Below, in pieces: positions 1 through 64,000 of a stretch of 64,000 nucleotides of DNA. Position numbers and translations under genes: made by a program. Positions within the stretch are counted from its first letter, which is position 1. The number at the start of each line of letters is the position of its first letter. The notes under the pieces are model-generated. The model ran no database searches. It had not been told where the DNA came from and was given only the letters and a program-made list of their open reading frames with translations. Origin of the DNA: Candidatus Zambryskiibacteriota bacterium (lineage in GTDB: Bacteria; Patescibacteriota; Minisyncoccia; Phycocordibacterales; WO2-35-19); contig JASNZL010000006.1 in assembly GCA_048499675.1 (NCBI GenBank), forward strand, positions 2,089 to 66,088. Direction: 5' to 3'.

Positions 1-355
1 TTGGATTAATATTAGAATTATAGAAGGCAAATTGACACTACATATGATGCAAAGATCAGGCGATGTCCCTGTTGGTGTGCCTTCAAACATGGTTCAATAT
101 GGAGCCCTCGCAATGGCTATTGCCCACGTAACAAACACCACGGCCCACGAATACGTGCACAGTATTTCTGACGCTCATATTTATGTCGACCAAGTTCCAG
201 CAGTAGAAACAATGCTTGAGAGAGAGCCTAGAGCTTTCCCCACCCTAACAATCAATAAAGATAAAAATAACTTGTTTGATTTTAGAAAAGAAGATTTCGA
301 ATTAAGTGACTATAATCCGCATCCTGGAATCAAAGGAATTCCTGTAGCAATTTAA
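1..355 (+). CDS. thyA: Thymidylate synthase ThyA, C-terminal part (5' end lies outside the window)
   Basis: The open frame runs from the window edge. The translation ...KLTLHMMQRSGDV...DYNPHPGIKGIPVAI matches the conserved ThyA C-terminus (QRSxDxxLGxPFNIASYALL...PHPxIKAPVAI). Confidence 0.85.
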   Translation, partial: WINIRIIEGKLTLHMMQRSGDVPVGVPSNMVQYGALAMAIAHVTNTTAHEYVHSISDAHIYVDQVPAVETMLEREPRAFPTLTINKDKNNLFDFRKEDFELSDYNPHPGIKGIPVAI

Positions 356-359
356 TAAA

Positions 360-842
360 ATGAGTGATTCAAATAAATACATAAATTTAAGAGCCGTTAG
401 AAGAGAGGACCAGAGAGTTGTAATGGAGGAGATAAAAAAACAAGAACACTGTCCTTTTTGTATAGAAAACTTGTCTAAGTATCACAAAAACCCAATCTTA
501 AAAGAAGGCAAATTTTGGCTTTTAACAGAAAATCAGTGGCCTTATGAAAAGGTCAAACATCAACTTCTTGCGATTTACAAAACTCACATAGAGCACATAA
601 AAGATATGGACCCCGAAGCGGGCAAAGAACTGATTGAATTTTTTAGTGAAGAAGCTGAAAAAAGAAATATAGAAGGTGGAGGTTTGGCAATAAGATTTGG
701 AAAGAGTACTAACGGAAACTACGGCAGTAGTGTGCTTCATATTCATGCCCACCTTGTAGAACCAGATTTGGAAAAACTTGAGGAAAGCGAAGCTTGGAAA
801 TTCAAATTCGGAGAACCAAAAAACTATAAAAAGAAAGTTTGA
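360..842 (+). CDS. HIT-family (histidine triad) nucleotide hydrolase/transferase
   Basis: HIHAHLV histidine-triad motif near the C-terminus and a CPFC zinc-binding pair. A hairpin terminator follows at 853-880. Confidence 0.6.
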   Translation: MSDSNKYINLRAVRREDQRVVMEEIKKQEHCPFCIENLSKYHKNPILKEGKFWLLTENQWPYEKVKHQLLAIYKTHIEHIKDMDPEAGKELIEFFSEEAEKRNIEGGGLAIRFGKSTNGNYGSSVLHIHAHLVEPDLEKLEESEAWKFKFGEPKNYKKKV

Positions 843-852
843 TATAAGACAA

Positions 853-880
853 AGGTCTCGCTCGCGCGAGACCTTTTTTA
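853..880 (+). terminator. Rho-independent terminator
   Basis: Perfect hairpin aggtctcgc-tcgc-gcgagacct followed by a T-run. Confidence 0.7.
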
Positions 881-908
881 AAAAAATCCCAATTACCTTC
901 TTGAGTAA

Positions 909-1499
909 CTACAATTTGTCTTGAACAAGTTGATACTCTTCTAGAGTTAGCACCCTAGAAAGGGGAACCCCCTCTTCATCCGCAACTCGGCACTTCTCAA
1001 AAATTTGAAGTATCCGGAGTTTTCTCAATAAGTCCTCCCCAGACTTAGCAATCGTCACTTCCACCCTATCATTACCTGTAGGCATATGAAAATTAAAGTG
1101 AAGATGGGGCACACTCTTGGCGTTCCTTGCAGGGTCTCCGGTGCGGACCAACCACACTCCGTCCCCGCCAACACCAAGAATTCTGTTTGCCCATTGCAAC
1201 ACCTCTCGAAAATCAATCCATTCTTCAGGAGTGAGGTCTAAAATGTTTTCAACGTGACGCTTAGACGGCGCCACAAGCTGACATTTCTGACCAGAACGCG
1301 GAGCCACATCATTCTTCCAAAGAAGCCATGACCCATTTTCAAAGAGGATCTTGTTCCGATCTGTGTCTATCTGACAGAACGGACATTTACCCGTCCTGAG
1401 ATCTAGAACGGTTTGTTTGTAATATCGGTAGTTGCTTGTGTTGAACAACCGCCAAATATCCTCCGGCTTTACACCTGGGACAGAAAATTTTGGGTACAT
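909..1499 (-). CDS. HIT-family protein (Ap4A phosphorylase/GalT-like), GC-rich
   Basis: HLHFNFHMP histidine-triad motif and a CPFC motif. GC is about 48-50%, well above the flanks. Confidence 0.55.
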   Translation of the reverse strand: MYPKFSVPGVKPEDIWRLFNTSNYRYYKQTVLDLRTGKCPFCQIDTDRNKILFENGSWLLWKNDVAPRSGQKCQLVAPSKRHVENILDLTPEEWIDFREVLQWANRILGVGGDGVWLVRTGDPARNAKSVPHLHFNFHMPTGNDRVEVTIAKSGEDLLRKLRILQIFEKCRVADEEGVPLSRVLTLEEYQLVQDKL

Positions 1500-1529
1500 T
1501 CCCTTATCCTTTCTGGGGACAGAATACCA

Positions 1530-2369
1530 CTACTTACCACCCAAGTCAACATATATAATCTCTACCCCTTTGCTTCGGAGAATTGTCTCCTGATCGAGCA
1601 ATTGGTAACCCCCACCATAATATAATTTTTTAATACCGGAAAAAGCTATCTGCTTTGCACAAGTTGGACAAGGGAAAATACTTACATAAATTGACGAACC
1701 CTCGAGGGAAATTCCTCTCTTTGCCGATTCTGCTATCAGGCGAGCTTCTGAATGAATAGAGGTGGAGTATTCAATCCCTATACCTTTATGTAAAGTATTC
1801 CTAGGGTCTCCATCAGCATAGGGAGAATGTTGACTCGGCAAATGCTCGTTGTGTGCAAACATAATAATCTCGTTGTCCTTCACAATCGCTGATGATATTC
1901 TTCTCCACCAATCACTACTCTTTTCTGCCTCAGTTCTAAGTTTTTTTATAACTTCTCTGTCAAAATCCTCTTTAGAAATTTTTTGGTCTGCCTCTACTGG
2001 TCTCTCCTCCATCGCTTTGTGTTTATCCCATCGTAAAAAAATGCTATCAAAAGCAACTGTCTTGTCTTTGAAATATTCCTCCGCAAACAGCTTGCACACA
2101 TCTTCGTCTGGCATCACTATTTGTGAAGCTTCTATTTTTTTTATATCCCCCTCTTCCAGTATTTCTACTTTTTTAAAAATACCCCAACCAAGAACAGACT
2201 TCTTCACCAATTCTGGCGCAAGCTGACGAATTTCTTTTGCTAGATAATCGTATTTTTTTATAATAGAATCACCAAAAATATATAGCGCGTCCGCATCCTT
2301 ATTTTTATCAAATAATTTTAAATAGCCATTATGAAGTACTGGGACATAACAAATCAAAATCTTATTCAT
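1530..2369 (-). CDS. Two-domain protein: unknown N-terminal domain fused to a dCMP/cytidine deaminase domain (ComEB-like)
   Basis: C-terminal HSEARLIAE...PCPTCAKQI is the zinc-dependent CDA/dCMP deaminase signature (H-A-E ... PCxxC). It sits in thymidylate context next to thyA and folA. Confidence 0.7.
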   Translation of the reverse strand: MNKILICYVPVLHNGYLKLFDKNKDADALYIFGDSIIKKYDYLAKEIRQLAPELVKKSVLGWGIFKKVEILEEGDIKKIEASQIVMPDEDVCKLFAEEYFKDKTVAFDSIFLRWDKHKAMEERPVEADQKISKEDFDREVIKKLRTEAEKSSDWWRRISSAIVKDNEIIMFAHNEHLPSQHSPYADGDPRNTLHKGIGIEYSTSIHSEARLIAESAKRGISLEGSSIYVSIFPCPTCAKQIAFSGIKKLYYGGGYQLLDQETILRSKGVEIIYVDLGGK

Positions 2370-2374
2370 AATTC

Positions 2375-2977
2375 TTAATTTTTTAGTTCATCCAACACGT
2401 CCTGAATAGTTTTAATTAATTTAGGTGTTAATCTTTGACCAAGCTGTTTTGCTGTACTTATCTGCAATCTTCTAATTTTGGCACTAGTCGAAGTTGTCGC
2501 TTGAGGCTCAAGCACTACAACTTCGCCACAATATTTTTTTAGTTCTTTAAGTTGTTTTTTTGTGTAGGTTTCTTTTGTTGCTATAAGTGTATCTGGTTCG
2601 AGCGCTTTTATTAAACTCCATTTTGGATCTTTTAATTGTTTCAAAAATACAAGGTCTACATATTTTAAATGTGTGAGCATTTCTATTCTTTCGTTTTCTG
2701 GCACAACAGGTCTTTCTGGACCTTTCCTGTGTTTTATTTTTTCATCACTATCAAGGCCAACTACGAGCAAATCTCCTCTCTTCTTTGCTTCTCTTAAATA
2801 TCTTCCATGCCCAACGTGAATCATATCAAACGAACCCTGTGTAAGAACTATTTTCATACCAAGCTCTTTGCAATGCCCAATCAAGCTTTTTATTTTCTTG
2901 TGATCTGTCATCGCTCTACCACCCAAACTTAGGTGGGCGAAGGCTCCTTTATCTACAATATGAGAGTCTGTGTTCAT
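2375..2977 (-). CDS. Cytidylyltransferase-family nucleotidyltransferase (RibL/TagD/RfaE-domain-II-like)
   Basis: GSFDMIHVGHGRYL (the T/GxFDxxHxGH motif) and LDSDEKIKHRKGPERPVVPENERIEML...KYVD, which resembles archaeal FAD synthetase RibL and glycerol-3-phosphate cytidylyltransferase. Confidence 0.6.
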   Translation of the reverse strand: MNTDSHIVDKGAFAHLSLGGRAMTDHKKIKSLIGHCKELGMKIVLTQGSFDMIHVGHGRYLREAKKRGDLLVVGLDSDEKIKHRKGPERPVVPENERIEMLTHLKYVDLVFLKQLKDPKWSLIKALEPDTLIATKETYTKKQLKELKKYCGEVVVLEPQATTSTSAKIRRLQISTAKQLGQRLTPKLIKTIQDVLDELKN

Positions 2978-3035
2978 AGGGATATATTATTTACTTTTTT
3001 GCTCTTTTGCAAGTATGCATTATAATTCCTATATG

Positions 3036-3530
3036 AATAAACCCATAATAAGTCTTATTGCGGCCATAAGCGAAAAACAAAGAGCACTCGGTTTTAAAAA
3101 CCAATTGCTTTGGAAGATAGAAGGTGATTTGCCAAGATTTAAGGCATTAACAAGTGGACACGCTATTATAATGGGAAGAAACACTTATCTCTCTATTGGT
3201 AAACCCCTGCCCGATAGAAAAAACATAGTCATATCCCACACAAGAAAAGAAGAACTTCCTCTAAAAGAAGAGGTTATCGTGGTATCCACCCTTGAAGAAG
3301 CATTTGAAGAAGCGAAAAAAATAGAGAGTGAAGAAATATTTGTCGTTGGGGGTGGAATGGTTTATACAAGCGCAATAAAATTTGCCGACAAGTTGTATCT
3401 CACAATTGTATATGATGAACCAGAGGCAGACACCTTTTTCCCAGATTATAGCGATTTCAAAAAACTAATTTTAAAAGAAGATCATCTTGATAAAAATCCA
3501 CCTTTTTCATATTTAATTTTAGAGAGATAA
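3036..3530 (+). CDS. folA: Dihydrofolate reductase
   Basis: MNKPIISLIAAIS...LLWKIEGDLPRFKALTSGHAIIMGRNTY...VVGGGMVY matches the DHFR fold motifs. The likely start is at the internal Met of the 2970 ORF. Confidence 0.8.
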   Translation, partial: NKPIISLIAAISEKQRALGFKNQLLWKIEGDLPRFKALTSGHAIIMGRNTYLSIGKPLPDRKNIVISHTRKEELPLKEEVIVVSTLEEAFEEAKKIESEEIFVVGGGMVYTSAIKFADKLYLTIVYDEPEADTFFPDYSDFKKLILKEDHLDKNPPFSYLILER

Positions 3531-3601
3531 TGTATTTTTGGATAACTAATTTACGTAACTCATCATTTGATTAAATACTTTCTCTTTGTATAATCAGGCG
3601 A

Positions 3602-4625
3602 ATGAAAAGAAAAAGAGTTTGGGAACTCGGGGAAATACTTCAAAAAATCGCTTCAAAAATAGAAGCGAAGGTTTTGCTTGAACCCAACTGGAAAACAGTT
3701 GGAAGAATTGTTTTCAAAAACGGCAAACATTCATATTTTAGATACAACACACTTGATATAAATCCGATGGGAGCATCTGAAATTGCAAAAGACAAAGATT
3801 ATGCCAACTTTTTCATACGAAAATTAGGTTATAAAACAGTTCCTAAAAAAGCAAGACTTTCTTCTCAAAAGATTGGTGTGTAGAGCAGTAAAGTTCCTGA
3901 TAGAGATAGACCAAGCTTTTTGTATGCAAAAAAAAATTGGCTTTCCTGTTGTAGTAAAACCAAATAGTGGAAGCCAAGGCAAGGATGTTGCTTTTGTTCA
4001 AAACAAAAAAGAGTTTTATAGAGCGCTGAATAAAATATTCCAGCGGGACAGAATTGCCATAGTTCAAAAACCTGTCTATGGCAAGGATTATAGGTTGGTT
4101 GTTTTGGACAACAGAGTCATTTCAGCTTACGAAAGAATTCCCCTATCGATTACAGGCGATGGGAAATCAAATATTTTAGAATTACTAGAGAAAAAAATAA
4201 AAAAGTTTAAGAAAGAAAAAAGAGACGTGAGAATCAAAATTAAAGATGAAAGAATCATAAACAAACTTAAACATCAAAATTTAAATCTACATTCTATTTT
4301 AAATAAAAATAAGAATATTTTCTTGCTCGATAACGCCAATCTCTCTTCTGGTGGTGATTCTATAGACGTAACAAACGTTGTAAGTAAAGAATTTAAAAAC
4401 ATTGCAGTCAGCCTCTCAAAAAAAATGGGTTTAAAACTTTGTGGCGTTGATTTAATTGTAGAAGGAAATATAAGCGACAAACCAAATAAATACTGGATTT
4501 TAGAAATAAATTCTGCTCCAGGTTTAGACAACTATGCGAAATCTGGAAGCAAACAAAAAGAAATTGTAGAAAATTTATATTTGGAGGTTTTGAAAAAGAT
4601 TGGAAAGAATAAAGTTGACTTTTAA
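3602..4625 (+). pseudogene. ATP-grasp ligase (RimK/cyanophycin-synthetase-like), split by a frameshift near 3873-3883
   Basis: Two overlapping ORFs (3602-3883 in frame 2, 3873-4625 in frame 3) together form one ATP-grasp protein: GFPVVVKPNSGSQGKDV, YRLVVLD, ILEINSAPGL. This is either a true frameshift or a sequencing indel. Confidence 0.55.
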
Positions 4626-4688
4626 TAACAAAAATGCTATAATATAGGTAGTGGTGATCTTTGACATGATTTAGAAAGGAGGTAGAAA

Positions 4689-6077
4689 ATGAGGTGGTAT
4701 ATACCCCTCTTCGTCCTTATCATCACGGCGTTCGCGCCGTGGGTGATGGAAATCAACAGGGTTGCAGGCGAACGTGATCGCCTGCAAGAGCAAATCGCCC
4801 CGCTCTACACACCGGATATGATCCGCTCGGAGTTTGAGTGGATTAAGAAGGTGGAGCGACAGTGGAGCGGTCACTCCAATGAAATTAGTTTGCCTGACGA
4901 TCCCTCTGCCTATTGGCAGTATCTGGATCGCAATTACAAGCTAGCGGATGCACTGGAACAGATTATTCGGGACAGGAAGGATTTGCGGTTTTGCGGTGAG
5001 GCTGAGTCTCGTCTCAAATCACTTCGGACCCTTTCCCCGATTAATCTCATCAACAACAACTTCACCATGAAGTTCGGCGCAGAAAAAATGATCTCTAGTA
5101 AGCCTACCGTTGCCTACTTCATTGAAAAGGAGAGGGTGGGTCGGCAGGAGATCAAAAATGACGCCATGGCCAAGTTCAGACGAGGATACCTTATAAGTAT
5201 CCCGCTGATGTTCTTGGTATTCGCCTTGATACTCTCTAACCTCGGTTTGATGATTTGGGTAGAAATACCCCGCATCATCATCGCGGCTTTGTTTTGGCCC
5301 GTTGCCTTGTTCGTCTATCCGCGCGATGTGCGGAGAAGCGAACAAGTCAAAAGAGCGATGCAATTTGTCGCTCAATTGGCCTCGGTCGCTGTCGGATTCT
5401 TCGGTGGTGGCATGACCAATATGGTGAAGGCGCAGGTCTCACCGAACGGCAAGAGCCAGACCCAATCTGGCAAAAAGGGCAACTCGACTTTTGGCTACGG
5501 CCTTGAGTTGTATCCCCAATCTTCCGGCATCGACGCCGGACTCTTGGTGAGCCCTTGGTACGCGCATTCGCATGCTCTACCAAATGGTTTCACCCTCTCC
5601 GGTTTCGGATTTGTGGAAGCTGGTGAACGCAAAAGCCAGTTATTCACGAACCACTCAATGAACTTGTCCCACGCGAAAGCCTTTGGAGCAATGTTCACAG
5701 TCGAGACCGGCGGGACAAGCGCGGGGAGTTTTGTTCAGGTAGGTCCTCGGGTTAACTTGGTCAAGATTCCGGGCTTCCCACAACAGGCAACCAAGATTGT
5801 GAAGTCGGTGGTTGCTGGCTCGTTCTGGCGAATCCGAGGCCCGACGCATTATCAGGAATGGTACCTGTCATGGGTCTCGGAGGAGGCGAAGCTCCCCGGT
5901 GGCTGGAAACTTTCCAGCGAAGGGATGATGCGCTTCCGGCCTGGACCTAGGGCGACGATAGGCCAGCCTCAGCTCATCCTTCGACATCCGAGAATTCGGC
6001 ATGTCATGCTCATGACGGAATTCTGGATCATCGGCACCCAGCCGACTATCCGTTTCGGCGTTCAGTTCGCAAATTAA
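4689..6077 (+). CDS. Hypothetical membrane protein encoded in a GC-rich (about 55%) foreign segment
   Basis: Strong RBS aaggaggtagaaaATG. There is an N-terminal TM helix and a central double TM. GC3 is very high, unlike the 33%-GC flanks. A hairpin terminator follows. Confidence 0.6.
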   Translation: MRWYIPLFVLIITAFAPWVMEINRVAGERDRLQEQIAPLYTPDMIRSEFEWIKKVERQWSGHSNEISLPDDPSAYWQYLDRNYKLADALEQIIRDRKDLRFCGEAESRLKSLRTLSPINLINNNFTMKFGAEKMISSKPTVAYFIEKERVGRQEIKNDAMAKFRRGYLISIPLMFLVFALILSNLGLMIWVEIPRIIIAALFWPVALFVYPRDVRRSEQVKRAMQFVAQLASVAVGFFGGGMTNMVKAQVSPNGKSQTQSGKKGNSTFGYGLELYPQSSGIDAGLLVSPWYAHSHALPNGFTLSGFGFVEAGERKSQLFTNHSMNLSHAKAFGAMFTVETGGTSAGSFVQVGPRVNLVKIPGFPQQATKIVKSVVAGSFWRIRGPTHYQEWYLSWVSEEAKLPGGWKLSSEGMMRFRPGPRATIGQPQLILRHPRIRHVMLMTEFWIIGTQPTIRFGVQFAN

Positions 6078-6084
6078 CACACAA

Positions 6085-6113
6085 GGGCTCTGCTTACAAA
6101 AGCAGAGCCCTTT
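6085..6113 (+). terminator. Rho-independent terminator
   Basis: gggctctgctt-acaaa-agcagagccc followed by ttt. Confidence 0.7.
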
Positions 6114-6159
6114 CCTCATCTTGTATTTATTTGTCTTCTTAATATATAATAATCTGTCC

Positions 6160-6591
6160 ATGGTAAAAAATCCAAAAGGAGTTCTAGATGGGTATGATTC
6201 ATGTATTTTATACAACCCAATGAAAGATGAGGTGGATTTTAATGAGCCAAATTTTCCTATTGAGATTCCTCGTAAAAAAATAATACTATCTCAAAATCCC
6301 GAAGTAAATCCTTTTTTGGAAGCAGAAAGATGCGTCAAAGAGTTTACAGCAGAACAAGTTTTTGTTCTGGTCCCCGGTAGAAGATTTGATATTTTTGGCA
6401 ACAGAAAAGGAAGAGGTCTTGGTTGGTATGATAGATTTCTATCAAAAATCCCAGAGAACTGGACAAAAATTGGTGTTCTATATGAAAAAGATTTAAGCAA
6501 AGAAAATCTAAAGATAAATTCTTGGGACCAAAAAATGGATATGCTTGTAATTAGAAAAGAAGACGAGTGGTTGGTAAAAAAACTTAAATAA
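6160..6591 (+). CDS. 5-formyltetrahydrofolate cyclo-ligase (MTHFS) family
   Basis: VLVPGRRFDIFGNRKGRGLGWYDRFL is the MTHFS nucleotide-binding signature (GxGxGYYD). It lies in folate-gene context. Confidence 0.65.
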   Translation: MVKNPKGVLDGYDSCILYNPMKDEVDFNEPNFPIEIPRKKIILSQNPEVNPFLEAERCVKEFTAEQVFVLVPGRRFDIFGNRKGRGLGWYDRFLSKIPENWTKIGVLYEKDLSKENLKINSWDQKMDMLVIRKEDEWLVKKLK

Positions 6592-6593
6592 AA

Positions 6594-6620
6594 AAACACT
6601 TTTATAAGTGTTTTTTTATT
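6594..6620 (+). terminator. Rho-independent terminator
   Basis: aaacacttttataagtgttt followed by a T-run. Confidence 0.6.
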
Positions 6621-6811
6621 TAAGTTTTATTTAAGATATTATCCTTTTACTTCAACCCACGCATAATTTTCTGCTGAAAATTTGCGCAATTCTTACAGAA
6701 TCTGTCCACTCATTGGATTTTTCTTCAAATAATCTCAATGAGTCTTGCGAAGCTCCAAGTATTCGCTTCTCACCCACCTCAGCTCGTCAGCTTCCGGTCG
6801 GTCGATGTTTC

Positions 6812-7231
6812 TTATTTCACATCGACCCCCATGCTTCTACATTGCCCTGCGATAATTTTGACGGCTGCCTCCAAATCATTTGCATTTAAGTCAACCATTT
6901 TGACTTGGGCTATTTCTTCAAGTTGTTTTCTTGTTATCGTACCCACCTTTTGAGATGGAGTCTTACCTGCCCCCTTTTCAATTCCTAGAGCTTTTTTTAT
7001 CAAGCTCGATGCTGGAGGAGTTTTGAGGACAAAATCAAAAGTACGGTCTTCGTATACATTTATTTCAGCCGGAACAAGTCCTTCCATGCCTTTTGTAGCA
7101 TCGTTAAATTTTGTAACGAATTCACCAATGTTAATACCCGCAGGACCAAGTGCGGTACCTACAGGAGGAGCGGGAGTTGCTTTGCCCGCCGCAATCACCA
7201 ACTTTATTTTTTTTGTTATTTTTTTTGCCAT
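6812..7231 (-). CDS. rplK: 50S ribosomal protein L11
   Basis: [35 protein letters not shown]... is canonical L11. Confidence 0.92.
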
Positions 7232-7244
7232 TACATGACACTAA

Positions 7245-7646
7245 TTACGAATTGGCACGAATGACACGAATGGGTTTTAGGTACTTATTCCTGAAATTTA
7301 CAATCAACCCTAGCTTAAAACCACTCGCATTTAGATACCTATTCATCTGATAATAATCGTCTTTTGTAACCAAATCCTTGGCCTTAAGATCAATTAGAAG
7401 CTGTTTATTTATAACAAAGTCTACTCTATTTGTAAACTGGTTATCTACTTTGTCTACAGGCAACTCTTTCTCTCTCTCATAAGTGATCATTCTATCTTTT
7501 AAGTAATTTTCCAACATATCACCATATTGTTTCTCTCTACCGTACCTTCCCAATTTATTATGAACTTCAAATAGTATTCCTGTGATTAAATAAGATAATT
7601 CTTTGTACACAATTTTTCCTTTTTCATTTGTGTCATTCGCGTTCAT
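7245..7646 (-). CDS. GxxExxY-family protein (PD-(D/E)XK-like), inserted between nusG and rplK
   Basis: YLITGILFEVHNKLGRYGREKQY fits the GxxExxY family signature. The gene is flanked by inverted CGAATG-heptad repeats at about 7249-7275 and 7625-7662. Confidence 0.55.
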   Translation of the reverse strand: MNANDTNEKGKIVYKELSYLITGILFEVHNKLGRYGREKQYGDMLENYLKDRMITYEREKELPVDKVDNQFTNRVDFVINKQLLIDLKAKDLVTKDDYYQMNRYLNASGFKLGLIVNFRNKYLKPIRVIRANS

Positions 7647-7664
7647 TCGTGTATTGGTGTCGAG

Positions 7665-8210
7665 TTAGATTTTCTTCACCTGCAGGAAGTCTAGCTCTAC
7701 TGGAGTTTCGCGTCCAAACATCGGCACCAACACTTTTACTTTACCCCTTGCTTCATCCACTTCACCAACCTTACCTTCCAAATCCTTGAACGGACCGTCT
7801 GCAATCTTCACCGCATCATCAATTGAAAGGTCTATATTGTGTTTAACGGTCTCTGAACTCATCCTTCTAAACAACTCATCAACCTCTTTTTGCTCTAACG
7901 GCACAGGGAAAACTCCAGAACCAACGAATCCCGTAACTCTTGGAGTATTTCTAACCACATACCAAGATTCATCGGTCACAATCATATCTACCAAAATGTA
8001 TCCGGGGTATATCTTCTCCTCTTCTTCTACTCTCTTGTTTCCTTTTATTTTAATTTTCTTTTCGGTAGGAACTACAACGTCAAATATTTTGTCTTCCATA
8101 CCCAAAGACTCTATTCTTTGTTTTAGATTTCTCATAACCGCATTTTCGTAACCGGAATATGTGTGAACTGCATACCAGTTCCTTCCCTCTTGTATTTGTT
8201 GTTTAGACAT
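7665..8210 (-). CDS. nusG: Transcription termination/antitermination factor NusG
   Basis: NGN domain (WYAVHTYSGYENAV...) and a C-terminal KOW (GKVGEVDEARGKVKVLV). Confidence 0.9.
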   Translation of the reverse strand: MSKQQIQEGRNWYAVHTYSGYENAVMRNLKQRIESLGMEDKIFDVVVPTEKKIKIKGNKRVEEEEKIYPGYILVDMIVTDESWYVVRNTPRVTGFVGSGVFPVPLEQKEVDELFRRMSSETVKHNIDLSIDDAVKIADGPFKDLEGKVGEVDEARGKVKVLVPMFGRETPVELDFLQVKKI

Positions 8211-8273
8211 GTTTCAAATTAAAAATTAAAAATTAAAAAATCAAAAATAAAAATTACAATTCAAAATGTAAAA

Positions 8274-8451
8274 ATTAGACGAAGAGGGCGAGAATTCTTG
8301 AGAAAATATAGTCAAAAAGACCCAAATAAAGTGCGACCAAAATAGAGATGACAATCACCACTGAAGAAAATATTGTTGTCTGTCTTTTGGTAGGCCAATT
8401 GACATGCACAAGCTCGCCTTTTGTTTCTTTTATGTAATTTATTATGGACAT
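8274..8451 (-). CDS. secE: Preprotein translocase subunit SecE (59 aa, below the ORF-track cutoff)
   Basis: My own translation is MSIINYIKETKGELVHVNWPTKRQTTIFSSVVIVISILVALYLGLFDYIFSRILALFV. It has the SecE signature and a single TM, and sits upstream of nusG as in the conserved secE-nusG-rplK order. Confidence 0.6.
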
Positions 8452-8636
8452 AGATGTAAATTAAAAATTAAAAAATCAAAATTTAAAATTATAAGTTTAT
8501 AAAGTTACCCACCAATCCGCAAATGCATGCGAATTATAGCGAATAAGGACATTGTATAACAAAACCTATTAAAAAACCCCTTGCGGGGCCGTTTTATTAA
8601 GTTACACATTAATTATATACCCGTTCAAAAATAAAG

Positions 8637-9680
8637 TCAAGTTCCTGTATCCGTCCAGCACTTTTGAGACTCTGGGACTGTTAATTTGGAACAAATATAC
8701 TGCAAAGGAGAGAGCATGTGAAGAGCATAGTGGGGACGACGAGTGTTGTACCAAATGAGCCAGTCAATTAGTTTCTTGTTAAATTCAGGTACATTATCTC
8801 GAAGAAGTGATCTGTGATAAACAAGGAACTCTTCATTTAGACTACGATTAAATCTCTCCACATGAGCGTTTTCTTTAGGTGATCTTGGATGAGTATTGAA
8901 GTGTAGACCTGTTTCTTCCACTGCTTGGTGGAAGTGGAGAGCAAACTCTGATCCATTGTCAGTCTGGACATCTTTGGGACACAAAGGTAGAACCTGACGA
9001 GTTTTGGAGAGAAAATCGGCAGCACTTCTTGATCCATGATTAGTATAGGCTGTAGCAAAAGCAGTACGTTTTTCGATATCTATGCCAGTCAAAATGTATC
9101 GCTTCACTCCATCCACAAATCGTACAACAGTATCAACTTCCAACACTCTATATCCTTTGGGTCTCCTGAGCTTCTTTCTAGGCTTGTATACTCGCTCAAT
9201 TAGCTTTCCAGTCTTTCCTGAGACGGAGAGTTTTGTGTTTTTTGGTAACTTACCTTGAAACTTTAAGTCATTAATCATTCGACCAACAGTTGAGGGTGAA
9301 AGGTCTGCCACCTTCTCATTTTTCATCATGACAGAAAGTTTGTCCTTCGAGAGACGAGGAGTTTGTCCTCTTTCTTTCAAAATGAAAGCTTCCACCGCTT
9401 CCGGTACGGTTCTTTTTCTTCTGTGTATTGGAGCTGTACTTTTCTTGTTCAGATTCTCTAATTTTCCTAGGTTAGCTTTTAATTTTTTCTGCCATCGGAA
9501 AAGAGTTGGTCTAGAAACCTTGAAAGCTTCCTTTGTAGCTTCCATACTATACTTCTTCCAGAAAGAGAGTATTTTAGCTCTTTCTTTTGCTTGTTCGGTA
9601 ATCATATACCGAAATCGTATCACTCTTTCCCAAGTACTTTTAAATCCTCTGGTTCCCCTAAATTTGTTGAAAAATGCCAT
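8637..9680 (-). CDS. DDE (rve integrase-core) transposase, IS481-family-like
   Basis: N-terminal HTH, rve core with DNGSEF, and HVERFNRSL...RPH in the C-terminus. The ORF is 347 aa. Confidence 0.75.
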   Translation of the reverse strand: MAFFNKFRGTRGFKSTWERVIRFRYMITEQAKERAKILSFWKKYSMEATKEAFKVSRPTLFRWQKKLKANLGKLENLNKKSTAPIHRRKRTVPEAVEAFILKERGQTPRLSKDKLSVMMKNEKVADLSPSTVGRMINDLKFQGKLPKNTKLSVSGKTGKLIERVYKPRKKLRRPKGYRVLEVDTVVRFVDGVKRYILTGIDIEKRTAFATAYTNHGSRSAADFLSKTRQVLPLCPKDVQTDNGSEFALHFHQAVEETGLHFNTHPRSPKENAHVERFNRSLNEEFLVYHRSLLRDNVPEFNKKLIDWLIWYNTRRPHYALHMLSPLQYICSKLTVPESQKCWTDTGT

Positions 9681-9725
9681 ACAAAACTCTTAAACCAGAG
9701 TCTCATATGTTTCTGAACTTATGCA
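8646..9725 (-). mobile_element. IS481-like insertion sequence, intact copy 1
   Basis: A 1080-bp unit is shared with a second copy at 30373-31456. The imperfect terminal inverted repeats are TGTATCCGTCC / GGAACTTATGCA. It contains a single DDE transposase ORF. Confidence 0.7.
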
Positions 9726-9736
9726 CTTATCAAAAT

Positions 9737-10558
9737 CTATTTAACTTCGTAAGTAATACTTACTTGTGACATTATTCTTGTTTCTCCTTGTGGTAATTCT
9801 GCTCTCACTGGGGCAACTGATGATTTAAGCATATCTCCCCCCATTCCCATTTCTCCGTAATAAGGCATTGGCATATAATTTCCGCTTTCATTGAAGTAAA
9901 GCATCTTACCCATTCTTACCCCTAATTGTTTTGACAATTCTTTTGCTTGCTCCTTTGCTTTGCTTATAGCTTCTTCTCTTGCTTTGGCAATAAACTCTTC
10001 TCTATTATCCACAGTAAATTCTAGTCCACTAATATTGCTTACATCTGTTGAGCCGATTTTTGTCACCAAATCTGGAGCCTTGTCTGTATCTCTAACCTTT
10101 ACTGTAATTGTTTGATTAACCTCATATCCCTTCAAAACATTTCTACCTGGAGGACAAACAACACCAACCATAGCTATGCAATATTGCTGTTCCCATTCAT
10201 ATTTTGGATATACATTATAATTTGTTGTTTTGATATCTCTTTCTTCAACTCCTGATTCTCTCACAGCAGAAAGTGCTCTGTTCATTTTTTCGTCCAATTT
10301 TTCTTGAGCCTCCGCCACAGTCCCTCCAACTTCTATAATAGAAAAGTTAAACGTAGCAATATCCGGTATTGCAAATGCTTCCCCTTCTCCGCTCACAGTA
10401 ATCGTTGATTGTGGATAAACTTCTTTACCAACCGATGGTAATTTCTTAAATCCTATTAAAACTTGAACAAAAAGAAAAATTGAAAACAAAACCAACGATA
10501 TAACAAGCCATTTTGTTATTTTTTGACCAGAACCAACACCTAAAAATTGATCTAACAT
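9737..10558 (-). CDS. SIMPL-domain protein (DUF541, YggE-like), membrane-anchored
   Basis: N-terminal TM, and a SIMPL-like repeat architecture with a lysine-rich helix (AKAREEAISKAKEQAKELSKQLG). Confidence 0.6.
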   Translation of the reverse strand: MLDQFLGVGSGQKITKWLVISLVLFSIFLFVQVLIGFKKLPSVGKEVYPQSTITVSGEGEAFAIPDIATFNFSIIEVGGTVAEAQEKLDEKMNRALSAVRESGVEERDIKTTNYNVYPKYEWEQQYCIAMVGVVCPPGRNVLKGYEVNQTITVKVRDTDKAPDLVTKIGSTDVSNISGLEFTVDNREEFIAKAREEAISKAKEQAKELSKQLGVRMGKMLYFNESGNYMPMPYYGEMGMGGDMLKSSVAPVRAELPQGETRIMSQVSITYEVK

Positions 10559-10670
10559 ATTTTTTAATTAACTAATAATGCAAAAACATTATAATCCCAA
10601 TATTAACACAAATCAATCTATACAATCCTACAAATGATATAATAATAAAATTATTAAAGATATAAAACTC

Positions 10671-12401
10671 ATGACAAATAAACAAAATATACTTAGTTTT
10701 TTAATAGTGGTACTTATTCTTGTTTTCACCCTCCCGCTTGCAGTCGATGCGCAGATTCCCACCGGCGTCCCGTCAAGAACCCCTGACCCATCAAGTGGTT
10801 GTACCGGCTTTGAAAACACCGCTCAATGTCGACCAGAATGGGCTTCTGCTGTATCAAAATGCATTACGGGATCGATAAACCAAAGTGCCAACACTTGTGA
10901 TGTGCTAATTAATAATTCTCCTCAAACAATTGCGATATGTTCACCTACAAATACAACAGGACCTTGCAGACCAGAGAGGGTAAATCCTTACGCCGCTGGC
11001 ACAATCGCTAGACAAGCTGAAATAATGGGTAGATCAGTCGGATATGACATAACATGTAGTGCAAGCAGAGCTTCTTTCTGGGGAACTGACACAAATACAG
11101 GACTTGATTATTTTATGAATAGTCTTTGTTCAATAGATGGCACACAAATGACTGGCATCTCTGCTGAATTATTAGTAAACAGCTATCCTAATAGTTGGCA
11201 AACACTAGAGACAGAAATTAAAAGTACTGAAGCTTCTATAACTTGCGGGGGGATCCAGTACGTATTCTTCAATACCGACGGCACATACAGATGTTTAGCT
11301 CGTCCAACCAATCCTACCGCTCCCACAACTCCTACCACCCCAACTACACCCACAACTCCCACAGCACCCACCACACCAACTTATGTAACAAGTACTGGAT
11401 ATAGCTACTCAACCGAGCTTCTTAATACACTTTACAACATGGTGAACTCGATGAGGACACAGCTTGCATCAATCGGCGCAACAGGTGTAACAACAGGTAC
11501 AACAGCCATGCAAACAACTAGTACTTCTGGTTTTACAACACCAATGATTGACCTTATAAACCAGATGACAGCTACGCTACAATCACAACTTACTTCTATT
11601 GGTACAACAGGAGGAACAACAGGTACAGGTACAACAGGAACACAGACTGAAACACAAACAGTTACCAACACATCTACACATGTTACCGTCAATCCAAATG
11701 ACCCAAACTCCAAATGCACCGGTTACGAAACGACTGAAAATTGCCACCCCGAATGGGCGATATCTGCCGGTAATTGTTTGGCTGGTACAATAAATACACA
11801 AATGAGTACTTGCCAAGTTAACCCCGCTATCGCTCCCAATCTTGCAAAAATATCTCCAATGGTTTCTATTTGTTCAGCAACAAACATGAGTGGTCCTTGT
11901 AAACCAGAAAGAGTAAACATATATGGAGCAACTACTTTGGCAAAAGAATATGAAGCAAATAGCGGTGGGACGAGGACGTGTGGAGTACAGCAGGTGCATA
12001 TGTTTGGAAATCTAGACCCTAACACCAATCTTCCATATTATTACAACATAGAATGTTCTTCATCAGTAGACAGTAGTCCACAAATTAGTCTCTGGTTAGA
12101 AGGGGCTCAACAAAAATTTGCAAGTTTTTCAGTTGGAGAAACTATCAAATATCATTTTAGAATGGAAAACATTAATTCAGTTAGTTCTTATTACAGCGCC
12201 AGTCCCGGTGACAAATGTGTTGGTGGCTCAAATAATGGAGAACAAAAACCTTGGATAATAAATAACGTCTCACCATTTGGCGTCGAAACATCTGTAGCAC
12301 AACAATGCCAATCTGGTTCAAATTATGTTATATCGCTAGTTGGGAAAAATAAAATTACTGGCAAAACAGCGGCATCAACAATTTCAGTCTATATAAGATA
12401 A
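10671..12401 (+). CDS. Secreted repeat protein: signal peptide, two copies of a roughly 80-aa Cys-rich domain, and a (PTT)n plus T/G-rich linker
   Basis: Signal peptide LIVVLILVFTLPLAVDA. Duplicated domains GCTGFENTAQCRPEWA...CSPTNTTGPCRPERVNPY and KCTGYETTENCHPEWA...CSATNMSGPCKPERVNIY. Linker PTTPTTPTTPTTPTAPTTPT. Confidence 0.65.
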   Translation: MTNKQNILSFLIVVLILVFTLPLAVDAQIPTGVPSRTPDPSSGCTGFENTAQCRPEWASAVSKCITGSINQSANTCDVLINNSPQTIAICSPTNTTGPCRPERVNPYAAGTIARQAEIMGRSVGYDITCSASRASFWGTDTNTGLDYFMNSLCSIDGTQMTGISAELLVNSYPNSWQTLETEIKSTEASITCGGIQYVFFNTDGTYRCLARPTNPTAPTTPTTPTTPTTPTAPTTPTYVTSTGYSYSTELLNTLYNMVNSMRTQLASIGATGVTTGTTAMQTTSTSGFTTPMIDLINQMTATLQSQLTSIGTTGGTTGTGTTGTQTETQTVTNTSTHVTVNPNDPNSKCTGYETTENCHPEWAISAGNCLAGTINTQMSTCQVNPAIAPNLAKISPMVSICSATNMSGPCKPERVNIYGATTLAKEYEANSGGTRTCGVQQVHMFGNLDPNTNLPYYYNIECSSSVDSSPQISLWLEGAQQKFASFSVGETIKYHFRMENINSVSSYYSASPGDKCVGGSNNGEQKPWIINNVSPFGVETSVAQQCQSGSNYVISLVGKNKITGKTAASTISVYIR

Positions 12402-12406
12402 AGTGG

Positions 12407-13249
12407 TTATTCTTCAATCAAATCCAAAAGATTTTCGAATAGACAAGCAACAGTTATAACCCCAATACCACCAGGTACTGGGGTTATTGCTTTTACATTT
12501 TTTGAAACTATATCAAAATCCACATCTCCCACTACCAGATTTCTCCCTTCGGCTGTTTCCCCTATCTTGTTTATACCAACATCAATTACTACTTGGTTTG
12601 GATTTGTAAACTCCCTCGTTATCAACTTAATACTCCCAGTCGCAGAAACCAAAATATCTGCTTTGCTTGAGTATTCAATAACATCTTCCCGCTTGGATTC
12701 TTTATCAAAAACCACAACTTCCGCACCTTCTTTTTTTAGAGATTCTGAAATAGGGGCGCCCGCCAAAATTGACTTACCCAAAACAACTACATTACACCCT
12801 CTTATATTTATTTCGTAAAAATTAAGTAGGGATAATACAGCCCTTGCAGTCGCTGGTGTGACAACATTTACAAAATCATCTCCGAGAGATCTGGAGAGAG
12901 CGTCTGCATCCATATTTTTTGGAATTAAATTCAACACCTTCTCTGTGTTTAAATGACTCGGTAACGGCAGTTGAACAATTATTCCATCGTATTTTTCTTC
13001 TTCTACAATTTTTTGTATATCTGATTCTAGTTCTTCTTGGCTAATTTTCTCTTCATTTTTTTTTAACAAAACATCTACACCAACATCTTTACCAAAATCC
13101 ATTTTACTTTTGATATAAATATTGGAATCACTTCTGTTGCCCACTTGTATTATGAGCAAAGTTGGCTTTTTTGTGAGCTTTTTTATCCTTACGACTAAAT
13201 TATCCTTTATTTTCTCCTTCACAGGAGCACCGTATAAAATTTTTGCCAT
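12407..13249 (-). CDS. folD: Bifunctional methylenetetrahydrofolate dehydrogenase/cyclohydrolase
   Basis: MAKILYGAPVKEKIK...LIIQVGNRSDSNIYIKSK...VVVLGKSILAGAPI...PVPGGIGVITVA are canonical FolD motifs. The start is set at the internal Met. Confidence 0.85.
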   Translation of the reverse strand: MAKILYGAPVKEKIKDNLVVRIKKLTKKPTLLIIQVGNRSDSNIYIKSKMDFGKDVGVDVLLKKNEEKISQEELESDIQKIVEEEKYDGIIVQLPLPSHLNTEKVLNLIPKNMDADALSRSLGDDFVNVVTPATARAVLSLLNFYEINIRGCNVVVLGKSILAGAPISESLKKEGAEVVVFDKESKREDVIEYSSKADILVSATGSIKLITREFTNPNQVVIDVGINKIGETAEGRNLVVGDVDFDIVSKNVKAITPVPGGIGVITVACLFENLLDLIEE

Positions 13250-13371
13250 TTTTAAAATATACCATTCTTTCTTTATTTTGTAATTTTGTCTAATCGTTTT
13301 ATATAACAGAAATCCCCCAGACCCACCCACAATTGGGAAAGGGTCTGAGGGATTAAGAATCGGAGGGTCAA

Positions 13372-14043
13372 CTACGCCACGAGTGTCTGCGGAACGACAA
13401 TCCGAGGACGGCTAGCGCCATTCCAACCGTCGTCACGCGAGAACCGGAGGGCGACGGCGTCAGGCCTCTCGCCGGAATCCAGACTCACGCGAGCAACGAA
13501 GAATTTGCGATTTTCCTTGAACAGGAAAAAAGTGGCATATCCTTCCTTCCGAAGCCAGTCCTTGTGGTCTTCCACAAAAGCAATGATTTGCTCCTGTGTC
13601 AGACAAAGGTCTTCCCGTTCGCGACCCAACAAGCTGTCGAAGATGGTTTCAAAATCACCATCCTCGACCATCTCGTAGACCAGAACGGGCGTTTCTGGTT
13701 TCGCTTCTCCTGGAACATCCAAACCCCAGTTTTTGAAGTCGGAGTCGATGCCCCAAGTGAAGATGTCCGTGGCCTGGGCGATGGTTCTGTGCCCACTCGT
13801 GGCGCGGATAGTGATTTGCTTCCCGCCCGAGATGAGGCGGAGAATGTTCGCCTTTCCTGTTGGAATATCTCCAATCATTTTGCCCTCAATCACATTTTGC
13901 AATGTGGAGAGAAGAGCTTCCGGATTATAATTTCCGACTTTGGCACGGCGGATAAGCTCGGGGATTCTGCTTTCCAACAAAGTTTCCCACTCTTCCGCTG
14001 TGGGTTTCCTTTTCATACCGTCTGGGACAACGCGGGTCGTCAT
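13372..14043 (-). CDS. Hypothetical protein, GC-rich (about 52-55%) orphan next to IS30
   Basis: The ORF is open throughout and its GC content and codon usage are foreign to the host. No recognisable motif. The start is taken at MTTRVVPDG. Confidence 0.45.
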   Translation of the reverse strand: MTTRVVPDGMKRKPTAEEWETLLESRIPELIRRAKVGNYNPEALLSTLQNVIEGKMIGDIPTGKANILRLISGGKQITIRATSGHRTIAQATDIFTWGIDSDFKNWGLDVPGEAKPETPVLVYEMVEDGDFETIFDSLLGREREDLCLTQEQIIAFVEDHKDWLRKEGYATFFLFKENRKFFVARVSLDSGERPDAVALRFSRDDGWNGASRPRIVVPQTLVA

Positions 14044-14093
14044 GACAGTTTCCTTTCTCAATGAGCACGGGTTTTGTATAGGTATTGAACCTC

Positions 14094-15128
14094 CTGAAAA
14101 TTCTTGTTTGAAATGCAACTGGCGGTAATATAATTTGTATGGGAAAAACAAGAATTTTCGTCCAGTTGGACGAGCATAAAAGAGACAGGATTGAAGCTCT
14201 TTTGACTCAAGGAGTGGAGAAAAAATTAATAGCTAAAATCATCGGAGTACACAAAAGCACCGTCACAAGAGAGGTACAAAAAAGAAGCAGATTGAATGGA
14301 GAATATAGAGCCAGCTCTGCGGAACACAAAGCTCAAATTTTGCGGAGCAACTCTAAATATCAAGGCATGAAAATCGAGAGGCATCCGGAACTCCGGAGGT
14401 TCATAATTTCAGAATTAAAAAAATATCAATCTCCCGATGGTATCGCCGGAAGAATGAGAGAAGAAAAATGGTCAGTCAGAGTTTCGGGAGATGCCATATA
14501 CCGATGGCTTCGATCTGTTCACGGAGTAAGATATTGCAAGTATCTTTGTACCAAAAGATATCGCAAGAAACCGCATACTGATACTCCAAAGAGGCAGATC
14601 ATCCCAAATATGGTCAGTATTCACGATATGCCAGCTAATCCGGGATTTGTGACCGAAGGAGACACATTCCTTTCACCAAAGAAAATATCCAAAACGGCAG
14701 CGGTACTTGTCGGTTGGAGAGAAACCAAACTTCTCAAAGGAGACTTGGTTAAAAGTCTCCGACCGATACATACTGCGAGAGTTATGAGAAAAATTAACAA
14801 TGAAAACATCATTCATGTTATGATTTTGGACCAAGGTGGAGAAAACCGAGAGCATGAAAAATTCAGCATGAAGACATATTTTTGCGATCCGGCATCTCCG
14901 AGGCAGAAACCCTTCATTGAGTCCAGCATCGGATTATGTAGAAGATGGTTTTGGCCCAAGGGAACTAATTTGAAAAAAGTATCAAAAGAAGAATTCCAAG
15001 AAAAATTGGAAATCTTAAACAACAAATACAGAAAAACGCTTCGTTACCGAAGCGCCAATGAAGCAGCGAGAGAGTGTGGTATCATTCATGGCAATTAGCA
15101 ACTCCAGTTGCATTTCACCCCAGAATTT
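14094..15128 (+). mobile_element. IS30-family insertion sequence with about 25-bp terminal inverted repeats
   Basis: IRL aaattcttgtttgaaatgcaactgg (14096-14122) and IRR ccagttgcatttcaccccagaattt (15104-15128) are reverse complements. They bracket a single transposase ORF. Confidence 0.75.
14139..15098 (+). CDS. IS30-family transposase
   Basis: N-terminal HTH (IAKIIGVHKSTVTREV) and a C-terminal FCDPASPRQKPFIESSIGLCRRWFPKGTNL, typical of IS30 DDE transposases. Confidence 0.7.
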   Translation: MGKTRIFVQLDEHKRDRIEALLTQGVEKKLIAKIIGVHKSTVTREVQKRSRLNGEYRASSAEHKAQILRSNSKYQGMKIERHPELRRFIISELKKYQSPDGIAGRMREEKWSVRVSGDAIYRWLRSVHGVRYCKYLCTKRYRKKPHTDTPKRQIIPNMVSIHDMPANPGFVTEGDTFLSPKKISKTAAVLVGWRETKLLKGDLVKSLRPIHTARVMRKINNENIIHVMILDQGGENREHEKFSMKTYFCDPASPRQKPFIESSIGLCRRWFWPKGTNLKKVSKEEFQEKLEILNNKYRKTLRYRSANEAARECGIIHGN

Positions 15129-15263
15129 ACACAAAACCTCCTCTACTTACTATACATAAATTTACTGATTTGTCAAATGAATGAAACCCGGCACCAATCA
15201 GGGATTGGCACCGGGGCTATTGCTTTACTTCGGGTGTCGCCTTTGAACAAGACGACTCCTGTC

Positions 15264-15470
15264 TTAAGCTTTAAGTATTTTAACTATTAAATATAAAAAA
15301 TCAAAATAAAACCGCGAGGAAATATCCTTCAAATACTTTTTAAAATCTTTTTTTACTCCATTATGTTTTAGAGCAAAATCAACTGTTGCTTTTAGAAATC
15401 CAATCTTACTACCACAATCATATCTTTTGCCTTTAAAAAGTACACCATACACGGGAGCCTTTTTTAGATA
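15264..15470 (-). pseudogene. galU: Remnant of UTP-glucose-1-phosphate uridylyltransferase (GalU), C-terminal about 60 aa only
   Basis: LFKGKRYDCGSKIGFLKATVDFALKH matches the GalU C-terminus (FDCGSKLGYLxA). The upstream frame is closed by stops, so the N-terminal roughly 230 aa are missing. Confidence 0.55.
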
Positions 15471-15680
15471 ACTCTTTAGTGCATCAGCTAGTCGTATCTC
15501 ACCACTTCTTTTTTATGTCTTTCACCTTTTTATTATATGACTTGAGCCACCTCGCAGGATCGGTCACGGATAATTTCCTCATCGTCACTCGGAAATTTCC
15601 GCGACCCCGCCTCGCGACCAGCTTTGCTAAGCTGGTACCCGCTCCGACTTTCGATCCTGCAATAAAACTACTTTTTATTG

Positions 15681-15753
15681 AGCCACCTCGCAGGATCGAA
15701 CTGCGGACCTGCGGTTTACGATACCGCCGCTCTACCAACTGAGCTAAGGTGGC
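15681..15753 (-). tRNA. tRNA-Thr (anticodon CGU)
   Basis: Cloverleaf GCCACCT/AGGTGGC acceptor, D-arm GCTCAGTTGGTAGAGC, anticodon stem GCGGT/ACCGC with loop ATCGTAA, and T-arm CTGCG-TTCGATC-CGCAG. Confidence 0.8.
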
Positions 15754-15952
15754 AAATTTTACGATAAATGAGCCGTTGATCGGGATTGGTGTCAACTCAC
15801 ATCAATATTTTTATTCGTAATACTCTAAAAATATTGTGTGGTTCCTACCCGGCCTCGCCCGTCTCGCTTAGCTCGACATGGCTCCGGCTTTCAACCTCCG
15901 AACGCAAAGCAAGCAGTTTCTTTGCTTCAACACCTCACTCACTTTGTTCGTG

Positions 15953-16025
15953 AGCCGTTGATCGGGATTGAACCGATGACCTCCCCCTTACCATGGGGGT
16001 GCTCTACCAACTGAGCTACAACGGC
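15953..16025 (-). tRNA. tRNA-Thr (anticodon GGU)
   Basis: GCCGTTG/CAACGGC acceptor, anticodon stem CCCCC/GGGGG with loop ATGGTAA, T-loop TTCAATC. Confidence 0.8.
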
Positions 16026-16139
16026 ATAGATTAAATCTATTATATAAAACAAATCTTTTCAAACCACAAATAAAATCAAAATTTAAAAATCAAAATTAAA
16101 AATTACAATTTAAAATTTAAAATTTTTGGACTTTTTAAC

Positions 16140-16820
16140 TTATTTATTCGTATCGTTCGCACCCATTTGTGTATTAGTGTCGTTTTGCTTCTCATAATCC
16201 TTATACAAAAGTGAAAGTCCTCCGAGAGCCAATACAAAAGTTATAAGCGGAAGAATAAAAAAGTACTTCAAAGACAAGTCAACAAGTTTTGAACCCAGAT
16301 AAACATAGAGAAGGTTTAGAGGAATAAAGAATAATGAGTTAAGCACGACAAATGTAAAAAAATTCATTTTACTGAGTCCTGCCGAATATGCCACCAGCTC
16401 CGGAATTGTCATAAAACCAATTCGAGCTTTTATAAATGACTTTGTGTCATTCAAAACAGAAAGTGCCTTTTCTATTTTTTCAAAATACTTTTCTCCAGCA
16501 AGTTTTCTCACAATTTTCGCTCCATATTTCCTCGCCAAAACAAAACAAGTAATTGAACCTAAAATATCTCCTATCATTACTATTATAAAAGCTTTTGTAC
16601 TTCCATAGAGAGCGCCCGCTACCAAATAAAGTGGTGAACCGCCAAGAGGAGCAATAATAAGCGTGGACATCTTCAGAAGAATTATGACGAGCGGAGCAAG
16701 GATTCCAAAACTTTCTACTTTTTCTTGCAATTGTCCACCACGCACCAAAACCATAGCAAAAACAAAAATTGCAACTATAAAAACAAACCACCCTATTTCA
16801 ACTATTTTCTCTCTTTTCAT
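16140..16820 (-). CDS. DedA/VTT-domain (TVP38/TMEM64) family membrane protein
   Basis: Multi-pass membrane protein with a VTT-like core. The last 8 codons (MGANDTNK) are encoded by a CGAATG-type intergenic repeat. Confidence 0.55.
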   Translation of the reverse strand: MKREKIVEIGWFVFIVAIFVFAMVLVRGGQLQEKVESFGILAPLVIILLKMSTLIIAPLGGSPLYLVAGALYGSTKAFIIVMIGDILGSITCFVLARKYGAKIVRKLAGEKYFEKIEKALSVLNDTKSFIKARIGFMTIPELVAYSAGLSKMNFFTFVVLNSLFFIPLNLLYVYLGSKLVDLSLKYFFILPLITFVLALGGLSLLYKDYEKQNDTNTQMGANDTNK

Positions 16821-17242
16821 TTATTTAAATAATTTTTTATTAGAATAAGTGAATTATTATTTATAAAATTATCTATTTTTAGTAGTTCATCCAAAGGTTT
16901 CCAAGCCCATTCTGAAAATTTTTCTGGTTCCATTAATATAAAATCTTTATCGGTTTTACAGAGAAAAACCGGCACCACATCACCTTCTTTTGCGCCCAAA
17001 ACTTCTCCCAAATAATCAACAAAATCTAAATCTTTTATACCAACTTCTTCATAAATTTCCCTTTTTATAGTTTCTCCTACTGTCTCCCCTTCATCACATC
17101 TTCCCCCGGGCATTGTCCAAACTGAAATATTTTTCCATTTATTTTTGTAATGTCTAAATCCAACCAGAATCTTTTGGTCTTTAATAATGCAAGCGACCGG
17201 GCAAACATTGTCCTTTCCTTTTTCTTTTAACTTATCTTCCAT
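16817..17242 (-). CDS. NUDIX hydrolase
   Basis: Nudix box GGRCDEGETVGETIKREIYEEVGI. Confidence 0.8.
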   Translation of the reverse strand: MEDKLKEKGKDNVCPVACIIKDQKILVGFRHYKNKWKNISVWTMPGGRCDEGETVGETIKREIYEEVGIKDLDFVDYLGEVLGAKEGDVVPVFLCKTDKDFILMEPEKFSEWAWKPLDELLKIDNFINNNSLILIKNYLNK

Positions 17243-17459
17243 TTTTTATTTTTATCTTATCTCGTTTAAATTATTTGAATTTGGGATTTTAAATTTTTTT
17301 AGAATTTCGGATTTAGTATTTAGAATTTTATCGTAACTCGCAACTCGCCTCCTTAATCCGTGTCGTGTTTTACTTTCTAAACTTTCTGAACTTTTAAACT
17401 TTCTAACTAATGTATTAGTGTGATTAGTGGGTTACTTTCTAAACTTTTTAACTTTCAAA

Positions 17460-18362
17460 CTAAAGTTTACACACCCTCCTCATCTCCTCCAAATCCGCTT
17501 CTGTAAGCTCCAAACCAACCTCGCTATTTCCTCCAGTCAGATAATACATTACTGCATTAGAATCATCTACATGGTCCAAACCTAAAGCGTGTCCAAATTC
17601 GTGAATCATAGCAATCATCAAATCCTTTTTTCCAGAAAATTGGTAAATATTTATTTCTTGCCCACTATACTCCGCTTGGTTGAATTCAAGCCCTTTGCCA
17701 TATTTTTTGTTATACAAATCTGCAACCTTATTGTAGTCTCTCGCTGCTTCATTTCTTATCTTTAATAAATCATTTATCTCTGTAACCATAATATTCAATG
17801 CGGATGCTTCTTTATTTAATCTTGTAGCTTCATTGTTCAAAAATACACTTTCATTTTGGAGCCTATTGTAGTCACTCTCTGGTGCACCACCTCTACTATT
17901 CCAATGGTTAACTTCTCTTTCATATTCCTTTTGCCTGTTTTCAAAAACTTTTATTTCTTGTTCATATCTATCTAATCTAATTTTATAGCCCACATTAGCG
18001 GTACTTAGTTTTTCATCAAACTTCCTAAGATTTTCTTCTACCGATGAAAGCCCGGATTCAGTTTTTTGCTTTTGAATAGTATCTATTTGTCTCTGGTCAA
18101 AAATTAAATTAACTTTGAAATCAGAGCTCTCATTGTAAACAAAAGTTTCCTTGCCTATGGCCCGATTCCACACTTCATGAGACTCTTCCAAATATTTTTT
18201 AAATTCTTCCCTAGAAATACCAAATTCTGTATCAAATCTACCTACCGCATATTCAATTGTTCCACTGCAAGGATTTTTATTATATTCATATAAACCATAG
18301 CCGATATAGCCAAGGGAAGCAAATATTATGATTGAAACAAGCAAATATTTAAATATTTTCAT
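17460..18362 (-). CDS. Zinc metalloprotease, matrixin-like (peptidase M10), membrane-anchored with a coiled-coil region
   Basis: HEFGHALGLDHVDDSNAVMY is the HExxHxxGxxH motif plus the Met-turn. N-terminal TM. Confidence 0.7.
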   Translation of the reverse strand: MKIFKYLLVSIIIFASLGYIGYGLYEYNKNPCSGTIEYAVGRFDTEFGISREEFKKYLEESHEVWNRAIGKETFVYNESSDFKVNLIFDQRQIDTIQKQKTESGLSSVEENLRKFDEKLSTANVGYKIRLDRYEQEIKVFENRQKEYEREVNHWNSRGGAPESDYNRLQNESVFLNNEATRLNKEASALNIMVTEINDLLKIRNEAARDYNKVADLYNKKYGKGLEFNQAEYSGQEINIYQFSGKKDLMIAMIHEFGHALGLDHVDDSNAVMYYLTGGNSEVGLELTEADLEEMRRVCKL

Positions 18363-18870
18363 ATATAAAATTTAACATAAACACCTCTTTCTATAAACAA
18401 AAAAAATATGATTATATAATGTTATGTTTAAATTATTTAAAAGTAGAAATCTAAATATTGGTTATTTTGCAAAAAATATATCCATAGTTTTGGGGCTTGT
18501 TTTGATGTGGAGAGGTATTTGGTATGTTTTAGATGGAATAGATTATTGGCTTTTTGGAGGCAGTCATATTTATACAGGCATAGCCGGCGTAATAGTCGGG
18601 CTACTTGTTCTCTACATTCCAGACAAAGATTTAAAGGAGATATCGAAATTGTAAGTTCGAAAGTTTGAAAGTTAAAAGGTTGAAAGTTTATAAAGTAATC
18701 CACTAATCACGCTAATACATGCGGATCATAACGAATAAGTATTAGTAAGATTGGCCCGCCTACAACGCTTGAAGTGTAGCGACTGCGGGCAGGTGAATAT
18801 TAGTAATTAGTGGGTAATTTGTTATATTTAATTACTACGAAAATTTTTTAGAAATAGACCAAAAAACACC

Positions 18871-19245
18871 TTAGGGTGTTTTTTGGTTGAGAGCTTCTAC
18901 AAGCAACTGTTGGTTTTTCTCAAAATCTTTAGAGTTTCCTTTGACATTTGAATTTGGATAAACCCAAATATGCGCATGCAGAACCTCGTCCCCTACAATC
19001 TTCGAAAGTACCCAATCGGTATCAAAAACTTTTCTTTGGGCTTCTGCAATTTTTCTTACCACTTCAAAATATTCTCCCACATTGGACACATCCCAAACCC
19101 ATCTATAATGTTTTTTGGGTATTACCTGACAATGTCCCGCCGACTGTGGATTTATATCCAAAAACACCAAAAAATTATCATCTTCATAAACTGTATAGGA
19201 AGGAATTTCTTTATTCACTATTTTGCAAAAAATACAATTAGCCAT
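18871..19245 (-). CDS. HIT-family protein (Hint-like)
   Basis: Histidine triad LHAHIWVYP and an N-terminal CIFCKI. Confidence 0.6.
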   Translation of the reverse strand: MANCIFCKIVNKEIPSYTVYEDDNFLVFLDINPQSAGHCQVIPKKHYRWVWDVSNVGEYFEVVRKIAEAQRKVFDTDWVLSKIVGDEVLHAHIWVYPNSNVKGNSKDFEKNQQLLVEALNQKTP

Positions 19246-19253
19246 AATAAACT

Positions 19254-19727
19254 TTAAAAAGGTGGGTACCTATAATCGTATTCATTATTTATATTATTTA
19301 TTCTAGCACAACCAGAAAAACCATCATCCTCTCGATCAAAGGTCTCCATCTCTGCATATAAATAATATGTATTTCCGACTCTCCTATAAAAATAATCTTT
19401 TTCTGTATTGGCATACAGCGGGTCCTTTGATAATCCAGATGGTAGATACTGTGATATTGAATTATAAAATGATGTAGTGTAGGAAGGGTGAGAAATTTGT
19501 GTACACCATCCAGAACTCATAGGATAAGAATTGTTTGCAGAATAATACAGCTCTAGAGCATTTACCAGTTGTCTAATATCGACAATTCTTTTTGCATCTC
19601 TTGCTTTTGCTCTACTGTTATTAATTGAGACCATTATAATAGAAGACAAGACCCCGATAATTGCAATCACAACCAATAATTCTATTAAAGTAAACGCAGA
19701 CATTCTTTTTTTAGTAAAAGAGATCAT
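19254..19727 (-). CDS. Type IV pilin-like protein (prepilin N-terminal motif)
   Basis: FTLIELLVVIAIIGVLSSII, a class III signal peptide. Confidence 0.7.
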   Translation of the reverse strand: MISFTKKRMSAFTLIELLVVIAIIGVLSSIIMVSINNSRAKARDAKRIVDIRQLVNALELYYSANNSYPMSSGWCTQISHPSYTTSFYNSISQYLPSGLSKDPLYANTEKDYFYRRVGNTYYLYAEMETFDREDDGFSGCARINNINNEYDYRYPPF

Positions 19728-19746
19728 AAAATAATTATAAAAAAGA

Positions 19747-20499
19747 TTACATATTTAAATACCTCCTTCTTTCTTTATCTTCAAATTTCTCTATTGCATA
19801 TCTTAGAGTGGTTCTAGGTATTTGCCTTATATTTTCTTTCAAAAAAACCTTTAATTCTTTTTGACTAACGTTTTTGCCCACCTCCCTTAACATCCAACCC
19901 ATCGCCTTGTGAATCAAATCATGTTTATGATTAAAAAGTTTTTTGCAAATCACAAAAATATCTTTTGATTCACCTTTTTTTATAAAAGCATATGTAGAAA
20001 CAATAGCAATCCTTTGCTCCCACATATTTTTTGATGATATTAGTTTGTAAATAATTTTTCTGTCTTTTTTGTCGACTAGGTAACTGCCAAGTATTTGATA
20101 AGCAGAGGAATCTACCAAATCCCAATTATTGATATATTTTGTATTTTTTAGATAAAAATTAATTATTCTTTCTTTTTCAGATTCCCTATTTGTTTCTTGG
20201 AATTTTGAAACTAACACAAATAAGGCAATTAACCTTATTTCATGAATTTTATTTTTTAGAAGTGTGGAGACTTTTTTGATATTAATACTTTTGTGTTTTT
20301 TTGCAAATTTACTTAAATCTGGAACTGATATTCCTAAAAATATATCTCCTTCGCCATATTCCCCTTCGCCCGTTTTAAAATAACGAGCAAGGATTTTGGC
20401 TTTACTTGCGTTTCTTTGCTTTATTATTTCTTTCTCAATTTTATTGACAGTGATTTCCATGATTAATTTCTCACCAACTCTCCACCGCTTGCTTCCCAC
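19747..20499 (-). CDS. DNA alkylation repair enzyme (AlkC/AlkD-like HEAT-repeat glycosylase)
   Basis: Helical repeat protein with NNWDLVDSSAYQILG, which matches the pfam DNA_alkylation signature. Confidence 0.6.
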   Translation of the reverse strand: MGSKRWRVGEKLIMEITVNKIEKEIIKQRNASKAKILARYFKTGEGEYGEGDIFLGISVPDLSKFAKKHKSINIKKVSTLLKNKIHEIRLIALFVLVSKFQETNRESEKERIINFYLKNTKYINNWDLVDSSAYQILGSYLVDKKDRKIIYKLISSKNMWEQRIAIVSTYAFIKKGESKDIFVICKKLFNHKHDLIHKAMGWMLREVGKNVSQKELKVFLKENIRQIPRTTLRYAIEKFEDKERRRYLNM

Positions 20500-20900
20500 T
20501 CAATCACTCCGCCCAGATTTGTAACCTGCTCGTAACCCAAATCTTCTAAAATATTTTTTGCATTTCCTGCCCTTGCGCCAGATCTACAATAAACATAAAT
20601 GTCCTTATCCTTACTTATTTGTGTAAGTAGCGTCTCGTCTATACTTCCAAGAGGAATATTTATAGACCCTTCTATATGTCCTCCGTCCCACTCATAAGCC
20701 TCTCTTACATCTATAAGTACAATTTCTTTTTTTATAGCTTTGATTACAATTTCATCTTTATCCATTTGTTTTCCAAAATTATCACTGCTTATAACATTTG
20801 CTCCTGCACCACAAGATTCTCCAAAACATCTTGTGCTATATAAGGAGAACCCTATAATAATCAAAACAAAAACCAAACTAAATATTATACTTTTATTCAT
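20463..20900 (-). CDS. Rhodanese-domain sulfurtransferase, exported or membrane-anchored
   Basis: Active-site loop YVYCRSGARAGNA (CRSGxR). N-terminal hydrophobic segment. Confidence 0.7.
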   Translation of the reverse strand: MNKSIIFSLVFVLIIIGFSLYSTRCFGESCGAGANVISSDNFGKQMDKDEIVIKAIKKEIVLIDVREAYEWDGGHIEGSINIPLGSIDETLLTQISKDKDIYVYCRSGARAGNAKNILEDLGYEQVTNLGGVIEWEASGGELVRN

Positions 20901-21166
20901 ATTTTTATTAATTCCTTAACCCTATCTTCCAAAAAAGAAAGATATAAAATAAGTTCATCGTTAGAAAGGGACAACTTTTTTCTTGCATTCTCAATTATTT
21001 TACCTCCTTCTATTGTATTTATAGCCAGACCACCCCCCTCCTCCAAAACCAAACTTTCTCTCGATTTTTGTTGCATAAGTCTAACATATTCACTTGCATC
21101 AAAAAAAGCATTTCCTTTTATTAAATCTTCGCGCGAATCTTCATTTTTGTTTATTCTATTTTCCAT
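20897..21166 (-). CDS. Hypothetical protein
   Basis: ORF only. It is translationally coupled between the MGMT-like and rhodanese genes. Confidence 0.3.
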   Translation of the reverse strand: MENRINKNEDSREDLIKGNAFFDASEYVRLMQQKSRESLVLEEGGGLAINTIEGGKIIENARKKLSLSNDELILYLSFLEDRVKELIKI

Positions 21167-21410
21167 ATCCTTCTTTTTCTAAAAGCTCCTTTTTCCTATT
21201 TCCACCTCTATTATATCCCCCTATTTTACCATCTGACCTTATTACTCTGTGGCAAGGTATTTTTGGATTATAGTTTTTATTTAGAATATTTCCAACTGCC
21301 CGACTAGCCTTTTCATTTCCAGACATTTTTGCAACCTGCTTGTATGTTAAAACCTTTCCTCTTTTAATTTTTGAAACAACACGGAACACTTTTTCTCGAA
21401 ATGAAACCAT
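21156..21410 (-). CDS. Methylated-DNA-protein-cysteine methyltransferase, DNA-binding domain (MGMT/Ogt family, short form)
   Basis: KIPCHRVIRSDGKIGGY carries the PCHRV active-site Cys. Confidence 0.75.
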   Translation of the reverse strand: MVSFREKVFRVVSKIKRGKVLTYKQVAKMSGNEKASRAVGNILNKNYNPKIPCHRVIRSDGKIGGYNRGGNRKKELLEKEGYGK

Positions 21411-21591
21411 TATGAAAGAAATACAAATAGTTTATATACCAGAAAAATTGGCCACACTAGAGCTTTCAAAAAACCTAGTATACCAGCAGTAAATGTTGGG
21501 GCACCTAATACAAAATACACAAATGCCCCAATAAAACCAAGTCCATATAAAATACTACCGCTCCCTCCACCTTTTTGTTTATTTATCATAT

Positions 21592-21981
21592 TTATAAGTT
21601 AAGATAAGTAATTGTTATTTGTAAAATTGATGCAAAAGTAACCCAGAGTAAGTAAGGGATTTGAGCATAAAAAACAAAACTGGAATACTTTTTTATTACA
21701 ATCATTGCCCAAACAAGAGTAACCCAAACAAGAATTACATCGATCATGGCAAGAAAATTGTTTTGTAATCCAAACTGAAGAGGAGTAAATAAAAAGTTGA
21801 AAATCAAATTCAAAACAAAAGGTAGCGCGACTATTTTTGGAATTTTATTTTGAAATACAGAGATAAAAACTTTTCCAAAAGAAACTGTAATTATTATATA
21901 GAGTATTGTCCAAACAGGGCCAAAAAGAAAACTTGGTGGTGCCCATGTTGGTTTTATTAATTCTGTATACCATGTTTGCAT
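21592..21981 (-). CDS. TspO/MBR family membrane protein
   Basis: WYTELIKPTWAPPSFLFGPVWTILY is the TspO N-terminal signature. Confidence 0.6.
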   Translation of the reverse strand: MQTWYTELIKPTWAPPSFLFGPVWTILYIIITVSFGKVFISVFQNKIPKIVALPFVLNLIFNFLFTPLQFGLQNNFLAMIDVILVWVTLVWAMIVIKKYSSFVFYAQIPYLLWVTFASILQITITYLNL

Positions 21982-22042
21982 ACCTACATTTTATCATTTT
22001 TATATAAAGAAAGAACCCACTCAGGGTTCTTAGATTTATCGA

Positions 22043-22288
22043 TTACCAAAGGATTTTTAATGCCTTGAGAATCTTCTTATCCTGAGGGTTAGGCTCGGGA
22101 ATAACTTCATCAATGAGATTTGAAGGAATTTCCTTCTCGAACGTCATTACTACACTTATGTCTTTAAGTATACCAAGGTTCAATTCCTGGGCGCCTTTTA
22201 ACAAAGCTTTGAAAGTTTCGGAATTTAACAATGCACAAACAACCTCTTCTTCCACTTTCATAATCAAAGACCTCTCGTCAGGTGACAT
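22043..22288 (-). CDS. Hypothetical protein
   Basis: ORF only. A conserved 38-nt element also seen upstream of the pilin gene at 51872-51912 sits in its promoter region. Confidence 0.3.
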   Translation of the reverse strand: MSPDERSLIMKVEEEVVCALLNSETFKALLKGAQELNLGILKDISVVMTFEKEIPSNLIDEVIPEPNPQDKKILKALKILW

Positions 22289-22510
22289 TTTTTACTCCTA
22301 ACAAAATCATATATTTATTGATTCTTATGTCAAACAACCTAATAAAGAGTATTTGCTCCAAAGTAAACTCTGGACTCAAAGGAGTTCACCTCGCTCACTC
22401 TTTGATCCCGCTCTAGAGCAGTGGGGTATTCTTTCTTTTCTGCACTCCGTTCAAAAATGAAAAATTTCATTTTTCATTTTGTTCACTACGTTTGAAAATA
22501 AAAAATAGTA

Positions 22511-22924
22511 TCAAGAATTTTTAACTTCTTGAATTTGAGAGCAAAAAGCACACCTCCTTGCATCAAGAGGAATTTCACTCATACATTCTTTGCATTTTTT
22601 GGTTGTAGGATCAGCTGGTTTTTCTTTTCTAGACTTTGCCACCAAAACATTCATTGGTTTTATTATGAAGAAAAAAATAGCAGTTGCCACCAACAAAAAA
22701 GATATTGTCGCATTTAAGAATTTTCCGTAAGCAATAACACTCTCATTTATTGTAATAGAAAGCCCAGCAAAATCCGGCACTTTTGCTATAGCTCCAATAA
22801 TGGGAGTCAGAAGATCTGCCACTATTGAATTAACAACAGAGGTAAAAGCAGCGCCAATCACAACACCAACAGCCAAATCGACAACATTGCCTCTAAGTAA
22901 AAACTTTTTAAATTCTTGTAACAT
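22511..22924 (-). CDS. mscL: Large-conductance mechanosensitive channel MscL with a C-terminal CxxC-x17-CxxC zinc-ribbon extension
   Basis: MLQEFKKFLLRGNVVDLAVGVVIGAAF is canonical MscL TM1. The C-terminus is CKECMSEIPLDARRCAFCSQ. Confidence 0.8.
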   Translation of the reverse strand: MLQEFKKFLLRGNVVDLAVGVVIGAAFTSVVNSIVADLLTPIIGAIAKVPDFAGLSITINESVIAYGKFLNATISFLLVATAIFFFIIKPMNVLVAKSRKEKPADPTTKKCKECMSEIPLDARRCAFCSQIQEVKNS

Positions 22925-22943
22925 ATTTTTTGATTAATATTAA

Positions 22944-23471
22944 CTATCTAATTTTTAATTCTTTGCTCAAAACATTACCCTCAAATTCTACTTCAGCTTT
23001 AGTTATTTTTTGTAATTCATCAAAAGTAAAAATAGAGTCGAAACCTTCGTGAATATCTGGTGGAAAATTCTTTAAATTATCATTCATTCTATTTAGTACA
23101 AAATCTGGCACAACCCTTTCCCTGCTTTCATTTCTTGATTTTGCAATTTCAATAGGCACGTCAACGAAAACACCCTGCACTTTTTCCGTCCCAAAAAATC
23201 TTGCTTTACTTAAAAAGTTTTTCCTATCTTTTAAATTTGCCATTGTGGCATCAAAAACTACCACATTACCATTTCTTATTTCTCCTTCGAGTTTTTTGTA
23301 TACTTTTTGCCAAACTTCATTATTTTTTGATTGATCTGAAGCGTTGCCAGTCAATTCAAATCTAATATCATCTGGACAAATATATGAATAATTGTATTTA
23401 AGGGCAAAATCTTTTAACAAGGTTGTTTTGCCAGATCCGGGTATACCTATACCAACAATAACTTTTTTCAT
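22944..23471 (-). CDS. P-loop kinase (AAA_33/zeta-toxin/polynucleotide-kinase-like)
   Basis: Walker A GIPGSGKTT. Confidence 0.55.
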   Translation of the reverse strand: MKKVIVGIGIPGSGKTTLLKDFALKYNYSYICPDDIRFELTGNASDQSKNNEVWQKVYKKLEGEIRNGNVVVFDATMANLKDRKNFLSKARFFGTEKVQGVFVDVPIEIAKSRNESRERVVPDFVLNRMNDNLKNFPPDIHEGFDSIFTFDELQKITKAEVEFEGNVLSKELKIR

Positions 23472-24027
23472 AACTCAATTTTACCACAAAAAATTAAAGG
23501 CCTCTCAAGACCTTTAATAAAGTACATGGGACACCACTACTGCATTTGTGTGGGCCACTTTTTGTCGTAGGGGCACGGCCTTAATTTAGGCCGAAGTTCT
23601 GGTTGGGGGACTGCAGAGAGTTCTATAAAAACATTAACCCTCGCACTTTTTAATTGTTCGATAATCGTCTCGGCCTCAGGTGACTCACTAATGGCCGTGT
23701 TGATTACTTTTTTGAGTTCCAAAAGTAAACGTATTTTTTCTTCGTTCATTGTGAATACTCCTCTGAATATAGAGTAAAGATTTAGACATAAGTTGTCAAA
23801 AATACAGTGTTACTAACAAAGTGACTTATTTGTCCAATTTTGCTATAATTAATAAAGGAGAGTGTAGAGCTTGACCAAACGGGTGCAGGTCAAAAACCAC
23901 CGGAGTGTTTCCGCGACCTACCAACACTCAAGGGTGGTTTGCTCCACTCTCCCAGTTCTTTGTTCGTCTGTTCTCCCCCTCCTTCTTCGGCTCGAGCCCT
24001 TTGTGACTCGAGCCATCTTTTTTTTAC

Positions 24028-24052
24028 AAAATCACCCGCATATTATGCGGGT
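24028..24052. terminator. Bidirectional hairpin terminator
   Basis: cacccgcatattatgcgggtg with A/T runs on both sides. Confidence 0.5.
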
Positions 24053-24149
24053 GATTTCAAAAATACCATTTTTATTTACCTTTTACCGAACCTTTTTTTG
24101 GTTTCTTTTTTTCTTTTTTATGTCCATCTCCTTTGGCCATATATTTTGA

Positions 24150-24899
24150 TTAGTTATTAATTTTTTTACCAAAACCTTCAAGAGCTCGGAGTGCCTCTAT
24201 TGGCACTACATAAACAACGGTGTTGCTCTGATCAGATGACATATCATTTATAGACTGAAGAGTTCGGAGGTGCAGTGCTCCAGGAGCAGATGATAGCATT
24301 TCTGCGGCTCTTGCTATATTTTGTGAAGCGGCGAGCTCTCCTTCAGAATTAATTATTACCGCCCTCTTTTCTCTTTCTGCTTCTGCCTGCTTACCAATAG
24401 TTCTTTCTAATTCTGGCGGCAAACTTACATCTTTTAGTTCAACATTATTTACCACAAGCCCCCAAGCATCTGTTTCTTTATCCACAATCTCTCTTATCCT
24501 ATCTGCTATTTTATCCCTACTTGAAAGTAGTTCGTCGAGCGTAACTTCTCCAACGATATTTCTCATTGTCGTCTGAGCATATTGAGAAATAGCGTAACGA
24601 AAATCTTCAACTTCAATAATTGCTTTGGCCGGCTCATTTACTTTGTAATAAATAACAGCATTTACCCTAACTGAAACATTGTCTCGCGTGATTGCATTTT
24701 GATCTGGCACATCAACAGCTTTTGTTCTCACATCAACCTTTTGGTATGACTGAAAAATTGGAAAAACAAGTCTCCATCCCGGATTCATAACGCGACTATA
24801 TCTTCCAAGGGTAAATTTTATTCCCCTTTCGTATTGGTTAATTTGTTTGATACTTATGAGTATAAGCAAAATTGCAATTCCAGCTCCGATTTCGTACAT
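24150..24899 (-). CDS. SPFH/band-7 (stomatin/HflKC-like) membrane protein
   Basis: N-terminal TM followed by an SPFH core (VDVRTKAVDVPDQNAITRDNVSVRVNAVIYYKV). Confidence 0.75.
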   Translation of the reverse strand: MYEIGAGIAILLILISIKQINQYERGIKFTLGRYSRVMNPGWRLVFPIFQSYQKVDVRTKAVDVPDQNAITRDNVSVRVNAVIYYKVNEPAKAIIEVEDFRYAISQYAQTTMRNIVGEVTLDELLSSRDKIADRIREIVDKETDAWGLVVNNVELKDVSLPPELERTIGKQAEAEREKRAVIINSEGELAASQNIARAAEMLSSAPGALHLRTLQSINDMSSDQSNTVVYVVPIEALRALEGFGKKINN

Positions 24900-25214
24900 A
24901 TTTTTTGATTAAATAAATAATATTTTTGTATAAAACTACTTAATTATAACTCTTTATTTTTATCAACAAAAGTCGTTGTAAACAGTTGTTTAAAATATGT
25001 TGTTGACGATTAATATCGATTTTGTTATAAAAATGTTTGGAGGGGGCAACAGAATTCATTTCTGCAACCTTGAGTCTCTTCCCTGCAAGTCAAGCGTGGG
25101 TGGCCTCTCGCGAGCCTAACCACACTTCGCTCAAGGGTCCCTCTCCGCCAGTTCTTTTTGTCCTTTTTTGAACAAGGGCACAAACAATATGTTTGAGCCC
25201 TTTTTCTATAACAT

Positions 25215-25850
25215 TTATTCCAAAAGACTTCTTAAAACTGGGTAGATTCTGTCGGCTATTATTTTATACCCTTCATCATTTGGGTGAATTGCGTCAGACA
25301 TATAATTTTGATTACCAATGAGTCCACTTAAAACATTTGAAACATAGGCCGTCTCGTATCTGTCTCTCAATTTTTCAAAATCAGATTTGAAATCGTCCCC
25401 TATTATCCCACCCTTTATACCAAGCAAAAGTACAATCGCTCCTCTCGCTTGGATATTTTCTATAATTTTTTCTAGATTAGCAAAGGTTTCTTCCTGTGGA
25501 ACTTTTCTTAAATAATCGTTTCCACCAAGCAAAAGTATTACAACTTTTGGATTATACTTATCGAGCTCATCTATCCTTTTTAGACCATCCTCTGTTGTAT
25601 ATCCAGAAATTCCAAGATTGATTATTGGTTTACCTATTTGACGCGATAAAATAGAAACAAAATTTTTGTCTCGGGAGGTTGCCCCCATTCCATAAACCAA
25701 ACTGTCTCCAATAGCAACAATCTGAGTACCCGAGGAAGGATAATTTCTAACGTCTATTTTGTTTCTGGATTTAAAAAACCAAAAGGAAAACAGAGCAATT
25801 AAGACAAATAAAACTGTTAGATATATTTTTTTGTTTTCAACCAAATTCAT
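25215..25850 (-). CDS. SGNH/GDSL hydrolase
   Basis: GDSL block VAIGDSLVYG and a GGND block LLLGGNDY. N-terminal TM. Confidence 0.75.
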   Translation of the reverse strand: MNLVENKKIYLTVLFVLIALFSFWFFKSRNKIDVRNYPSSGTQIVAIGDSLVYGMGATSRDKNFVSILSRQIGKPIINLGISGYTTEDGLKRIDELDKYNPKVVILLLGGNDYLRKVPQEETFANLEKIIENIQARGAIVLLLGIKGGIIGDDFKSDFEKLRDRYETAYVSNVLSGLIGNQNYMSDAIHPNDEGYKIIADRIYPVLRSLLE

Positions 25851-25865
25851 TTGGTTTTTTATAAT

Positions 25866-26276
25866 TTACAAATCACTATCCTGTGTTTCTAACTTTTCTT
25901 CTTGTTTTGGGTCTTTTTCTACCAAACAATTATCTATATAAGTTGCCCCATCCAACTCTATGAACGCACCATCTCCTTTGCTCCAAAAAACGAGCGACTC
26001 ATCACTGTTTGCAAAACGCACCCCCGAAGCAGACATTGTTCTTTGTAAGTAAGCTTTAAACCCTTCAAATTTTATATATACAAAATTTTCATAATAATCT
26101 ACTCTAACTTTTTGACCTTCTTCACAAACATATTTTGCCATTATCACTGGATCTCCAGTAACCGTTCTCGCCCCAAAAGGTCGCCCTACAAAAAATCCAA
26201 CAAAAAATACAACCAAAAACAAAATGATTGCAAAGATTTGAGAAACGCTTGTAACTTTATTCCATTCTATTTTCAT
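25866..26276 (-). CDS. MliC-like lysozyme inhibitor family protein
   Basis: SASGVRFANSDESLVFWSKGDGAFIELDGATYIDNC matches the MliC core (SGSGAxY...FWxKGDEA...C). Confidence 0.55.
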   Translation of the reverse strand: MKIEWNKVTSVSQIFAIILFLVVFFVGFFVGRPFGARTVTGDPVIMAKYVCEEGQKVRVDYYENFVYIKFEGFKAYLQRTMSASGVRFANSDESLVFWSKGDGAFIELDGATYIDNCLVEKDPKQEEKLETQDSDL

Positions 26277-26459
26277 ATATTTATATTAACTATTACTTCA
26301 TTAAGATTAACAATTATTAAAACAAAACAAAACTTTTTATGTAGACTGACTCTCTGGTTGCACAAAATCCAATTTCTTTTACAAAAACCTTTAACCTCCA
26401 ACTTCTTAGCTCTTAGCTTTCCCAAAAGCTCCAAGCTTCTACCTCTAACCTTTCCCCCC

Positions 26460-27725
26460 TCAAACCACTTCTCCCAAATATGGAAACGGTAAATTTCTTA
26501 TATATAATTCCCCTTTGTGTTTTTCTCTGTAATCAAGATTTCGTCTTTGATTAGATTTCATACTTGAAGCAAGCATCAGAGAAGCTTCTCCAAATCTTTG
26601 TTTTATAAGATCAATGGTATTTACAAAACTACTCTGTTTTTTAAATTCACAGACAGCTCCAAACAAATCAACTTGTAGACTTTCATTTGGCAACAGATTA
26701 TAGAGGGTAATACCTGTCGCTCTGTATTTTTTGTTTTTATCAAATACTCCAAATAAATACTTTTCTATTTTGTTTAATATTTCACTTGGATTATTTGTAG
26801 GATAGTCGAGTTCAAAATCAAAAGTTTTCTTGGAAAAATTATCTTCTTTTATAAAAACCGAGGCTTTTTTTGCAAGCTGGTCTTCCTCTCTCAATCTAAG
26901 AGAAACAACTTCTACGTTTTTTGATATTTCAGAAAAGATAAGACTAAAATTGTTGGAGACTGGCAAAAATGAACGAGTGGCTTGCAAGGACTTTGAATAT
27001 TTTTTTGAAACACCAGAAACATCAAAAAGTCTCTCGCCTTTGAGCTCACACCAAATCTCTTGAATTGGGAGGTTAAAATATTTTGTTATTTTAGTCCTTT
27101 CGGTTTTTGTAAAATCAAGTGCATTTTGTATTCCTATATTCTGGAGTTTTAATGTTGTCTTTGCTCCTATTCCCCAAACAGAACTGATTTGGGTTTTGGA
27201 GAGACATTCATCCATATTATCTCCTGAAATTATAGTTAATCCATCAGGTTTTTGGTATTTGGAAGCCAATTTTGCCAAAACTTTTGTGTCAGCAAGCCCA
27301 AAAGAATATGTGATGCCAAGAGACCTTTGTACATCTTTTTTTATGAGAGAAATATATTCTTCAAAACCACCGTGCCTTTTTGCTTCTTTTTGATCTATCA
27401 AAACAAAACATTCGTCGATACTATACTCTTCTACACAATCTGAATACTTTTTTAGAATTTTGATTAACTTTTCTGCATATTTAGCATAGAGCTCAAAATG
27501 AGTTGGCAGAACGATAACACTCGGAAAATCTCTTCTAATTTGAAATATTGGCATTCCTCGTTTGACCCCAAGAGCTTTGGCTTCATAAGTAACAGCCGTT
27601 GCAATCCCTCTCTCTGTACCAACTACAACTGGCATATTTCTAAATTTGGGATAATTGACTCTCTCAACCGAAGCAAAAAAAGCATCCCCATCAATATGCA
27701 AAATTTTGTTTTGATATTTATTCAT
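26460..27725 (-). CDS. dinB: Y-family DNA polymerase IV
   Basis: ILHIDGDAFFASVE and the downstream Y-family palm motifs. It is co-operonic with lexA, overlapping by 4 nt. Confidence 0.85.
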   Translation of the reverse strand: MNKYQNKILHIDGDAFFASVERVNYPKFRNMPVVVGTERGIATAVTYEAKALGVKRGMPIFQIRRDFPSVIVLPTHFELYAKYAEKLIKILKKYSDCVEEYSIDECFVLIDQKEAKRHGGFEEYISLIKKDVQRSLGITYSFGLADTKVLAKLASKYQKPDGLTIISGDNMDECLSKTQISSVWGIGAKTTLKLQNIGIQNALDFTKTERTKITKYFNLPIQEIWCELKGERLFDVSGVSKKYSKSLQATRSFLPVSNNFSLIFSEISKNVEVVSLRLREEDQLAKKASVFIKEDNFSKKTFDFELDYPTNNPSEILNKIEKYLFGVFDKNKKYRATGITLYNLLPNESLQVDLFGAVCEFKKQSSFVNTIDLIKQRFGEASLMLASSMKSNQRRNLDYREKHKGELYIRNLPFPYLGEVV

Positions 27726-28312
27726 TTACTGTATTTTCTTATTATTGCTGTAACCACCGCTTTAATTTGCAATTCTTCTTTTGGGTATATTGGTTTAAAT
27801 GTTTTGTTGGCTGGTTCAAGATACAGACCATTTTTATCTTTTTTCAGATATTTCATTGTCCACTCACCATCGATTTCAGCTATGACAATTTGACCAATTT
27901 TTGGAGAATCAGTTCTTTCTACCAAAACCATATCACCGTCTCTTATCCCAGCATCATACATAGAGTCTCCCCTGACTTTGAGCATAAAAGTAGCTTCTCT
28001 GTCGTCTACCAAGTAATCCTCCAAAGTGACAGAATCTAAAAGATTTTCTTCTGTCATTGTCGGAAAACCTGCTTCTACAAAGCCCAAGAGTTTTATCTCA
28101 CCAAATTTTCTACCATACACCAATGCACCAGAATCACTCTTTTGTAAGAAATCCAAATCAATTAGTTTTTGTAAAAAAGCAAAAGTACCAGATTTGGATT
28201 TAAAACCTAAGAGCTTCGACGCTTCAGCATAAGAAGGCATACGCTTATTCTTTTTGTAAAAATCCTTAATTTTTTGAGCGCTGATTTTATATTTTGAATT
28301 TAGATTTTCCAT
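27722..28312 (-). CDS. lexA: LexA repressor (S24 peptidase)
   Basis: N-terminal winged HTH. C-terminal VRGDSMYDAGIRDGDMVLVE...EWTMKYL carries the Ser-Lys dyad. Confidence 0.85.
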   Translation of the reverse strand: MENLNSKYKISAQKIKDFYKKNKRMPSYAEASKLLGFKSKSGTFAFLQKLIDLDFLQKSDSGALVYGRKFGEIKLLGFVEAGFPTMTEENLLDSVTLEDYLVDDREATFMLKVRGDSMYDAGIRDGDMVLVERTDSPKIGQIVIAEIDGEWTMKYLKKDKNGLYLEPANKTFKPIYPKEELQIKAVVTAIIRKYSK

Positions 28313-28325
28313 ATAAAAAGCATAT

Positions 28326-28339
28326 CGAACGCTCGTTCG
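28326..28339 (-). promoter_or_regulatory. SOS box (Cheo-type LexA operator CGAAC-N4-GTTCG) 14 nt upstream of the lexA start
   Basis: cgaacgctcgttcg is a perfect CGAACRNRYGTTCG palindrome. Confidence 0.65.
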
Positions 28340-28424
28340 TATTGCAAGGTGCAAACTGTGTATTTCTTTATCTGACTTATCTAAAGTGTCTCAAAAGGCT
28401 TCTGCTCCGTGTTTGGGTGCTATG

Positions 28425-28685
28425 CTAATGCTTTATATTGAATATCTTGTTTTTTGATGTAGCGCCCGAAACAAGATTTATAGAGGATTTGGCTACCCCA
28501 AAATGTTCTGCAAGAATTTTTATTATAGCTTCGTTTGCCCTACCTAAAACCGGCTTCTCTTTTACCTTGATTACAAAACTAAAATCAAATTTTTCTTTTT
28601 TAGCTTCAAACAAATTACTCTGAGCGTTCAATTCCTCAATTTTGTTTTCTTTTGAATTTGGTTTTGCTTTAACAAAAACTTTCAT
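28425..28685 (-). CDS. DUF167/YggU-family protein
   Basis: LGRANEAIIKILAEHFGVAKSSINLVSGATSKNK matches the YggU family. Confidence 0.6.
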   Translation of the reverse strand: MKVFVKAKPNSKENKIEELNAQSNLFEAKKEKFDFSFVIKVKEKPVLGRANEAIIKILAEHFGVAKSSINLVSGATSKNKIFNIKH

Positions 28686-29039
28686 TTTGACTGTGTTTAA
28701 TAAAAGTGTATTCTATAAAAAGAGAGGTGACAAATGAAAAGGATGACAGCAGATGAAATATTTGATTTTTGTACCGGAGGACACGGTGCAAGTAAAGCAA
28801 TAATATACAATTTGGATGCGAATGCATTCAAAAAACTCCTAGATGATCCAGACGCACATATTGTAAAACTAAACCATCCCACAAACGGATTCTACCTACA
28901 CAAGGTGAAATTCAAGGGACAAATTTTCTGTCACAAAAGTACAGAGCGTCTCATTTACGAAGCGTGCTCCTAGTGAGCCGCTTTTTTATTTTCGTCCAAA
29001 ACAGAACAAAACGAAAGTGAAATTTTTCATCTTGTTTAT

Positions 29040-29558
29040 TCAATTTTTTCTTTTTTTCTTTCCCACATCAAGTAAATCTATATTTTTTTGGTAAACACTT
29101 CCAATAAAAGAAATAAAATCCGATAGCGATCTCTCTAAATTCACTTTTGTTTCGTATCTATCTATAAATTGGTTTATTCTGTCTCTAAGATTTGGGTCAA
29201 ATTCTCCATCCTTACCATTTATTATATCCGTAAACTCATTGAGAGACATTCTTTCATCTATTTCTGAGTTTTTTCTTAGATAGGATTCCAAATCAGCCAA
29301 AAGATACTTGGTCAGACGAACTTTCTCTCTGGCTTCCCTCTCTACCTGATTTGCAACATTATTAAATTCCAAGTCCATGTCTTCGGAAATTTTTCTTCCA
29401 ATTAAATTTATTTCTTCGTTTATTTTTTCATCCTCTGGTGTCATTTTTGGATTCTGTGGAAAAGATTCACTCATATATTTTAAATACCTACTAAAGACAT
29501 ATAATAACACAAAAGCCGACTTCAATAGAAATCGGCTTATCAAGTCTTTGTTGGCCAT
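29040..29558 (-). CDS. Hypothetical coiled-coil protein with an N-terminal hydrophobic segment
   Basis: ORF only. Confidence 0.3.
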   Translation of the reverse strand: MANKDLISRFLLKSAFVLLYVFSRYLKYMSESFPQNPKMTPEDEKINEEINLIGRKISEDMDLEFNNVANQVEREAREKVRLTKYLLADLESYLRKNSEIDERMSLNEFTDIINGKDGEFDPNLRDRINQFIDRYETKVNLERSLSDFISFIGSVYQKNIDLLDVGKKKRKN

Positions 29559-29688
29559 TTGGGTATCTTTTTAAAACCAATTATTACAAAAACGACCCAA
29601 ATAACTAAAACCGCAACCAAAAAAACGATTGAGTAAATGAACATAATACTACCTCAAATTTGATTATATGCTTGTTTTTTTATAAGTA

Positions 29689-29723
29689 AAGCCCGCGTTT
29701 GGACTTCGTCCAAACGCGGGCTT
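29689..29723. terminator. Long perfect hairpin terminator
   Basis: aagcccgcgtttggac-ttcg-tccaaacgcgggctt. Confidence 0.65.
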
Positions 29724-29980
29724 GTTGTCAAAACTCGTTCTCCTCCACTCTCCTCTTTTTTTCTTGCCTGATAGCATACATTTTTAAAAAACACGCAACA
29801 TTATTTATTCCGCTTGTGTTGATAAATATTATTGTTTTATTTTTTTCTGCGCGGACTAGTGGACGACCTAATTTTTAATGACTGAAAGGAATATAAAAAT
29901 GGAAGTACTCTTGTAGTGCGATGTTAGAACTGGAATAATAAATAATTTAGTAAAATTTCCTGAGTTTGTGTAATAGAAAA

Positions 29981-30021
29981 CCGCCGACCGTGCCGACGAT
30001 TTTCATCGTCGCGGTCGGCGG
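29981..30021 (-). terminator. Terminator hairpin downstream of the lipoprotein gene
   Basis: ccgccgaccgtgccgacgat-tttc-atcgtcgcggtcggcgg, with a T-run on the minus strand. Confidence 0.6.
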
Positions 30022-30022
30022 A

Positions 30023-30319
30023 TTACTTCTGAGAAGCCGGACAAGCAGAGCTTCGGTATTCTTGAATGGTAACAGTTCCCTGCATAAGACCCCAAGAGCT
30101 GTCTTCCTTGAACTGGTAGGTCTCCGTTTTTTCTCCCTCATGCATGTCCCGAGTAAGAACCCAAAGATTGGACTCCTTCCACGTGACCACAACAAGTTTC
30201 TTGCACGCTTGCAAGTCAATCTTGGAGGATCCACCGTATTGACGAGCCACCTGCTGTTGGGTGCACCCACTCAAAAGAGCACACAACATAATAATTGAAA
30301 AACAAACAAGCTTTTTCAC
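30023..30319 (-). CDS. Small lipoprotein (lipobox LLSGC), GC-rich (about 50%) foreign gene
   Basis: Signal peptide plus LSGC lipobox. GC is far above the flanks. Confidence 0.55.
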   Translation of the reverse strand: MKKLVCFSIIMLCALLSGCTQQQVARQYGGSSKIDLQACKKLVVVTWKESNLWVLTRDMHEGEKTETYQFKEDSSWGLMQGTVTIQEYRSSACPASQK

Positions 30320-30372
30320 AACTCACCTCCTATCTTAAATATTAGCATATAATAAATTTTATGTCAAGCATT

Positions 30373-31456
30373 TGTATCCGTCCAGCACTTTTGAGACTCT
30401 GGGACTGTTAATTTGGAACAAATATACTGCAAAGGAGAGAGCATGTGAAGAGCATAGTGGGGACGACGAGTGTTGTACCAAATGAGCCAGTCAATTAGTT
30501 TCTTGTTAAATTCAGGTACATTATCTCGAAGAAGTGATCTGTGATAAACAAGGAACTCTTCATTTAGACTACGATTAAATCTCTCCAAATGAGCGTTTCT
30601 TTAGGTGATCTTTGGATGAGTATTGTAGGGGACCTGTTTCTTCCACTGCTTGTGGAAGTGGAGAGCAAAACTCTGATCCATTGTCAGTCTGGACATCTTT
30701 TGGGACACAAAGGTAGAACCTGACGAGTTTTGAGAGAAAATCGGCGCATCTCTGATCCATGATTAGTATAGGCTGTAGCAAAAGCAGTACGTTTTTTCGA
30801 TATCTATGCCAGTCAAAAATGTATCGCTTCACTCCATCCACAAATCGTACAACAGTATCAACTTCCAACACTCTATATCCTTGGGTCTCCTGAGCTTCTT
30901 TTCTAGGCTTGTATACTGCTCAATTAGCTTTCCAGTCTTTCCTGAGACGGGAGGTTTCCCTCGTTTTTTGGAACTTCATTTGAAACTTTAAGTCATTAAT
31001 CATTCGACCAACAGTTGAGGGTGAAAGGTCTGCCACTTTCATTTTTCAACATGACAGAAAGTTTTTCCTTCGAGAGACGAGGAGTTTGTCCTCTTCTTTT
31101 CAAAATGAAAGCTTCCAACGCTTCCGGTACGGTTCTTTTTTTTTCTTCTGTGTATTGGAGCTGTACTTTTCTTTTTGTTCAGATTCTTAATTTTCTCCTA
31201 GGTTAGCTTTTTAATTTTTCTGCCATCGGAAAAAGAGTTGGTCTAGAAACCTTGAAAGCTTCCTTTGTAGCTTCCATACTATATGCCTCTTCCAGAAAGA
31301 GAGTATTTTAGCTCTTTCTTTTGCTTGTTCGGTAATCATATACCGAAATCGTATCACTCTTTCCCAAGTATTTTAAACTCTGGTTCCCCTAAATTTGTTG
31401 AAAAATGCCATACAAAAACTTTAAACCAGAGTCTCATATGTTTCTGAACTTATGCA
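30373..31456 (-). pseudogene. Decayed second copy of the IS481-like element (transposase broken by many homopolymer indels), flanked by a 5-bp GCATT target duplication
   Basis: About 95% identical to 8646-9725 but carrying more than 10 single-base indels. The ORF track shows only fragments (30364-30588, 30575-30871). GCATT occurs on both flanks. Confidence 0.75.
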
Positions 31457-31694
31457 GCATTTCTTGTCGCAAACCTGTTTATACATTGAAAAATAAGGCT
31501 TAATACTAAAACAATACCTTGTCACACACAATCTTCGCACTTTACAGAATAAACAAAACATCGTCCTTCCATATATTTTTTTATAATGCTCATTAACATA
31601 TATTATAACAAAATCCGCCCCAATAAAACGGGTCGAATTTTATCTATGCGCGGTCTAGTGGACGGTGTTGGAACTAAAATACAAAACATTTATT

Positions 31695-32813
31695 CTAAGG
31701 CAAAGACTCTACATTTTTAAGCCTAGGATATAATATAACATCACGGATATTTTCATATCCAAGCACCCAGGCAATAAATCTTTCAATTCCTAATCCAAAA
31801 CCTGATGTAATTTTGTAATTATCTTGTCTACGTAAATCTATATACCATTCATAATTTTTAGAGTCTACAGATTGTCTTTTTAATGATTCATAAATTTCAC
31901 TCGGATTATCTTGCCTTTGACCAGCTCCAACAATTTCTCCTGAAAAACCTTCAGTTGATAGAGGGGGAAACATTAAATCCGAAGCAATTACTGAATCATT
32001 ATTAAATGGTTTTTGATAAAAAGGAGTCATATCTCTATCAAAATTTGTAATCCAAAATGGCTTAAAATTACCCCTATTAGCTGCATATGCCCTTTCTCCT
32101 TTTGCTGATATCTTTCTACCAAAATTATTCTGTATAACATATTCATTACCGCCTTTTCCTTCCAAATCCTTAAAAACCTCATCAAAAGTAACAGAATCCA
32201 ATCTTTCACTTTTTTGAATAGAAATTAAAGCAGCTTTAGTGTTCAAAGGATCAATGGCCATTTTTTCAACAATTGGCATAAGTGACATACAAATTTCAGA
32301 TAGTGCTTTTATATAATCTTCAACCAGTGGTATTAGATTTTCCATTTTGTCTAAAATTTCTGCTTCGCAATGATAAAATTGATTTAAATGTCTTTCATCA
32401 GGATCTTCTCCTCTCATTGAGGGTAAATAACAGTATAATTTATCAATATTATTACCAAGTAACGGTTCAAAACCAAATTGTGATGAATCAGTAAGATTAG
32501 TTAAATTCTCCCCCAATTTGAAAGCAATGGCTTCAGAATCAGACCCAGGACCCATTGGTGAGGATACACTTGAAGTCATCATAAACAGATCAATATTCTT
32601 TGCTCCAACATGATTACTAAAAAAATCATCTGAAGCCAGTTTAATATAATGTCTTAATATGATAAGTGCTTCATAGTAAGGATTTTTAATAATGTCTAAA
32701 TAATAACTACTTGGAATATATTTGGAAGGTCTTAATTCTGAATTTATATTTTCAATAAACTTTCCAGACTCACTTTTAGCCTTTTTTAAAATTTTTTTAG
32801 ATACAAAAGTCAT
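31695..32813 (-). CDS. Asparaginyl-tRNA-synthetase-like protein: class IIb catalytic core only, no anticodon-binding domain
   Basis: Motif 2 is YLPSMRGEDPDERHLNQFYHCEAEI. Motif 3 is NYEWYIDLRRQDNYKITSGFGLGIERFIAWVLGYENIRDVILYPR, nearly co-linear with AsnRS DYWWYRDLRRYG...[27 protein letters not shown]. The N-terminal 120 aa are unrelated to the OB fold. Confidence 0.75.
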   Translation of the reverse strand: MTFVSKKILKKAKSESGKFIENINSELRPSKYIPSSYYLDIIKNPYYEALIILRHYIKLASDDFFSNHVGAKNIDLFMMTSSVSSPMGPGSDSEAIAFKLGENLTNLTDSSQFGFEPLLGNNIDKLYCYLPSMRGEDPDERHLNQFYHCEAEILDKMENLIPLVEDYIKALSEICMSLMPIVEKMAIDPLNTKAALISIQKSERLDSVTFDEVFKDLEGKGGNEYVIQNNFGRKISAKGERAYAANRGNFKPFWITNFDRDMTPFYQKPFNNDSVIASDLMFPPLSTEGFSGEIVGAGQRQDNPSEIYESLKRQSVDSKNYEWYIDLRRQDNYKITSGFGLGIERFIAWVLGYENIRDVILYPRLKNVESLP

Positions 32814-32818
32814 AAAAT

Positions 32819-33763
32819 TTATTGATTGAATATTAAAATGTTTTTAGAAGTATTTATGTGAGCAATGCCTCCAATAGGTATTGTGAACATTGGGTCTGTG
32901 TGACCAAAATCTAAATTATATAATATTGGTATATTTAAATCTCCACATATTTCATTAATTAAATCAATAAGTTGTTCGTCGTCTATATTAGCAGATTCAG
33001 CAAAACGACCAAAAACTAAACCTTTTATTTTTGAAAAATTTTTCTGTAGAGATAATTGTGTTAAAAATCTTCTAAACATGGTATTTGTTATAGTTTCATC
33101 TTCTTCTATAAAAATAATACTACCTTCTAATTCAGGAAAATACTCTGTACCTGCTAAAATTAATATAGTTTGTAGATTACCCGCAATAATTTTACCTGTC
33201 GCTATACCAGTTCCAACAACAAGACGTCCTTTATTTTTTTTTATTTCTCTTACCAAGTTTTCAGGTGGTTTTTTTAAATAATAAGCATCATCGGCATATA
33301 CCTCTGAATCAGAAATCAATATCTCAGATTCACCTGATACAGCTTTTTTCATATATTCTAAAGTATATTCGAGTGGCTCTGGCTTAAGATAAGTTATGCC
33401 TGCTGGTCCCAGATAAGTAATTTGACCAGTTTTTTGTGTTATCGCTATAAGTAATGCAGTAGTATCTGAAAAACCTATTGTGGGTTTAAAATTATTTTTT
33501 ATTAGTTCATAATCTAAATGTTTCAAAACTTCATTTGTATTAAATCCACCCCAAAAAGACATCACGATATCAATAGTATCATCTTGATACAGCTCATGTA
33601 GAGCATCTGCTCTCTCTTTTGCAGTTCCGGCCAAGTATCCATTATGAACCTTTTTACATATAGAATGTTCAAATACATTAAACCCATTGTTTTTTAAAAA
33701 TTCATATTTTCTTTGTTCACCTTTTGGTGTCATATCTCCGGTTGCAAAAATTCCAATATTCAT
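32819..33763 (-). CDS. S66-family serine peptidase (LD-carboxypeptidase / MccF-like)
   Basis: Nucleophile motif GFSDTTAL, with length and architecture typical of LdcA/MccF. Confidence 0.7.
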   Translation of the reverse strand: MNIGIFATGDMTPKGEQRKYEFLKNNGFNVFEHSICKKVHNGYLAGTAKERADALHELYQDDTIDIVMSFWGGFNTNEVLKHLDYELIKNNFKPTIGFSDTTALLIAITQKTGQITYLGPAGITYLKPEPLEYTLEYMKKAVSGESEILISDSEVYADDAYYLKKPPENLVREIKKNKGRLVVGTGIATGKIIAGNLQTILILAGTEYFPELEGSIIFIEEDETITNTMFRRFLTQLSLQKNFSKIKGLVFGRFAESANIDDEQLIDLINEICGDLNIPILYNLDFGHTDPMFTIPIGGIAHINTSKNILIFNQ

Positions 33764-33767
33764 AAAT

Positions 33768-34928
33768 CTATTTATTATTTGATAAAACCTCTAAATATAT
33801 ATCTCGAGTTTTGATTAACATCTTTTCTAGAGAATAGTGTTCTTCATAATATTTTAAAGTATCTTTACGCATCTTTAATATTTTATCTTCTGATAATTTC
33901 AACATTATACTTGCTGAATTTCCAATAACATCTTCATCGACTCGAAAACCTGATACTTCGTTTTCAAACATTTTTGATACAGAATCCAAATTAGGTAATA
34001 TTGGTATGCATCCGCAAGACATACTATCTATTATTGAAATAGGAAAAACATCTGATGTTGAAAATAACACAGAGAAAGAACAGTTCACCATTATAGATTT
34101 CATCTCACTAGGATCATCTAAATATCCGTATAGTTTTACGAATGGTAAGTTTTCCTTTTTTATTTGTTCATATAGTTCTCCTTCCCCTATTACATGTAGA
34201 TTTACATTATTAGTTAATCTAATTTTTTTTACTAAATCAATTGCTTTCAGTATTCCTTTGTCATAACTTAATTTTCCTAAATACAGAATATCTGTTGTTA
34301 CTTTTAAATTATTTTGATCAACAGGTTCAATTTTTGATGTATGATGTATAATTGATATATTATTTCTTTTTATTTCATATTCTTTCTCTACTACTTTTTT
34401 AGATTCATCAGAAAAACATATAATATGATTTGAATTAAGCAACATATCTTTTTCAATATTAATAATATCAAGATGCTTTTCTTCTATTGGGTTTTCTATC
34501 ATTTTTTCATATTGTTTTTGCAAAAAATGAATTGAAGATATAATTGGAATTTTTAAAGCCTTACTAACTTTTTTTGCTGTTATCCAAGACATCCAATTGT
34601 TTGAATGTATTACAATATTTTTTAGATTATTATTCTTAATAAAATTAATAATATGCTTAGCAAGAAAATCCTGCCAAATTAAAAAATTATTATAATTATC
34701 AAAAATAGAGTACTTATCATGACTTAAATATTTTTCATCTTCCTCCATTTCGGTTGTAATTATTGTTTTATCAAAAACTCTAACTTTCTTTGCGGTAGCC
34801 ACATAAGATTGTATATCTGAATATTCCCTTAAACCATTATGAAGCCTTTCTACATAAATACCCATACCCCATAATGAATTAGGTGGATAATCTGAAGTTA
34901 TATGAATCACTACTATATTTCTTGACAT
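33768..34928 (-). CDS. Glycosyltransferase, GT4 (GT-B) family
   Basis: C-terminal GT4 motifs ...LYLGKLSYDKGI...E(x7)E region; 386 aa. Confidence 0.6.
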   Translation of the reverse strand: MSRNIVVIHITSDYPPNSLWGMGIYVERLHNGLREYSDIQSYVATAKKVRVFDKTIITTEMEEDEKYLSHDKYSIFDNYNNFLIWQDFLAKHIINFIKNNNLKNIVIHSNNWMSWITAKKVSKALKIPIISSIHFLQKQYEKMIENPIEEKHLDIINIEKDMLLNSNHIICFSDESKKVVEKEYEIKRNNISIIHHTSKIEPVDQNNLKVTTDILYLGKLSYDKGILKAIDLVKKIRLTNNVNLHVIGEGELYEQIKKENLPFVKLYGYLDDPSEMKSIMVNCSFSVLFSTSDVFPISIIDSMSCGCIPILPNLDSVSKMFENEVSGFRVDEDVIGNSASIMLKLSEDKILKMRKDTLKYYEEHYSLEKMLIKTRDIYLEVLSNNK

Positions 34929-36076
34929 AATTTATATATTTTAGAATTACTATCATAATTTTTACCTACTTGTAATAATAATTCCCCCACTCTTATCCCG
35001 TTTTGAGAGATGTAATCTGCAATATTTTTCTTAGCTTTATCATCATCAATATCTCTTTTTATAATATCAACAAAAATACTTTCTAATTTTTTTAATACTT
35101 CCAAACGAGAGTCAAATTTTTCTAAGAATATATCGACATCTATGTCACCATTAAAAAGTTCTTTGTATTTTATTGCAATATTTTTAATTTCTTCTCTAGT
35201 AAAACCAACTGTCTGTGAAAGAAAAAAAACAGCATTAATATATTTGTTAATCATTTTTTTTGTTCTTCCTCTGGCTTGTTGAATTATGGAAATAGCGTTT
35301 AAAACAACTTCTAGATATGTTAATGCTTTTTTCTCCAAAGGTGAGCTGTGCTCTCTTACTTTGAACATGTTGGAATTTTTAAAAGGATCTCCTGATCCGG
35401 TTAATGACATTTCTAAAAATTCACGGCCAACACCAAACTCTATAGCTAATTCTTTGTCATCTTTATAAATCAAAACTATATTCCCAACATCCCACCATTC
35501 TCCATTTTTATCTTTTATAAAAATTGTAATTCCTTCACCTTTTAAATTATCAATACCATATTTCCATTGGTAAAAACGCGAATAATCTACTTCTGTTTGT
35601 ATACCCCTTTTGACAAATGGACCCAGGAGTTCAGAATGTTTTTCTGGAACAGTTGGTTTAATTAGTAAATTTTTATTATCAACCCCATATTTTTCTTTTA
35701 ATAATTTAATAACATCATTTACTATTTTGTCATATTCACCAGGTGGACAAAATATTCCATCTATATGAAAAAATGGCATACCAAAAGGTATATGCGATGT
35801 ATCATAAGCATTAATAATATCATGTGTCCTAATACAAGATTGATTAATAACAAAGCTATTTTCTGGAGATTTTCCACTTATTAAATAATCTTTAAAGGCA
35901 TTTATAGAAGATCCAACAAAAGGAACTGTGTCATCTTCCTCAGAAGGATTTAAAGATAAGCTTTCTCTTTTTATGTATCCTAAATCTACAAAATGATTAA
36001 GAAAAGTTTTATGTGTTTCTTGAGATTCAATGCTAGAGCTATTTTCTATATTACTACTAAAGTTAAAATTCTTCAT
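34913..36076 (-). CDS. Alanyl-tRNA-synthetase-like protein: class IIc catalytic domain only, no tRNA-recognition, editing or C-terminal domains
   Basis: FLNHF...[28 protein letters not shown] ~ AlaRS FLDFF...[35 protein letters not shown] ~ [24 protein letters not shown] ~ TFFEMLGNFSFGDY. GNIVLIY ~ [17 protein letters not shown] ~ DTGMGLERI (motif 3). Confidence 0.7.
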   Translation of the reverse strand: [387 protein letters not shown]

Positions 36077-36081
36077 CTTAT

Positions 36082-36897
36082 TTAAACAAAAAACTCAGGT
36101 TCCTCTTTTATTTTTCTTTTTCGATATATTTGAATAGAGAAACCTAAATACTTGTGATTTTCATTAAAAACTTGTATATGTTTTTTCCAACGTTCTCTGA
36201 TTACCTCTTGCAAATCATTGTTTAAATTTTGAATGTGTTCTTTTTGAATGAAATATGAAACATAGTCATTTATTTCCATTTCTGTTTTTGATGATAAAGT
36301 TTTAGTTTCTTCATGATATAACTCCCACAATTCATTTTCCGCCAAAATCTTATTTTTCCAATCACCGGCATTCATTGGAGTAATTTCAATACCTAATATT
36401 TTGTTTATAGAATTAATAATTTCTTTGGGTGGATCTGTATGATATACAAGTGGAGTAATTATCAAAAACCCCCAATTTTTTAAGATACGAAAGTATTCTT
36501 CTAAAGCTTTTTCTTTTCTACTCATGAAACCCGTCGCTCCTCCTGCCATAATAATATCAAAATATTCATCCTTATAAGGTATGTCGTAACTACTTGCAAC
36601 CTTAAAATTAACCCTGTGACTAATTTCTTTGCAGTCTGATTTTTTTATTTCATTCGCAATTTCCACACATTTTTCGGATATATCAATACCATATATTTTA
36701 GCTTTAGATATTCTTACAAATTCTAAAGAGGTAAACCCTGTATTAGAACCAATCTCTAATATTTTTGTTTTTTCGTTTATATCAATAATCTCTCTTATCC
36801 TTTTTATAGTTTGTTTACCTCCAGGACATCTATTAGTCTCTTTAATAAACGCGATAAAATCGGTATAAGACATATCCTTTATAGTTTTCAGATCCAT
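36082..36897 (-). CDS. Class I SAM-dependent methyltransferase
   Basis: Motif I ILEIGSNTGFTSLEF and a post-I acidic residue (YGIDISE). Confidence 0.7.
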   Translation of the reverse strand: MDLKTIKDMSYTDFIAFIKETNRCPGGKQTIKRIREIIDINEKTKILEIGSNTGFTSLEFVRISKAKIYGIDISEKCVEIANEIKKSDCKEISHRVNFKVASSYDIPYKDEYFDIIMAGGATGFMSRKEKALEEYFRILKNWGFLIITPLVYHTDPPKEIINSINKILGIEITPMNAGDWKNKILAENELWELYHEETKTLSSKTEMEINDYVSYFIQKEHIQNLNNDLQEVIRERWKKHIQVFNENHKYLGFSIQIYRKRKIKEEPEFFV

Positions 36898-37384
36898 TAA
36901 TAGAGATTATCACATTTGTGTGAAATAGAAAATATTTTATTTAAGCTAGATATTCAAAGAATATTCCTTGGCGCGAGTGATCCTCTTTCGCTTAAGCTAC
37001 AGTGGGACGCAGTAGGATTTGGTCACACATATTTTTCTCGCCGTCGCTCGAAAAATTGTTCGACCCCGCCTCTCTTCTGAACTTTGCTAAGTCCAGCCTC
37101 CGCTTCGCTTCGGGCGCTGCGGCTTTCAAGTCCCATCGTGCTTAGCATAAGCACCAAAAGAAAATCCCAGTTTTTACTGGGATTTTCTTTTGTCGCTGCG
37201 CGAGTGATGGGAATCTTTTCCTCAACTCAAAATTTTTTCAGTCAAAAAATTTTGGTCTGGGCACCGGCTCATGGAAATTTTTTGCTAAAAATTTCACATT
37301 CCGCCGTTCAAGTCCCATACGCAAAGCAAGCAGTTGCTTTGCTCACTCGCTTAAACAAAAAGCCCCCAGAGGGGGTTTTGTTTG

Positions 37385-37658
37385 CGCGAGTGATGGGACT
37401 TGAACCCACGGCCTTCCGCGTGCACTGATCCACTATTTTCATAATGGCGTGGACTATATCTTCGCCATGAGCATTGAGCTTTTAGGTGCTTTGGTATCTA
37501 GTCTCTACGGCGCTCTCGCCTCAATTAGGCAAGTTCCCTCGGTGTTCGCATATCTTTCGACTTAGCCTTCACCGATATCCCAAAGAGTTTCAATTCGTCT
37601 TTCAACGAAAAGCTGCAATTCTACAGGCGGACGCTCTAACCAGCTGAGCTACACCCGC
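37385..37658 (-). tRNA. tRNA-Asp (GUC) interrupted by a 200-nt group I intron in the anticodon loop (between nt 35 and 36)
   Basis: 5' exon GCGGGTG-TA-GCTCAGCTGGTTAGAGC-G-TCCGC-CTGT. 3' exon CAC-GCGGA-AGGCC-GTGGGTTCAAGTCCCAT-CACTCGC-G. The reconstituted loop is CTGTCAC, with G73, C38 and G10 (Asp identity elements). The intron ends in G and carries a P7-like GTAGAGACTAGAT. Confidence 0.7.
37423..37622 (-). other. Group I intron (about 200 nt) within tRNA-Asp
   Basis: An internal guide GCAG can pair with the exon end CUGU (U·G at the splice site). The terminal nucleotide is G. It shares a GTAGAGACTAGAT core motif with the intron at 39867-40138. Confidence 0.6.
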
Positions 37659-38322
37659 ACTTTTATATATCTCTCAAAAATCACCCTTTTCCTACCAAGA
37701 AATAATTTTGAGGTATATAGTCCATTATACATAAAACTATATAATTTTAAAGAGCCATAAATGCTATATGTTAAACGATAAAAATTACCTTTCCCTTTCT
37801 TTAATACTCCTTTTTTTATACCATGTTTCTCTAATTTATCATTTATACTTTCCAGAAAGTTTTTTGAACAAGAAGTGAAAACTGTTTGTATAGATAAAGT
37901 ACTTGTTCTCCTGTTCTTGTGGATTAAACCACTCCACACATTACCATCCCCATCAAAATACCCCCTTACAAAATGGCAAAAAATTTATCTGGAATATTTG
38001 GAACTGCTAGACTTTTGGTTTTGTTTTGTCTCATTCCCAAATCGTAGAGATCGTTATACATTTCCTTACTACCAATTTGCAATCTATAGCTAATTTTATC
38101 TTCTTTGCGTTTTTTTACTCTTAAACTTATTTTATGTTCCGATCCAATTGTTTTTTTAATCTCCATTAGTAATTTTTTATCGTTAATATGGATATTCCAA
38201 AAATGGGCACCCCTTTTGTTTAAGGTCATATATCCGTCAGCAGCAAAAAAACCTAAAATATAAGCCATCTCCGGTGTCCATTTTTTAAAGAAATTTTTGT
38301 TTACATTTTTATATATCGGCAT
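37649..38322 (-). pseudogene. LAGLIDADG homing endonuclease, free-standing, split into two ORFs (37966-38322 and 37649-37939)
   Basis: The N-terminal ORF has AYILGFFAADGYM (the LAGLIDADG motif) and the C-terminal ORF carries the second half-domain. The split lies at 37940-37965. The 3' end abuts or overlaps the tRNA-Asp 5' end. Confidence 0.65.
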
Positions 38323-38970
38323 GATTTAATAATATCTCGTGACAGTATAGTTTACTATCCGTAATGTTTATAGCTTTTAAACTTTCTGATAAAAAATTAC
38401 CGCTTCACTACCAATCCAACAGGCGGGAAGGTTGCAGAGCTACTGCGGTGTAAGTACAATTAATATATATTAATTAATCTAAATTATGGAACCTAATGAT
38501 CAAAAACTGATTGAGTTGGAGAAAAAAGTTGATGCGATTTATGAATCCGTAGAAAAAACCAGAAAATATTTTCTCTGGACCTTGATTATTACTCTCGCAA
38601 TAGTTGTTTTACCACTAATTGCTATGATGTTTGTAATCCCCTCTTTTATAAGCAGTTATACAAGCACTTTGGATACTTTGGGATTGTGATTATTTTGTAC
38701 TTGCACAGCAAAACGAAGTGAAGTGGTGCTGGGGGTGGGGATCGGTCACAAATAAATTGCTTCGCAATTTTTCGTCTTCTTACAGAAGCTGTTCACTCAT
38801 TGGGCTTTTTATTTCGCATAGCTCATAAAAATTCTCAATGAGTCTTGCGCTTGGGCCCCATCCCAAGCTCACCCCAGCTCACCTGTTTCTCTTTGCTCAA
38901 CATGGCTCCACTTTTCGATCCACAACGCAAATCAAGCAGTTGATTTGCTCTGAAAAAAATACTTCGTATT

Positions 38971-39047
38971 TGGTGCCGGGGGTGGGGATCGAACCCACGA
39001 CCTGAGGTTTATGATTCCTCTGCTCTACCAACTAAGCTACCCCGACA
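38971..39047 (-). tRNA. tRNA-Met/Ile2 (anticodon CAU), intronless, with encoded CCA
   Basis: GTCGGGG/CCCCGGC acceptor, D-arm GCTTAGTTGGTAGAGC, anticodon loop ATCATAA, T-arm CGTGG-GTTCGAT-CCCAC, and 3' CCA. Confidence 0.75.
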
Positions 39048-39061
39048 ATTCTCATAATTTA

Positions 39062-39748
39062 TCATATTTTAGAACGACTTGCCATATAATCTATGGCCCC
39101 AAGTATTTTATTTTTTAAGAATAATCCCCTCCTAACCTTAATCCTTAAAACACCTCTATAAGTAGCAATATTTTTAAAAGAAGCTTTTTTAAGCTTTGAT
39201 TTTATTAGAGTCGTCTTTGAAAACTGATTTTCTTTTATATTTAGATATTTTATCCAAAAATTTTTTATTTTTTCCTTTTCAATCTTAAATATATCATTTA
39301 AAGACAAGCGAAATATTAAATCATTTTTTGATACATTATTTTTTTGAAGCCATTTTATATAGAACCTTATCATTTGCGGATTGCTGTTTGTAAAGCCCAT
39401 TTCATCATTACTTTCTTTGTACCCCTCGCCCCAATATAAACCGAGCCCAACCATCAATATGTCTCTATCAGTAATTTTACCGACCATTTTTACACCTTTA
39501 TTTTTCTGATCAATAGTATTATGTATTCTTTGTGCCCTTCTCTTTTCTGAATATCTTAACAAACCCTTGATAGACCTTTCCTTTTTATTAAATTTCATCA
39601 TTTTTATAATAGATGTTGATAGTTTTATGTCTCTACACCAAAAACTGACAGTAGAAAAACTCACATTTAATTTTTTTGCTATCGCCCTAACTGTCTCTCC
39701 TTTTAATCGTAATCTCTTTGCCTCACTTTTTATACCTATATTATGCAT
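39062..39748 (-). CDS. LAGLIDADG-family homing endonuclease (LGLYWGEG variant) with an N-terminal HTH, free-standing between two tRNA-Met genes
   Basis: ILMVGLGLYWGEGYK is a LAGLIDADG-type motif. The N-terminal region RAIAKKLNVSFSTVSFW is HTH-like. Confidence 0.55.
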   Translation of the reverse strand: MHNIGIKSEAKRLRLKGETVRAIAKKLNVSFSTVSFWCRDIKLSTSIIKMMKFNKKERSIKGLLRYSEKRRAQRIHNTIDQKNKGVKMVGKITDRDILMVGLGLYWGEGYKESNDEMGFTNSNPQMIRFYIKWLQKNNVSKNDLIFRLSLNDIFKIEKEKIKNFWIKYLNIKENQFSKTTLIKSKLKKASFKNIATYRGVLRIKVRRGLFLKNKILGAIDYMASRSKI

Positions 39749-39834
39749 GAGGTAAATTATACACTAAGGTGTGTGCATTTAAATGTGTTATTAACACTTG
39801 CAAACATAAATATTTTAAAGTAATATATAAATAT

Positions 39835-40177
39835 TGCGGGGTAGAGTAATAGTAACTCGTCAGGCTCAAATATGGTGGGCCCCCTATTGAGAGATTAATA
39901 GGAGCAAATTCGCCAAATTCGGAGAAATCCTCTCCACTAAAAGTGGAAAGACAATTCCGAGCTAAATTCCTTTGAACTTGTCCTGCTTGCCCGACATAGT
40001 TTTAACAACGTTGGGAGCGAAAATCAAAGGATAAATGTGTAGAGACTAGATGGTGAAATTCCAAGTTTAAATTTGGAATATGGTATAGTCCAGACCCCAA
40101 ATCCCAATCATGGGAGCATTGAAAAATGTAGTGGTAAGCATAACCTGAAAATTTTGGTGCGAATCCAAACTCCGCAA
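39835..40177 (+). tRNA. tRNA-Met (CAU) interrupted by a 272-nt group I intron between U33 and C34
   Basis: 5' exon TGCGGGG-TA-GAGTAATAGTAACTC-G-TCAGG-CT. 3' exon CATAA-CCTGA-AAAT-TTTGG-TGCGAAT-CCAAA-CTCCGCA-A. The spliced loop is CTCATAA. The intron starts after U, ends in G, has an internal guide GGCC opposite the exon GGCU, and a P7-like GTAGAGACTAGATGG. Confidence 0.7.
39867..40138 (+). other. Group I intron (272 nt) in tRNA-Met
   Basis: See the tRNA call above. There is no ORF inside. Confidence 0.6.
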
Positions 40178-40794
40178 CACGCAAATTGCACATAAAAATC
40201 CAGTTTAAAACAACTGGATTTTATGTTTGCAATTAAGTAGCCACGTGGTGAGCTTGTCCCGTGAAGCTTTGCTTTTTACGGGACATAGCGAATTTTACGT
40301 GGCCGCGATTTCTTTTCAAACCTCACCTCATTTATTGTAAGAGAAAAATTAAATATCGTTTTTCAAAACTCGATTTTCTCCGTGCAAAAAATCATTCTCT
40401 ATTTTTTAAGAAAGAGATTAAATTTTTTTATAGATACAGAACAAGAAATAAGAAGTGTGTAAAGTTAGATTTTTTCAAACAGTATTTTGAAAACAGCTTT
40501 CTGAAAATTAGCAAAGCGTTCGTTTTCAATAAGAATAGCTGTCTCAGTATCAAAATCTATAAAAATAACCTTGTCGTTTCCAATAAGTTGAGTGATATTA
40601 TACTCAAACGGAATATTCAAGGCTTTTGAGAGACGATTCAAATTGTTATGTCTTTTTTCGTGCGTCTTTCGGTTAGTAATTACATATTTATCAATATCTC
40701 CTTTAGATCCAGCTCTCTTCCAATATAAATCTGGATAATACTTTTTGTTATAGGAATAGTCTTTGGGTGATTCATATCGGTATATTGCACCTTC

Positions 40795-41199
40795 TTATTT
40801 GGTTGAAGAAACTAAGCGCTCATAAACTGTAGCAATACCTTCCTTACCCTCAAAAAATGAAATTTTAGGTTTTTTATCTTTATTTTCAAAAATGTTTAAA
40901 AGGTCCGGTAAGACATTCTCAATATCTTCAGATTGCTTTTTGAGCAGAGAAGAAAGTATAGCTGGAGATTCGGCTTTATAAACTATTCTCTTACCTTTAA
41001 GTGACTTGGAAACAAGATTGGAAGAGGTTAGCTCTGGCAAAGCCCTGTAAATAGCTGGCCGGTGCTTGCCTGTAAACTGGGATAGTTCTGCAACGGAACA
41101 AGCCCCTCTCTTTAGGAGAGAGAAATAGATACTTTCAGCTGTACTACTAAATCCGACTTGTTTTAATATACCTTTTTGTTTTTCCATAATGTGTAACAA
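40795..41199 (-). CDS. TrmB-like winged-HTH transcriptional regulator
   Basis: SIYFSLLKRGACSVAELSQFTGKHRPAIYRALPELTSSNLV is the TrmB-type HTH. Confidence 0.55.
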   Translation of the reverse strand: MLHIMEKQKGILKQVGFSSTAESIYFSLLKRGACSVAELSQFTGKHRPAIYRALPELTSSNLVSKSLKGKRIVYKAESPAILSSLLKKQSEDIENVLPDLLNIFENKDKKPKISFFEGKEGIATVYERLVSSTK

Positions 41200-41347
41200 T
41201 ATTAGTACACATTTTATTTAAATTCAAGCTTTTAAATAAACACCATAAGGAAAAGGGGTTAAATTTGTAAGTATCTCGGTTTATTTTCAGCAAGAATTTA
41301 CAGAATATTTTATTTTTACTTCAGATGTTATTTGAAAGGACAAATCA

Positions 41348-42391
41348 ATGAGTTGGCCATCACAAATCGTAATCGTCCGTCATGCAGAATCAGAAGGTAA
41401 TGCTAAAACACCAACTGATTCATCGTTCAGAAACAAAGCAAACCACAGCTTCTCACTTACAGATGAAGGGAGAAAACAGGCAAAAATCACCGGAAATTAT
41501 TTGAAAGAAAAGTACGGTAGATTTGATGTCTACATATGCTCAACCTTCAAACGGACACAAGAAACCCTGTCTGTAATGTATCCCGAGGTGACTCCAGTCA
41601 TAGATTCAAGACTGGATGAAATGTGGCGTGGTATTTGGCACACCATGACCGAGGAAGAAGTTGCAAAATACTATCCCGAAGAAAGAAGAATTTGGGATAG
41701 AGAGGGTTGGTATCATTACAGAGCTCCTGGCGGACAGAATGGGCAAGACGTGGAACTCATCATCTGCTCCTTCCTCTACCACCTTCGCGAGTTTTTCGGA
41801 GGAAAAAGAATTCTCGTTGTAGGACACGGAACGTGGATGATTTTCCTCTGGCGTATCTTGTTTAACCACTCTGTGGCTGAGGCTGAAGCAAAGTATAAAA
41901 GCAACAAGTATAAAAATGCCTCAGTTACCGTACTAGAATCAAAAGATGGTCTTGCTATGGAGCTCTCATTGGAAAACTATGTGCCCCAAGTTGAACCACC
42001 AAAAGCCAATCGTATAAGAAAGTGGTATGAACATGATAGTTGGGTAACACCTGAAGAAGTCCAAAAGGCTACCGATGCCCTACGCAACTTCATGAATACC
42101 AGTGCTTGGTCTCAACTATTAGAGAGTTTGAAAAGAACTCAACAAAAAATCAGAGTCCATGTCTGGGATGACCGATGCGATGACTACGAAGCAATGTACC
42201 TAACCGGAGACGGCTTTGTTAATCATCACGGCTATTTGTACGGGAATCTAACAGAGGTCGTAGAAAACTTCATGACACACGACTTCTATGGAGCCAGAAA
42301 TGAAGGTGGAAATTGGGCTATGAAGCGCCACCCCAACAAACTCATTCCTTGGTTAGAGTTGCAATATAAATATGCAACACTCCAAGGTTAA
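41348..42391 (+). CDS. Histidine phosphatase superfamily (phosphoglycerate-mutase-like) with a roughly 150-aa C-terminal extension
   Basis: Catalytic RHG motif IVIVRHAESEGN and a downstream HGTWMIF. Confidence 0.65.
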   Translation: MSWPSQIVIVRHAESEGNAKTPTDSSFRNKANHSFSLTDEGRKQAKITGNYLKEKYGRFDVYICSTFKRTQETLSVMYPEVTPVIDSRLDEMWRGIWHTMTEEEVAKYYPEERRIWDREGWYHYRAPGGQNGQDVELIICSFLYHLREFFGGKRILVVGHGTWMIFLWRILFNHSVAEAEAKYKSNKYKNASVTVLESKDGLAMELSLENYVPQVEPPKANRIRKWYEHDSWVTPEEVQKATDALRNFMNTSAWSQLLESLKRTQQKIRVHVWDDRCDDYEAMYLTGDGFVNHHGYLYGNLTEVVENFMTHDFYGARNEGGNWAMKRHPNKLIPWLELQYKYATLQG

Positions 42392-42647
42392 ATTTCTCCC
42401 TAAACCTAAGCTCACCTACTCTTCCCTTACACAACAAGGCTTCGCTAAAAAACAGCCAGCATATCCCGCAACTAAAAACGTTGCGGGGTTCTTTTTTACA
42501 TTTGCATTTTTTATAGATGACTCTTGTCTCCCACTTCTTACTTACTTTCTTTATTATTTAAATTCTATATTCTAAATCCTACATTCTATATCCTCTCAAC
42601 TCAATATCGTACTTCGTAATTCGTACTTCGTATCTCGTATTTTGGCA

Positions 42648-43370
42648 CTATATCAAATGGAATTCTTTGAATACTTTTTCGTAGAGTGAAATTATTCGGC
42701 GGGTTTCTCTTTGGTTGAGTAGAAAGTCGCTTCCTTCGTGCGCAATCATATTGCGAGCTTTGTGCGCTTCCCATGCTTCGTCTAGAGTAACAAAATCACT
42801 TTTCTCAACTGCTTTTAGTTTATCCCCCATTGTATCTCCCGGCAATTGTAATTTTTCTAGAAGGTCGTCCAATATGATATCAGATTCAATAATTGCAAGA
42901 CGCCAATCAGATTGATTGATGGATTCAGAAAGTTTAACTATTTTTTCCCATTTTGTTTGAATCTGGGTTTTTGTTTCTACTTTGGCACCAGAAACAAAAT
43001 GCAAAGGAACATTATCTGGCGAAACTTTTGCTTTTTGGGCGAGCCATACCGCATCACCCATCCTAGTCAGAATAAAAGTTCCGACAGCAGAAGCTCCAGC
43101 AATACTAAAACCTAACCCTTTGAAAAATAAAGAATTGGATTTAACAAAATCTACTAAATTGGATAATTTAAAACCAAAAAAAGATATTTCACCAGAAGTA
43201 ACTAGACTTAATAGAGCAGGAAGAACACCACCCAATAGAGCAACCAAAATAAGTAGAATAAAGATTATCTCTACAATGTCAAAATCCCATCCTTTTGGTT
43301 TTTCTTTTGGTTTATCTTTTTTAGGATCAGGCATATTTATAAATATGATACCAATATACGAATTATACAA
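42648..43370 (-). CDS. Hypothetical membrane protein with a possible C-terminal HEPN-like Rx4H motif
   Basis: N-terminal K/P-rich tail, two TM helices, and C-terminal AHKARNMIAHEG (R-x4-H). Confidence 0.35.
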   Translation of the reverse strand: MYNSYIGIIFINMPDPKKDKPKEKPKGWDFDIVEIIFILLILVALLGGVLPALLSLVTSGEISFFGFKLSNLVDFVKSNSLFFKGLGFSIAGASAVGTFILTRMGDAVWLAQKAKVSPDNVPLHFVSGAKVETKTQIQTKWEKIVKLSESINQSDWRLAIIESDIILDDLLEKLQLPGDTMGDKLKAVEKSDFVTLDEAWEAHKARNMIAHEGSDFLLNQRETRRIISLYEKVFKEFHLI

Positions 43371-43383
43371 ATGATACTAATGG

Positions 43384-44846
43384 CTACGAATTTTCACCCA
43401 GAAAGGATTTGCCGATATCAAATAAAATATTTTCATTACTGTGTGGTGCCATTAATTGTATACCAAGAGGTAAATCGATTCCATCTATTTTGGAAAATCC
43501 AGAAGGTAATGATACCGCAGGGCAACCAACAATATTTGCACTCACTGTAAAAATATCTGCCAAATACATTTCGAGCGGATCAGAAATTTCCCCTATTTTG
43601 AAAGCGGGTGAAGTGGTAGTTGGAGTCAAAATTGCATCCACCTCTTTGTATGCGTTTTCAAATTCTTGTCTTAGTATTTTCCTTGCGAGCATAGCTTTGC
43701 CATAATACGAATCATAATAACCAGATGACAAAACATAAGTTCCGAGAATAATCCTTCTTCTTATTTCTTTTCCAAAACCAGTACCTCTTGTTTTTTTATA
43801 TACTTCAAGAAGATTTTCTCCATCAAGATAGTCCGTATTTGATTCCATCAAACGTGCTATCTGATGAAACTTCCTGCCGGCATAACAATATAATAAACCG
43901 CAAGCGACTTATCTACATTTGGAAGTTCTATATCTTTTACTTCGTAACCCAAATCTTTTAGTTTTATTACGGATTCTTCAAAATTTTTTAAAACATCCTC
44001 TCTTATTCCTTCCATTTCTAAAAGATGTCTTGGAATTCCTATCTTTCGTAACTCGTTGCTCGTGACTCGTGATTCGATATCAATACTTGTAGAATCCATT
44101 TTGTCTTTACCTTTTATTGAATCAAAAATTATTTCTGCATCAGTTACTGTTTTGGCAAGAGGACCTATTACATCAAGAGAAGAACCCATTGCCATAAGAC
44201 CATAACGAGAAACGCTACCATAAGTTGGTTTTAGTCCTACAAGCCCACAAAAACTTGCTGGTTCCCTAATAGAACCCCCTGTGTCAGAACCGAGTGCACC
44301 AAGTGCCATATCCCCCGCTACAGACGCTGAGGAGCCACCCGACGAGCCACCCGGTACTCTTGTTGGATCAATGGGGTTTTTGGTGGGGCCATATGCCGAA
44401 TTTTCGGTTGAACCACCGCAAGCAAATTCATCCATATTGGTCCTACCAAGGAAAACGACTCCCTCGTCTATAAGTTTTTGGCTCACAGTAGAATTATATG
44501 TTGCGGTATAGTTTTCTAATATTTTCGAAGCGCTACTTGCTTTTCTTCCTTTTATTAAAATATTGTCTTTGATAGCTAGAGGGATTCCTGTTAGATTTTT
44601 TGACTTTCCACTGTCAATAATTTTTTGAGCCTCTTCTGCTTGCTTTAAAACATCATCATATACTTCCAAATACACATTCAAATCTTCATTCTTTTCTTCA
44701 ATATTTTTTAAATAATGTTCTGCAAGCTCAATAGCGCTCAATTTTTTTGAGTCCAGTAAACCTCTTGCTTCTTTAATTGTAATTTTTGAGAAATCCACTT
44801 TTTTAATTAATCTAATTATACTAATTGACCTAATTATTCTAAACAA
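43384..44846 (-). pseudogene. gatA: Glutamyl-tRNA(Gln)/aspartyl-tRNA(Asn) amidotransferase subunit A, disrupted by a single frameshift near 43852-43870
   Basis: The 329-aa N-terminal ORF (amidase signature GGSSGGSSASVA) and the 155-aa C-terminal ORF (FGKEIRRRIILGTYVLSSGYYDSYYGKA) are contiguous GatA in two frames. Confidence 0.7.
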
Positions 44847-44928
44847 ATTCCAATTTCTAATTTCTAATTTTTAAATTATAATTTTATTCTTTTAGATTAA
44901 TTAGAATAATTAGGGTGCTTAGAGCAAT

Positions 44929-45216
44929 TTATAATATTTTCTTTACTTTAAGTAAATCATCTTCTTTGTTTGGAAACTCGGCAATAATTTCTTTACTATT
45001 TGTACCTCCTTCCGTTGGATTTGTATCTTCTCGCATCACATTAAAAACGGGACCAACTTCAACTTCAGTTGCCGTCTCTCCTGCAACTTTTTGCACTTGG
45101 CCCACATACTCCAATATGGAATCCATCTCTTTGGATAACTCTTGCATTTCAGCTTCAGTCATTTCGATTCTTGCCAAATCTGCAAGTTTTTTTACATCTT
45201 CTTGTGATATAGACAT
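44929..45216 (-). CDS. gatC: Amidotransferase subunit C
   Basis: MSISQEDVKKLADLARIEMTEAEMQELSKEMDSILEYV is canonical GatC. Confidence 0.8.
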   Translation of the reverse strand: MSISQEDVKKLADLARIEMTEAEMQELSKEMDSILEYVGQVQKVAGETATEVEVGPVFNVMREDTNPTEGGTNSKEIIAEFPNKEDDLLKVKKIL

Positions 45217-45287
45217 AATTTGATTTTAGCATTTATTATTTAATTTTTCATTATTTGCAATAACATCTATTTAATTGTATATTTATA

Positions 45288-47745
<2,458 letters not shown>

Positions 47746-47870
47746 TTAAATTTCTAATTATACTAATTGACCTAATTATTCCCCGCCTGCCTAAGATTTG
47801 CAAGGCGTGATGCGCAGGTAAAAACCCCAATTGTGTTAATTAGAAATTAAAATAATTAGGTTAATTATAA

Positions 47871-48440
47871 TTAGTAATTTACCTCCACACCTCTTTCTAC
47901 CCTTCTTGGATTATTTATGTCGCAACTATTGTAACCTCTAGATTTTATGTAAGTTCCCAAATATGAGCCAGTATACCTTTTTTCTACAGTTACAACTGCG
48001 CATGGACCAGATTCATCACCAGGGGTCATGAGAAAGCTAAAAACACTTGTGGGATTTGCATTTCCGCCCAAACCAATTCTACCTAATGTTGTTGTACCAT
48101 ATAGCGCTTGACCTGTACCAGCAATACCGCTACCTGCACAATATATGGTCCTTGGCAAAGTCTCCCCTGAGTATGACGAAGTAGCAAAAGCACTATCAGA
48201 AATTCTAGGCTCAGATGGATTATATCTATATTTTGAATCCCAATAGAGTGCACATTCTAACCCAGAATCAGCAAGATAAAAGGCAATCTGAGACTCTCTA
48301 CCTGACGAAGCAAATAACGTACCCTTGATTGCAATATTAACCATTGCAAAACCAATAAACAGGAGTACTCCCGAGACAACCACAGCTATAAAAAGAGTAA
48401 TCCCTTTTTTGTTATTTGGTTTTTTATAGTTAGACGTCAT
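47871..48440 (-). CDS. Minor pilin/pseudopilin-like protein (PilX-like N-terminus)
   Basis: N-terminal KKGITLFIAVVVSGVLLFIGF hydrophobic helix. It is the first gene of the pseudopilin operon. Confidence 0.45.
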   Translation of the reverse strand: MTSNYKKPNNKKGITLFIAVVVSGVLLFIGFAMVNIAIKGTLFASSGRESQIAFYLADSGLECALYWDSKYRYNPSEPRISDSAFATSSYSGETLPRTIYCAGSGIAGTGQALYGTTTLGRIGLGGNANPTSVFSFLMTPGDESGPCAVVTVEKRYTGSYLGTYIKSRGYNSCDINNPRRVERGVEVNY

Positions 48441-48442
48441 GA

Positions 48443-49060
48443 CTATATTCTATTAAATAAAATTGCTTTGGCAGTAAACACTCTGTTTGTCAAACCTTTG
48501 CTCCACGTAATTCTTACAGTGACTAAAACTTCGGACAAAACAGGATTTCCTGTATTTGGATCTATTTCCCAATTAACTTCCTCTAACATAATTTCTCTTC
48601 TAAAATTAGTTGCTGTCCACCCAGAGCCAGTTGTATGACCATATAAAAAAGTAGATTGATTTTGGTTCAAAAGAGGACAACTTCCCCAATTAGAAGAATT
48701 GCAATATACAAAATTGGAAGAACTTACTGTAGCATCTAGTCTACAAACTCTTCCAAAATAACATGGGTCTGTAGAAAATTGGGATATACCGGCCAACCAA
48801 TAACCGCTTCCTGAATTATATTTTATTAGCTGATTTTCATCTCTTTTATTTCTAATATACTCAAAAACTTCTTGGGTTAGATAAAAAGCCCTGACTTCGT
48901 CTTTAGCTATTACAGACTGGGACAAACTCTGTTGAACAGCAGAAAAAACACCGGCAATCGTTAATGACAAGACAAATATAGCAAAAAGTGACTCAAGAAT
49001 TGTAAATCCACGAGTTGAATTGAAAATTGAAAATTGAAAATTGAAAATTTTTCTTATCAT
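48443..49060 (-). CDS. Pseudopilin (type IV pilin-like) with an extended leader
   Basis: TRGFTILESLFAIFVLSLTIAG prepilin motif. The leader [15 protein letters not shown] is encoded by the (aattgaaa)n repeat. Confidence 0.7.
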   Translation of the reverse strand: MIRKIFNFQFSIFNSTRGFTILESLFAIFVLSLTIAGVFSAVQQSLSQSVIAKDEVRAFYLTQEVFEYIRNKRDENQLIKYNSGSGYWLAGISQFSTDPCYFGRVCRLDATVSSSNFVYCNSSNWGSCPLLNQNQSTFLYGHTTGSGWTATNFRREIMLEEVNWEIDPNTGNPVLSEVLVTVRITWSKGLTNRVFTAKAILFNRI

Positions 49061-49644
49061 ATATCTAATTTACGTTGTGACATTAAGGTTTGGATACTAA
49101 ATATTGACTGCGAAGTTGGCTTGTTACCCACGTATCCTTTTATAATTGCAAGAACCCTTGGTTGTACTGAATCACCAGAGGTTGAGCCCATTACATAAAA
49201 CCTAACATACTCAATGCGGGTTTCTGGAGAAGTTATCTCTGTATAAATTGTACTACTATCTGTATATTTTCTTATTGGCGAATTATTTCCTGGCCAACTA
49301 TAAATAATTCTTCTACCTTCAAATGTGACCGAAATACTGCTAGCCCCACCACTAGAACCAATTGGGCAATCATTCTTTGCACCCTGATTAGATGAAAACC
49401 CACAATAATATTCTCCACCAAACTTAATTGTTCTTGCCATATCTTCTATAGAAAAATTGAGGTTATCAACTACCGTCTTCATTGATTTAGCTCTCCTGTT
49501 TGCATCAAAAATAGAGAGGACTGCACCAAGAGCAAAAGTTGCAATCAAAGTAAAGAGTGCAACTGCAACTAAAAGCTCTACAAGAGTGAATCCCTTCTGA
49601 GTAATTCTAAATTGAAAATTGAAAATTGAAAATTTTTTTATCAT
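49057..49644 (-). CDS. Pseudopilin (type IV pilin-like) with an extended leader
   Basis: QKGFTLVELLVAVALFTLIA. The leader [15 protein letters not shown] is encoded by the same repeat. Confidence 0.7.
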   Translation of the reverse strand: MIKKFSIFNFQFRITQKGFTLVELLVAVALFTLIATFALGAVLSIFDANRRAKSMKTVVDNLNFSIEDMARTIKFGGEYYCGFSSNQGAKNDCPIGSSGGASSISVTFEGRRIIYSWPGNNSPIRKYTDSSTIYTEITSPETRIEYVRFYVMGSTSGDSVQPRVLAIIKGYVGNKPTSQSIFSIQTLMSQRKLDI

Positions 49645-49645
49645 T

Positions 49646-50260
49646 CTATTGTGTAGAAATTATTCCGTTTGAATCAACTCTAACGAAGACTTCTCTTCCG
49701 TTTGGAGAAACCAAATAAACTTTTCCTGGGGGCGCATACTGATTAACAAGTTGGTTTCCATCGTTTAAAAAAACTATAGTAGATGTTGAGGTTGGTCTCC
49801 TATAAGTTACAGAGAGTTGGGAGATCGCGGGGAATTCACAATGCTCAGCCCCCTGTCTAATTCCACATATTTTACTTATAGAAACACCTCGCGTTAAAGA
49901 TTTTTGCTCTAATATCTGATCCTCCCCTACCACATATTTGCTATCATTATTTAAATCGGCATAGAATATGTAATGATATGGCCCATTAAGATCAATATGT
50001 ACACCATACCCCAAATTGAACCCATCTCCAGAGATAGATGAATTACCTTTGACTCCCATAGCATAGACTTGTGCTTGTCGGACCATAAGCAAGAGTTCGT
50101 AGGCTTGTGTATCTACAGCTAACTGGTCATTCCACTTGCCTTGCTGAACAATAAGGACCGTAGATAAAACTGTAGTTATAGCCATAACAACTATCAGTTC
50201 AACCAAAGTAAAAGCTTTGGAATGATTTGGTTTTAATTGTTTTTTAGATTTTATAAACAT
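49646..50260 (-). CDS. Pseudopilin (type IV pilin-like)
   Basis: SKAFTLVELIVVMAITTVLS. Confidence 0.7.
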   Translation of the reverse strand: MFIKSKKQLKPNHSKAFTLVELIVVMAITTVLSTVLIVQQGKWNDQLAVDTQAYELLLMVRQAQVYAMGVKGNSSISGDGFNLGYGVHIDLNGPYHYIFYADLNNDSKYVVGEDQILEQKSLTRGVSISKICGIRQGAEHCEFPAISQLSVTYRRPTSTSTIVFLNDGNQLVNQYAPPGKVYLVSPNGREVFVRVDSNGIISTQ

Positions 50261-50261
50261 T

Positions 50262-51131
50262 TTAGTTTAGGAACACTTCTAGTATGAAATTTATATGAAA
50301 TATGTCTAGGTTAAACAAAAAAGCCAAAAGTATTCCGAGCGATAGGAATGGTCCAAAAGGAATCTCTGACTTAATTGTAAGTCCACTCCTAAACATTGGC
50401 AAATTAATTTTTACTTTTTTGAGAGCCAATAGACCTAAAGAGAAAACCGCTCCTATCCAAAAAGCTAATATGACCGCAGAGACACCGTTTGCAAGTCCCA
50501 AAAATAAACCTATTACAAAAATATATTTTACATCTCCAAATCCGAGCCAGCGTCCCTTCGAAATAAAAAAGAGGAAAAGGAATGGTAGAGCAACGATTAC
50601 ACCAGAAATAAAATGGATTAAAAGAAGCCAGAAGCTAGAAGCTAGAATCCAGTTATATAAAAGAGAAAAAGCAAAAAAGGCAATTAGGAAGGAGTCGGGA
50701 ATGATGAAATGGCGCAAGTCGTAGACCGAAATTAGTAAAATAATTCCAAAAATAGCAGTTAAAATTAAAAATTGGAAAATTGATTGAAAATTAAAAATTA
50801 TAAAACTTGTCCTGAGAGTATCGAAGGATTGAAAATTATCAAAAATCCCTAGTTTTAATGCGACTAAAACCGTCAATATACCCATAACCACCTCTGTAAT
50901 AAATACATCCACTGGTATTTTTGATTGGCAATATCGACACCTTCCCTTGAGAAACAAGAAAGAAAAGATTGGGACCAAATCAGCTCTTTTGAGTTGTGTA
51001 TTACAAGAAAAACAAAATGAACGACCTTTAAAGAATTTTAGACCTGTGTTGAACCTATCCGCAATAACAAGAATGAAGCTACCCAAAGCGGAGCCGAATA
51101 AAAATACAATTACTATCAAAAAATACAGCAT
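50262..51131 (-). CDS. pilD: Prepilin peptidase (A24 family)
   Basis: Multi-TM protein with the catalytic Asp motifs of the A24 family. It overlaps 50262/50260 with the upstream pseudopilin. Confidence 0.75.
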   Translation of the reverse strand: MLYFLIVIVFLFGSALGSFILVIADRFNTGLKFFKGRSFCFSCNTQLKRADLVPIFSFLFLKGRCRYCQSKIPVDVFITEVVMGILTVLVALKLGIFDNFQSFDTLRTSFIIFNFQSIFQFLILTAIFGIILLISVYDLRHFIIPDSFLIAFFAFSLLYNWILASSFWLLLIHFISGVIVALPFLFLFFISKGRWLGFGDVKYIFVIGLFLGLANGVSAVILAFWIGAVFSLGLLALKKVKINLPMFRSGLTIKSEIPFGPFLSLGILLAFLFNLDIFHINFILEVFLN

Positions 51132-51167
51132 TATTTAATTATAACCTAAATATTATTTATCCAAAAC

Positions 51168-51190
51168 AAAAACGCCATATGGCGTTTTTG
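51168..51190 (-). terminator. Hairpin terminator downstream of the major pilin
   Basis: aaaaacgccatatggcgttttt. Confidence 0.65.
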
Positions 51191-51211
51191 TTTCGCAATA
51201 ATCAAATAAGA

Positions 51212-51679
51212 TTATGATGCTGGGCAAGCGGTTGTTGAAAGAGCTGTTGTTACCTGCCTGGACGCACCAGTTGAATCAATACAGAAGAAAGAACCAGATG
51301 TACCTGGGAGACTTGCTTGTATTGCAAAAGCTGATGCACTCGAAACGCACCTAGGAGTTGAACCTGCCGGCCAAGCACCAGTTGCGAAATAAGTATTCAT
51401 ACTAGATGGGCCGTCGGTAAACAACACGGTGTTAGTTGTAGCAGCTTGTCCTATTGGGCAGTTTGCCAATGTGAAAGCTGTTCCGTAGCCATTATTTGTA
51501 TCATAAAATAATTCAGCTGCTGCGCGAAGACTTGATAACTGTGCCTTTACTTTTGCATCATTTCCTCTACCTCTTGCAGTGTTTAACGAAGCCAAAACAA
51601 CTGATGAAAGAATACCAATAATAGCTATGACAACTAGAAGTTCTATAAGTGTAAAACCTTTATTTTTTAAATTAAACAT
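51212..51679 (-). CDS. Type IV pilin (likely the major pilin)
   Basis: MFNLKNKGFTLIELLVVIAIIGILSSVV is a canonical class III signal. Its own promoter region and terminator are present. Confidence 0.8.
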   Translation of the reverse strand: MFNLKNKGFTLIELLVVIAIIGILSSVVLASLNTARGRGNDAKVKAQLSSLRAAAELFYDTNNGYGTAFTLANCPIGQAATTNTVLFTDGPSSMNTYFATGAWPAGSTPRCVSSASAFAIQASLPGTSGSFFCIDSTGASRQVTTALSTTACPAS

Positions 51680-52230
51680 ATTTTTTAATGAATTAACTAA
51701 TGCTCTCTCGAGAGAGAAGCTTGGACAATCGACCTATCTTTTGTGTCCATCAAGCTTGATTACATTATATATAATAGTAAAATTTTTGTTTTTATAGTTG
51801 TGTGGATAACCCCTAAAGGGGAACGAGATACGAAATACGAGTTACGAGTTATTAAAAGGATTAATTAGAAATTTCATTTTTCATTTTGTTCACTACGTTT
51901 GAAAATAAATTACAAAGCACAAATTCCAAATTTTACTAGCTATTTTAGTAAGTTTTATAATTTTGTGTTTTGTTTGTAATTTGTTTCGGATTTAGGATTT
52001 AGGATTTATCATATCTCGTACCTCGTACTTCTTAACTCGTTTTACTAATTCGTGTCATTCGTGCCCATTGGCCCGCCTGCAACGCTTATGCGATAGCATT
52101 TGCGGGTAGATGTATTGGTGTCATGTTAAATTTTGAATTGTAATTTTAAATTTTGAATTTTTAATTAATCCAAAATGCCTTTTTGGATATTAGAATAATC
52201 AAGTCAATTAGAATAATTCTTCTTTTGTGC

Positions 52231-52770
52231 CTACTTTACCCCTTGTATCATAACTGAAACTTGTCTTTCTCTATTATGGTCAAGTTCCACAAGCATTATT
52301 TGTTGCCATTTACCCAAAAGCAGTTTTCCATCTTTTACAATGCAACATAGTGAAGGATGTATCATAAGGGCTTGGGCGTGCGCATGCCCGTTTATACATT
52401 CATGTATCACTCCATTTTCGTCTGGCTCACAGAGATGCGTGTTTCTCTTGCCTTTTTCATTTCTTGAGTCTCTCACATCGTTGTGATTATAGTCATGCAT
52501 TGGACTTGCAAAATTATCTAGAACTTTTCGTAAATCAGAAGCATAGCCGATTTCCTCCGATGGCCCGATTAGGTTTTTTTCGTCTTCGTTTATCCAAACA
52601 CCGCAAGTTGTATGGTGAGTTTGAATAACTATATTTCCATCAATTATTCCTGACTTACTTATCAGTTTTTGAATATCTTCAGTAATAGTTATAAAATGAG
52701 CCCTGTATTTTGTCTGGTATTTGAGAGTCTCAAAATATGAATGAAAAATTAAGCCCATGTGTGAATACAA
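52231..52770 (-). CDS. YjbQ/UPF0047 family protein
   Basis: HTTCGVWINEDE...HAHAQALMIHPS fit the YjbQ signature. Confidence 0.6.
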   Translation of the reverse strand: MYSHMGLIFHSYFETLKYQTKYRAHFITITEDIQKLISKSGIIDGNIVIQTHHTTCGVWINEDEKNLIGPSEEIGYASDLRKVLDNFASPMHDYNHNDVRDSRNEKGKRNTHLCEPDENGVIHECINGHAHAQALMIHPSLCCIVKDGKLLLGKWQQIMLVELDHNRERQVSVMIQGVK

Positions 52771-52796
52771 AAAATTAAGTACTTAAAAATAGTTTA

Positions 52797-53249
52797 TTAG
52801 GGGCAGACTGATACAGCGCTTCCTATTGGTCCTGATATTGTTTTGCCAGCACCCTTACTATCTACACAAAAGTACTCGTTCCCATAGTACAATGACGCTT
52901 TTACAGCATATTCTTGACCGTTAGCCAAACACAAAACTTGAGTAGAAGGAGGCAAATTATTTGACGCTATGTATGTCCCAGGTCTTCCATTCTCGGCTGT
53001 CATATCGCCAAAAATACCAGAGGTGCAGTTGTTTGCTGTTCCATAAGAATTAGGGATTTGATTATAATAATATAGATTTGCTGAGGTTCTAAAACTTATA
53101 AGCTGTTGTTTTATTTTTGAATCATATGACCTTACCCGACTCTGATTTAGGTTAGTCAAAACTACAGCACTAAGAATCCCAACTATTGTAATTACAATCA
53201 GAAGTTCGACTAAAGAGAATCCTTTTTTTGTATTAATTAAATTCTTCAT
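52797..53249 (-). CDS. Type IV pilin-like protein
   Basis: KKGFSLVELLIVITIVGILSAVV. Confidence 0.75.
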   Translation of the reverse strand: MKNLINTKKGFSLVELLIVITIVGILSAVVLTNLNQSRVRSYDSKIKQQLISFRTSANLYYYNQIPNSYGTANNCTSGIFGDMTAENGRPGTYIASNNLPPSTQVLCLANGQEYAVKASLYYGNEYFCVDSKGAGKTISGPIGSAVSVCP

Positions 53250-53274
53250 TTTATAATTATTATCTTAACAAATA

Positions 53275-54486
53275 TTAAGAAACAGTTGAAGCAATGTTAT
53301 AAATCGGCATAAGTACTGAAGCAAGGAGAATTCCGACTCCCACACCCAACCCAACAATCATAACAGGTTCAATCATACCAACAAGCGTATCAACCGCATT
53401 CATAACCTCTCTTTGATAAAACTTGGACATAGTTTTAAGAATTGCTCCAAGCTCCCCCGTCTCTTCCCCAACCTTTATCATCTGGACCAATATACTAGGA
53501 ATTTCTTCCTTGTCACCGAGAGCCACAGATAGCGCTTGACCAGCTTTGACTTTTGAAATTGACTCTTCTAAAAGATTTTTGTAAGTTTCGTTATCAATTA
53601 TAGAAGCAGTAACCTCTATTGCTTTTAACATTGGGATACCTGACAACACCATTGTGCTCATATTGTCTGAAAATCTAGATAGATATAACTTTCTATACAA
53701 ATCGCCAACATAAGGAATATAGAGTCTTGCGTTTGATATTGACCTTTTACCCTCGTCTGTTCTTCCGTACCAAATAACTCCTATGATTGCCATTATCACA
53801 CCTAAAATCATCAATATCCAATTGTTTAAAAAGAAATCGCTAACCGCAAAAACTATCTTAGTATAAAAAGGAACTTCTTGAGCTGATTCTTTTATAATTA
53901 CACCAATTTTTGGAACAATAACAGTAAACATCAAAATCATAACGGCAAAGAAAGTAAATATAACGAAAGCTGGGTAAATCAAGGCATTTTTTGCTTTTGA
54001 TGAAACTTCGTAGTTTCTGTCCATATAGTCCGCAAGATAAGAAAAGGTTTCGTCAATTTTACCCGATTCTTCACCAGCTCTAACCATATTTACATAAAAA
54101 TCTGAGAAAATCTCCGAATGTTTGGCCAATGCACCAGAAATAGAAGCGCCCCCTTGCAAATCATCAACCACTTCAAGTAAATGTTTTTTTAACGTCGGAT
54201 TTTCTGCCTCTTCTGAAATCAGTTTAAAAACTTTTAGTGCAGAAACTTGGGATTCAAACAAAGTGGACATCTGTCGTGACAGAATGACTATGTCTTTGTT
54301 TGAAACCTTATTGAAGAAAGGTATTTTTTTTAAAATATCTCCATCATCTTCATCTTTTGGTTTTACAGAAGAAACAACTAGCCCTCTACTTTGCAAATTA
54401 GATATAGCTGAATCCATATTAAAGGCATCTATTGTACCCTCTTCTTTGTTCCCATTTGTGTTTATGGCTTTATATTCGAAAATCAT
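53275..54486 (-). CDS. pilC: Type IV pilus assembly platform protein PilC/GspF
   Basis: Two GspF repeats and three TM segments; 403 aa. Confidence 0.8.
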   Translation of the reverse strand: MIFEYKAINTNGNKEEGTIDAFNMDSAISNLQSRGLVVSSVKPKDEDDGDILKKIPFFNKVSNKDIVILSRQMSTLFESQVSALKVFKLISEEAENPTLKKHLLEVVDDLQGGASISGALAKHSEIFSDFYVNMVRAGEESGKIDETFSYLADYMDRNYEVSSKAKNALIYPAFVIFTFFAVMILMFTVIVPKIGVIIKESAQEVPFYTKIVFAVSDFFLNNWILMILGVIMAIIGVIWYGRTDEGKRSISNARLYIPYVGDLYRKLYLSRFSDNMSTMVLSGIPMLKAIEVTASIIDNETYKNLLEESISKVKAGQALSVALGDKEEIPSILVQMIKVGEETGELGAILKTMSKFYQREVMNAVDTLVGMIEPVMIVGLGVGVGILLASVLMPIYNIASTVS

Positions 54487-54487
54487 T

Positions 54488-55537
54488 TTATAGCATTTTT
54501 TCTAGAGCTTTTGGATTGGTTGAATACAAATATGCATTATCCAAACTTATTTCTCCTTTTCTTACTTTATCTACTAAACATCTATTAAAGTCCATCATAC
54601 CTTCTTGTGTTCCTGTTTCAATAATCATATTTAGCTCGTGCGTTCTTTTGTCTCTAATAAGATTTGAAACCGCGGTATTATTAACCATAAGTTCATAAAC
54701 AGGTACAAGACCACCAGATATTCTTGGTACAAGCCTTTGTGAGAAAATCCCAGACAATGAAGCGGCGAGCTGAATTCTGATCTGGTTTTGTTGTGAAGCT
54801 TCAAACGAGTCTATAATACGATCAACAGTCTGAGAAGCATTGTTTGTGTGAAGAGTTGAAAAAACCAAATGGCCTGTTTCAGCAGCAGATACAGCAGTTG
54901 ATATAGTATCCGAATCTCTCATCTCACCTACCATTATTACATTTACATCGGCCCTAAAAGAGTCGTGGAGGGCACTTGCAAAACTTGGAGCATCAAGCCC
55001 AACCTCCCTTTGGTGAATTATAGATTTTTTGGGAGTAAAGAGATATTCTATTGGCTCTTCGATAGTAATAATATTTTCAAGTCTCTCGTTGTTTATAATT
55101 TCTACAAGCGATGCCAAGGTTGTGGATTTGCCGTGTCCCGTTGGACCAACAACCAAGAAAAAGCCAGATTTTAATCTTGCAAAATTCTCTAACTCTGGCG
55201 GGAGATTTAATTCTGAAATTGTCGGTATATTTTTGGGTATATGACGGAAAGCCATACAAATTCTTTGTTGATCAATGTATGTATGAGCCCTAAATCTCTC
55301 ACTTTTGTGTTCGTAAGCAAAATCAGCACTCTGTCTTTTATCAAAAATTTCTTTTTTGTTCTTTGACAGAACATTATCCAAAATACTTACCATTTGTGTT
55401 TTAGTAAATTTTGGATACTTTGTTAGTGGCACTAATTGACCAGAAACTCTAACATAAGGATGTCTACCTTCTGATATATGAAGGTCTGAGGCCCCTTCTC
55501 GCATTACTAATTCAACTAAATTATCTAAATCTTGCAT
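54488..55537 (-). CDS. pilT: Twitching-motility retraction ATPase PilT
   Basis: Walker A GPTGHGKSTTLA, with Asp box and His box; 349 aa. Confidence 0.85.
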   Translation of the reverse strand: MQDLDNLVELVMREGASDLHISEGRHPYVRVSGQLVPLTKYPKFTKTQMVSILDNVLSKNKKEIFDKRQSADFAYEHKSERFRAHTYIDQQRICMAFRHIPKNIPTISELNLPPELENFARLKSGFFLVVGPTGHGKSTTLASLVEIINNERLENIITIEEPIEYLFTPKKSIIHQREVGLDAPSFASALHDSFRADVNVIMVGEMRDSDTISTAVSAAETGHLVFSTLHTNNASQTVDRIIDSFEASQQNQIRIQLAASLSGIFSQRLVPRISGGLVPVYELMVNNTAVSNLIRDKRTHELNMIIETGTQEGMMDFNRCLVDKVRKGEISLDNAYLYSTNPKALEKML

Positions 55538-55546
55538 AACAATAAA

Positions 55547-55933
55547 TTACTCTTTTATATACTGCATTACTTGTTCAACCACCTCTGAAGGTGTAGCAGA
55601 AGATTTTACAATGTAACCCTTAACACCAAGTTCCCGTGCTTTTTTGACATCACTTTCATCATTCTGATTTGTAAGCATTATTACTGGAATATTTTCTGCC
55701 AACTTGTCTTTTCTCATCTGTTCCAAAATTTCAAGCCCATTCATTCCAGGCATTACAATATCAAGTAATATCGCTTTAGCACTTGATTCTGTTTTTAATA
55801 CTTCAAACAAAGCCTCCCCAGATTTGCACGAAATAGTCACAATGCCTGAATTTCCGAATTTGGTCGCATACATATCCAACAAAAAATCGTCATCATCAAC
55901 TAATATTATTTTGTTTTTTAAATCTTCAGTCAT
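55547..55933 (-). CDS. CheY-like receiver-only response regulator
   Basis: DDDD acidic pocket, phosphoacceptor LLDIVMPGMNG, and conserved Lys (GYIVK). Confidence 0.75.
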   Translation of the reverse strand: MTEDLKNKIILVDDDDFLLDMYATKFGNSGIVTISCKSGEALFEVLKTESSAKAILLDIVMPGMNGLEILEQMRKDKLAENIPVIMLTNQNDESDVKKARELGVKGYIVKSSATPSEVVEQVMQYIKE

Positions 55934-55969
55934 ACAAATATTATATCATTATTAATGACTTAATCGTGT

Positions 55970-57733
55970 TTATAACATATTATACTCTTCAAAAGGAATA
56001 ACTCTTTCAAAAACTTTTATGAGAGCGTCGTCTTTCATTGTAAGCATTCCTTTACTTCGTGCATATTTCCAAATCTCCTGTTCAGTTGGGGTTTTTAATA
56101 TAATTTGCTCTAACTGTTTGTCAATTTCAAGAACTTCCATAACAGCCACCCTACCCTTTACTCCATTTGGACAATTTGGCCCAGGTGCTATCTCGTATAT
56201 TTCTTTACCTATTGGTATTTTGTTTTTATATTGATCTGGCAAATCTTCAAACTGCTTATCAATCATCATTTGAATACTAGCATCCACGGGCACTGCCTTA
56301 CCCGCCCCTGGACACAAAGACCGAGAAAGTCTTTGTGCAATTGCTAGAACTAAAGTTGGTGCAATAAGATAAGGATCGACTCCCATATCCACCAACCTAG
56401 GAATTACTCCAATTGCATTGTTTGTGTGAATAGTTGAAAACACCAAGTGACCAGTCAAAGCTGCTTGAATTGCAAGTTGAGCAGTCTCTTTATCTCTAAT
56501 CTCTCCAACCATTATAATGTCTGGATCCTGACGAAGGGTTGTTCTTAAACCTGAAGCAAATGTATAACCAATATCGGCTCTAACCTGCGACTGGCTCATT
56601 CCTTCCATATTGTATTCAACAGGATCTTCAAGAGAAAGTACGTTTTTATGTTCCTTGTCAACTTCATTCAGCATTGAATAAAGAGTTGTTGATTTACCAC
56701 TTCCAGTAGGACCAGAAATCAATATTAATCCATATGGTCTATTTATAGCACTCATTATTCTTTGTAGATTATCTTTGCTTATACCCAACTCACTTAGTGG
56801 TTTGATACCTTTTTCTTGGTCAAGAATACGAATAACAACTTTTTCACCAAAAAAAGTTGGGAATGTAGAAACACGGAAATCAACTTTTCTTTTATCCATT
56901 TTTGCAGAAAATCTACCGTCTTGAGGTTTTCTTTTTTCATCAAGTCGCATATTACACAAAATTTTTATACGTGCGACTACAGCAGAATGAACTTTTATTG
57001 GCAACACAAGACTTGTATTCATTACCCCATCAACTCTAAAACGAACTCTTACATTGGATACAGTTGGCTCTATGTGAATATCTGAGGCCCTACCATCAAT
57101 AGCATATCTAAGCATTGTGGCAACAATTTTTGTAACAGGTGCATTTCTCACTATTTCGCCACCTTTATTACCAAGGAAATTTAAATCATTTTCTTCAACT
57201 ACATCCTGCGCTTTTTTGTTGTCTTCTTCGTCTGAATCTTTATCAGTTTTGGTTGATTCTGTCACAAATTCTGTCTCGAGCTCTGTCAAAGCTTTTGTTA
57301 CTTCACCAGATAACCCTTTGTACAAATTTATTACCCGATCAAAATCAGACTCAGAAATTATAAACACTTTGAACGGCAAACCTATTTTTGATGATATAAA
57401 ATTCAATGCATCTCTAGCAGAAATATTATCCGGATCTACCATTCCAACATTTAAAATACCATTTTCTACTCCTAGTGGTACAAATCTATAATAGACGGCT
57501 GACTCTTCGGGTAAATAATCCAATAATTTTGATGTGACTTTGTCTATGTCTATTTTTTTGTATGGTACCGAATAATATTCACTCTTGGCCTTCATTATAT
57601 TTTCTTCTTTTATACCCATAGAAATTAAAATATCATCGATATTTTCAGATGAGTCTTTTTGTTTTTCTCTTATAGTGGCCAAATCTTGCTTAGAAATCGC
57701 CCCCTGTTTGACAAGAATATCTAATATGCTCAT
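55970..57733 (-). CDS. pilB: Type IV pilus assembly ATPase PilB/GspE
   Basis: N-terminal GSPII domain, Walker A GPTGSGKSTTL, and a tetracysteine CPGAG...CPNG motif. Confidence 0.85.
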   Translation of the reverse strand: MSILDILVKQGAISKQDLATIREKQKDSSENIDDILISMGIKEENIMKAKSEYYSVPYKKIDIDKVTSKLLDYLPEESAVYYRFVPLGVENGILNVGMVDPDNISARDALNFISSKIGLPFKVFIISESDFDRVINLYKGLSGEVTKALTELETEFVTESTKTDKDSDEEDNKKAQDVVEENDLNFLGNKGGEIVRNAPVTKIVATMLRYAIDGRASDIHIEPTVSNVRVRFRVDGVMNTSLVLPIKVHSAVVARIKILCNMRLDEKRKPQDGRFSAKMDKRKVDFRVSTFPTFFGEKVVIRILDQEKGIKPLSELGISKDNLQRIMSAINRPYGLILISGPTGSGKSTTLYSMLNEVDKEHKNVLSLEDPVEYNMEGMSQSQVRADIGYTFASGLRTTLRQDPDIIMVGEIRDKETAQLAIQAALTGHLVFSTIHTNNAIGVIPRLVDMGVDPYLIAPTLVLAIAQRLSRSLCPGAGKAVPVDASIQMMIDKQFEDLPDQYKNKIPIGKEIYEIAPGPNCPNGVKGRVAVMEVLEIDKQLEQIILKTPTEQEIWKYARSKGMLTMKDDALIKVFERVIPFEEYNML

Positions 57734-57745
57734 AAATTAAAATAT

Positions 57746-58048
57746 TTAATTTTGGGAAAATGGATTAGTCTTACCAAGAGGAAGATTAATCAAAGGTATC
57801 TCTATACTTTCCAAAGAATTAAATTTTGGATCATTTATAACAGACGTATCAAAATTTATATTCTCTATAGATTGTATGAGAACAGTAACTCTATCCATTG
57901 TGGCTTGGTTTTCTTGAAATGCAAACTCGTCTATCGGCTCCACAAACAAAAACTTATAACCAAATATTACTATGGCTATGAGTAGTACAACTAACATATT
58001 TGTTCTTGTATTTTTTTTAGTTCTCATTATAGCGTCATATTTAATCAA
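57746..58048 (-). CDS. Hypothetical membrane-anchored protein (possible PilP-like)
   Basis: Single TM. Its position lies between the pilO-like gene and pilB. Confidence 0.3.
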   Translation of the reverse strand: MIKYDAIMRTKKNTRTNMLVVLLIAIVIFGYKFLFVEPIDEFAFQENQATMDRVTVLIQSIENINFDTSVINDPKFNSLESIEIPLINLPLGKTNPFSQN

Positions 58049-58595
58049 CAGAAGGTAACCAATAAGTTTCGTAACTCACTCTAAATTCATAAGAATTTAG
58101 AGCAGTTGGTCTTATTTGCAAATTCTTTATATCTAAAATTCTTAAACTTCTTTCTAGTTCATCAGTAAAATTAATAAAATTATTATAGTCTGAAACAAAT
58201 GTAAAACTAATTACTGCTGAATTATAATTCAAAACCTCAAAACCTCCGGGCGAATTTGTCCCTGCCCCCAAATCTGGATTTGCATTTTTTTCTACAACAG
58301 AAATATCATTTATTCTAACTCCGTAATTTGAAGCCACATTATCGATCTGTGAAATTAACCTCACAAAATCTAGAGAATTTGGAAGGATAGTTTCTATTTT
58401 GTTTTTTACTTCTGGCTCAATGTTTTTAACTTGAGTCAAAAGCTCTGTTGTTTTATTTTCTATTTGTTTTACAGCTTCTATAGATTCTTCGTATTTTTTG
58501 TTTTCTTCCATTAATATAGATATGCCACCATAACTTGGTAGAACAAAAGAGTATATAATCGCTATTGAAAGTATTAGATAAGATAATATATTCAT
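58041..58595 (-). CDS. PilO-like pilus assembly protein
   Basis: N-terminal TM plus coiled coil, in the pilMNO position. Confidence 0.45.
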   Translation of the reverse strand: MNILSYLILSIAIIYSFVLPSYGGISILMEENKKYEESIEAVKQIENKTTELLTQVKNIEPEVKNKIETILPNSLDFVRLISQIDNVASNYGVRINDISVVEKNANPDLGAGTNSPGGFEVLNYNSAVISFTFVSDYNNFINFTDELERSLRILDIKNLQIRPTALNSYEFRVSYETYWLPSVD

Positions 58596-58606
58596 ACTCT
58601 TTGTTT

Positions 58607-59317
58607 TTAATTGGTTGTATTAAGGGACTCCTCTGTTTGTGATGTGTTTTCTGTTTCTTCGTTTGACGGAGAACTTTCTGCTTGCTCACCATCTTCTCCA
58701 ATTTGTTCTACACCTGTTTCCGAAAGATTTTCTAACGATACGGGTTCCTCTACAGTGTAAGTAATTATTTTTGGATCTACCTGTAAATAAACATCAAAAG
58801 AAACTCTACCATTTTCTCCCAATCTTAAATTAGAAAAAATAACTTTTTTGTAATTTGGATTTTTAAGAAAAACACTTTCTTGAAAAGCAACTCCAGAGTA
58901 ATTTGTTGCAGAACCTTTTAATGATACAGACAGCCCAGTATTGTCTAAATTGCCATATGTAAAGTCATCAAAAAATACACTGCTCGCAGTACCACTTGCT
59001 AAATCTTTTAGGAAATTGCTTATAACTTCATGTTTTGCTACTAGATTTTTTGAGTAACTTAATTTTCTATCAAACCTCAATACCTCATTTATATCTTCAC
59101 GATTTATGCTGTTTTCTGATTCTATTAATAACGCTTTTAGTTCTGTGTTTTTGTTGTTCAATATTCTTTTATATACAAAAAGACCACCAGCTGAAACTAT
59201 TGATAATATAAAAACCAACAAACCAATAGTTGTTAATAGATTGGGTTTTTCTTTACCAAAGGATTCTTCATTGGTAGGGTCTTTAGGTATGAATGATGAT
59301 TGAATATTTGTAGACAT
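58607..59317 (-). CDS. PilN-like pilus assembly protein
   Basis: N-terminal cytoplasmic tail, TM (LLTTIGLLVFILSIVSAGGLFVY), periplasmic domain and an acidic C-terminal tail. It follows pilM. Confidence 0.45.
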   Translation of the reverse strand: MSTNIQSSFIPKDPTNEESFGKEKPNLLTTIGLLVFILSIVSAGGLFVYKRILNNKNTELKALLIESENSINREDINEVLRFDRKLSYSKNLVAKHEVISNFLKDLASGTASSVFFDDFTYGNLDNTGLSVSLKGSATNYSGVAFQESVFLKNPNYKKVIFSNLRLGENGRVSFDVYLQVDPKIITYTVEEPVSLENLSETGVEQIGEDGEQAESSPSNEETENTSQTEESLNTTN

Positions 59318-59402
59318 AATTACTTATTAATTATATCTAATGCAAACAAATATTGTAAAGATATATGTTGATTACTTCTTAGGTTTATAAATTAGCAAAA
59401 AA

Positions 59403-60530
59403 CTATAACTCCCTCAAACATCTCAGGGCCACTCCAGCTGCCACAGTAAATTCTGGGCCAGTAGCTCTCAGAATCTCTTCTAGAAAAGCTGGAACTTCTA
59501 TTTTTTCAAAAGAATTTCCTGAAACAACTTCTACTTTAAAATTTTCTGAAGCCAAATCCTTGAAACCCTTTAGAGCAGAACCTCCCCCTGTTAGAAAAAC
59601 TGATTTTACATTTTGATTTGTTTTCTTTTGGTAATCAAACAAAAATCTATTTGCTTCTGAAAAAATGGTATCAGCTATAATTGAAACCGCTTCACTAAGA
59701 TCATTGCCATTTGACGTCTTGCCCATACCAACAGATCTTTTTATAACTTCCGCTTCTTCTATATCCACGTTTAAAATTCTGGCTATATTTGAGGTAATTT
59801 CTTGAGAACCTTTGTTTACTGTATGGGAAGACAAAACCAAACCTCTTTCTATTATGTACAATTTTGTTGTAGAAGCACCCATGTCAAAAATCATAACTGG
59901 ATGATTCACCCCCTCCAGAACAGCTCGCATTGTACTGAAAACCTCTATCTCAAAAAATTTTGCATCCAAGGTAGTAGACGAAACTATTTCTTTGTATTGA
60001 TTTATTATATTGTTGTGAATTGCAACCAACAAAACATCTACCATCTTTACTTGACCTTTGTCACTAATACTAGCCACACCTTCATCGTTTTCTCTTTTTG
60101 GTATAATTGACCAATCTATTGTTACATCACCTATCGGAACTGGAATATATTTACGAGCCTCTATTGATACCATAGAATTCATTTCCTTCTCCCCTATTTT
60201 TGGCATTGAAACAACCGATAGTAAACTTGCTCTAAATGGAATAGCAAGACCACATACTTTTGTCGTGATACCTACCTCTTTTTCGTTCAAAAGATCATTT
60301 AATGCCTGAGTTATTTTATCGGTATCTAAATTTGTAGATTGTCCAATAGAAACCCCTCCATAAGGACCGAGGGATAGTTCACCATATGTATCCAAAACCG
60401 CTTTTTCACCTTTTTTTTGCAGTTGCACTATCTTAATAGAAGAAGAACCTATATCGATTCCTAAAGCACTCTTATTTTCTCTTTTTAATAAATCACTAAA
60501 AAAACTCATCCCATTATTGGAAAATGGCAT
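59403..60530 (-). CDS. pilM: Type IV pilus assembly protein PilM (actin-like ATPase fold)
   Basis: ALGIDIGSSSIKIVQL (phosphate-1 motif) and a C-terminal actin-like fold; 375 aa. Confidence 0.8.
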   Translation of the reverse strand: MPFSNNGMSFFSDLLKRENKSALGIDIGSSSIKIVQLQKKGEKAVLDTYGELSLGPYGGVSIGQSTNLDTDKITQALNDLLNEKEVGITTKVCGLAIPFRASLLSVVSMPKIGEKEMNSMVSIEARKYIPVPIGDVTIDWSIIPKRENDEGVASISDKGQVKMVDVLLVAIHNNIINQYKEIVSSTTLDAKFFEIEVFSTMRAVLEGVNHPVMIFDMGASTTKLYIIERGLVLSSHTVNKGSQEITSNIARILNVDIEEAEVIKRSVGMGKTSNGNDLSEAVSIIADTIFSEANRFLFDYQKKTNQNVKSVFLTGGGSALKGFKDLASENFKVEVVSGNSFEKIEVPAFLEEILRATGPEFTVAAGVALRCLREL

Positions 60531-60698
60531 CGTCTTTTGAAAGCACCATTTTTACAGTTAAAACACATAATAATTTCTAAATTAATGAAGATATTCTTAA
60601 TCTAAAGAACAAAAACTTTCCAATGCCATTTTCTACTACAAAACACATGGAATGAAATTTGATACAAAATGAAGTAAAATTCAATACAAAAGCACTTT

Positions 60699-61391
60699 TT
60701 GCCTTTTGTTAATTATAACATAATGAATATTTTAAAGTCAGTGTATAATTTTGTATCAAACCTAATACTCTACATATTCAATATTTTGGTGCCAGAAGAC
60801 GTAAAGATTGATAAAATCCTAAAAATTGATCCTAGTGATTTATTTTATTTATTACCAAAATCAAAAGCAAATATTAGAGATATTTTCGTCCTGTTTGACT
60901 ATCAAAACAATATAACAAAGAGTCTAGTCAAATCAATAAAATATAAGAATAATTTAAAAGCAAAAAAAATAATTTCACAATATTTGTTTGATGAAATTGT
61001 TTCTATTAGCTCCGACAAAGAATTATTTGGTGGAAGTTTGCCTATTTTATTACCGATGCCAATGAGTAAGAAGGAAAAGAAAGAGAGAGGTTTTAATCAA
61101 TGTGAGGAAATAGTAAGGGAGCTAGAAAAACTTAATAACAAAAACTTTGAGGTCAGATACGACATACTTTTTAAAACAAAAGAAACCGAAAGACAGACCA
61201 AACTAAGCAAACAAAAAAGACTAGAAAACGTTTTAAACTGTATGCAAGTTTTGGATGAGTCCAAAATAAAAGACAGGACCGTAATTGTATTTGACGATGT
61301 GTTTACGACTCTATCTACTCTAAAGGAAGCAAAGAGAGCTCTCCTAGAAGCTGGTTCAAGAAAAGTTATTGGTTTATTCATTGCCCATTAA
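60699..61391 (+). CDS. comFC: ComF-family phosphoribosyltransferase (ComFC-like competence protein)
   Basis: PRTase motif RTVIVFDDVFTTLSTLKEA. Confidence 0.65.
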   Translation: MPFVNYNIMNILKSVYNFVSNLILYIFNILVPEDVKIDKILKIDPSDLFYLLPKSKANIRDIFVLFDYQNNITKSLVKSIKYKNNLKAKKIISQYLFDEIVSISSDKELFGGSLPILLPMPMSKKEKKERGFNQCEEIVRELEKLNNKNFEVRYDILFKTKETERQTKLSKQKRLENVLNCMQVLDESKIKDRTVIVFDDVFTTLSTLKEAKRALLEAGSRKVIGLFIAH

Positions 61392-61406
61392 AAAACAAGA
61401 CGCGGA

Positions 61407-61766
61407 CTAACCCACGTCTTCAATTTTTTTCACAATACTTAGGAGTTTTTTTATAGAATCTGCGGATCCTTTTTGGATAAAGAAATCCCCAAAACAAAGG
61501 TTTGAGTCAGCGGAAAACCCAATAACCTTTATCTCCGGAAATTTATCCTTGATTTCTTGGGCAAGAGGCGGACCATTAGTCCCCACTTCACCTTTATCAA
61601 AAACTGGAAAGTTGCCGTCCAAAACGACAACATCAAAACCTGTGTTCAGAGTTGTTTTGGCCTGTTTGAGATTGGAAGCAATTCTAACCTCGTGCCCCAT
61701 ACTCACAAAAATATCCTGAAAGAATCTTGCGAGCATCTTTTCATCCTCAACAATGAGTATTTTCAA
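61407..61766 (-). CDS. CheY-like receiver-only response regulator
   Basis: MKILIVEDEKM...DVVVLDGNFPV...KVIGFSAD. Confidence 0.7.
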   Translation of the reverse strand: MKILIVEDEKMLARFFQDIFVSMGHEVRIASNLKQAKTTLNTGFDVVVLDGNFPVFDKGEVGTNGPPLAQEIKDKFPEIKVIGFSADSNLCFGDFFIQKGSADSIKKLLSIVKKIEDVG

Positions 61767-61820
61767 AAAAGAACCCTCCTTAGGCTCTTTTTTGAGAATA
61801 ACACAACAAACAGTAAACTA

Positions 61821-62357
61821 CTAGCTTTTCTTAAACGGAAAGTTTAGTGCCTTGAAAAATTCGGTTGCGCTATTTTTATCTTTTAGATTTGTGACGATTG
61901 TAACAGCAAAGCCAAATACGTCTTTCAAGTCTTCATCACTTGTTTCAGGGAATACAGTGTGCTCTTTTACAGAAAGAGTGTAGTTACCCATTTCATCAAC
62001 AGCATTTATTGATATGCCTCTAAAGTCTTTTGTTCTTGGAAGAGCCACGTTTAGCAATCTATCCAAAAAGCTCCACATCTTCTCACCTCGGAGAGTAACA
62101 GCAACCCCAACTATATCTCCTTCTCTTGATTTAAATGAAGCGATTGATTTCTTTGCACCTTTTTTTGAAACTTTTTGACCAGTAATTTTTGAAAGTCTGT
62201 CCTCAACTATCTCTATTTTTTTCTTATCACCAAAAGAGCCGACTCCAGAATTAACAACCACCTTCATTATTTTTGGCGCTTGCATAACATTATTTAAATT
62301 GAGTTTTTCTTTCAAATCCTTATAAGAATCTTTAACTTTTTGTTTTGTGAGTTTCAT
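61821..62357 (-). CDS. rplE: 50S ribosomal protein L5
   Basis: Canonical L5 (NVMQAPKIMKVVVNSGVG...). Confidence 0.9.
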   Translation of the reverse strand: MKLTKQKVKDSYKDLKEKLNLNNVMQAPKIMKVVVNSGVGSFGDKKKIEIVEDRLSKITGQKVSKKGAKKSIASFKSREGDIVGVAVTLRGEKMWSFLDRLLNVALPRTKDFRGISINAVDEMGNYTLSVKEHTVFPETSDEDLKDVFGFAVTIVTNLKDKNSATEFFKALNFPFKKS

Positions 62358-62453
62358 GATATTTAAATTAACCTAATTATTCTAATTGATCTAATTGGAA
62401 ATTGTGCATTATAAATTTTTTAGAATAATTAGTGTAATTAGCATAATTAGAAA

Positions 62454-62702
62454 TTAACTGACTTTCTTTATATTCGATACATGTACCGGTGTCGCTTGTT
62501 CGACTATTCTACCTTTTTCGCCTTGTTTTCTGGGTCTTTTGTGCAATTTTTTGATATTTACCCCCTCAACCAATACCCTTTCTTCTTTTGGAAAAGCACG
62601 CACAACAGCACCGGATTTTCCTTTATCCTTTCCTGTGATTACTTTTACTTTGTCCCCTTTCTTAATATGCATAATTTTTAATTTAGAATTTACAATTTTC
62701 AC
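62454..62702 (-). CDS. rplX: 50S ribosomal protein L24
   Basis: [39 protein letters not shown]. Confidence 0.9.
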
Positions 62703-62798
62703 TAAATTTTCAATGTTTTAATGTTTAAAATTTGAAAATTGATAATTTTATTATTTCTTATTCGTGTCATTCGTGTGCATTCGTATATTTGTATCTTA

Positions 62799-63176
62799 TT
62801 AAATGACTTCTGGTGCCAATGACACTATTGCCTGATGTCCAGCCTCTGCGATCTCTCTTGGAATCGGACCGAATATACGACCTGCTTTTGGTACCAATTC
62901 ACCTTTCTTTTGATCTACCACAATAACTGCATTTTCATCAAATCTAATATATGAACCATCCTTTCTTCTTAGGGGAGCTTTTTGTCTAACAACAAGTCCT
63001 AGCAATACTGCTTTTTTCTTTATATCTTTTCTTGGTTCAGCTTTTTGCACAGAAAATTTAACAAGTTCACCCACTTTTGCATATCTCTTTTTTGAACTTC
63101 CAAGCACTTTAAATACTCTGCCGATCTTTGCACCAGAATTGTCCGCTATTTTTACTATTGTTTGTGGTTGAATCAT
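62799..63176 (-). CDS. rplN: 50S ribosomal protein L14
   Basis: MIQPQTIVKIADNSGAKIGRVFKVLG. Confidence 0.92.
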   Translation of the reverse strand: MIQPQTIVKIADNSGAKIGRVFKVLGSSKKRYAKVGELVKFSVQKAEPRKDIKKKAVLLGLVVRQKAPLRRKDGSYIRFDENAVIVVDQKKGELVPKAGRIFGPIPREIAEAGHQAIVSLAPEVI

Positions 63177-63249
63177 AAATTAGTATTAAAGTTTAAATAT
63201 TTGAAAGTTTATAAAGTTATTCTGTTCTTTACTTTTTACTTGCGCCTTT

Positions 63250-63513
63250 TTAACTTGCAACTATCTTAAAATGCTTATCTTTTGAAATCGGACTGCAAGA
63301 CACTATTTCCACTTTATCTCCAATCTTTTTTGTATTACCCTTATCGTCCGCTTTGTATTTTTTATTTATTTTGTAATACTTTTTGTATTTCGGATGTTTG
63401 ACAAATCGTGTCACCTCAACAACAACCGTATCCGTCATTTTATCTGAAACAACAACTCCCCTCAAAGTCTTCAAAATTTTTGTACTATTATTTTTTACTA
63501 TATCTTTTGTCAT
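63250..63513 (-). CDS. rpsQ: 30S ribosomal protein S17
   Basis: LRGVVVSDKMTDTVVVEVTRFVKHPKYKK. Confidence 0.9.
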   Translation of the reverse strand: MTKDIVKNNSTKILKTLRGVVVSDKMTDTVVVEVTRFVKHPKYKKYYKINKKYKADDKGNTKKIGDKVEIVSCSPISKDKHFKIVAS

Positions 63514-63514
63514 T

Positions 63515-63700
63515 TTATTCTTTATTTTTCTGACTTAATGCAGTTTTTATTCTTGCAATTTCTTTTTTTAAATTTGAATATTGTTTTACATTTTTATTCT
63601 TGCTACCAGCTACACCAAATCTAAGATCACGCAAAGAAATATTTTTTTCTCCCAATTCCTTTTCCAAATCCTTTTTATCTTTTTTTAATAAATCTTTCAT
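63515..63700 (-). CDS. rpmC: 50S ribosomal protein L29
   Basis: EKNISLRDLRFGVAGSKNKNVKQYSNLKKEIARIKTAL. Confidence 0.85.
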   Translation of the reverse strand: MKDLLKKDKKDLEKELGEKNISLRDLRFGVAGSKNKNVKQYSNLKKEIARIKTALSQKNKE

Positions 63701-63718
63701 TTTTTTATTTAAATCAAA

Positions 63719-64000
63719 TTATTCTCTTGCAACAATTTTTGTTTTTACTGGCATCTTTGTTCCGCCTTTTCTAAGAGCTTCAAAGGCCACTGGTTGTGTG
63801 ATTCCATCTACCTCAAACATAACCTGACCAACCTTAACCGGAGCACAATATCCTTCCAAATCACCCTTTCCTTTACCCATCTTTACCTCTGCAGGTTTTT
63901 TTGTAAAAGGCATATCAGGAAAAATTCTAATCCAAACTCTGCCAGTTTTACCTACCGCTTTGTTAATTGCTTTTCTGGCTGCTTCAATTTGATTTGAGGT
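63719..64000 (-). CDS. rplP: 50S ribosomal protein L16 (N-terminus beyond the window end)
   Basis: ...[44 protein letters not shown]... The frame stays open to the window edge. Confidence 0.85.

What the first reader, a model, noticed from the sequence alone, without database searches (positions are those of the whole stretch)
31695..36897. AT-rich five-gene island with two truncated aaRS paralogs, an MccF-like peptidase, a glycosyltransferase and a methyltransferase
Five tightly spaced, co-oriented genes (gaps of 5, -16, 4 and 5 nt) sit in a block at about 27% GC, well below the local average of about 33%. The block is bounded by a decayed IS copy and the direct repeat TGCGCGGWCTAGTGGACG on one side and by a tRNA-Asp on the other, which is classic island geometry.

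Two genes are class II aminoacyl-tRNA-synthetase catalytic cores stripped of every tRNA-binding module. One (31695-32813) aligns motif for motif with AsnRS, and the other (34913-36076) with the AlaRS N-terminal catalytic domain. Enzymes of this kind activate an amino acid as aminoacyl-AMP and pass it to a non-tRNA acceptor. Precedents include AsnRS-derived asparagine synthetase A, amino-acid:carrier-protein ligases and EpmA.

Between them lie an S66 serine peptidase, a GT4 glycosyltransferase and a SAM methyltransferase. The S66 family includes MccF, which hydrolyses aminoacyl-nucleotide toxins such as processed microcin C, and LdcA.

Two scenarios fit the sequence. The first is a biosynthetic operon that aminoacylates (Asn/Asp and Ala) and methylates a glycan or nucleoside-type small molecule. 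The second is a production-and-immunity module for a Trojan-horse aminoacyl-adenylate-like compound. No annotated system I know of combines these two aaRS-core paralogs with S66, GT4 and a methyltransferase.
Basis: partly seen in the sequence, partly recalled or inferred. Interest (0 to 1): 0.85.

Follow-up and report, generated by a model that had tools for sequence, protein, structure and literature searches.

The report
Likely aminoacyl-nucleotide antibiotic gene cluster
Five co-transcribed genes, two of them relics of tRNA synthetases, most likely make and handle a small nucleotide toxin related to agrocin 84 and microcin C; the same core turns up in about 80 other tiny-celled (Patescibacteria) genomes and has not been described there.

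Summary
The five genes are real, tightly packed and the most AT-rich 5.2 kb of the window. Three of them are full-length homologues of three genes of the agrocin 84 cluster on pAgK84:
- The AsnRS-core protein matches AgnA.
- The "methyltransferase" matches AgnB1, and its best solved relative is MccD of microcin C.
- The S66 peptidase matches AgnC5 and sits in the MccF clade, not with LdcA.

The AlaRS-like protein is not a bare catalytic core. It keeps AlaRS's helical tRNA-recognition domain, lacks the motif-3 arginine and has Asp→Glu in the alanine pocket. That matches AcmF, the Ala-tRNA-dependent transferase of ascamycin.

The AsnRS-like protein has an S66 neighbour in 79 of 86 related loci and a methyltransferase in 76. 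A variable second synthetase-like partner (AlaRS-, HisRS- or LysRS-like) is usually present. Related loci elsewhere add exporters, GNATs, a PLP decarboxylase or extra full-length synthetases. GT4 is confined to this window's small sub-clade.

The chemistry is inferred, not shown. The island geometry is only partly supported.

The parts
36082..36897 (-). First gene of the operon: a SAM-dependent transferase of the MccD/AgnB1 family (271 aa)
   Evidence: Pfam methyltransferase domains. The best PDB hit is MccD 5fcd, 104 bits, E 7e-29, end to end (5-261 vs 13-267), while the next methyltransferase scores only 44 bits. It is 30.6% identical over 265 aa to AgnB1 of pAgK84, E 6e-48. Full-length orthologues occur in 28 related loci.
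34913..36076 (-). AlaRS-like protein (387 aa) with an aminoacylation-fold domain plus a helical AlaRS tRNA-recognition-like domain; a candidate AcmF-type aminoacyl-tRNA-dependent transferase
33768..34928 (-). GT4 glycosyltransferase (386 aa); a decoration step specific to this sub-clade
   Evidence: PF00534, PF13692 and PF13439. The best PDB hit is BshA at E 6e-6, which is weak. It is present only in the window, L001/L011, L002, L003 and L005, plus a fragment in L089.
32819..33763 (-). S66 serine peptidase of the MccF clade (314 aa)
   Evidence: S66 N and C domains. PDB scores: BA_5613 'MccF-like' 190 bits, Lmo1638 172, E. coli MccF 138, B. anthracis MccF 137, against 40-90 bits for LdcA-type enzymes. 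The Ser/Glu/His triad aligns (GFSD, IEED, GHTD). It is 30.6% identical to AgnC5 'MccF-like protein', E 1.5e-40.
31695..32813 (-). AsnRS-catalytic-core protein without an anticodon-binding domain (372 aa), AgnA type; last gene of the operon
   Evidence: PF00152 E 8e-31. asnS and 'asparagine synthetase A' models score 145-147 bits, far below their cut-offs. Motifs 2 and 3 and the GEIVGAGQRQ stretch are kept relative to P. horikoshii AsnRS. The model's best structural matches are AsnRSs. It is 32.7% identical to AgnA, E 1.6e-45. More than 948 homologues exist, about 55% identical and about 372 aa long.
31615..31631 (-). Terminator-like hairpin followed by a T run, downstream of the last gene
   Evidence: Consensus scan only.
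37384..37658 (-). tRNA-Asp(GTC) interrupted in the anticodon loop by a 200-nt group I intron (37423-37622); upstream boundary of the block
   Evidence: The spliced sequence folds as tRNA-Asp in ARAGORN. Rfam Intron_gpI scores 42 bits, E 3e-9, below the gathering score. ARAGORN's intron mode calls the same locus tRNA-Tyr with another splice choice, but the short variable arm argues against Tyr.
36968..37398 (+). Three copies of the tRNA-Asp 3' end (GCGCGAGTGAT...), 186-227 bp apart, between the tRNA and the operon; possible integration scars
   Evidence: the repeat finder families D5, D14 and D15; exact 15-mer at 37198 and 37384.
30373..31456 (-). Decayed IS copy downstream of the operon
   Evidence: rve fragments in two frames; 94.5% nucleotide identity over 1101 nt to the intact IS at 8646-9725.
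29848..31664 (+). Pair of 18-nt direct repeats TGCGCGGWCTAGTGGACG (29848-29865 and 31647-31664) that bracket the IS remnant and a small ORF, not the five genes
   Evidence: D6.

Best explanation
The five genes form one operon for a small aminoacyl-nucleotide antimetabolite of the agrocin 84 / microcin C kind. That kind is a non-hydrolysable mimic of an aminoacyl-adenylate, probably an N-acyl phosphoramidate.

Proposed steps (all inferred from homology and gene context):
1. The AsnRS-core protein (AgnA type) uses ATP and an Asn/Asp-type substrate to build the amino-acid-nucleotide linkage.
2. The MccD/AgnB1-family SAM enzyme alkylates the intermediate, by methyl or 3-amino-3-carboxypropyl transfer.
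3. The AlaRS-like protein, like AcmF, takes alanine from Ala-tRNA rather than from ATP plus Ala and transfers it to an amine of the nucleotide intermediate.
4. The GT4 adds a sugar, in this sub-clade only.
5. The MccF-clade S66 peptidase cleaves the aminoacyl-N bond, either to protect the producer or as a processing step.

What is shown: the homologies, the domain losses and retentions, and the conserved gene association. Every chemical step is inferred.
For: 1. Operon structure. The gaps are 5, -16, 4 and 5 nt. The same order MT-AlaL-GT4-S66-AsnL is kept at 37-63% amino-acid identity in L001/L011, L002, L003 and L005.

2. Three of the five proteins have full-length homologues in the agrocin 84 cluster. 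These are AgnA (32.7%, E 1.6e-45), AgnB1, which lies directly next to agnA (30.6%, E 6e-48), and AgnC5 'MccF-like' (30.6%, E 1.5e-40). That cluster also holds a second class II synthetase-like protein, AgnC1, and a resistant LeuRS.

3. The SAM enzyme's best solved relative is MccD (104 bits against 44 for the next). The S66 protein groups with MccF and MccF-like proteins, not LdcA.

4. In a census of 86 non-redundant loci of the AsnRS-like family, S66 lies within 6 kb in 79 and a methyltransferase in 76. The second synthetase-like partner is AlaRS-like in 25, HisRS-like 'X' in 29 and LysRS-like in 4.

5. Accessory neighbours fit nucleotide-antibiotic logic:
- a PLP Orn/DAP-type decarboxylase, as in MccE1 (3 loci);
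- a GNAT, as in MccE2;
- HD, HAD and NUDIX hydrolases, an APH kinase and ATP-grasp ligases;
- full-length AspRS, LysRS, ProRS and a class I synthetase next to the module.

6. Plasmids of cultured bacteria carry the same set. The Peribacillus plasmid has ATP-grasp, MFS exporter, AlaRS, AlaRS-related protein, MT, AsnRS-like and S66. Pantoea has a GNAT::AsnRS-like fusion next to an MFS. Bradyrhizobium symbiosis plasmids have S66-AsnRS-like(53% identity)-HAD-MT.

7. The AlaRS-like protein shares AcmF's described features: it is truncated to the aminoacylation and tRNA-recognition domains, has Asp->Glu at the Ala-binding position, and has lost ATP-binding residues.
Against: - No product, activity or phenotype is known for any member, and the agrocin 84 pathway itself is unsolved.
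- The window operon has no exporter, no extra full-length synthetase and no GNAT, so self-resistance would rest on S66 alone.
- The AlaRS-like protein keeps N199, where AcmF has Gln, and keeps the motif-2 Arg, so an adenylating role is not excluded.
- I could not obtain the AcmF sequence, so the comparison rests on the published description.
- Only 28 of the related loci have the MccD/AgnB1-type SAM enzyme. The others carry different methyltransferases.
- AgnC1 is not homologous to the AlaRS-like or X proteins.
Confidence: 0.55

Rival explanations
1. Protection only. The module detoxifies imported aminoacyl-nucleotide toxins. S66 hydrolyses them, the SAM enzyme and GT4 modify them, and the two synthetase-like proteins act as decoys or repair enzymes. 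Nothing is produced.
For: Stand-alone MccF homologues give microcin C resistance. The window operon has no exporter. Patescibacteria live attached to other bacteria (my own knowledge).
Against: MccD and AgnB1 are biosynthetic, not immunity, enzymes. The AsnRS-like protein keeps all its catalytic motifs and is very highly conserved, with 66% mean column identity. Related loci carry exporters, ATP-grasp ligases and NRPS neighbours, which is typical of producers.
Confidence: 0.12
2. A small glycoside or surface glycan is aminoacylated and methylated, as in mycothiol synthesis where the GT4 MshA works with the CysRS paralogue MshC.
For: A GT4 lies inside the operon. Its best solved relative is BshA, which has a small-molecule acceptor, though weakly at E 6e-6. 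There is precedent for GT4 plus a synthetase paralogue.
Against: GT4 is present only in this rare sub-clade, about 7 of 95 loci, while the rest of the module is constant. There are no transporter, flippase, polymerase or lipid-carrier genes. The three conserved genes are homologous to nucleotide-antibiotic genes.
Confidence: 0.12
3. Housekeeping genes that merely sit together: a tRNA-independent asparagine synthetase (archaeal AS-AR type) and a muropeptide LD-carboxypeptidase, with unrelated methyltransferases.
For: NCBIfam 'asparagine synthetase A' models match end to end. PGAP names homologues that way. The organism appears to use GatCAB, since GatA is in the window.
Against: The scores are far below the family cut-offs, 145 against 389. 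The association holds in 79 of 86 loci despite rearranged gene orders. The S66 protein is MccF-clade. The distribution is patchy and plasmid-borne, and the block's composition is deviant.
Confidence: 0.05

Closest known systems
Agrocin 84 (agn) biosynthetic cluster of pAgK84, Rhizobium rhizogenes K84
   Same: It has a truncated AsnRS homologue (AgnA) with a SAM enzyme directly next to it (AgnB1) and an MccF-like S66 peptidase (AgnC5). All three are full-length homologues of window genes at 31-33% identity. It also has a second class II synthetase-like protein (AgnC1), and its product carries a sugar moiety.
   Different: The window has no homologue of AgnC1/C0, the resistant LeuRS AgnB2, the exporter AgnG or the other agnC/D/E genes. 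The window instead has an AlaRS-like protein and a GT4. It has five genes rather than 17, and the host is a probable Patescibacterium.
Microcin C (mcc) clusters
   Same: MccD (a class I methyltransferase fold that transfers 3-amino-3-carboxypropyl to the phosphoramidate) and MccF (S66) both have homologues in the window. Related loci add a PLP decarboxylase, as in MccE1, and a GNAT, as in MccE2.
   Different: The operon has no ThiF-like MccB and no MFS MccC, and I saw no MccA-like peptide by eye upstream of the first gene. The nucleotide linkage would have to be made by a synthetase paralogue acting on a free amino acid, not on a ribosomal peptide.
AcmF/AcmD of ascamycin biosynthesis (Streptomyces sp. 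80H647)
   Same: AcmF is a truncated AlaRS-like protein with only the aminoacylation and tRNA-recognition domains. It has lost ATP-binding residues and has Asp->Glu at the alanine-binding position. It transfers Ala from Ala-tRNA to the NH2 of an adenylate-mimicking nucleoside. The window protein has the same architecture and the same Asp->Glu change. The Peribacillus locus pairs an AlaRS-related protein with an extra AlaRS, as AcmF is paired with AcmD.
   Different: N199 is kept, whereas AcmF has Gln. Sequence relatedness to AcmF could not be tested. There are no sulfamate-pathway genes. No dedicated AlaRS is present in the window.
Archaeal-type asparagine synthetase A (AS-AR) and E. coli AsnA
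   Same: An AsnRS/AspRS catalytic core without an anticodon-binding domain.
   Different: AsnRSs are the closer match by sequence and by fold (101 bits against 42 bits). The NCBIfam cut-offs are not reached. The gene is embedded in a conserved operon with S66 and SAM enzymes.
Mycothiol and bacillithiol pathways (GT4 MshA/BshA plus the CysRS paralogue MshC)
   Same: A GT4 enzyme together with a synthetase paralogue acting on a small molecule.
   Different: MshC is class I, and there is no deacetylase or acetyltransferase. The GT4 is not part of the conserved core.

Membership tests
agn-type (agrocin 84-like) cluster | AgnA-type truncated AsnRS homologue | tested here: met
   32.7% identity over 342 aa, E 1.6e-45; the A3 profile scores 189 bits against AgnA.
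agn-type (agrocin 84-like) cluster | AgnB1-type SAM enzyme and AgnC5 MccF-like peptidase in the same cluster | tested here: met
   30.6% identity over 265 aa at E 6e-48, and 30.6% over 281 aa at E 1.5e-40.
agn-type (agrocin 84-like) cluster | AgnC1/AgnC0 pair, a resistant target synthetase (AgnB2) and an exporter (AgnG) | tested here: not met
   No AgnC1 similarity for the AlaRS-like or X profiles. Among the window ORFs I scanned with Pfam there is no full-length synthetase or transporter. Some related loci do carry full-length synthetases.
agn-type (agrocin 84-like) cluster | The product is a nucleoside N-acyl phosphoramidate that inhibits a synthetase | not testable with these tools
   Needs chemistry and enzymology.
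mcc (microcin C-like) cluster | MccA precursor peptide and ThiF-like MccB | tested here: not met
   None of the five proteins has a ThiF domain. By eye, the 36898-37000 leader holds no short ORF ending in Asn. A ThiF gene near L010 is not general.
mcc (microcin C-like) cluster | MccD and MccF homologues | tested here: met
   5fcd MccD at 104 bits over the full length; MccF structures at 137-138 bits.
AcmF-type AlaRS-like aminoacyl-tRNA-dependent transferase | Only the aminoacylation and tRNA-recognition domains of AlaRS | tested here: met
AcmF-type AlaRS-like aminoacyl-tRNA-dependent transferase | Active-site changes: Asp->Glu (D232E), Asn->Gln (N219Q), and loss of ATP-binding residues | tested here: inconclusive
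   Glu is present (E213; 139 of 154 family members). Asn is kept (N199). The motif-3 Arg is lost (F220; Thr in most of the family). The motif-2 Arg is kept, as is AcmF's R93.
AcmF-type AlaRS-like aminoacyl-tRNA-dependent transferase | Uses Ala-tRNA, not ATP plus Ala; sequence clusters with AcmF | not testable with these tools
Canonical AsnRS | N-terminal OB anticodon-binding domain, and a score above the asnS cut-off | tested here: not met
   No PF01336 match. TIGR00457 scores 146.7 against a cut-off of 342.6, and the match starts at profile position 132.
Asparagine synthetase A (AS-AR/AsnA) | Score above the NCBIfam cut-offs, and closest to AS-AR structures | tested here: not met
   144.7 against a cut-off of 389. 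The AS-AR structure 3p8t scores 42 bits against 101 bits for AsnRS 1x54. AS-AR is absent from the top 50 fold matches.
LdcA (murein LD-carboxypeptidase) | Closest to LdcA, and above the NF008424 cut-off | tested here: not met
   102 bits against a cut-off of 378. LdcA structures score 40-90 bits against 137-190 for the MccF clade.
tRNA-targeted genomic island | Deviant composition next to a tRNA gene | tested here: met
tRNA-targeted genomic island | An integrase, and direct repeats of the tRNA 3' end at both ends of the block | tested here: not met
   No integrase. The tRNA-end copies lie only within 420 bp of the tRNA. The 18-mer repeat brackets the IS remnant. The cluster sits in the same ligA-gatA neighbourhood in relatives.

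The most novel reading that the evidence does not exclude
The constant trio is a machine for installing a P-N bond, and asparagine is a sacrificial nitrogen donor. The proposed sequence is:
1. The AsnRS-like enzyme performs MccB-like chemistry on free Asn, giving an isoasparaginyl-N-phosphoramidate nucleotide.
2. The MccF-type S66 peptidase removes aspartate and leaves a nucleoside 5'-phosphoramidate.
3. The variable synthetase-like partner (AlaRS-like here, HisRS-like or LysRS-like elsewhere, AgnC1 in agrocin 84) acylates that NH2 from an aminoacyl-tRNA, as AcmF does.

The result would be a programmable family of non-hydrolysable aminoacyl-AMP mimics, an Ala-AMP mimic in this window. This would explain three things: why a Leu-mimicking antibiotic needs an AsnRS-like and an MccF-like gene; why the partner varies while AsnRS-like plus S66 stay constant; and why both the AlaRS-like and the X partners lack the motif-3 Arg.
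Probability: 0.2. Interest if true: 0.9.

Novelty: new variant of a known kind. Interest (0 to 1): 0.7.

Why it matters
[quoted passage not shown] A minimal five-gene relative shares the AgnA/AgnB1/AgnC5 core. Together with about 80 sister loci that swap the second synthetase-like partner, it gives a compact, testable system for how the N-acyl phosphoramidate is made. It would also be a first sign that Patescibacteria, usually seen as metabolically minimal, encode synthetase-targeting nucleotide antimetabolites that could act on their hosts or competitors. The family could also be a source of enzymes for making aminoacyl-adenylate mimics.

Tried and rejected
- PADLOC: no defence-system match, apart from a generic methyltransferase hit.
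- Phage collection: only canonical asnS-type hits.
- The search for related loci with the 50-sequence AlaRS-like alignment failed because no conserved stretch was found. The genome scan was therefore run with the AsnRS-like alignment.
- The 385-aa neighbour 'X' is not AlaRS-like by hhalign and has no PDB sequence hit. It gives only weak tRNA-synt_His matches. Calling it HisRS-like rests on those hits and on motifs I read by eye.
- tblastn of the window's AlaRS-like protein against plasmids found nothing. The profile does find the Peribacillus protein, at 5e-33.
- A contig look-up for the window's own protein failed, and cluster names were empty, so the source organism is inferred only from relatives.
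- The afdb50 fold library was unavailable.
- There is no remnant in the window of the sixth gene (a 258-aa methyltransferase) that L001-L003 carry.
- Seven searches of the held literature found no paper that links an AsnRS-like gene with MccD or MccF homologues or with Patescibacteria.

Full report
**Observation**

A terminator-like hairpin follows the last gene at 31615-31631. The block is 28.1% GC against 35.8% for the rest of the window. It is the lowest of 236 sliding windows of its size, and GC3 is 15-22% against 24-34% in neighbouring genes.

Downstream lies a frameshifted IS copy. It shows rve fragments and is 94.5% identical over 1101 nt to an intact IS at 8646-9725. The 18-mer TGCGCGGWCTAGTGGACG occurs at 29848 and 31647 with none expected by chance. 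Both copies are on the same side of the block, so they bracket the IS remnant rather than the five genes.

Upstream, a default tRNA scan finds nothing. Removing 200 nt from the anticodon loop of 37384-37658(-) gives a clean tRNA-Asp(GTC), and Rfam sees a sub-threshold group I intron there (42 bits, E 3e-9). Partial copies of the tRNA 3' end lie only 190-420 bp from the tRNA. No integrase is present, and no tRNA-derived repeat lies at the far end of the block.

**The individual proteins**

- AsnRS-like protein (31695-32813). It matches PF00152 across the whole catalytic core and has no OB anticodon-binding domain. It keeps motif 2 (RHLNQFYHCEAE), the GEIVGAGQRQ stretch and motif 3 (SGFGLGIERF...YPR) when aligned to P. 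horikoshii AsnRS. Its model superposes best on AsnRSs. It reaches neither the asnS nor the asparagine-synthetase-A cut-off.

- S66 protein (32819-33763). It scores 190, 172 and 137-138 bits against MccF-like BA_5613, Lmo1638 and the two characterised MccF enzymes. LdcA-type structures score only 40-90 bits. The Ser-Glu-His triad is aligned.

- "Methyltransferase" (36082-36897). Its best solved relative by a wide margin is MccD (104 bits end to end; next best 44 bits). MccD is the class I methyltransferase-fold enzyme that puts 3-amino-3-carboxypropyl on the phosphoramidate of microcin C.

- GT4 (33768-34928). It is a generic member of its family, with a weak best match to BshA.

**Conservation of the arrangement**

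The same five-gene order recurs at 37-63% amino-acid identity in L001/L011 (Ca. Taylorbacteria), L002, L003 and L005. Some of these have a sixth gene, a second methyltransferase.

The AsnRS-like protein belongs to a large, highly conserved family. It has more than 948 hits, about 55% identical and about 372 aa long, with a mean column identity of 66%.

I fetched 80 further genomic loci, nearly all from Patescibacteria MAGs, and called and classified their ORFs. Among 86 non-redundant loci, S66 lies within 6 kb of the AsnRS-like gene in 79 and a methyltransferase in 76. A second class II synthetase-like partner is present as follows:
- AlaRS-like in 25 loci;
- a roughly 385-aa family "X" in 29 loci, with weak tRNA-synt_His hits, HisRS-like motifs that I read by eye, and again no motif-3 Arg;
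- a divergent LysRS-like protein in 4 loci, which in two cases (L038, L062) is directly followed by a bona fide LysRS.

GT4 is confined to the window's sub-clade.

Recurrent accessory neighbours are a PLP Orn/DAP-type decarboxylase, ATP-grasp ligases, an APH kinase, NUDIX, HD and HAD hydrolases, a GNAT, and full-length AspRS, LysRS, ProRS and a class I synthetase.

**Links to characterised systems**

In annotated plasmids the closest non-CPR homologues sit in producer-like contexts:
- A Peribacillus plasmid carries ATP-grasp, an MFS exporter, AlaRS, an AlaRS-related protein (which hits my profile at 5e-33), MT, AsnRS-like and S66.
- Pantoea plasmids carry a GNAT::AsnRS-like fusion next to an MFS transporter.
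- B. pseudomycoides carries MT, AsnRS-like and ATP-grasp.
- A Streptomyces copy lies inside an NRPS cluster.
- Bradyrhizobium symbiosis plasmids carry S66, AsnRS-like (53% identity), HAD and MT.

The decisive link is pAgK84. Its agnA is a homologue (32.7% identity), and it is more similar to the window protein than canonical asnS is. The annotated agn cluster places a SAM enzyme directly after agnA and contains an "MccF-like protein", AgnC5. BLASTP gives full-length matches of the window's SAM enzyme to AgnB1 (30.6%, E 6e-48) and of its S66 protein to AgnC5 (30.6%, E 1.5e-40).

A 2021 review (PMC8323819) states several relevant points:
- the agrocin 84 pathway is unknown;
- AgnA was proposed to make the phosphoramide bond;
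- AgnC1 resembles ProRS;
- agn-like clusters were found only in Ensifer and some Actinobacteria.

A 2026 review (PMC12945691) describes AcmF of ascamycin biosynthesis:
- it is a truncated AlaRS-like protein with only the aminoacylation and tRNA-recognition domains;
- it has lost ATP-binding residues and carries N219Q and D232E;
- it transfers Ala from Ala-tRNA, charged by the AlaRS paralogue AcmD, onto the NH2 of an adenylate-mimicking nucleoside.

The window protein shares that architecture and the Asp->Glu change. The spacing from its Asn199 to Glu213 (14 residues) is close to AcmF's 219-232 (13 residues) and, on my recollection of E. coli AlaRS numbering (Asn212 to Asp235, 23 residues), shorter than in AlaRS.

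**Interpretation**

The best-supported reading is an operon for an aminoacyl-nucleotide antimetabolite of the agn/mcc kind, with the roles given under Best explanation. What is shown is homology, domain content and a very strong gene association. The substrate, the product and the role of S66 (immunity or processing) are inferred.

Points against are the lack of an exporter or a resistant synthetase in the window, the retained Asn199 and motif-2 Arg in the AlaRS-like protein, and the fact that only 28 loci have the MccD/AgnB1-type SAM enzyme.

The glycan scenario is weakened because GT4 is peripheral to the family. The housekeeping scenario is weakened by the sub-threshold scores, the persistent linkage and the plasmid-borne spread across phyla.

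**Mobility**

The window's cluster lies in the same neighbourhood (pilus genes, ligA, gatA, tRNA-Met and tRNA-Asp) as in L001/L011. In L001 the cluster has the same GC as its flanks. In L002, L005 and L009 it is 4-10 points lower.

This fits an old acquisition in this lineage combined with repeated horizontal transfer of the module at large. Copies about 53% identical occur in Bradyrhizobium and Calothrix plasmids. It does not fit a recent tRNA-targeted island insertion.

**Novelty**

Within the held literature I found no description of this module or of its distribution in Patescibacteria. I file it as a new variant of a known kind, namely agrocin 84 / microcin C-type nucleotide antibiotics with an ascamycin-type transferase. 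It has real experimental value because it is minimal and comes with natural partner-swapped variants.

Noticed in passing
window 37384-37658(-) and 39835-40178(+): Two tRNA genes within 2.5 kb, tRNA-Asp(GTC) and tRNA-Leu(CAA), are each split by a group I intron in the anticodon loop (Rfam 42 and 61 bits). A LAGLIDADG-like ORF (37966-38322) and an HTH ORF (39062-39748) lie between them.
   Followed up: partly
window 36968-37398: Three units, 186-227 bp apart, each start with the tRNA-Asp 3' end (GCGCGAGTGAT...). Two of them also carry an inverted T-arm-like TTCAAGTCCCAT (37120, 37302). They may be scars of repeated integration or excision at this tRNA.
   Followed up: partly
window 4689-6077(+): A 462-aa ORF at 52.7% GC (GC3 64%) in a 35% GC window has no Pfam or NCBIfam match.
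   Followed up: partly
window 8646-9725 and 30373-31456: An intact IS (HTH_32 plus rve, 347 aa) and a frameshifted copy 94.5% identical to it, 21 kb apart.
   Followed up: yes
window 26460-28354(-): A LexA-like S24 peptidase gene overlaps a Y-family polymerase gene; this looks like an SOS mutagenesis cassette.
   Followed up: no
L006 10917-12074(-), L008 4515-5666(-) and 27 other loci: Family 'X' (about 385 aa) is the alternative partner of the AsnRS-like/S66 module. It has weak tRNA-synt_His hits and HisRS-like motifs, the motif-3 Arg is replaced by Leu, and it has no PDB sequence hit.
   Followed up: partly
L038 10108-12818 and L062 9961-12770: A divergent LysRS-like gene (231-268 bits, below the cut-off of 468) is immediately followed by a bona fide LysRS, right after AsnRS-like, MT and S66. 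This parallels the AcmF/AcmD pairing and the Peribacillus pairing of an AlaRS-related protein with AlaRS.
   Followed up: partly
L091 (Bradyrhizobium elkanii pS05J, 111680-115465): S66, AsnRS-like (53% identical to the window protein), HAD and MT sit on soybean-symbiont plasmids next to nodU.
   Followed up: no
L093 (Pantoea agglomerans plasmids) and P0266: GNAT domains are fused to the synthetase-like proteins: GNAT::AsnRS-like (531 aa) next to an MFS transporter, and GNAT::AlaRS-like (520 aa).
   Followed up: no
L010 1838-4026: A ThiF-like gene and a nitroreductase-like gene lie a few kb upstream of one module. This may be a separate RiPP-type cluster or a link to MccB-type chemistry.
   Followed up: no

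Follow-up and report, generated by a model that had tools for sequence, protein, structure and literature searches.

The window, the whole 64-kb stretch of DNA analysed here, comes from a member of the Patescibacteria (CPR), class Paceibacteria, and carries a cluster of genes for tRNA-Asp, an elongator-type tRNA(CAU) and the initiator tRNA-fMet. Two of these genes are split, and they and both inserts lie where the earlier note had placed them. The features are, in order of position:

36968–37362, minus strand: tandem pair of structured units on the 3' side of tRNA-Asp (repeats D1, D3, D9, I15 and I16; R2 matches)
37385–37658, minus strand: tRNA-Asp(GUC) gene (ARAGORN on the spliced sequence); 5' exon 37658–37623 (36 nt), 3' exon 37422–37385 (38 nt, through discriminator G)
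37423–37622, minus strand: 200-nt ORF-less group I intron at nt 35/36 of tRNA-Asp (model R1, RNAalifold covariation)
37649–38322, minus strand: HEG1, a frameshifted two-motif LAGLIDADG homing-endonuclease gene (Pfam LAGLIDADG_3, three-frame translation)
38338–38361, minus strand: decayed tRNA-Asp 5' half with uninterrupted anticodon loop (CGGATAG-N8-ACTGTCACG; conserved pattern)
38724–38968, minus strand: structured unit on the 3' side of the elongator-type tRNA(CAU) (repeats D4 and D5; R2, 96 bits)
38971–39046, minus strand: intact elongator-type tRNA(CAU), Met or Ile2 (ARAGORN; Rfam tRNA, 60.8 bits)
39062–39748, minus strand: 228-aa ORF, putative free-standing tRNA-gene-associated endonuclease (N-terminal HTH, long helix, unannotated alpha/beta domain)
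39835–40177, plus strand: initiator tRNA-fMet(CAU) gene (ARAGORN on the spliced sequence); 5' exon 39835–39866 (32 nt), 3' exon 40139–40177 (39 nt, through discriminator A)
39867–40138, plus strand: 272-nt ORF-less group I intron at tRNA nt 33/34 (Rfam RF00028)

Two interrupted tRNA genes and their introns

Removal of 37423–37622 from the minus strand yields a 75-nt tRNA-Asp(GTC) cloverleaf and removal of 39867–40138 from the plus strand a 72-nt tRNA-Met(CAT), both recognized by ARAGORN, in agreement with the earlier proposal of a 200-nt insert at 35/36 and a 272-nt insert at 33/34. The tRNA-Asp gene does not encode CCA, and its G73, G10 and C38 match, by inspection, tRNA-Asp identity. With the boundary moved by two nt the anticodon would read UGC (Ala), but G3:U70 is absent, and G73 and C38 fit Asp. 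The interrupted tRNA(CAU) is, judged by its helix signature, the initiator tRNA; A11:U24, G30-C40 and G31-C39 are kept in 28 of 28 initiator homologues, many of which have A-U at position 29:41, and position 1:72, U1-A72 in the window, is A.A, C.A or U-A in the relatives (28 homologues). The intact tRNA(CAU), which encodes CCA and has the elongator traits G1-C72 and C11:G24, has an identity of only 58% with the initiator gene in spliced form. It is by these traits a different tRNA, neither allele nor backup of the initiator gene, and the role of homing donor, recipient or functional backup once suggested for it is not supported. Neither interrupted gene is found by default ARAGORN or the Rfam tRNA model, the practical lesson being that essential tRNA genes of CPR genomes escape standard tRNA finders.

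Both inserts are group I introns of classes known from Patescibacteria and not new. Each follows a U, ends in G and possesses a guide for the 5' exon end, as described before, and the two have in common the previously noticed core, a 13-nt GTAGAGACTAGAT (repeat I13). Neither insert contains a credible ORF, again as first reported. In the Asp intron, P1 is CUGU:GCAG with a U.G, followed by P2 with a GAAA loop, P3 (CUUUGG/CCAAAG), P4 (UCGGUG/CACCGA), P5, P6 (UUGCCU/AGGCGA), P7 (GACUA/UAGUC), P8 (CACC/GGCG, with one A.C mismatch) and P9 (CCAUUAU-GAAA-AUAGUGG), while omega-G is at 37423 and the 3' splice site reads ...CAGUG^CAC (^, boundary). The UGCAGC of its guide region is invariant in 10 homologues. 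The fMet intron has a P1 of GGCU^CA : UG^GGCC with a U.G, a P10 of UAUG:CAUA, omega-G at 40138 and the 3' splice site ...GUAAG^CAUAA; homologous introns at the 33/34 site occur at about 70 loci, and omega-G is conserved in the homologues of both introns.

Covariance models detect a group I core in each insert. Rfam Intron_gpI (RF00028), which had been proposed as a check, matches 39857–40116 with 60.8 bits, above its gathering score of 50 (E = 6e-13), but leaves the Asp insert without a match even at E <= 10. R1, a model for which nine homologous introns were used and the window was left out, matches 37624–37423 end to end (197.2 bits, E = 5e-57) and cross-matches the fMet intron with 38 bits. 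Compensatory changes in 22 of 40 RNAalifold pairs (P2, P3, P4, P5, P6, P8 and P9; 10 homologues) back the P3–P9 core of the Asp intron, within which the Asp-type P7 is uninformative because it is invariant.

Besides the absence of an RF00028 match and the mismatch in P8, the Asp intron has a P10 of AUUG where relatives have CGUG and an MFE z of -1.1 (-3.3 for the fMet intron), and looks slightly weakened. These four traits, together with the frameshift in the neighbouring HEG1, are what could be expected if both interrupted tRNA genes were decaying relics with splicing-dead inserts and functional intron-less copies resided elsewhere in the genome. Such decay is very improbable, however, given that the exons form perfect cloverleaves, that the R1 score of the Asp intron falls within the 182–221 bits of its relatives, that a second sample (L086) contains the same Asp intron with identical score and that ARAGORN finds no further tRNA-Asp or initiator tRNA gene in the 64-kb window. 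It is highly probable that two self-splicing ORF-less group I introns in anticodon loops, situated beside selfish ORFs that seek tRNA genes, explain the region as a whole. The introns would be removed from the pre-tRNAs by ordinary guanosine-initiated two-step self-splicing, in which the internal guide and the 5' exon end would pair to give the U.G at the splice site and docking of the terminal G would lead to exon ligation and functional tRNAs.

Introns at 33/34 of tRNA-fMet are classical in cyanobacteria. The tFind survey of 2020 raised the intron-interrupted bacterial tRNA types to 21 (Williams 2020, bioRxiv 10.1101/2020.01.27.920355). Introns at 35/36 of Patescibacteria tRNA-Asp and tRNA-Asn have been described together with self-splicing in vitro (Nakagawa et al., bioRxiv 2025, mSystems 2026, PMC13011429), including a homologous tRNA-Asp 35/36 intron from GCA_001029755.1 that self-splices precisely; the same work lists two Microgenomatia cases of 33/34 introns in tRNA-fMet/tRNA-Met(CAU), reports that RF00028 overlooks some Patescibacteria tRNA introns and credits tFind with having called such 35/36 sites earlier. 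The suggestion that the Asp insertion site is new fails: Williams (2020) and Nakagawa et al. (2026) had already reported both insertion classes from Patescibacteria. With the published 35/36 class the window's Asp intron shares the host gene, site, size class (184–256 nt), absence of an ORF, the U at -1, the G at the intron 3' end and clear sequence homology, and the published Asp intron of GCA_023898525.1 (Paceibacteria) aligns closely with it; it differs in the genome in which it resides, the A.C mismatch in P8 and the weaker P10. The initiator tRNA of the window, which like the published Microgenomatia genes starts with UGCGGGG and ends with CUCCGCAA, is interrupted at the same site as these genes, whereas Paceibacteria, the lineage of the window, are absent from the Met cases in the table of that publication (PMC13011429). 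Some cyanobacterial 33/34 introns hold an internal PD-(D/E)XK endonuclease gene (PMC13011429), in contrast to the window, where the intron is ORF-less and the gene for the HTH protein is located outside the tRNA gene.

HEG1 and the tRNA-Asp gene

The frameshifted LAGLIDADG gene that the earlier note had recognized next to tRNA-Asp is borne out in both respects. ORF 37966–38322 matches Pfam LAGLIDADG_3 (PF14528; 6.5e-7), and the motifs GFFAADG and GYFDGDG are both present, the second being encoded in 37649–37939, which is joined to 37966–38322 by the frameshift. Relative to P0121 and P0122, intact and near-identical homologues from other samples which read DKYFCHFVRG across the break, one nt is missing from the T-run 37978–37983; an intact homologue matches a PHROG endonuclease family with 1.5e-39. 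The deletion, which may be an assembly error, would inactivate HEG1 in this assembly.

HEG1 is fused to the tRNA-Asp 5' end in every HEG1 locus, and in the window its stop codon TAG (37651–37649) is at the same time nt 8–10 of the tRNA. At its other end, 15 nt upstream of the start codon, is the decayed tRNA-Asp 5' half. The pattern CTGGTTAG-N8-CCTGTCACG-AGGTATAAT, with a spacing equal to that of tRNA-Asp, precedes HEG1 in eight of 12 loci, the window and L086 have close variants of it, and the CCTGTCACG loop is kept unbroken in the pseudo 5' half. This pattern marks the decayed half as what is, in all probability, the left junction of a HEG1 cassette at about tRNA nt 39–42. The cassette would once have entered an intron-less tRNA-Asp gene there, in the anticodon stem on its 3' side, and would bring along a 5' part that replaces the gene's own, which is why the ORF would end in the TAG of tRNA nt 8–10. 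In seven HEG-less loci, remnants of the HEG1 C-terminus are found upstream of tRNA-Asp.

The 228-aa protein and its family

The ORF at 39062–39748 had been described as a LAGLIDADG-type gene with an HTH. While the HTH and the LGLYWGEG motif are present, the latter as GLGLYWGEGYK in the alpha/beta domain with E108 and G109 near-invariant, residues 90–228 have no Pfam, NCBIfam or PHROG match, and the protein has no match among PDB sequences. An hhalign comparison with the LAGLIDADG_3 family gives a probability of 0.5%; the AF2 model (pLDDT 95.6) finds its best Foldseek counterpart in IspF, with an E-value of 0.06. Its predicted element order, a-b-a-b-a-b-b-a, differs from the canonical alpha-beta-beta-alpha-beta-beta-alpha of LAGLIDADG proteins, and a LAGLIDADG fold is weakly supported.

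The ORF belongs to a large unannotated HTH-plus-alpha/beta family whose members lie almost exclusively beside tRNA genes. A group I intron-bearing tRNA is found within about 100–300 nt in 76 of 79 family loci from distinct species genomes, a figure uncorrected for phylogeny and taken from a sample that is biased because it was retrieved by peptide pattern. The adjacency is kept where the tRNA is inverted (L002, L040), and distant homologues adjoin intron-bearing tRNA-Phe genes (L075, L076, L078, L079). More distant, family-2 homologues are located inside the tRNA arrays of IMG/VR contigs of 100–500 kb. A free-standing homing endonuclease inside a phage tRNA gene cluster is known in SegB of T4, a GIY-YIG enzyme; endonuclease-like ORFs between tRNA genes, with family-2 relatives likewise in giant IMG/VR contigs, resemble this arrangement, while the window's family differs in its unannotated HTH-plus-alpha/beta domain.

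Instead of a mobile endonuclease, the 228-aa HTH protein might be a domesticated host factor, as a maturase of the initiator intron or a regulator of tRNA transcription. About 66–69 of the 79 copies are intact with key positions invariant across 35–77% identity, an HTH is present, the ORF and the tRNA gene are transcribed divergently from a spacer of 86 nt, and self-splicing has been demonstrated for Asn and Asp introns only and not for the Met intron, all of which would suit a host function. Nevertheless, the initiator tRNA beside a motif-intact homologue in L081 is intron-less, the intron of L085 exists without a family member, giant viral contigs have distant homologues within tRNA arrays free of introns, and two loci (L039, L054) have two copies each. 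Furthermore, the acidic residue closing the motif helix, which WhiA has lost, is near-invariant. Domestication is on this evidence unlikely.

Endonuclease genes, introns and neighbouring repeat units

In the window, both putative endonuclease genes are located outside the tRNA genes with ORF-less introns and adjoin them, and such endonuclease-type genes just outside interrupted tRNA genes recur across dozens of species. In collaborative or trans homing, a neighbouring free-standing endonuclease mobilises an ORF-less intron. Examples are F-CphI, which adjoins the cyanophage S-PM2 psbA intron, and the pairing of mobE and the defunct I-TevIII in T4 (PMC6083498, PMC2790892); these share with the window the ORF-less group I intron, the endonuclease gene just outside and the inferred target in the intron-less allele; the window differs in that the setting is a bacterial chromosome with tRNA genes and a LAGLIDADG enzyme, and in that HEG1 is accompanied by a second copy of its target gene's 5' part. 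The rRNA genes of CPR bacteria have insertion sequences and introns that encode LAGLIDADG endonucleases (PMC11270868, cited in PMC13011429), from the same phylum and in the same enzyme superfamily as HEG1; those genes are inside the intervening sequence, whereas HEG1 is outside the intron beside the tRNA gene. Adjacent free-standing endonuclease genes, as present in the window, are not mentioned by Nakagawa et al. (PMC13011429), and the published survey of Patescibacteria tRNA introns searched for endonuclease genes inside introns only.

The endonucleases would cleave tRNA alleles that lack the intron, within or close to the anticodon arm, an intron would split the cut site and protect the host gene, and the intron would be co-converted with the adjacent endonuclease gene. 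Cooperation of this kind is plausible; the link gains comparative support that is not absolute and remains uncertain. The Asp intron is present in eight of 11 loci with full-length HEG1, compared with five of 37 loci without it (Fisher p = 4e-4, odds ratio 17, uncorrected for phylogeny), the exceptions being three loci with intact HEG1 and an intron-less tRNA-Asp and five loci with the intron and no intact HEG1.

Alternatively, introns and endonuclease genes could be independent parasites brought together, without any cooperation, by a common preference for tRNA genes and by vertical synteny. Both pairs show all four combinations of presence and absence, insertion of the HEG1 cassette could by itself destroy the target with no need for an intron, and family-2 relatives adjoin many intron-less tRNAs. 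The association of HEG1 with the Asp intron, the distance of only 4–7 nt between the HEG1 junction and the intron site and an adjacency of the 228-aa family that outlasts inversion and a switch from tRNA-fMet to tRNA-Phe argue against mere coincidence, and independence is possible though rather doubtful.

Equally tentative is the far-reaching proposal that the cluster forms a nest of selfish elements that cooperate with one another, in which a LAGLIDADG cassette rebuilds the tRNA-Asp 5' half and a hitherto undescribed HTH-plus-nuclease-like family takes part. The endonucleases would here be tolerated because the ORF-less introns split the recognition sites in what are probably the host's sole copies of these tRNA genes, and the introns would reach new genomes by co-conversion with the endonuclease genes. 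If true, this would represent chromosomal 'collaborative homing' in bacteria and account for the persistence and spread of tRNA introns devoid of endonuclease genes in Patescibacteria, counter to the published inference of limited horizontal transfer. If these proteins do cut intron-less alleles, intron mobility and persistence need re-evaluation, and a function would be gained for a family of unannotated proteins with over 2000 clusters.

The cluster additionally contains structured repeat units that end in copies of tRNA 3' ends. Each of the two tandem units 3' of tRNA-Asp (MFE z = -5.1) is closed by a copy of the tRNA-Asp 3' end, at 37195–37209 (TCCCATCACTCGCGC) and 36968–36981 (ATCACTCGCGCCA), and the unit at 38724–38968 terminates in a 21-nt copy of the 3' end of the elongator-type tRNA(CAU).

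Intron-bearing tRNA-Asp and initiator tRNA genes

The evidence shows or strongly supports two ORF-less group I ribozymes of known classes, one in the anticodon loop of tRNA-Asp and one in that of the initiator tRNA, which lie among the following features.

37423-37622, minus strand: Asp intron, in tRNA-Asp(GUC) between nt 35 and 36
39867-40138, plus strand: fMet intron, in the initiator tRNA(CAU) between nt 33 and 34
37649-38322, minus strand: HEG1, a LAGLIDADG gene
39062-39748, minus strand: 228-aa ORF bearing a helix-turn-helix (HTH)
38971-39046: uninterrupted tRNA(CAU)

With default settings, ARAGORN called no tRNA genes in the window other than two tRNA-Thr near 15.7-16.0 kb and the tRNA(CAU) at 38971-39046; its intron mode detected both split genes, but with misplaced boundaries and the labels Tyr and Leu, and comparable miscalls are already in the literature (Nakagawa et al., 2026; PMC13011429). 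Joining exons 37658-37623 and 37422 onward (minus strand) gave a clean 75-nt tRNA-Asp(GTC), and joining 39835-39866 and 40139 onward (plus strand) a clean 72-nt tRNA-Met(CAT), which bears out the two inserts where the earlier note had placed them, as do the U before each insert and the G at its end, which it had claimed, and the common 13-nt core GTAGAGACTAGAT, found in both.

As the tRNA-Asp gene has G73, G10 and C38 and is devoid of G3:U70, GUC (35/36) is favoured over the alternative UGC (Ala) reading. In 28 homologues, 1:72 is A.A, C.A or U-A, and A11:U24, G30-C40 and G31-C39 never vary; by these traits the interrupted tRNA(CAU) is the initiator tRNA, and its stems are similar to those of E. 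coli tRNA-fMet. The uninterrupted tRNA(CAU), once suggested as homing donor, recipient or backup, is ruled out for these roles, since it is of the elongator type and shares just 58% identity with the spliced initiator. In the initiator tRNA of the window (39843-39858 and 40158-40164) and of related loci L003, L004, L012 and L039, the D-loop (AAUAGUA) lacks GG and the T-loop reads UGCGAAU or UGCAAAU, while initiator tRNAs of relatives whose D-loop contains GG show the T-loop UUCGAUU, which looks like covariation of tRNA elbow contacts.

The Rfam check proposed earlier succeeded for one intron, as Intron_gpI matched 39857-40116 at 60.8 bits (gathering score 50), whereas the Asp insert had no Rfam match even at E <= 10 when 37250-40300 was scanned. 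A family-specific covariance model (R1) was therefore built from an alignment of nine homologous introns, taken from related genomes and the supplement of the published survey, with the window sequence left out. R1 matched window 37624-37423 end to end (197.2 bits, E = 5e-57) and cross-matched the fMet intron at 38 bits, and RNAalifold, applied to a ten-sequence alignment of Asp-type introns, predicted P2, P3, P4, P5, P6, P8 and P9 with compensatory changes in 22 of 40 pairs; the Asp insert is thus upheld as a group I intron. Throughout the family, the guide UGCAGC, which pairs with exon CUGU via a U.G pair, and P7 (GACUA/UAGUC) are invariant, and P9 is a hairpin with a GAAA cap. The window copy has one A.C mismatch in P8 compared with the family and a weaker P10 (AUUG versus CGUG in relatives, opposite exon CACG), P10 of related locus L033 covaries (UUG opposite CAA), and single-sequence MFE folding was uninformative (z = -1.1). 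Homology suggests that both introns self-splice to yield mature tRNAs.

A survey has described introns at 35/36 of tRNA-Asp and tRNA-Asn and at 33/34 of tRNA-Met, some of them missed by RF00028 and standard tRNA finders, and has demonstrated in vitro self-splicing for an Asp 35/36 intron (Nakagawa et al., 2026; PMC13011429); the tFind preprint had already extended the list of intron-in-tRNA types to 21 (Williams, 2020; 10.1101/2020.01.27.920355). Because of these published 35/36 introns, and because the window Asp intron is plainly homologous to that of GCA_023898525.1, the Asp insertion site is not new, so that the earlier note was right on sequence content and wrong on novelty.

Further intron-bearing tRNA genes, which fit the divergent Thr introns described (PMC13011429), appear in related loci; ARAGORN intron mode called tRNA-Thr(GGU) with 193-210 nt inserts in L035 and L057, and R1 matched L047 and, overlapping the ARAGORN call, L035 at 34-42 bits.

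L035:5397-5678
L057:3911-4194
L047:6140-6333

HEG1 and its footprint in tRNA-Asp

The proposal that a frameshifted LAGLIDADG gene adjoins tRNA-Asp held: 37966-38322 and 37649-37939 make up, by frame analysis, one two-motif protein (GFFAADG, GYFDGDG), and because DKYFCHFVRG spans the break in near-identical intact HEG1 proteins of other assemblies, one base is missing from the T-run 37978-37983, which could be true inactivation or an assembly error. The HEG1 stop codon TAG is nt 8-10 of tRNA-Asp, an identical fusion occurring in relatives, and in related loci the gene is always directly 5' of tRNA-Asp; C-terminal remnants of 31-78 residues are present in seven loci without it.

Most loci carry, shortly before the HEG1 start codon, CTGGTTAG-N8-CCTGTCACG-AGGTATAAT, which is the D-loop and the uninterrupted anticodon loop of tRNA-Asp in native spacing, with the stems between them decayed.

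38361-38338, minus strand: window version of the footprint, upstream of HEG1

We read this footprint as the probable scar of a cassette that comprised HEG1 and a replacement for the 5' part of tRNA-Asp and that entered an uninterrupted tRNA-Asp gene near nt 39-42, at a distance of 4-7 nt from the intron site. Full-length HEG1, all copies of which retain both catalytic motifs, is associated with the Asp intron (Fisher p = 4e-4, odds ratio 17, kinship between loci being ignored).

Loci by state of HEG1 and of the Asp intron
HEG1 full-length: intron present 8, absent 3
HEG1 absent or remnant only: intron present 5, absent 32

Anatomy and these counts suggest that HEG1 would target intron-less tRNA-Asp DNA around the anticodon arm, that the putative site would be split by the intron at 35/36, and that repair of the cut could co-convert the intron, as expected since HEG1 ORF, 5' exon and intron are contiguous within about 1 kb. 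A cycle of gain, decay and loss is known for homing endonuclease genes, and the mixed presence/absence patterns match it; they are explained equally well if introns and endonuclease genes are independent parasites which share a preference for tRNA genes.

Further upstream, CCGCCTGTTGGATTG at 38412-38426 (minus strand), also kept in L086, resembles the tRNA-Asp exon-intron junction CCGCCTGTAGAATTG at 13 of 15 nt and may be a second, older tRNA-Asp remnant, or chance. Between the elongator-type tRNA(CAU) and HEG1 lies, on the opposite strand, an ORF of 67-69 aa with a hydrophobic C-terminal half (38486-38689, plus strand), which recurs at the equivalent relative position in L081/L082:2175-2384 and L083:637-846.

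The 228-aa family beside the initiator tRNA

The 228-aa protein bears an HTH at its N-terminus. Its 514 close homologues come without exception from Patescibacteria-type sources and share an invariant GLGLYWGEGYK, and a look-up of the exact protein matched solely a 1971-bp Logan contig, which is identical to the window. With one genome per species retained (79 loci), R1 found a group I intron immediately adjoining the family gene in 74 loci, 76 with two added by ARAGORN, and the adjacency is kept despite inversion of the tRNA gene in L002 and L040. Homologues of 27-31% identity adjoin an intron-bearing tRNA-Phe instead (L075, L076, L078, L079). The link is not absolute, as a 34%-identical homologue (SLYWAEGAK) stands beside an intron-less initiator tRNA in L081, the intron occurs without the gene in L085 and both are missing from L084. 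Nine distant homologues (L087-L095, 23-32% identity), on IMG/VR giant viral-type contigs of 98-497 kb, lie between tRNA genes in large intron-free tRNA arrays. Two family copies share a single few-kb locus in L039 (6-602 and 3001-3669) and L054 (457-1077 and 1860-2516).

While the HTH, which the earlier note had seen, and the link to tRNA genes stand firm, the note's LAGLIDADG label is hypothetical, since the C-terminal domain matched no Pfam, NCBIfam or PHROG family and no PDB sequence, Foldseek of the AF2 model (95-sequence alignment, pLDDT 95.6) against the PDB gave nothing significant, and the predicted order of secondary-structure elements in that domain is not the canonical one. By hhalign, the 228-aa and HEG1 families are unrelated. 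An exhaustive profile search reached 2245 representative clusters, among which some family members (P0262, P0269, P0298, P0300, P0359, P0363, P0368, P0375), with no Pfam match on the domain, hold two tandem HTH-plus-domain units in one 400-580 aa chain, as a fused dimer would look.

The family, as a putative endonuclease, probably behaves at the initiator tRNA as suggested for HEG1 at tRNA-Asp; in view of its strong conservation, domestication as a maturase or regulator is a serious rival reading. When the surroundings of the ORF were searched for a counterpart of the HEG1 footprint, a pseudogene fragment of the initiator tRNA with its anticodon loop uninterrupted, none turned up, the matches in L081 and L084 being real intron-less genes.

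The survey sought endonuclease genes inside introns only, without mention of neighbouring free-standing genes, and concluded that most introns are without them and that horizontal transfer is limited (PMC13011429), whereas in the window endonuclease-type genes lie just outside the introns. A literature search found no earlier report of endonuclease-type genes just outside tRNA introns or of the HEG1 footprint in tRNA-Asp; the occurrence of the former in dozens of species and the latter merit follow-up.

Structured elements 3' of tRNA genes

A family of structured elements of about 110-250 nt, which has no Rfam family, follows tRNA genes (Thr, Met, fMet, Asp) immediately on their 3' side.

15766-15945, 36968-37362 and 38724-38968, minus strand: elements in the window
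L004:3784-3896, L039:1525-1634, L041:2470-2579 and L047:5750-5861: examples in related loci

Each element opens with the conserved 9-bp hairpin GCAAAGCAA-CUGC-UUGCUUUGC, the stem of which covaries in L039 and L041. Behind it lie a segment that is the antisense of the upstream tRNA's T-loop and T-stem (for Asp, at 13 of 13 nt), a core that varies and, last, a direct repeat of the 3' end of the tRNA; the two ends of the element pair with each other in the manner of an acceptor/T minihelix. MFE z values were -4.4 and -5.1, and a covariance model of these units (R2) found 19 further elements in related loci, most of those checked again following a tRNA gene immediately on its 3' side. The family may consist of scars left by miniature elements integrating into tRNA genes, or of tRNA-like small RNAs.

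Window 32001-36900 is low in GC (0.27-0.29) and includes a 387-aa ORF (34913-36076), whose match to the class II alanyl-tRNA synthetase profile is confined to the first 124 of its 552 positions; a methyltransferase ORF (36082-36897) adjoins this ORF.
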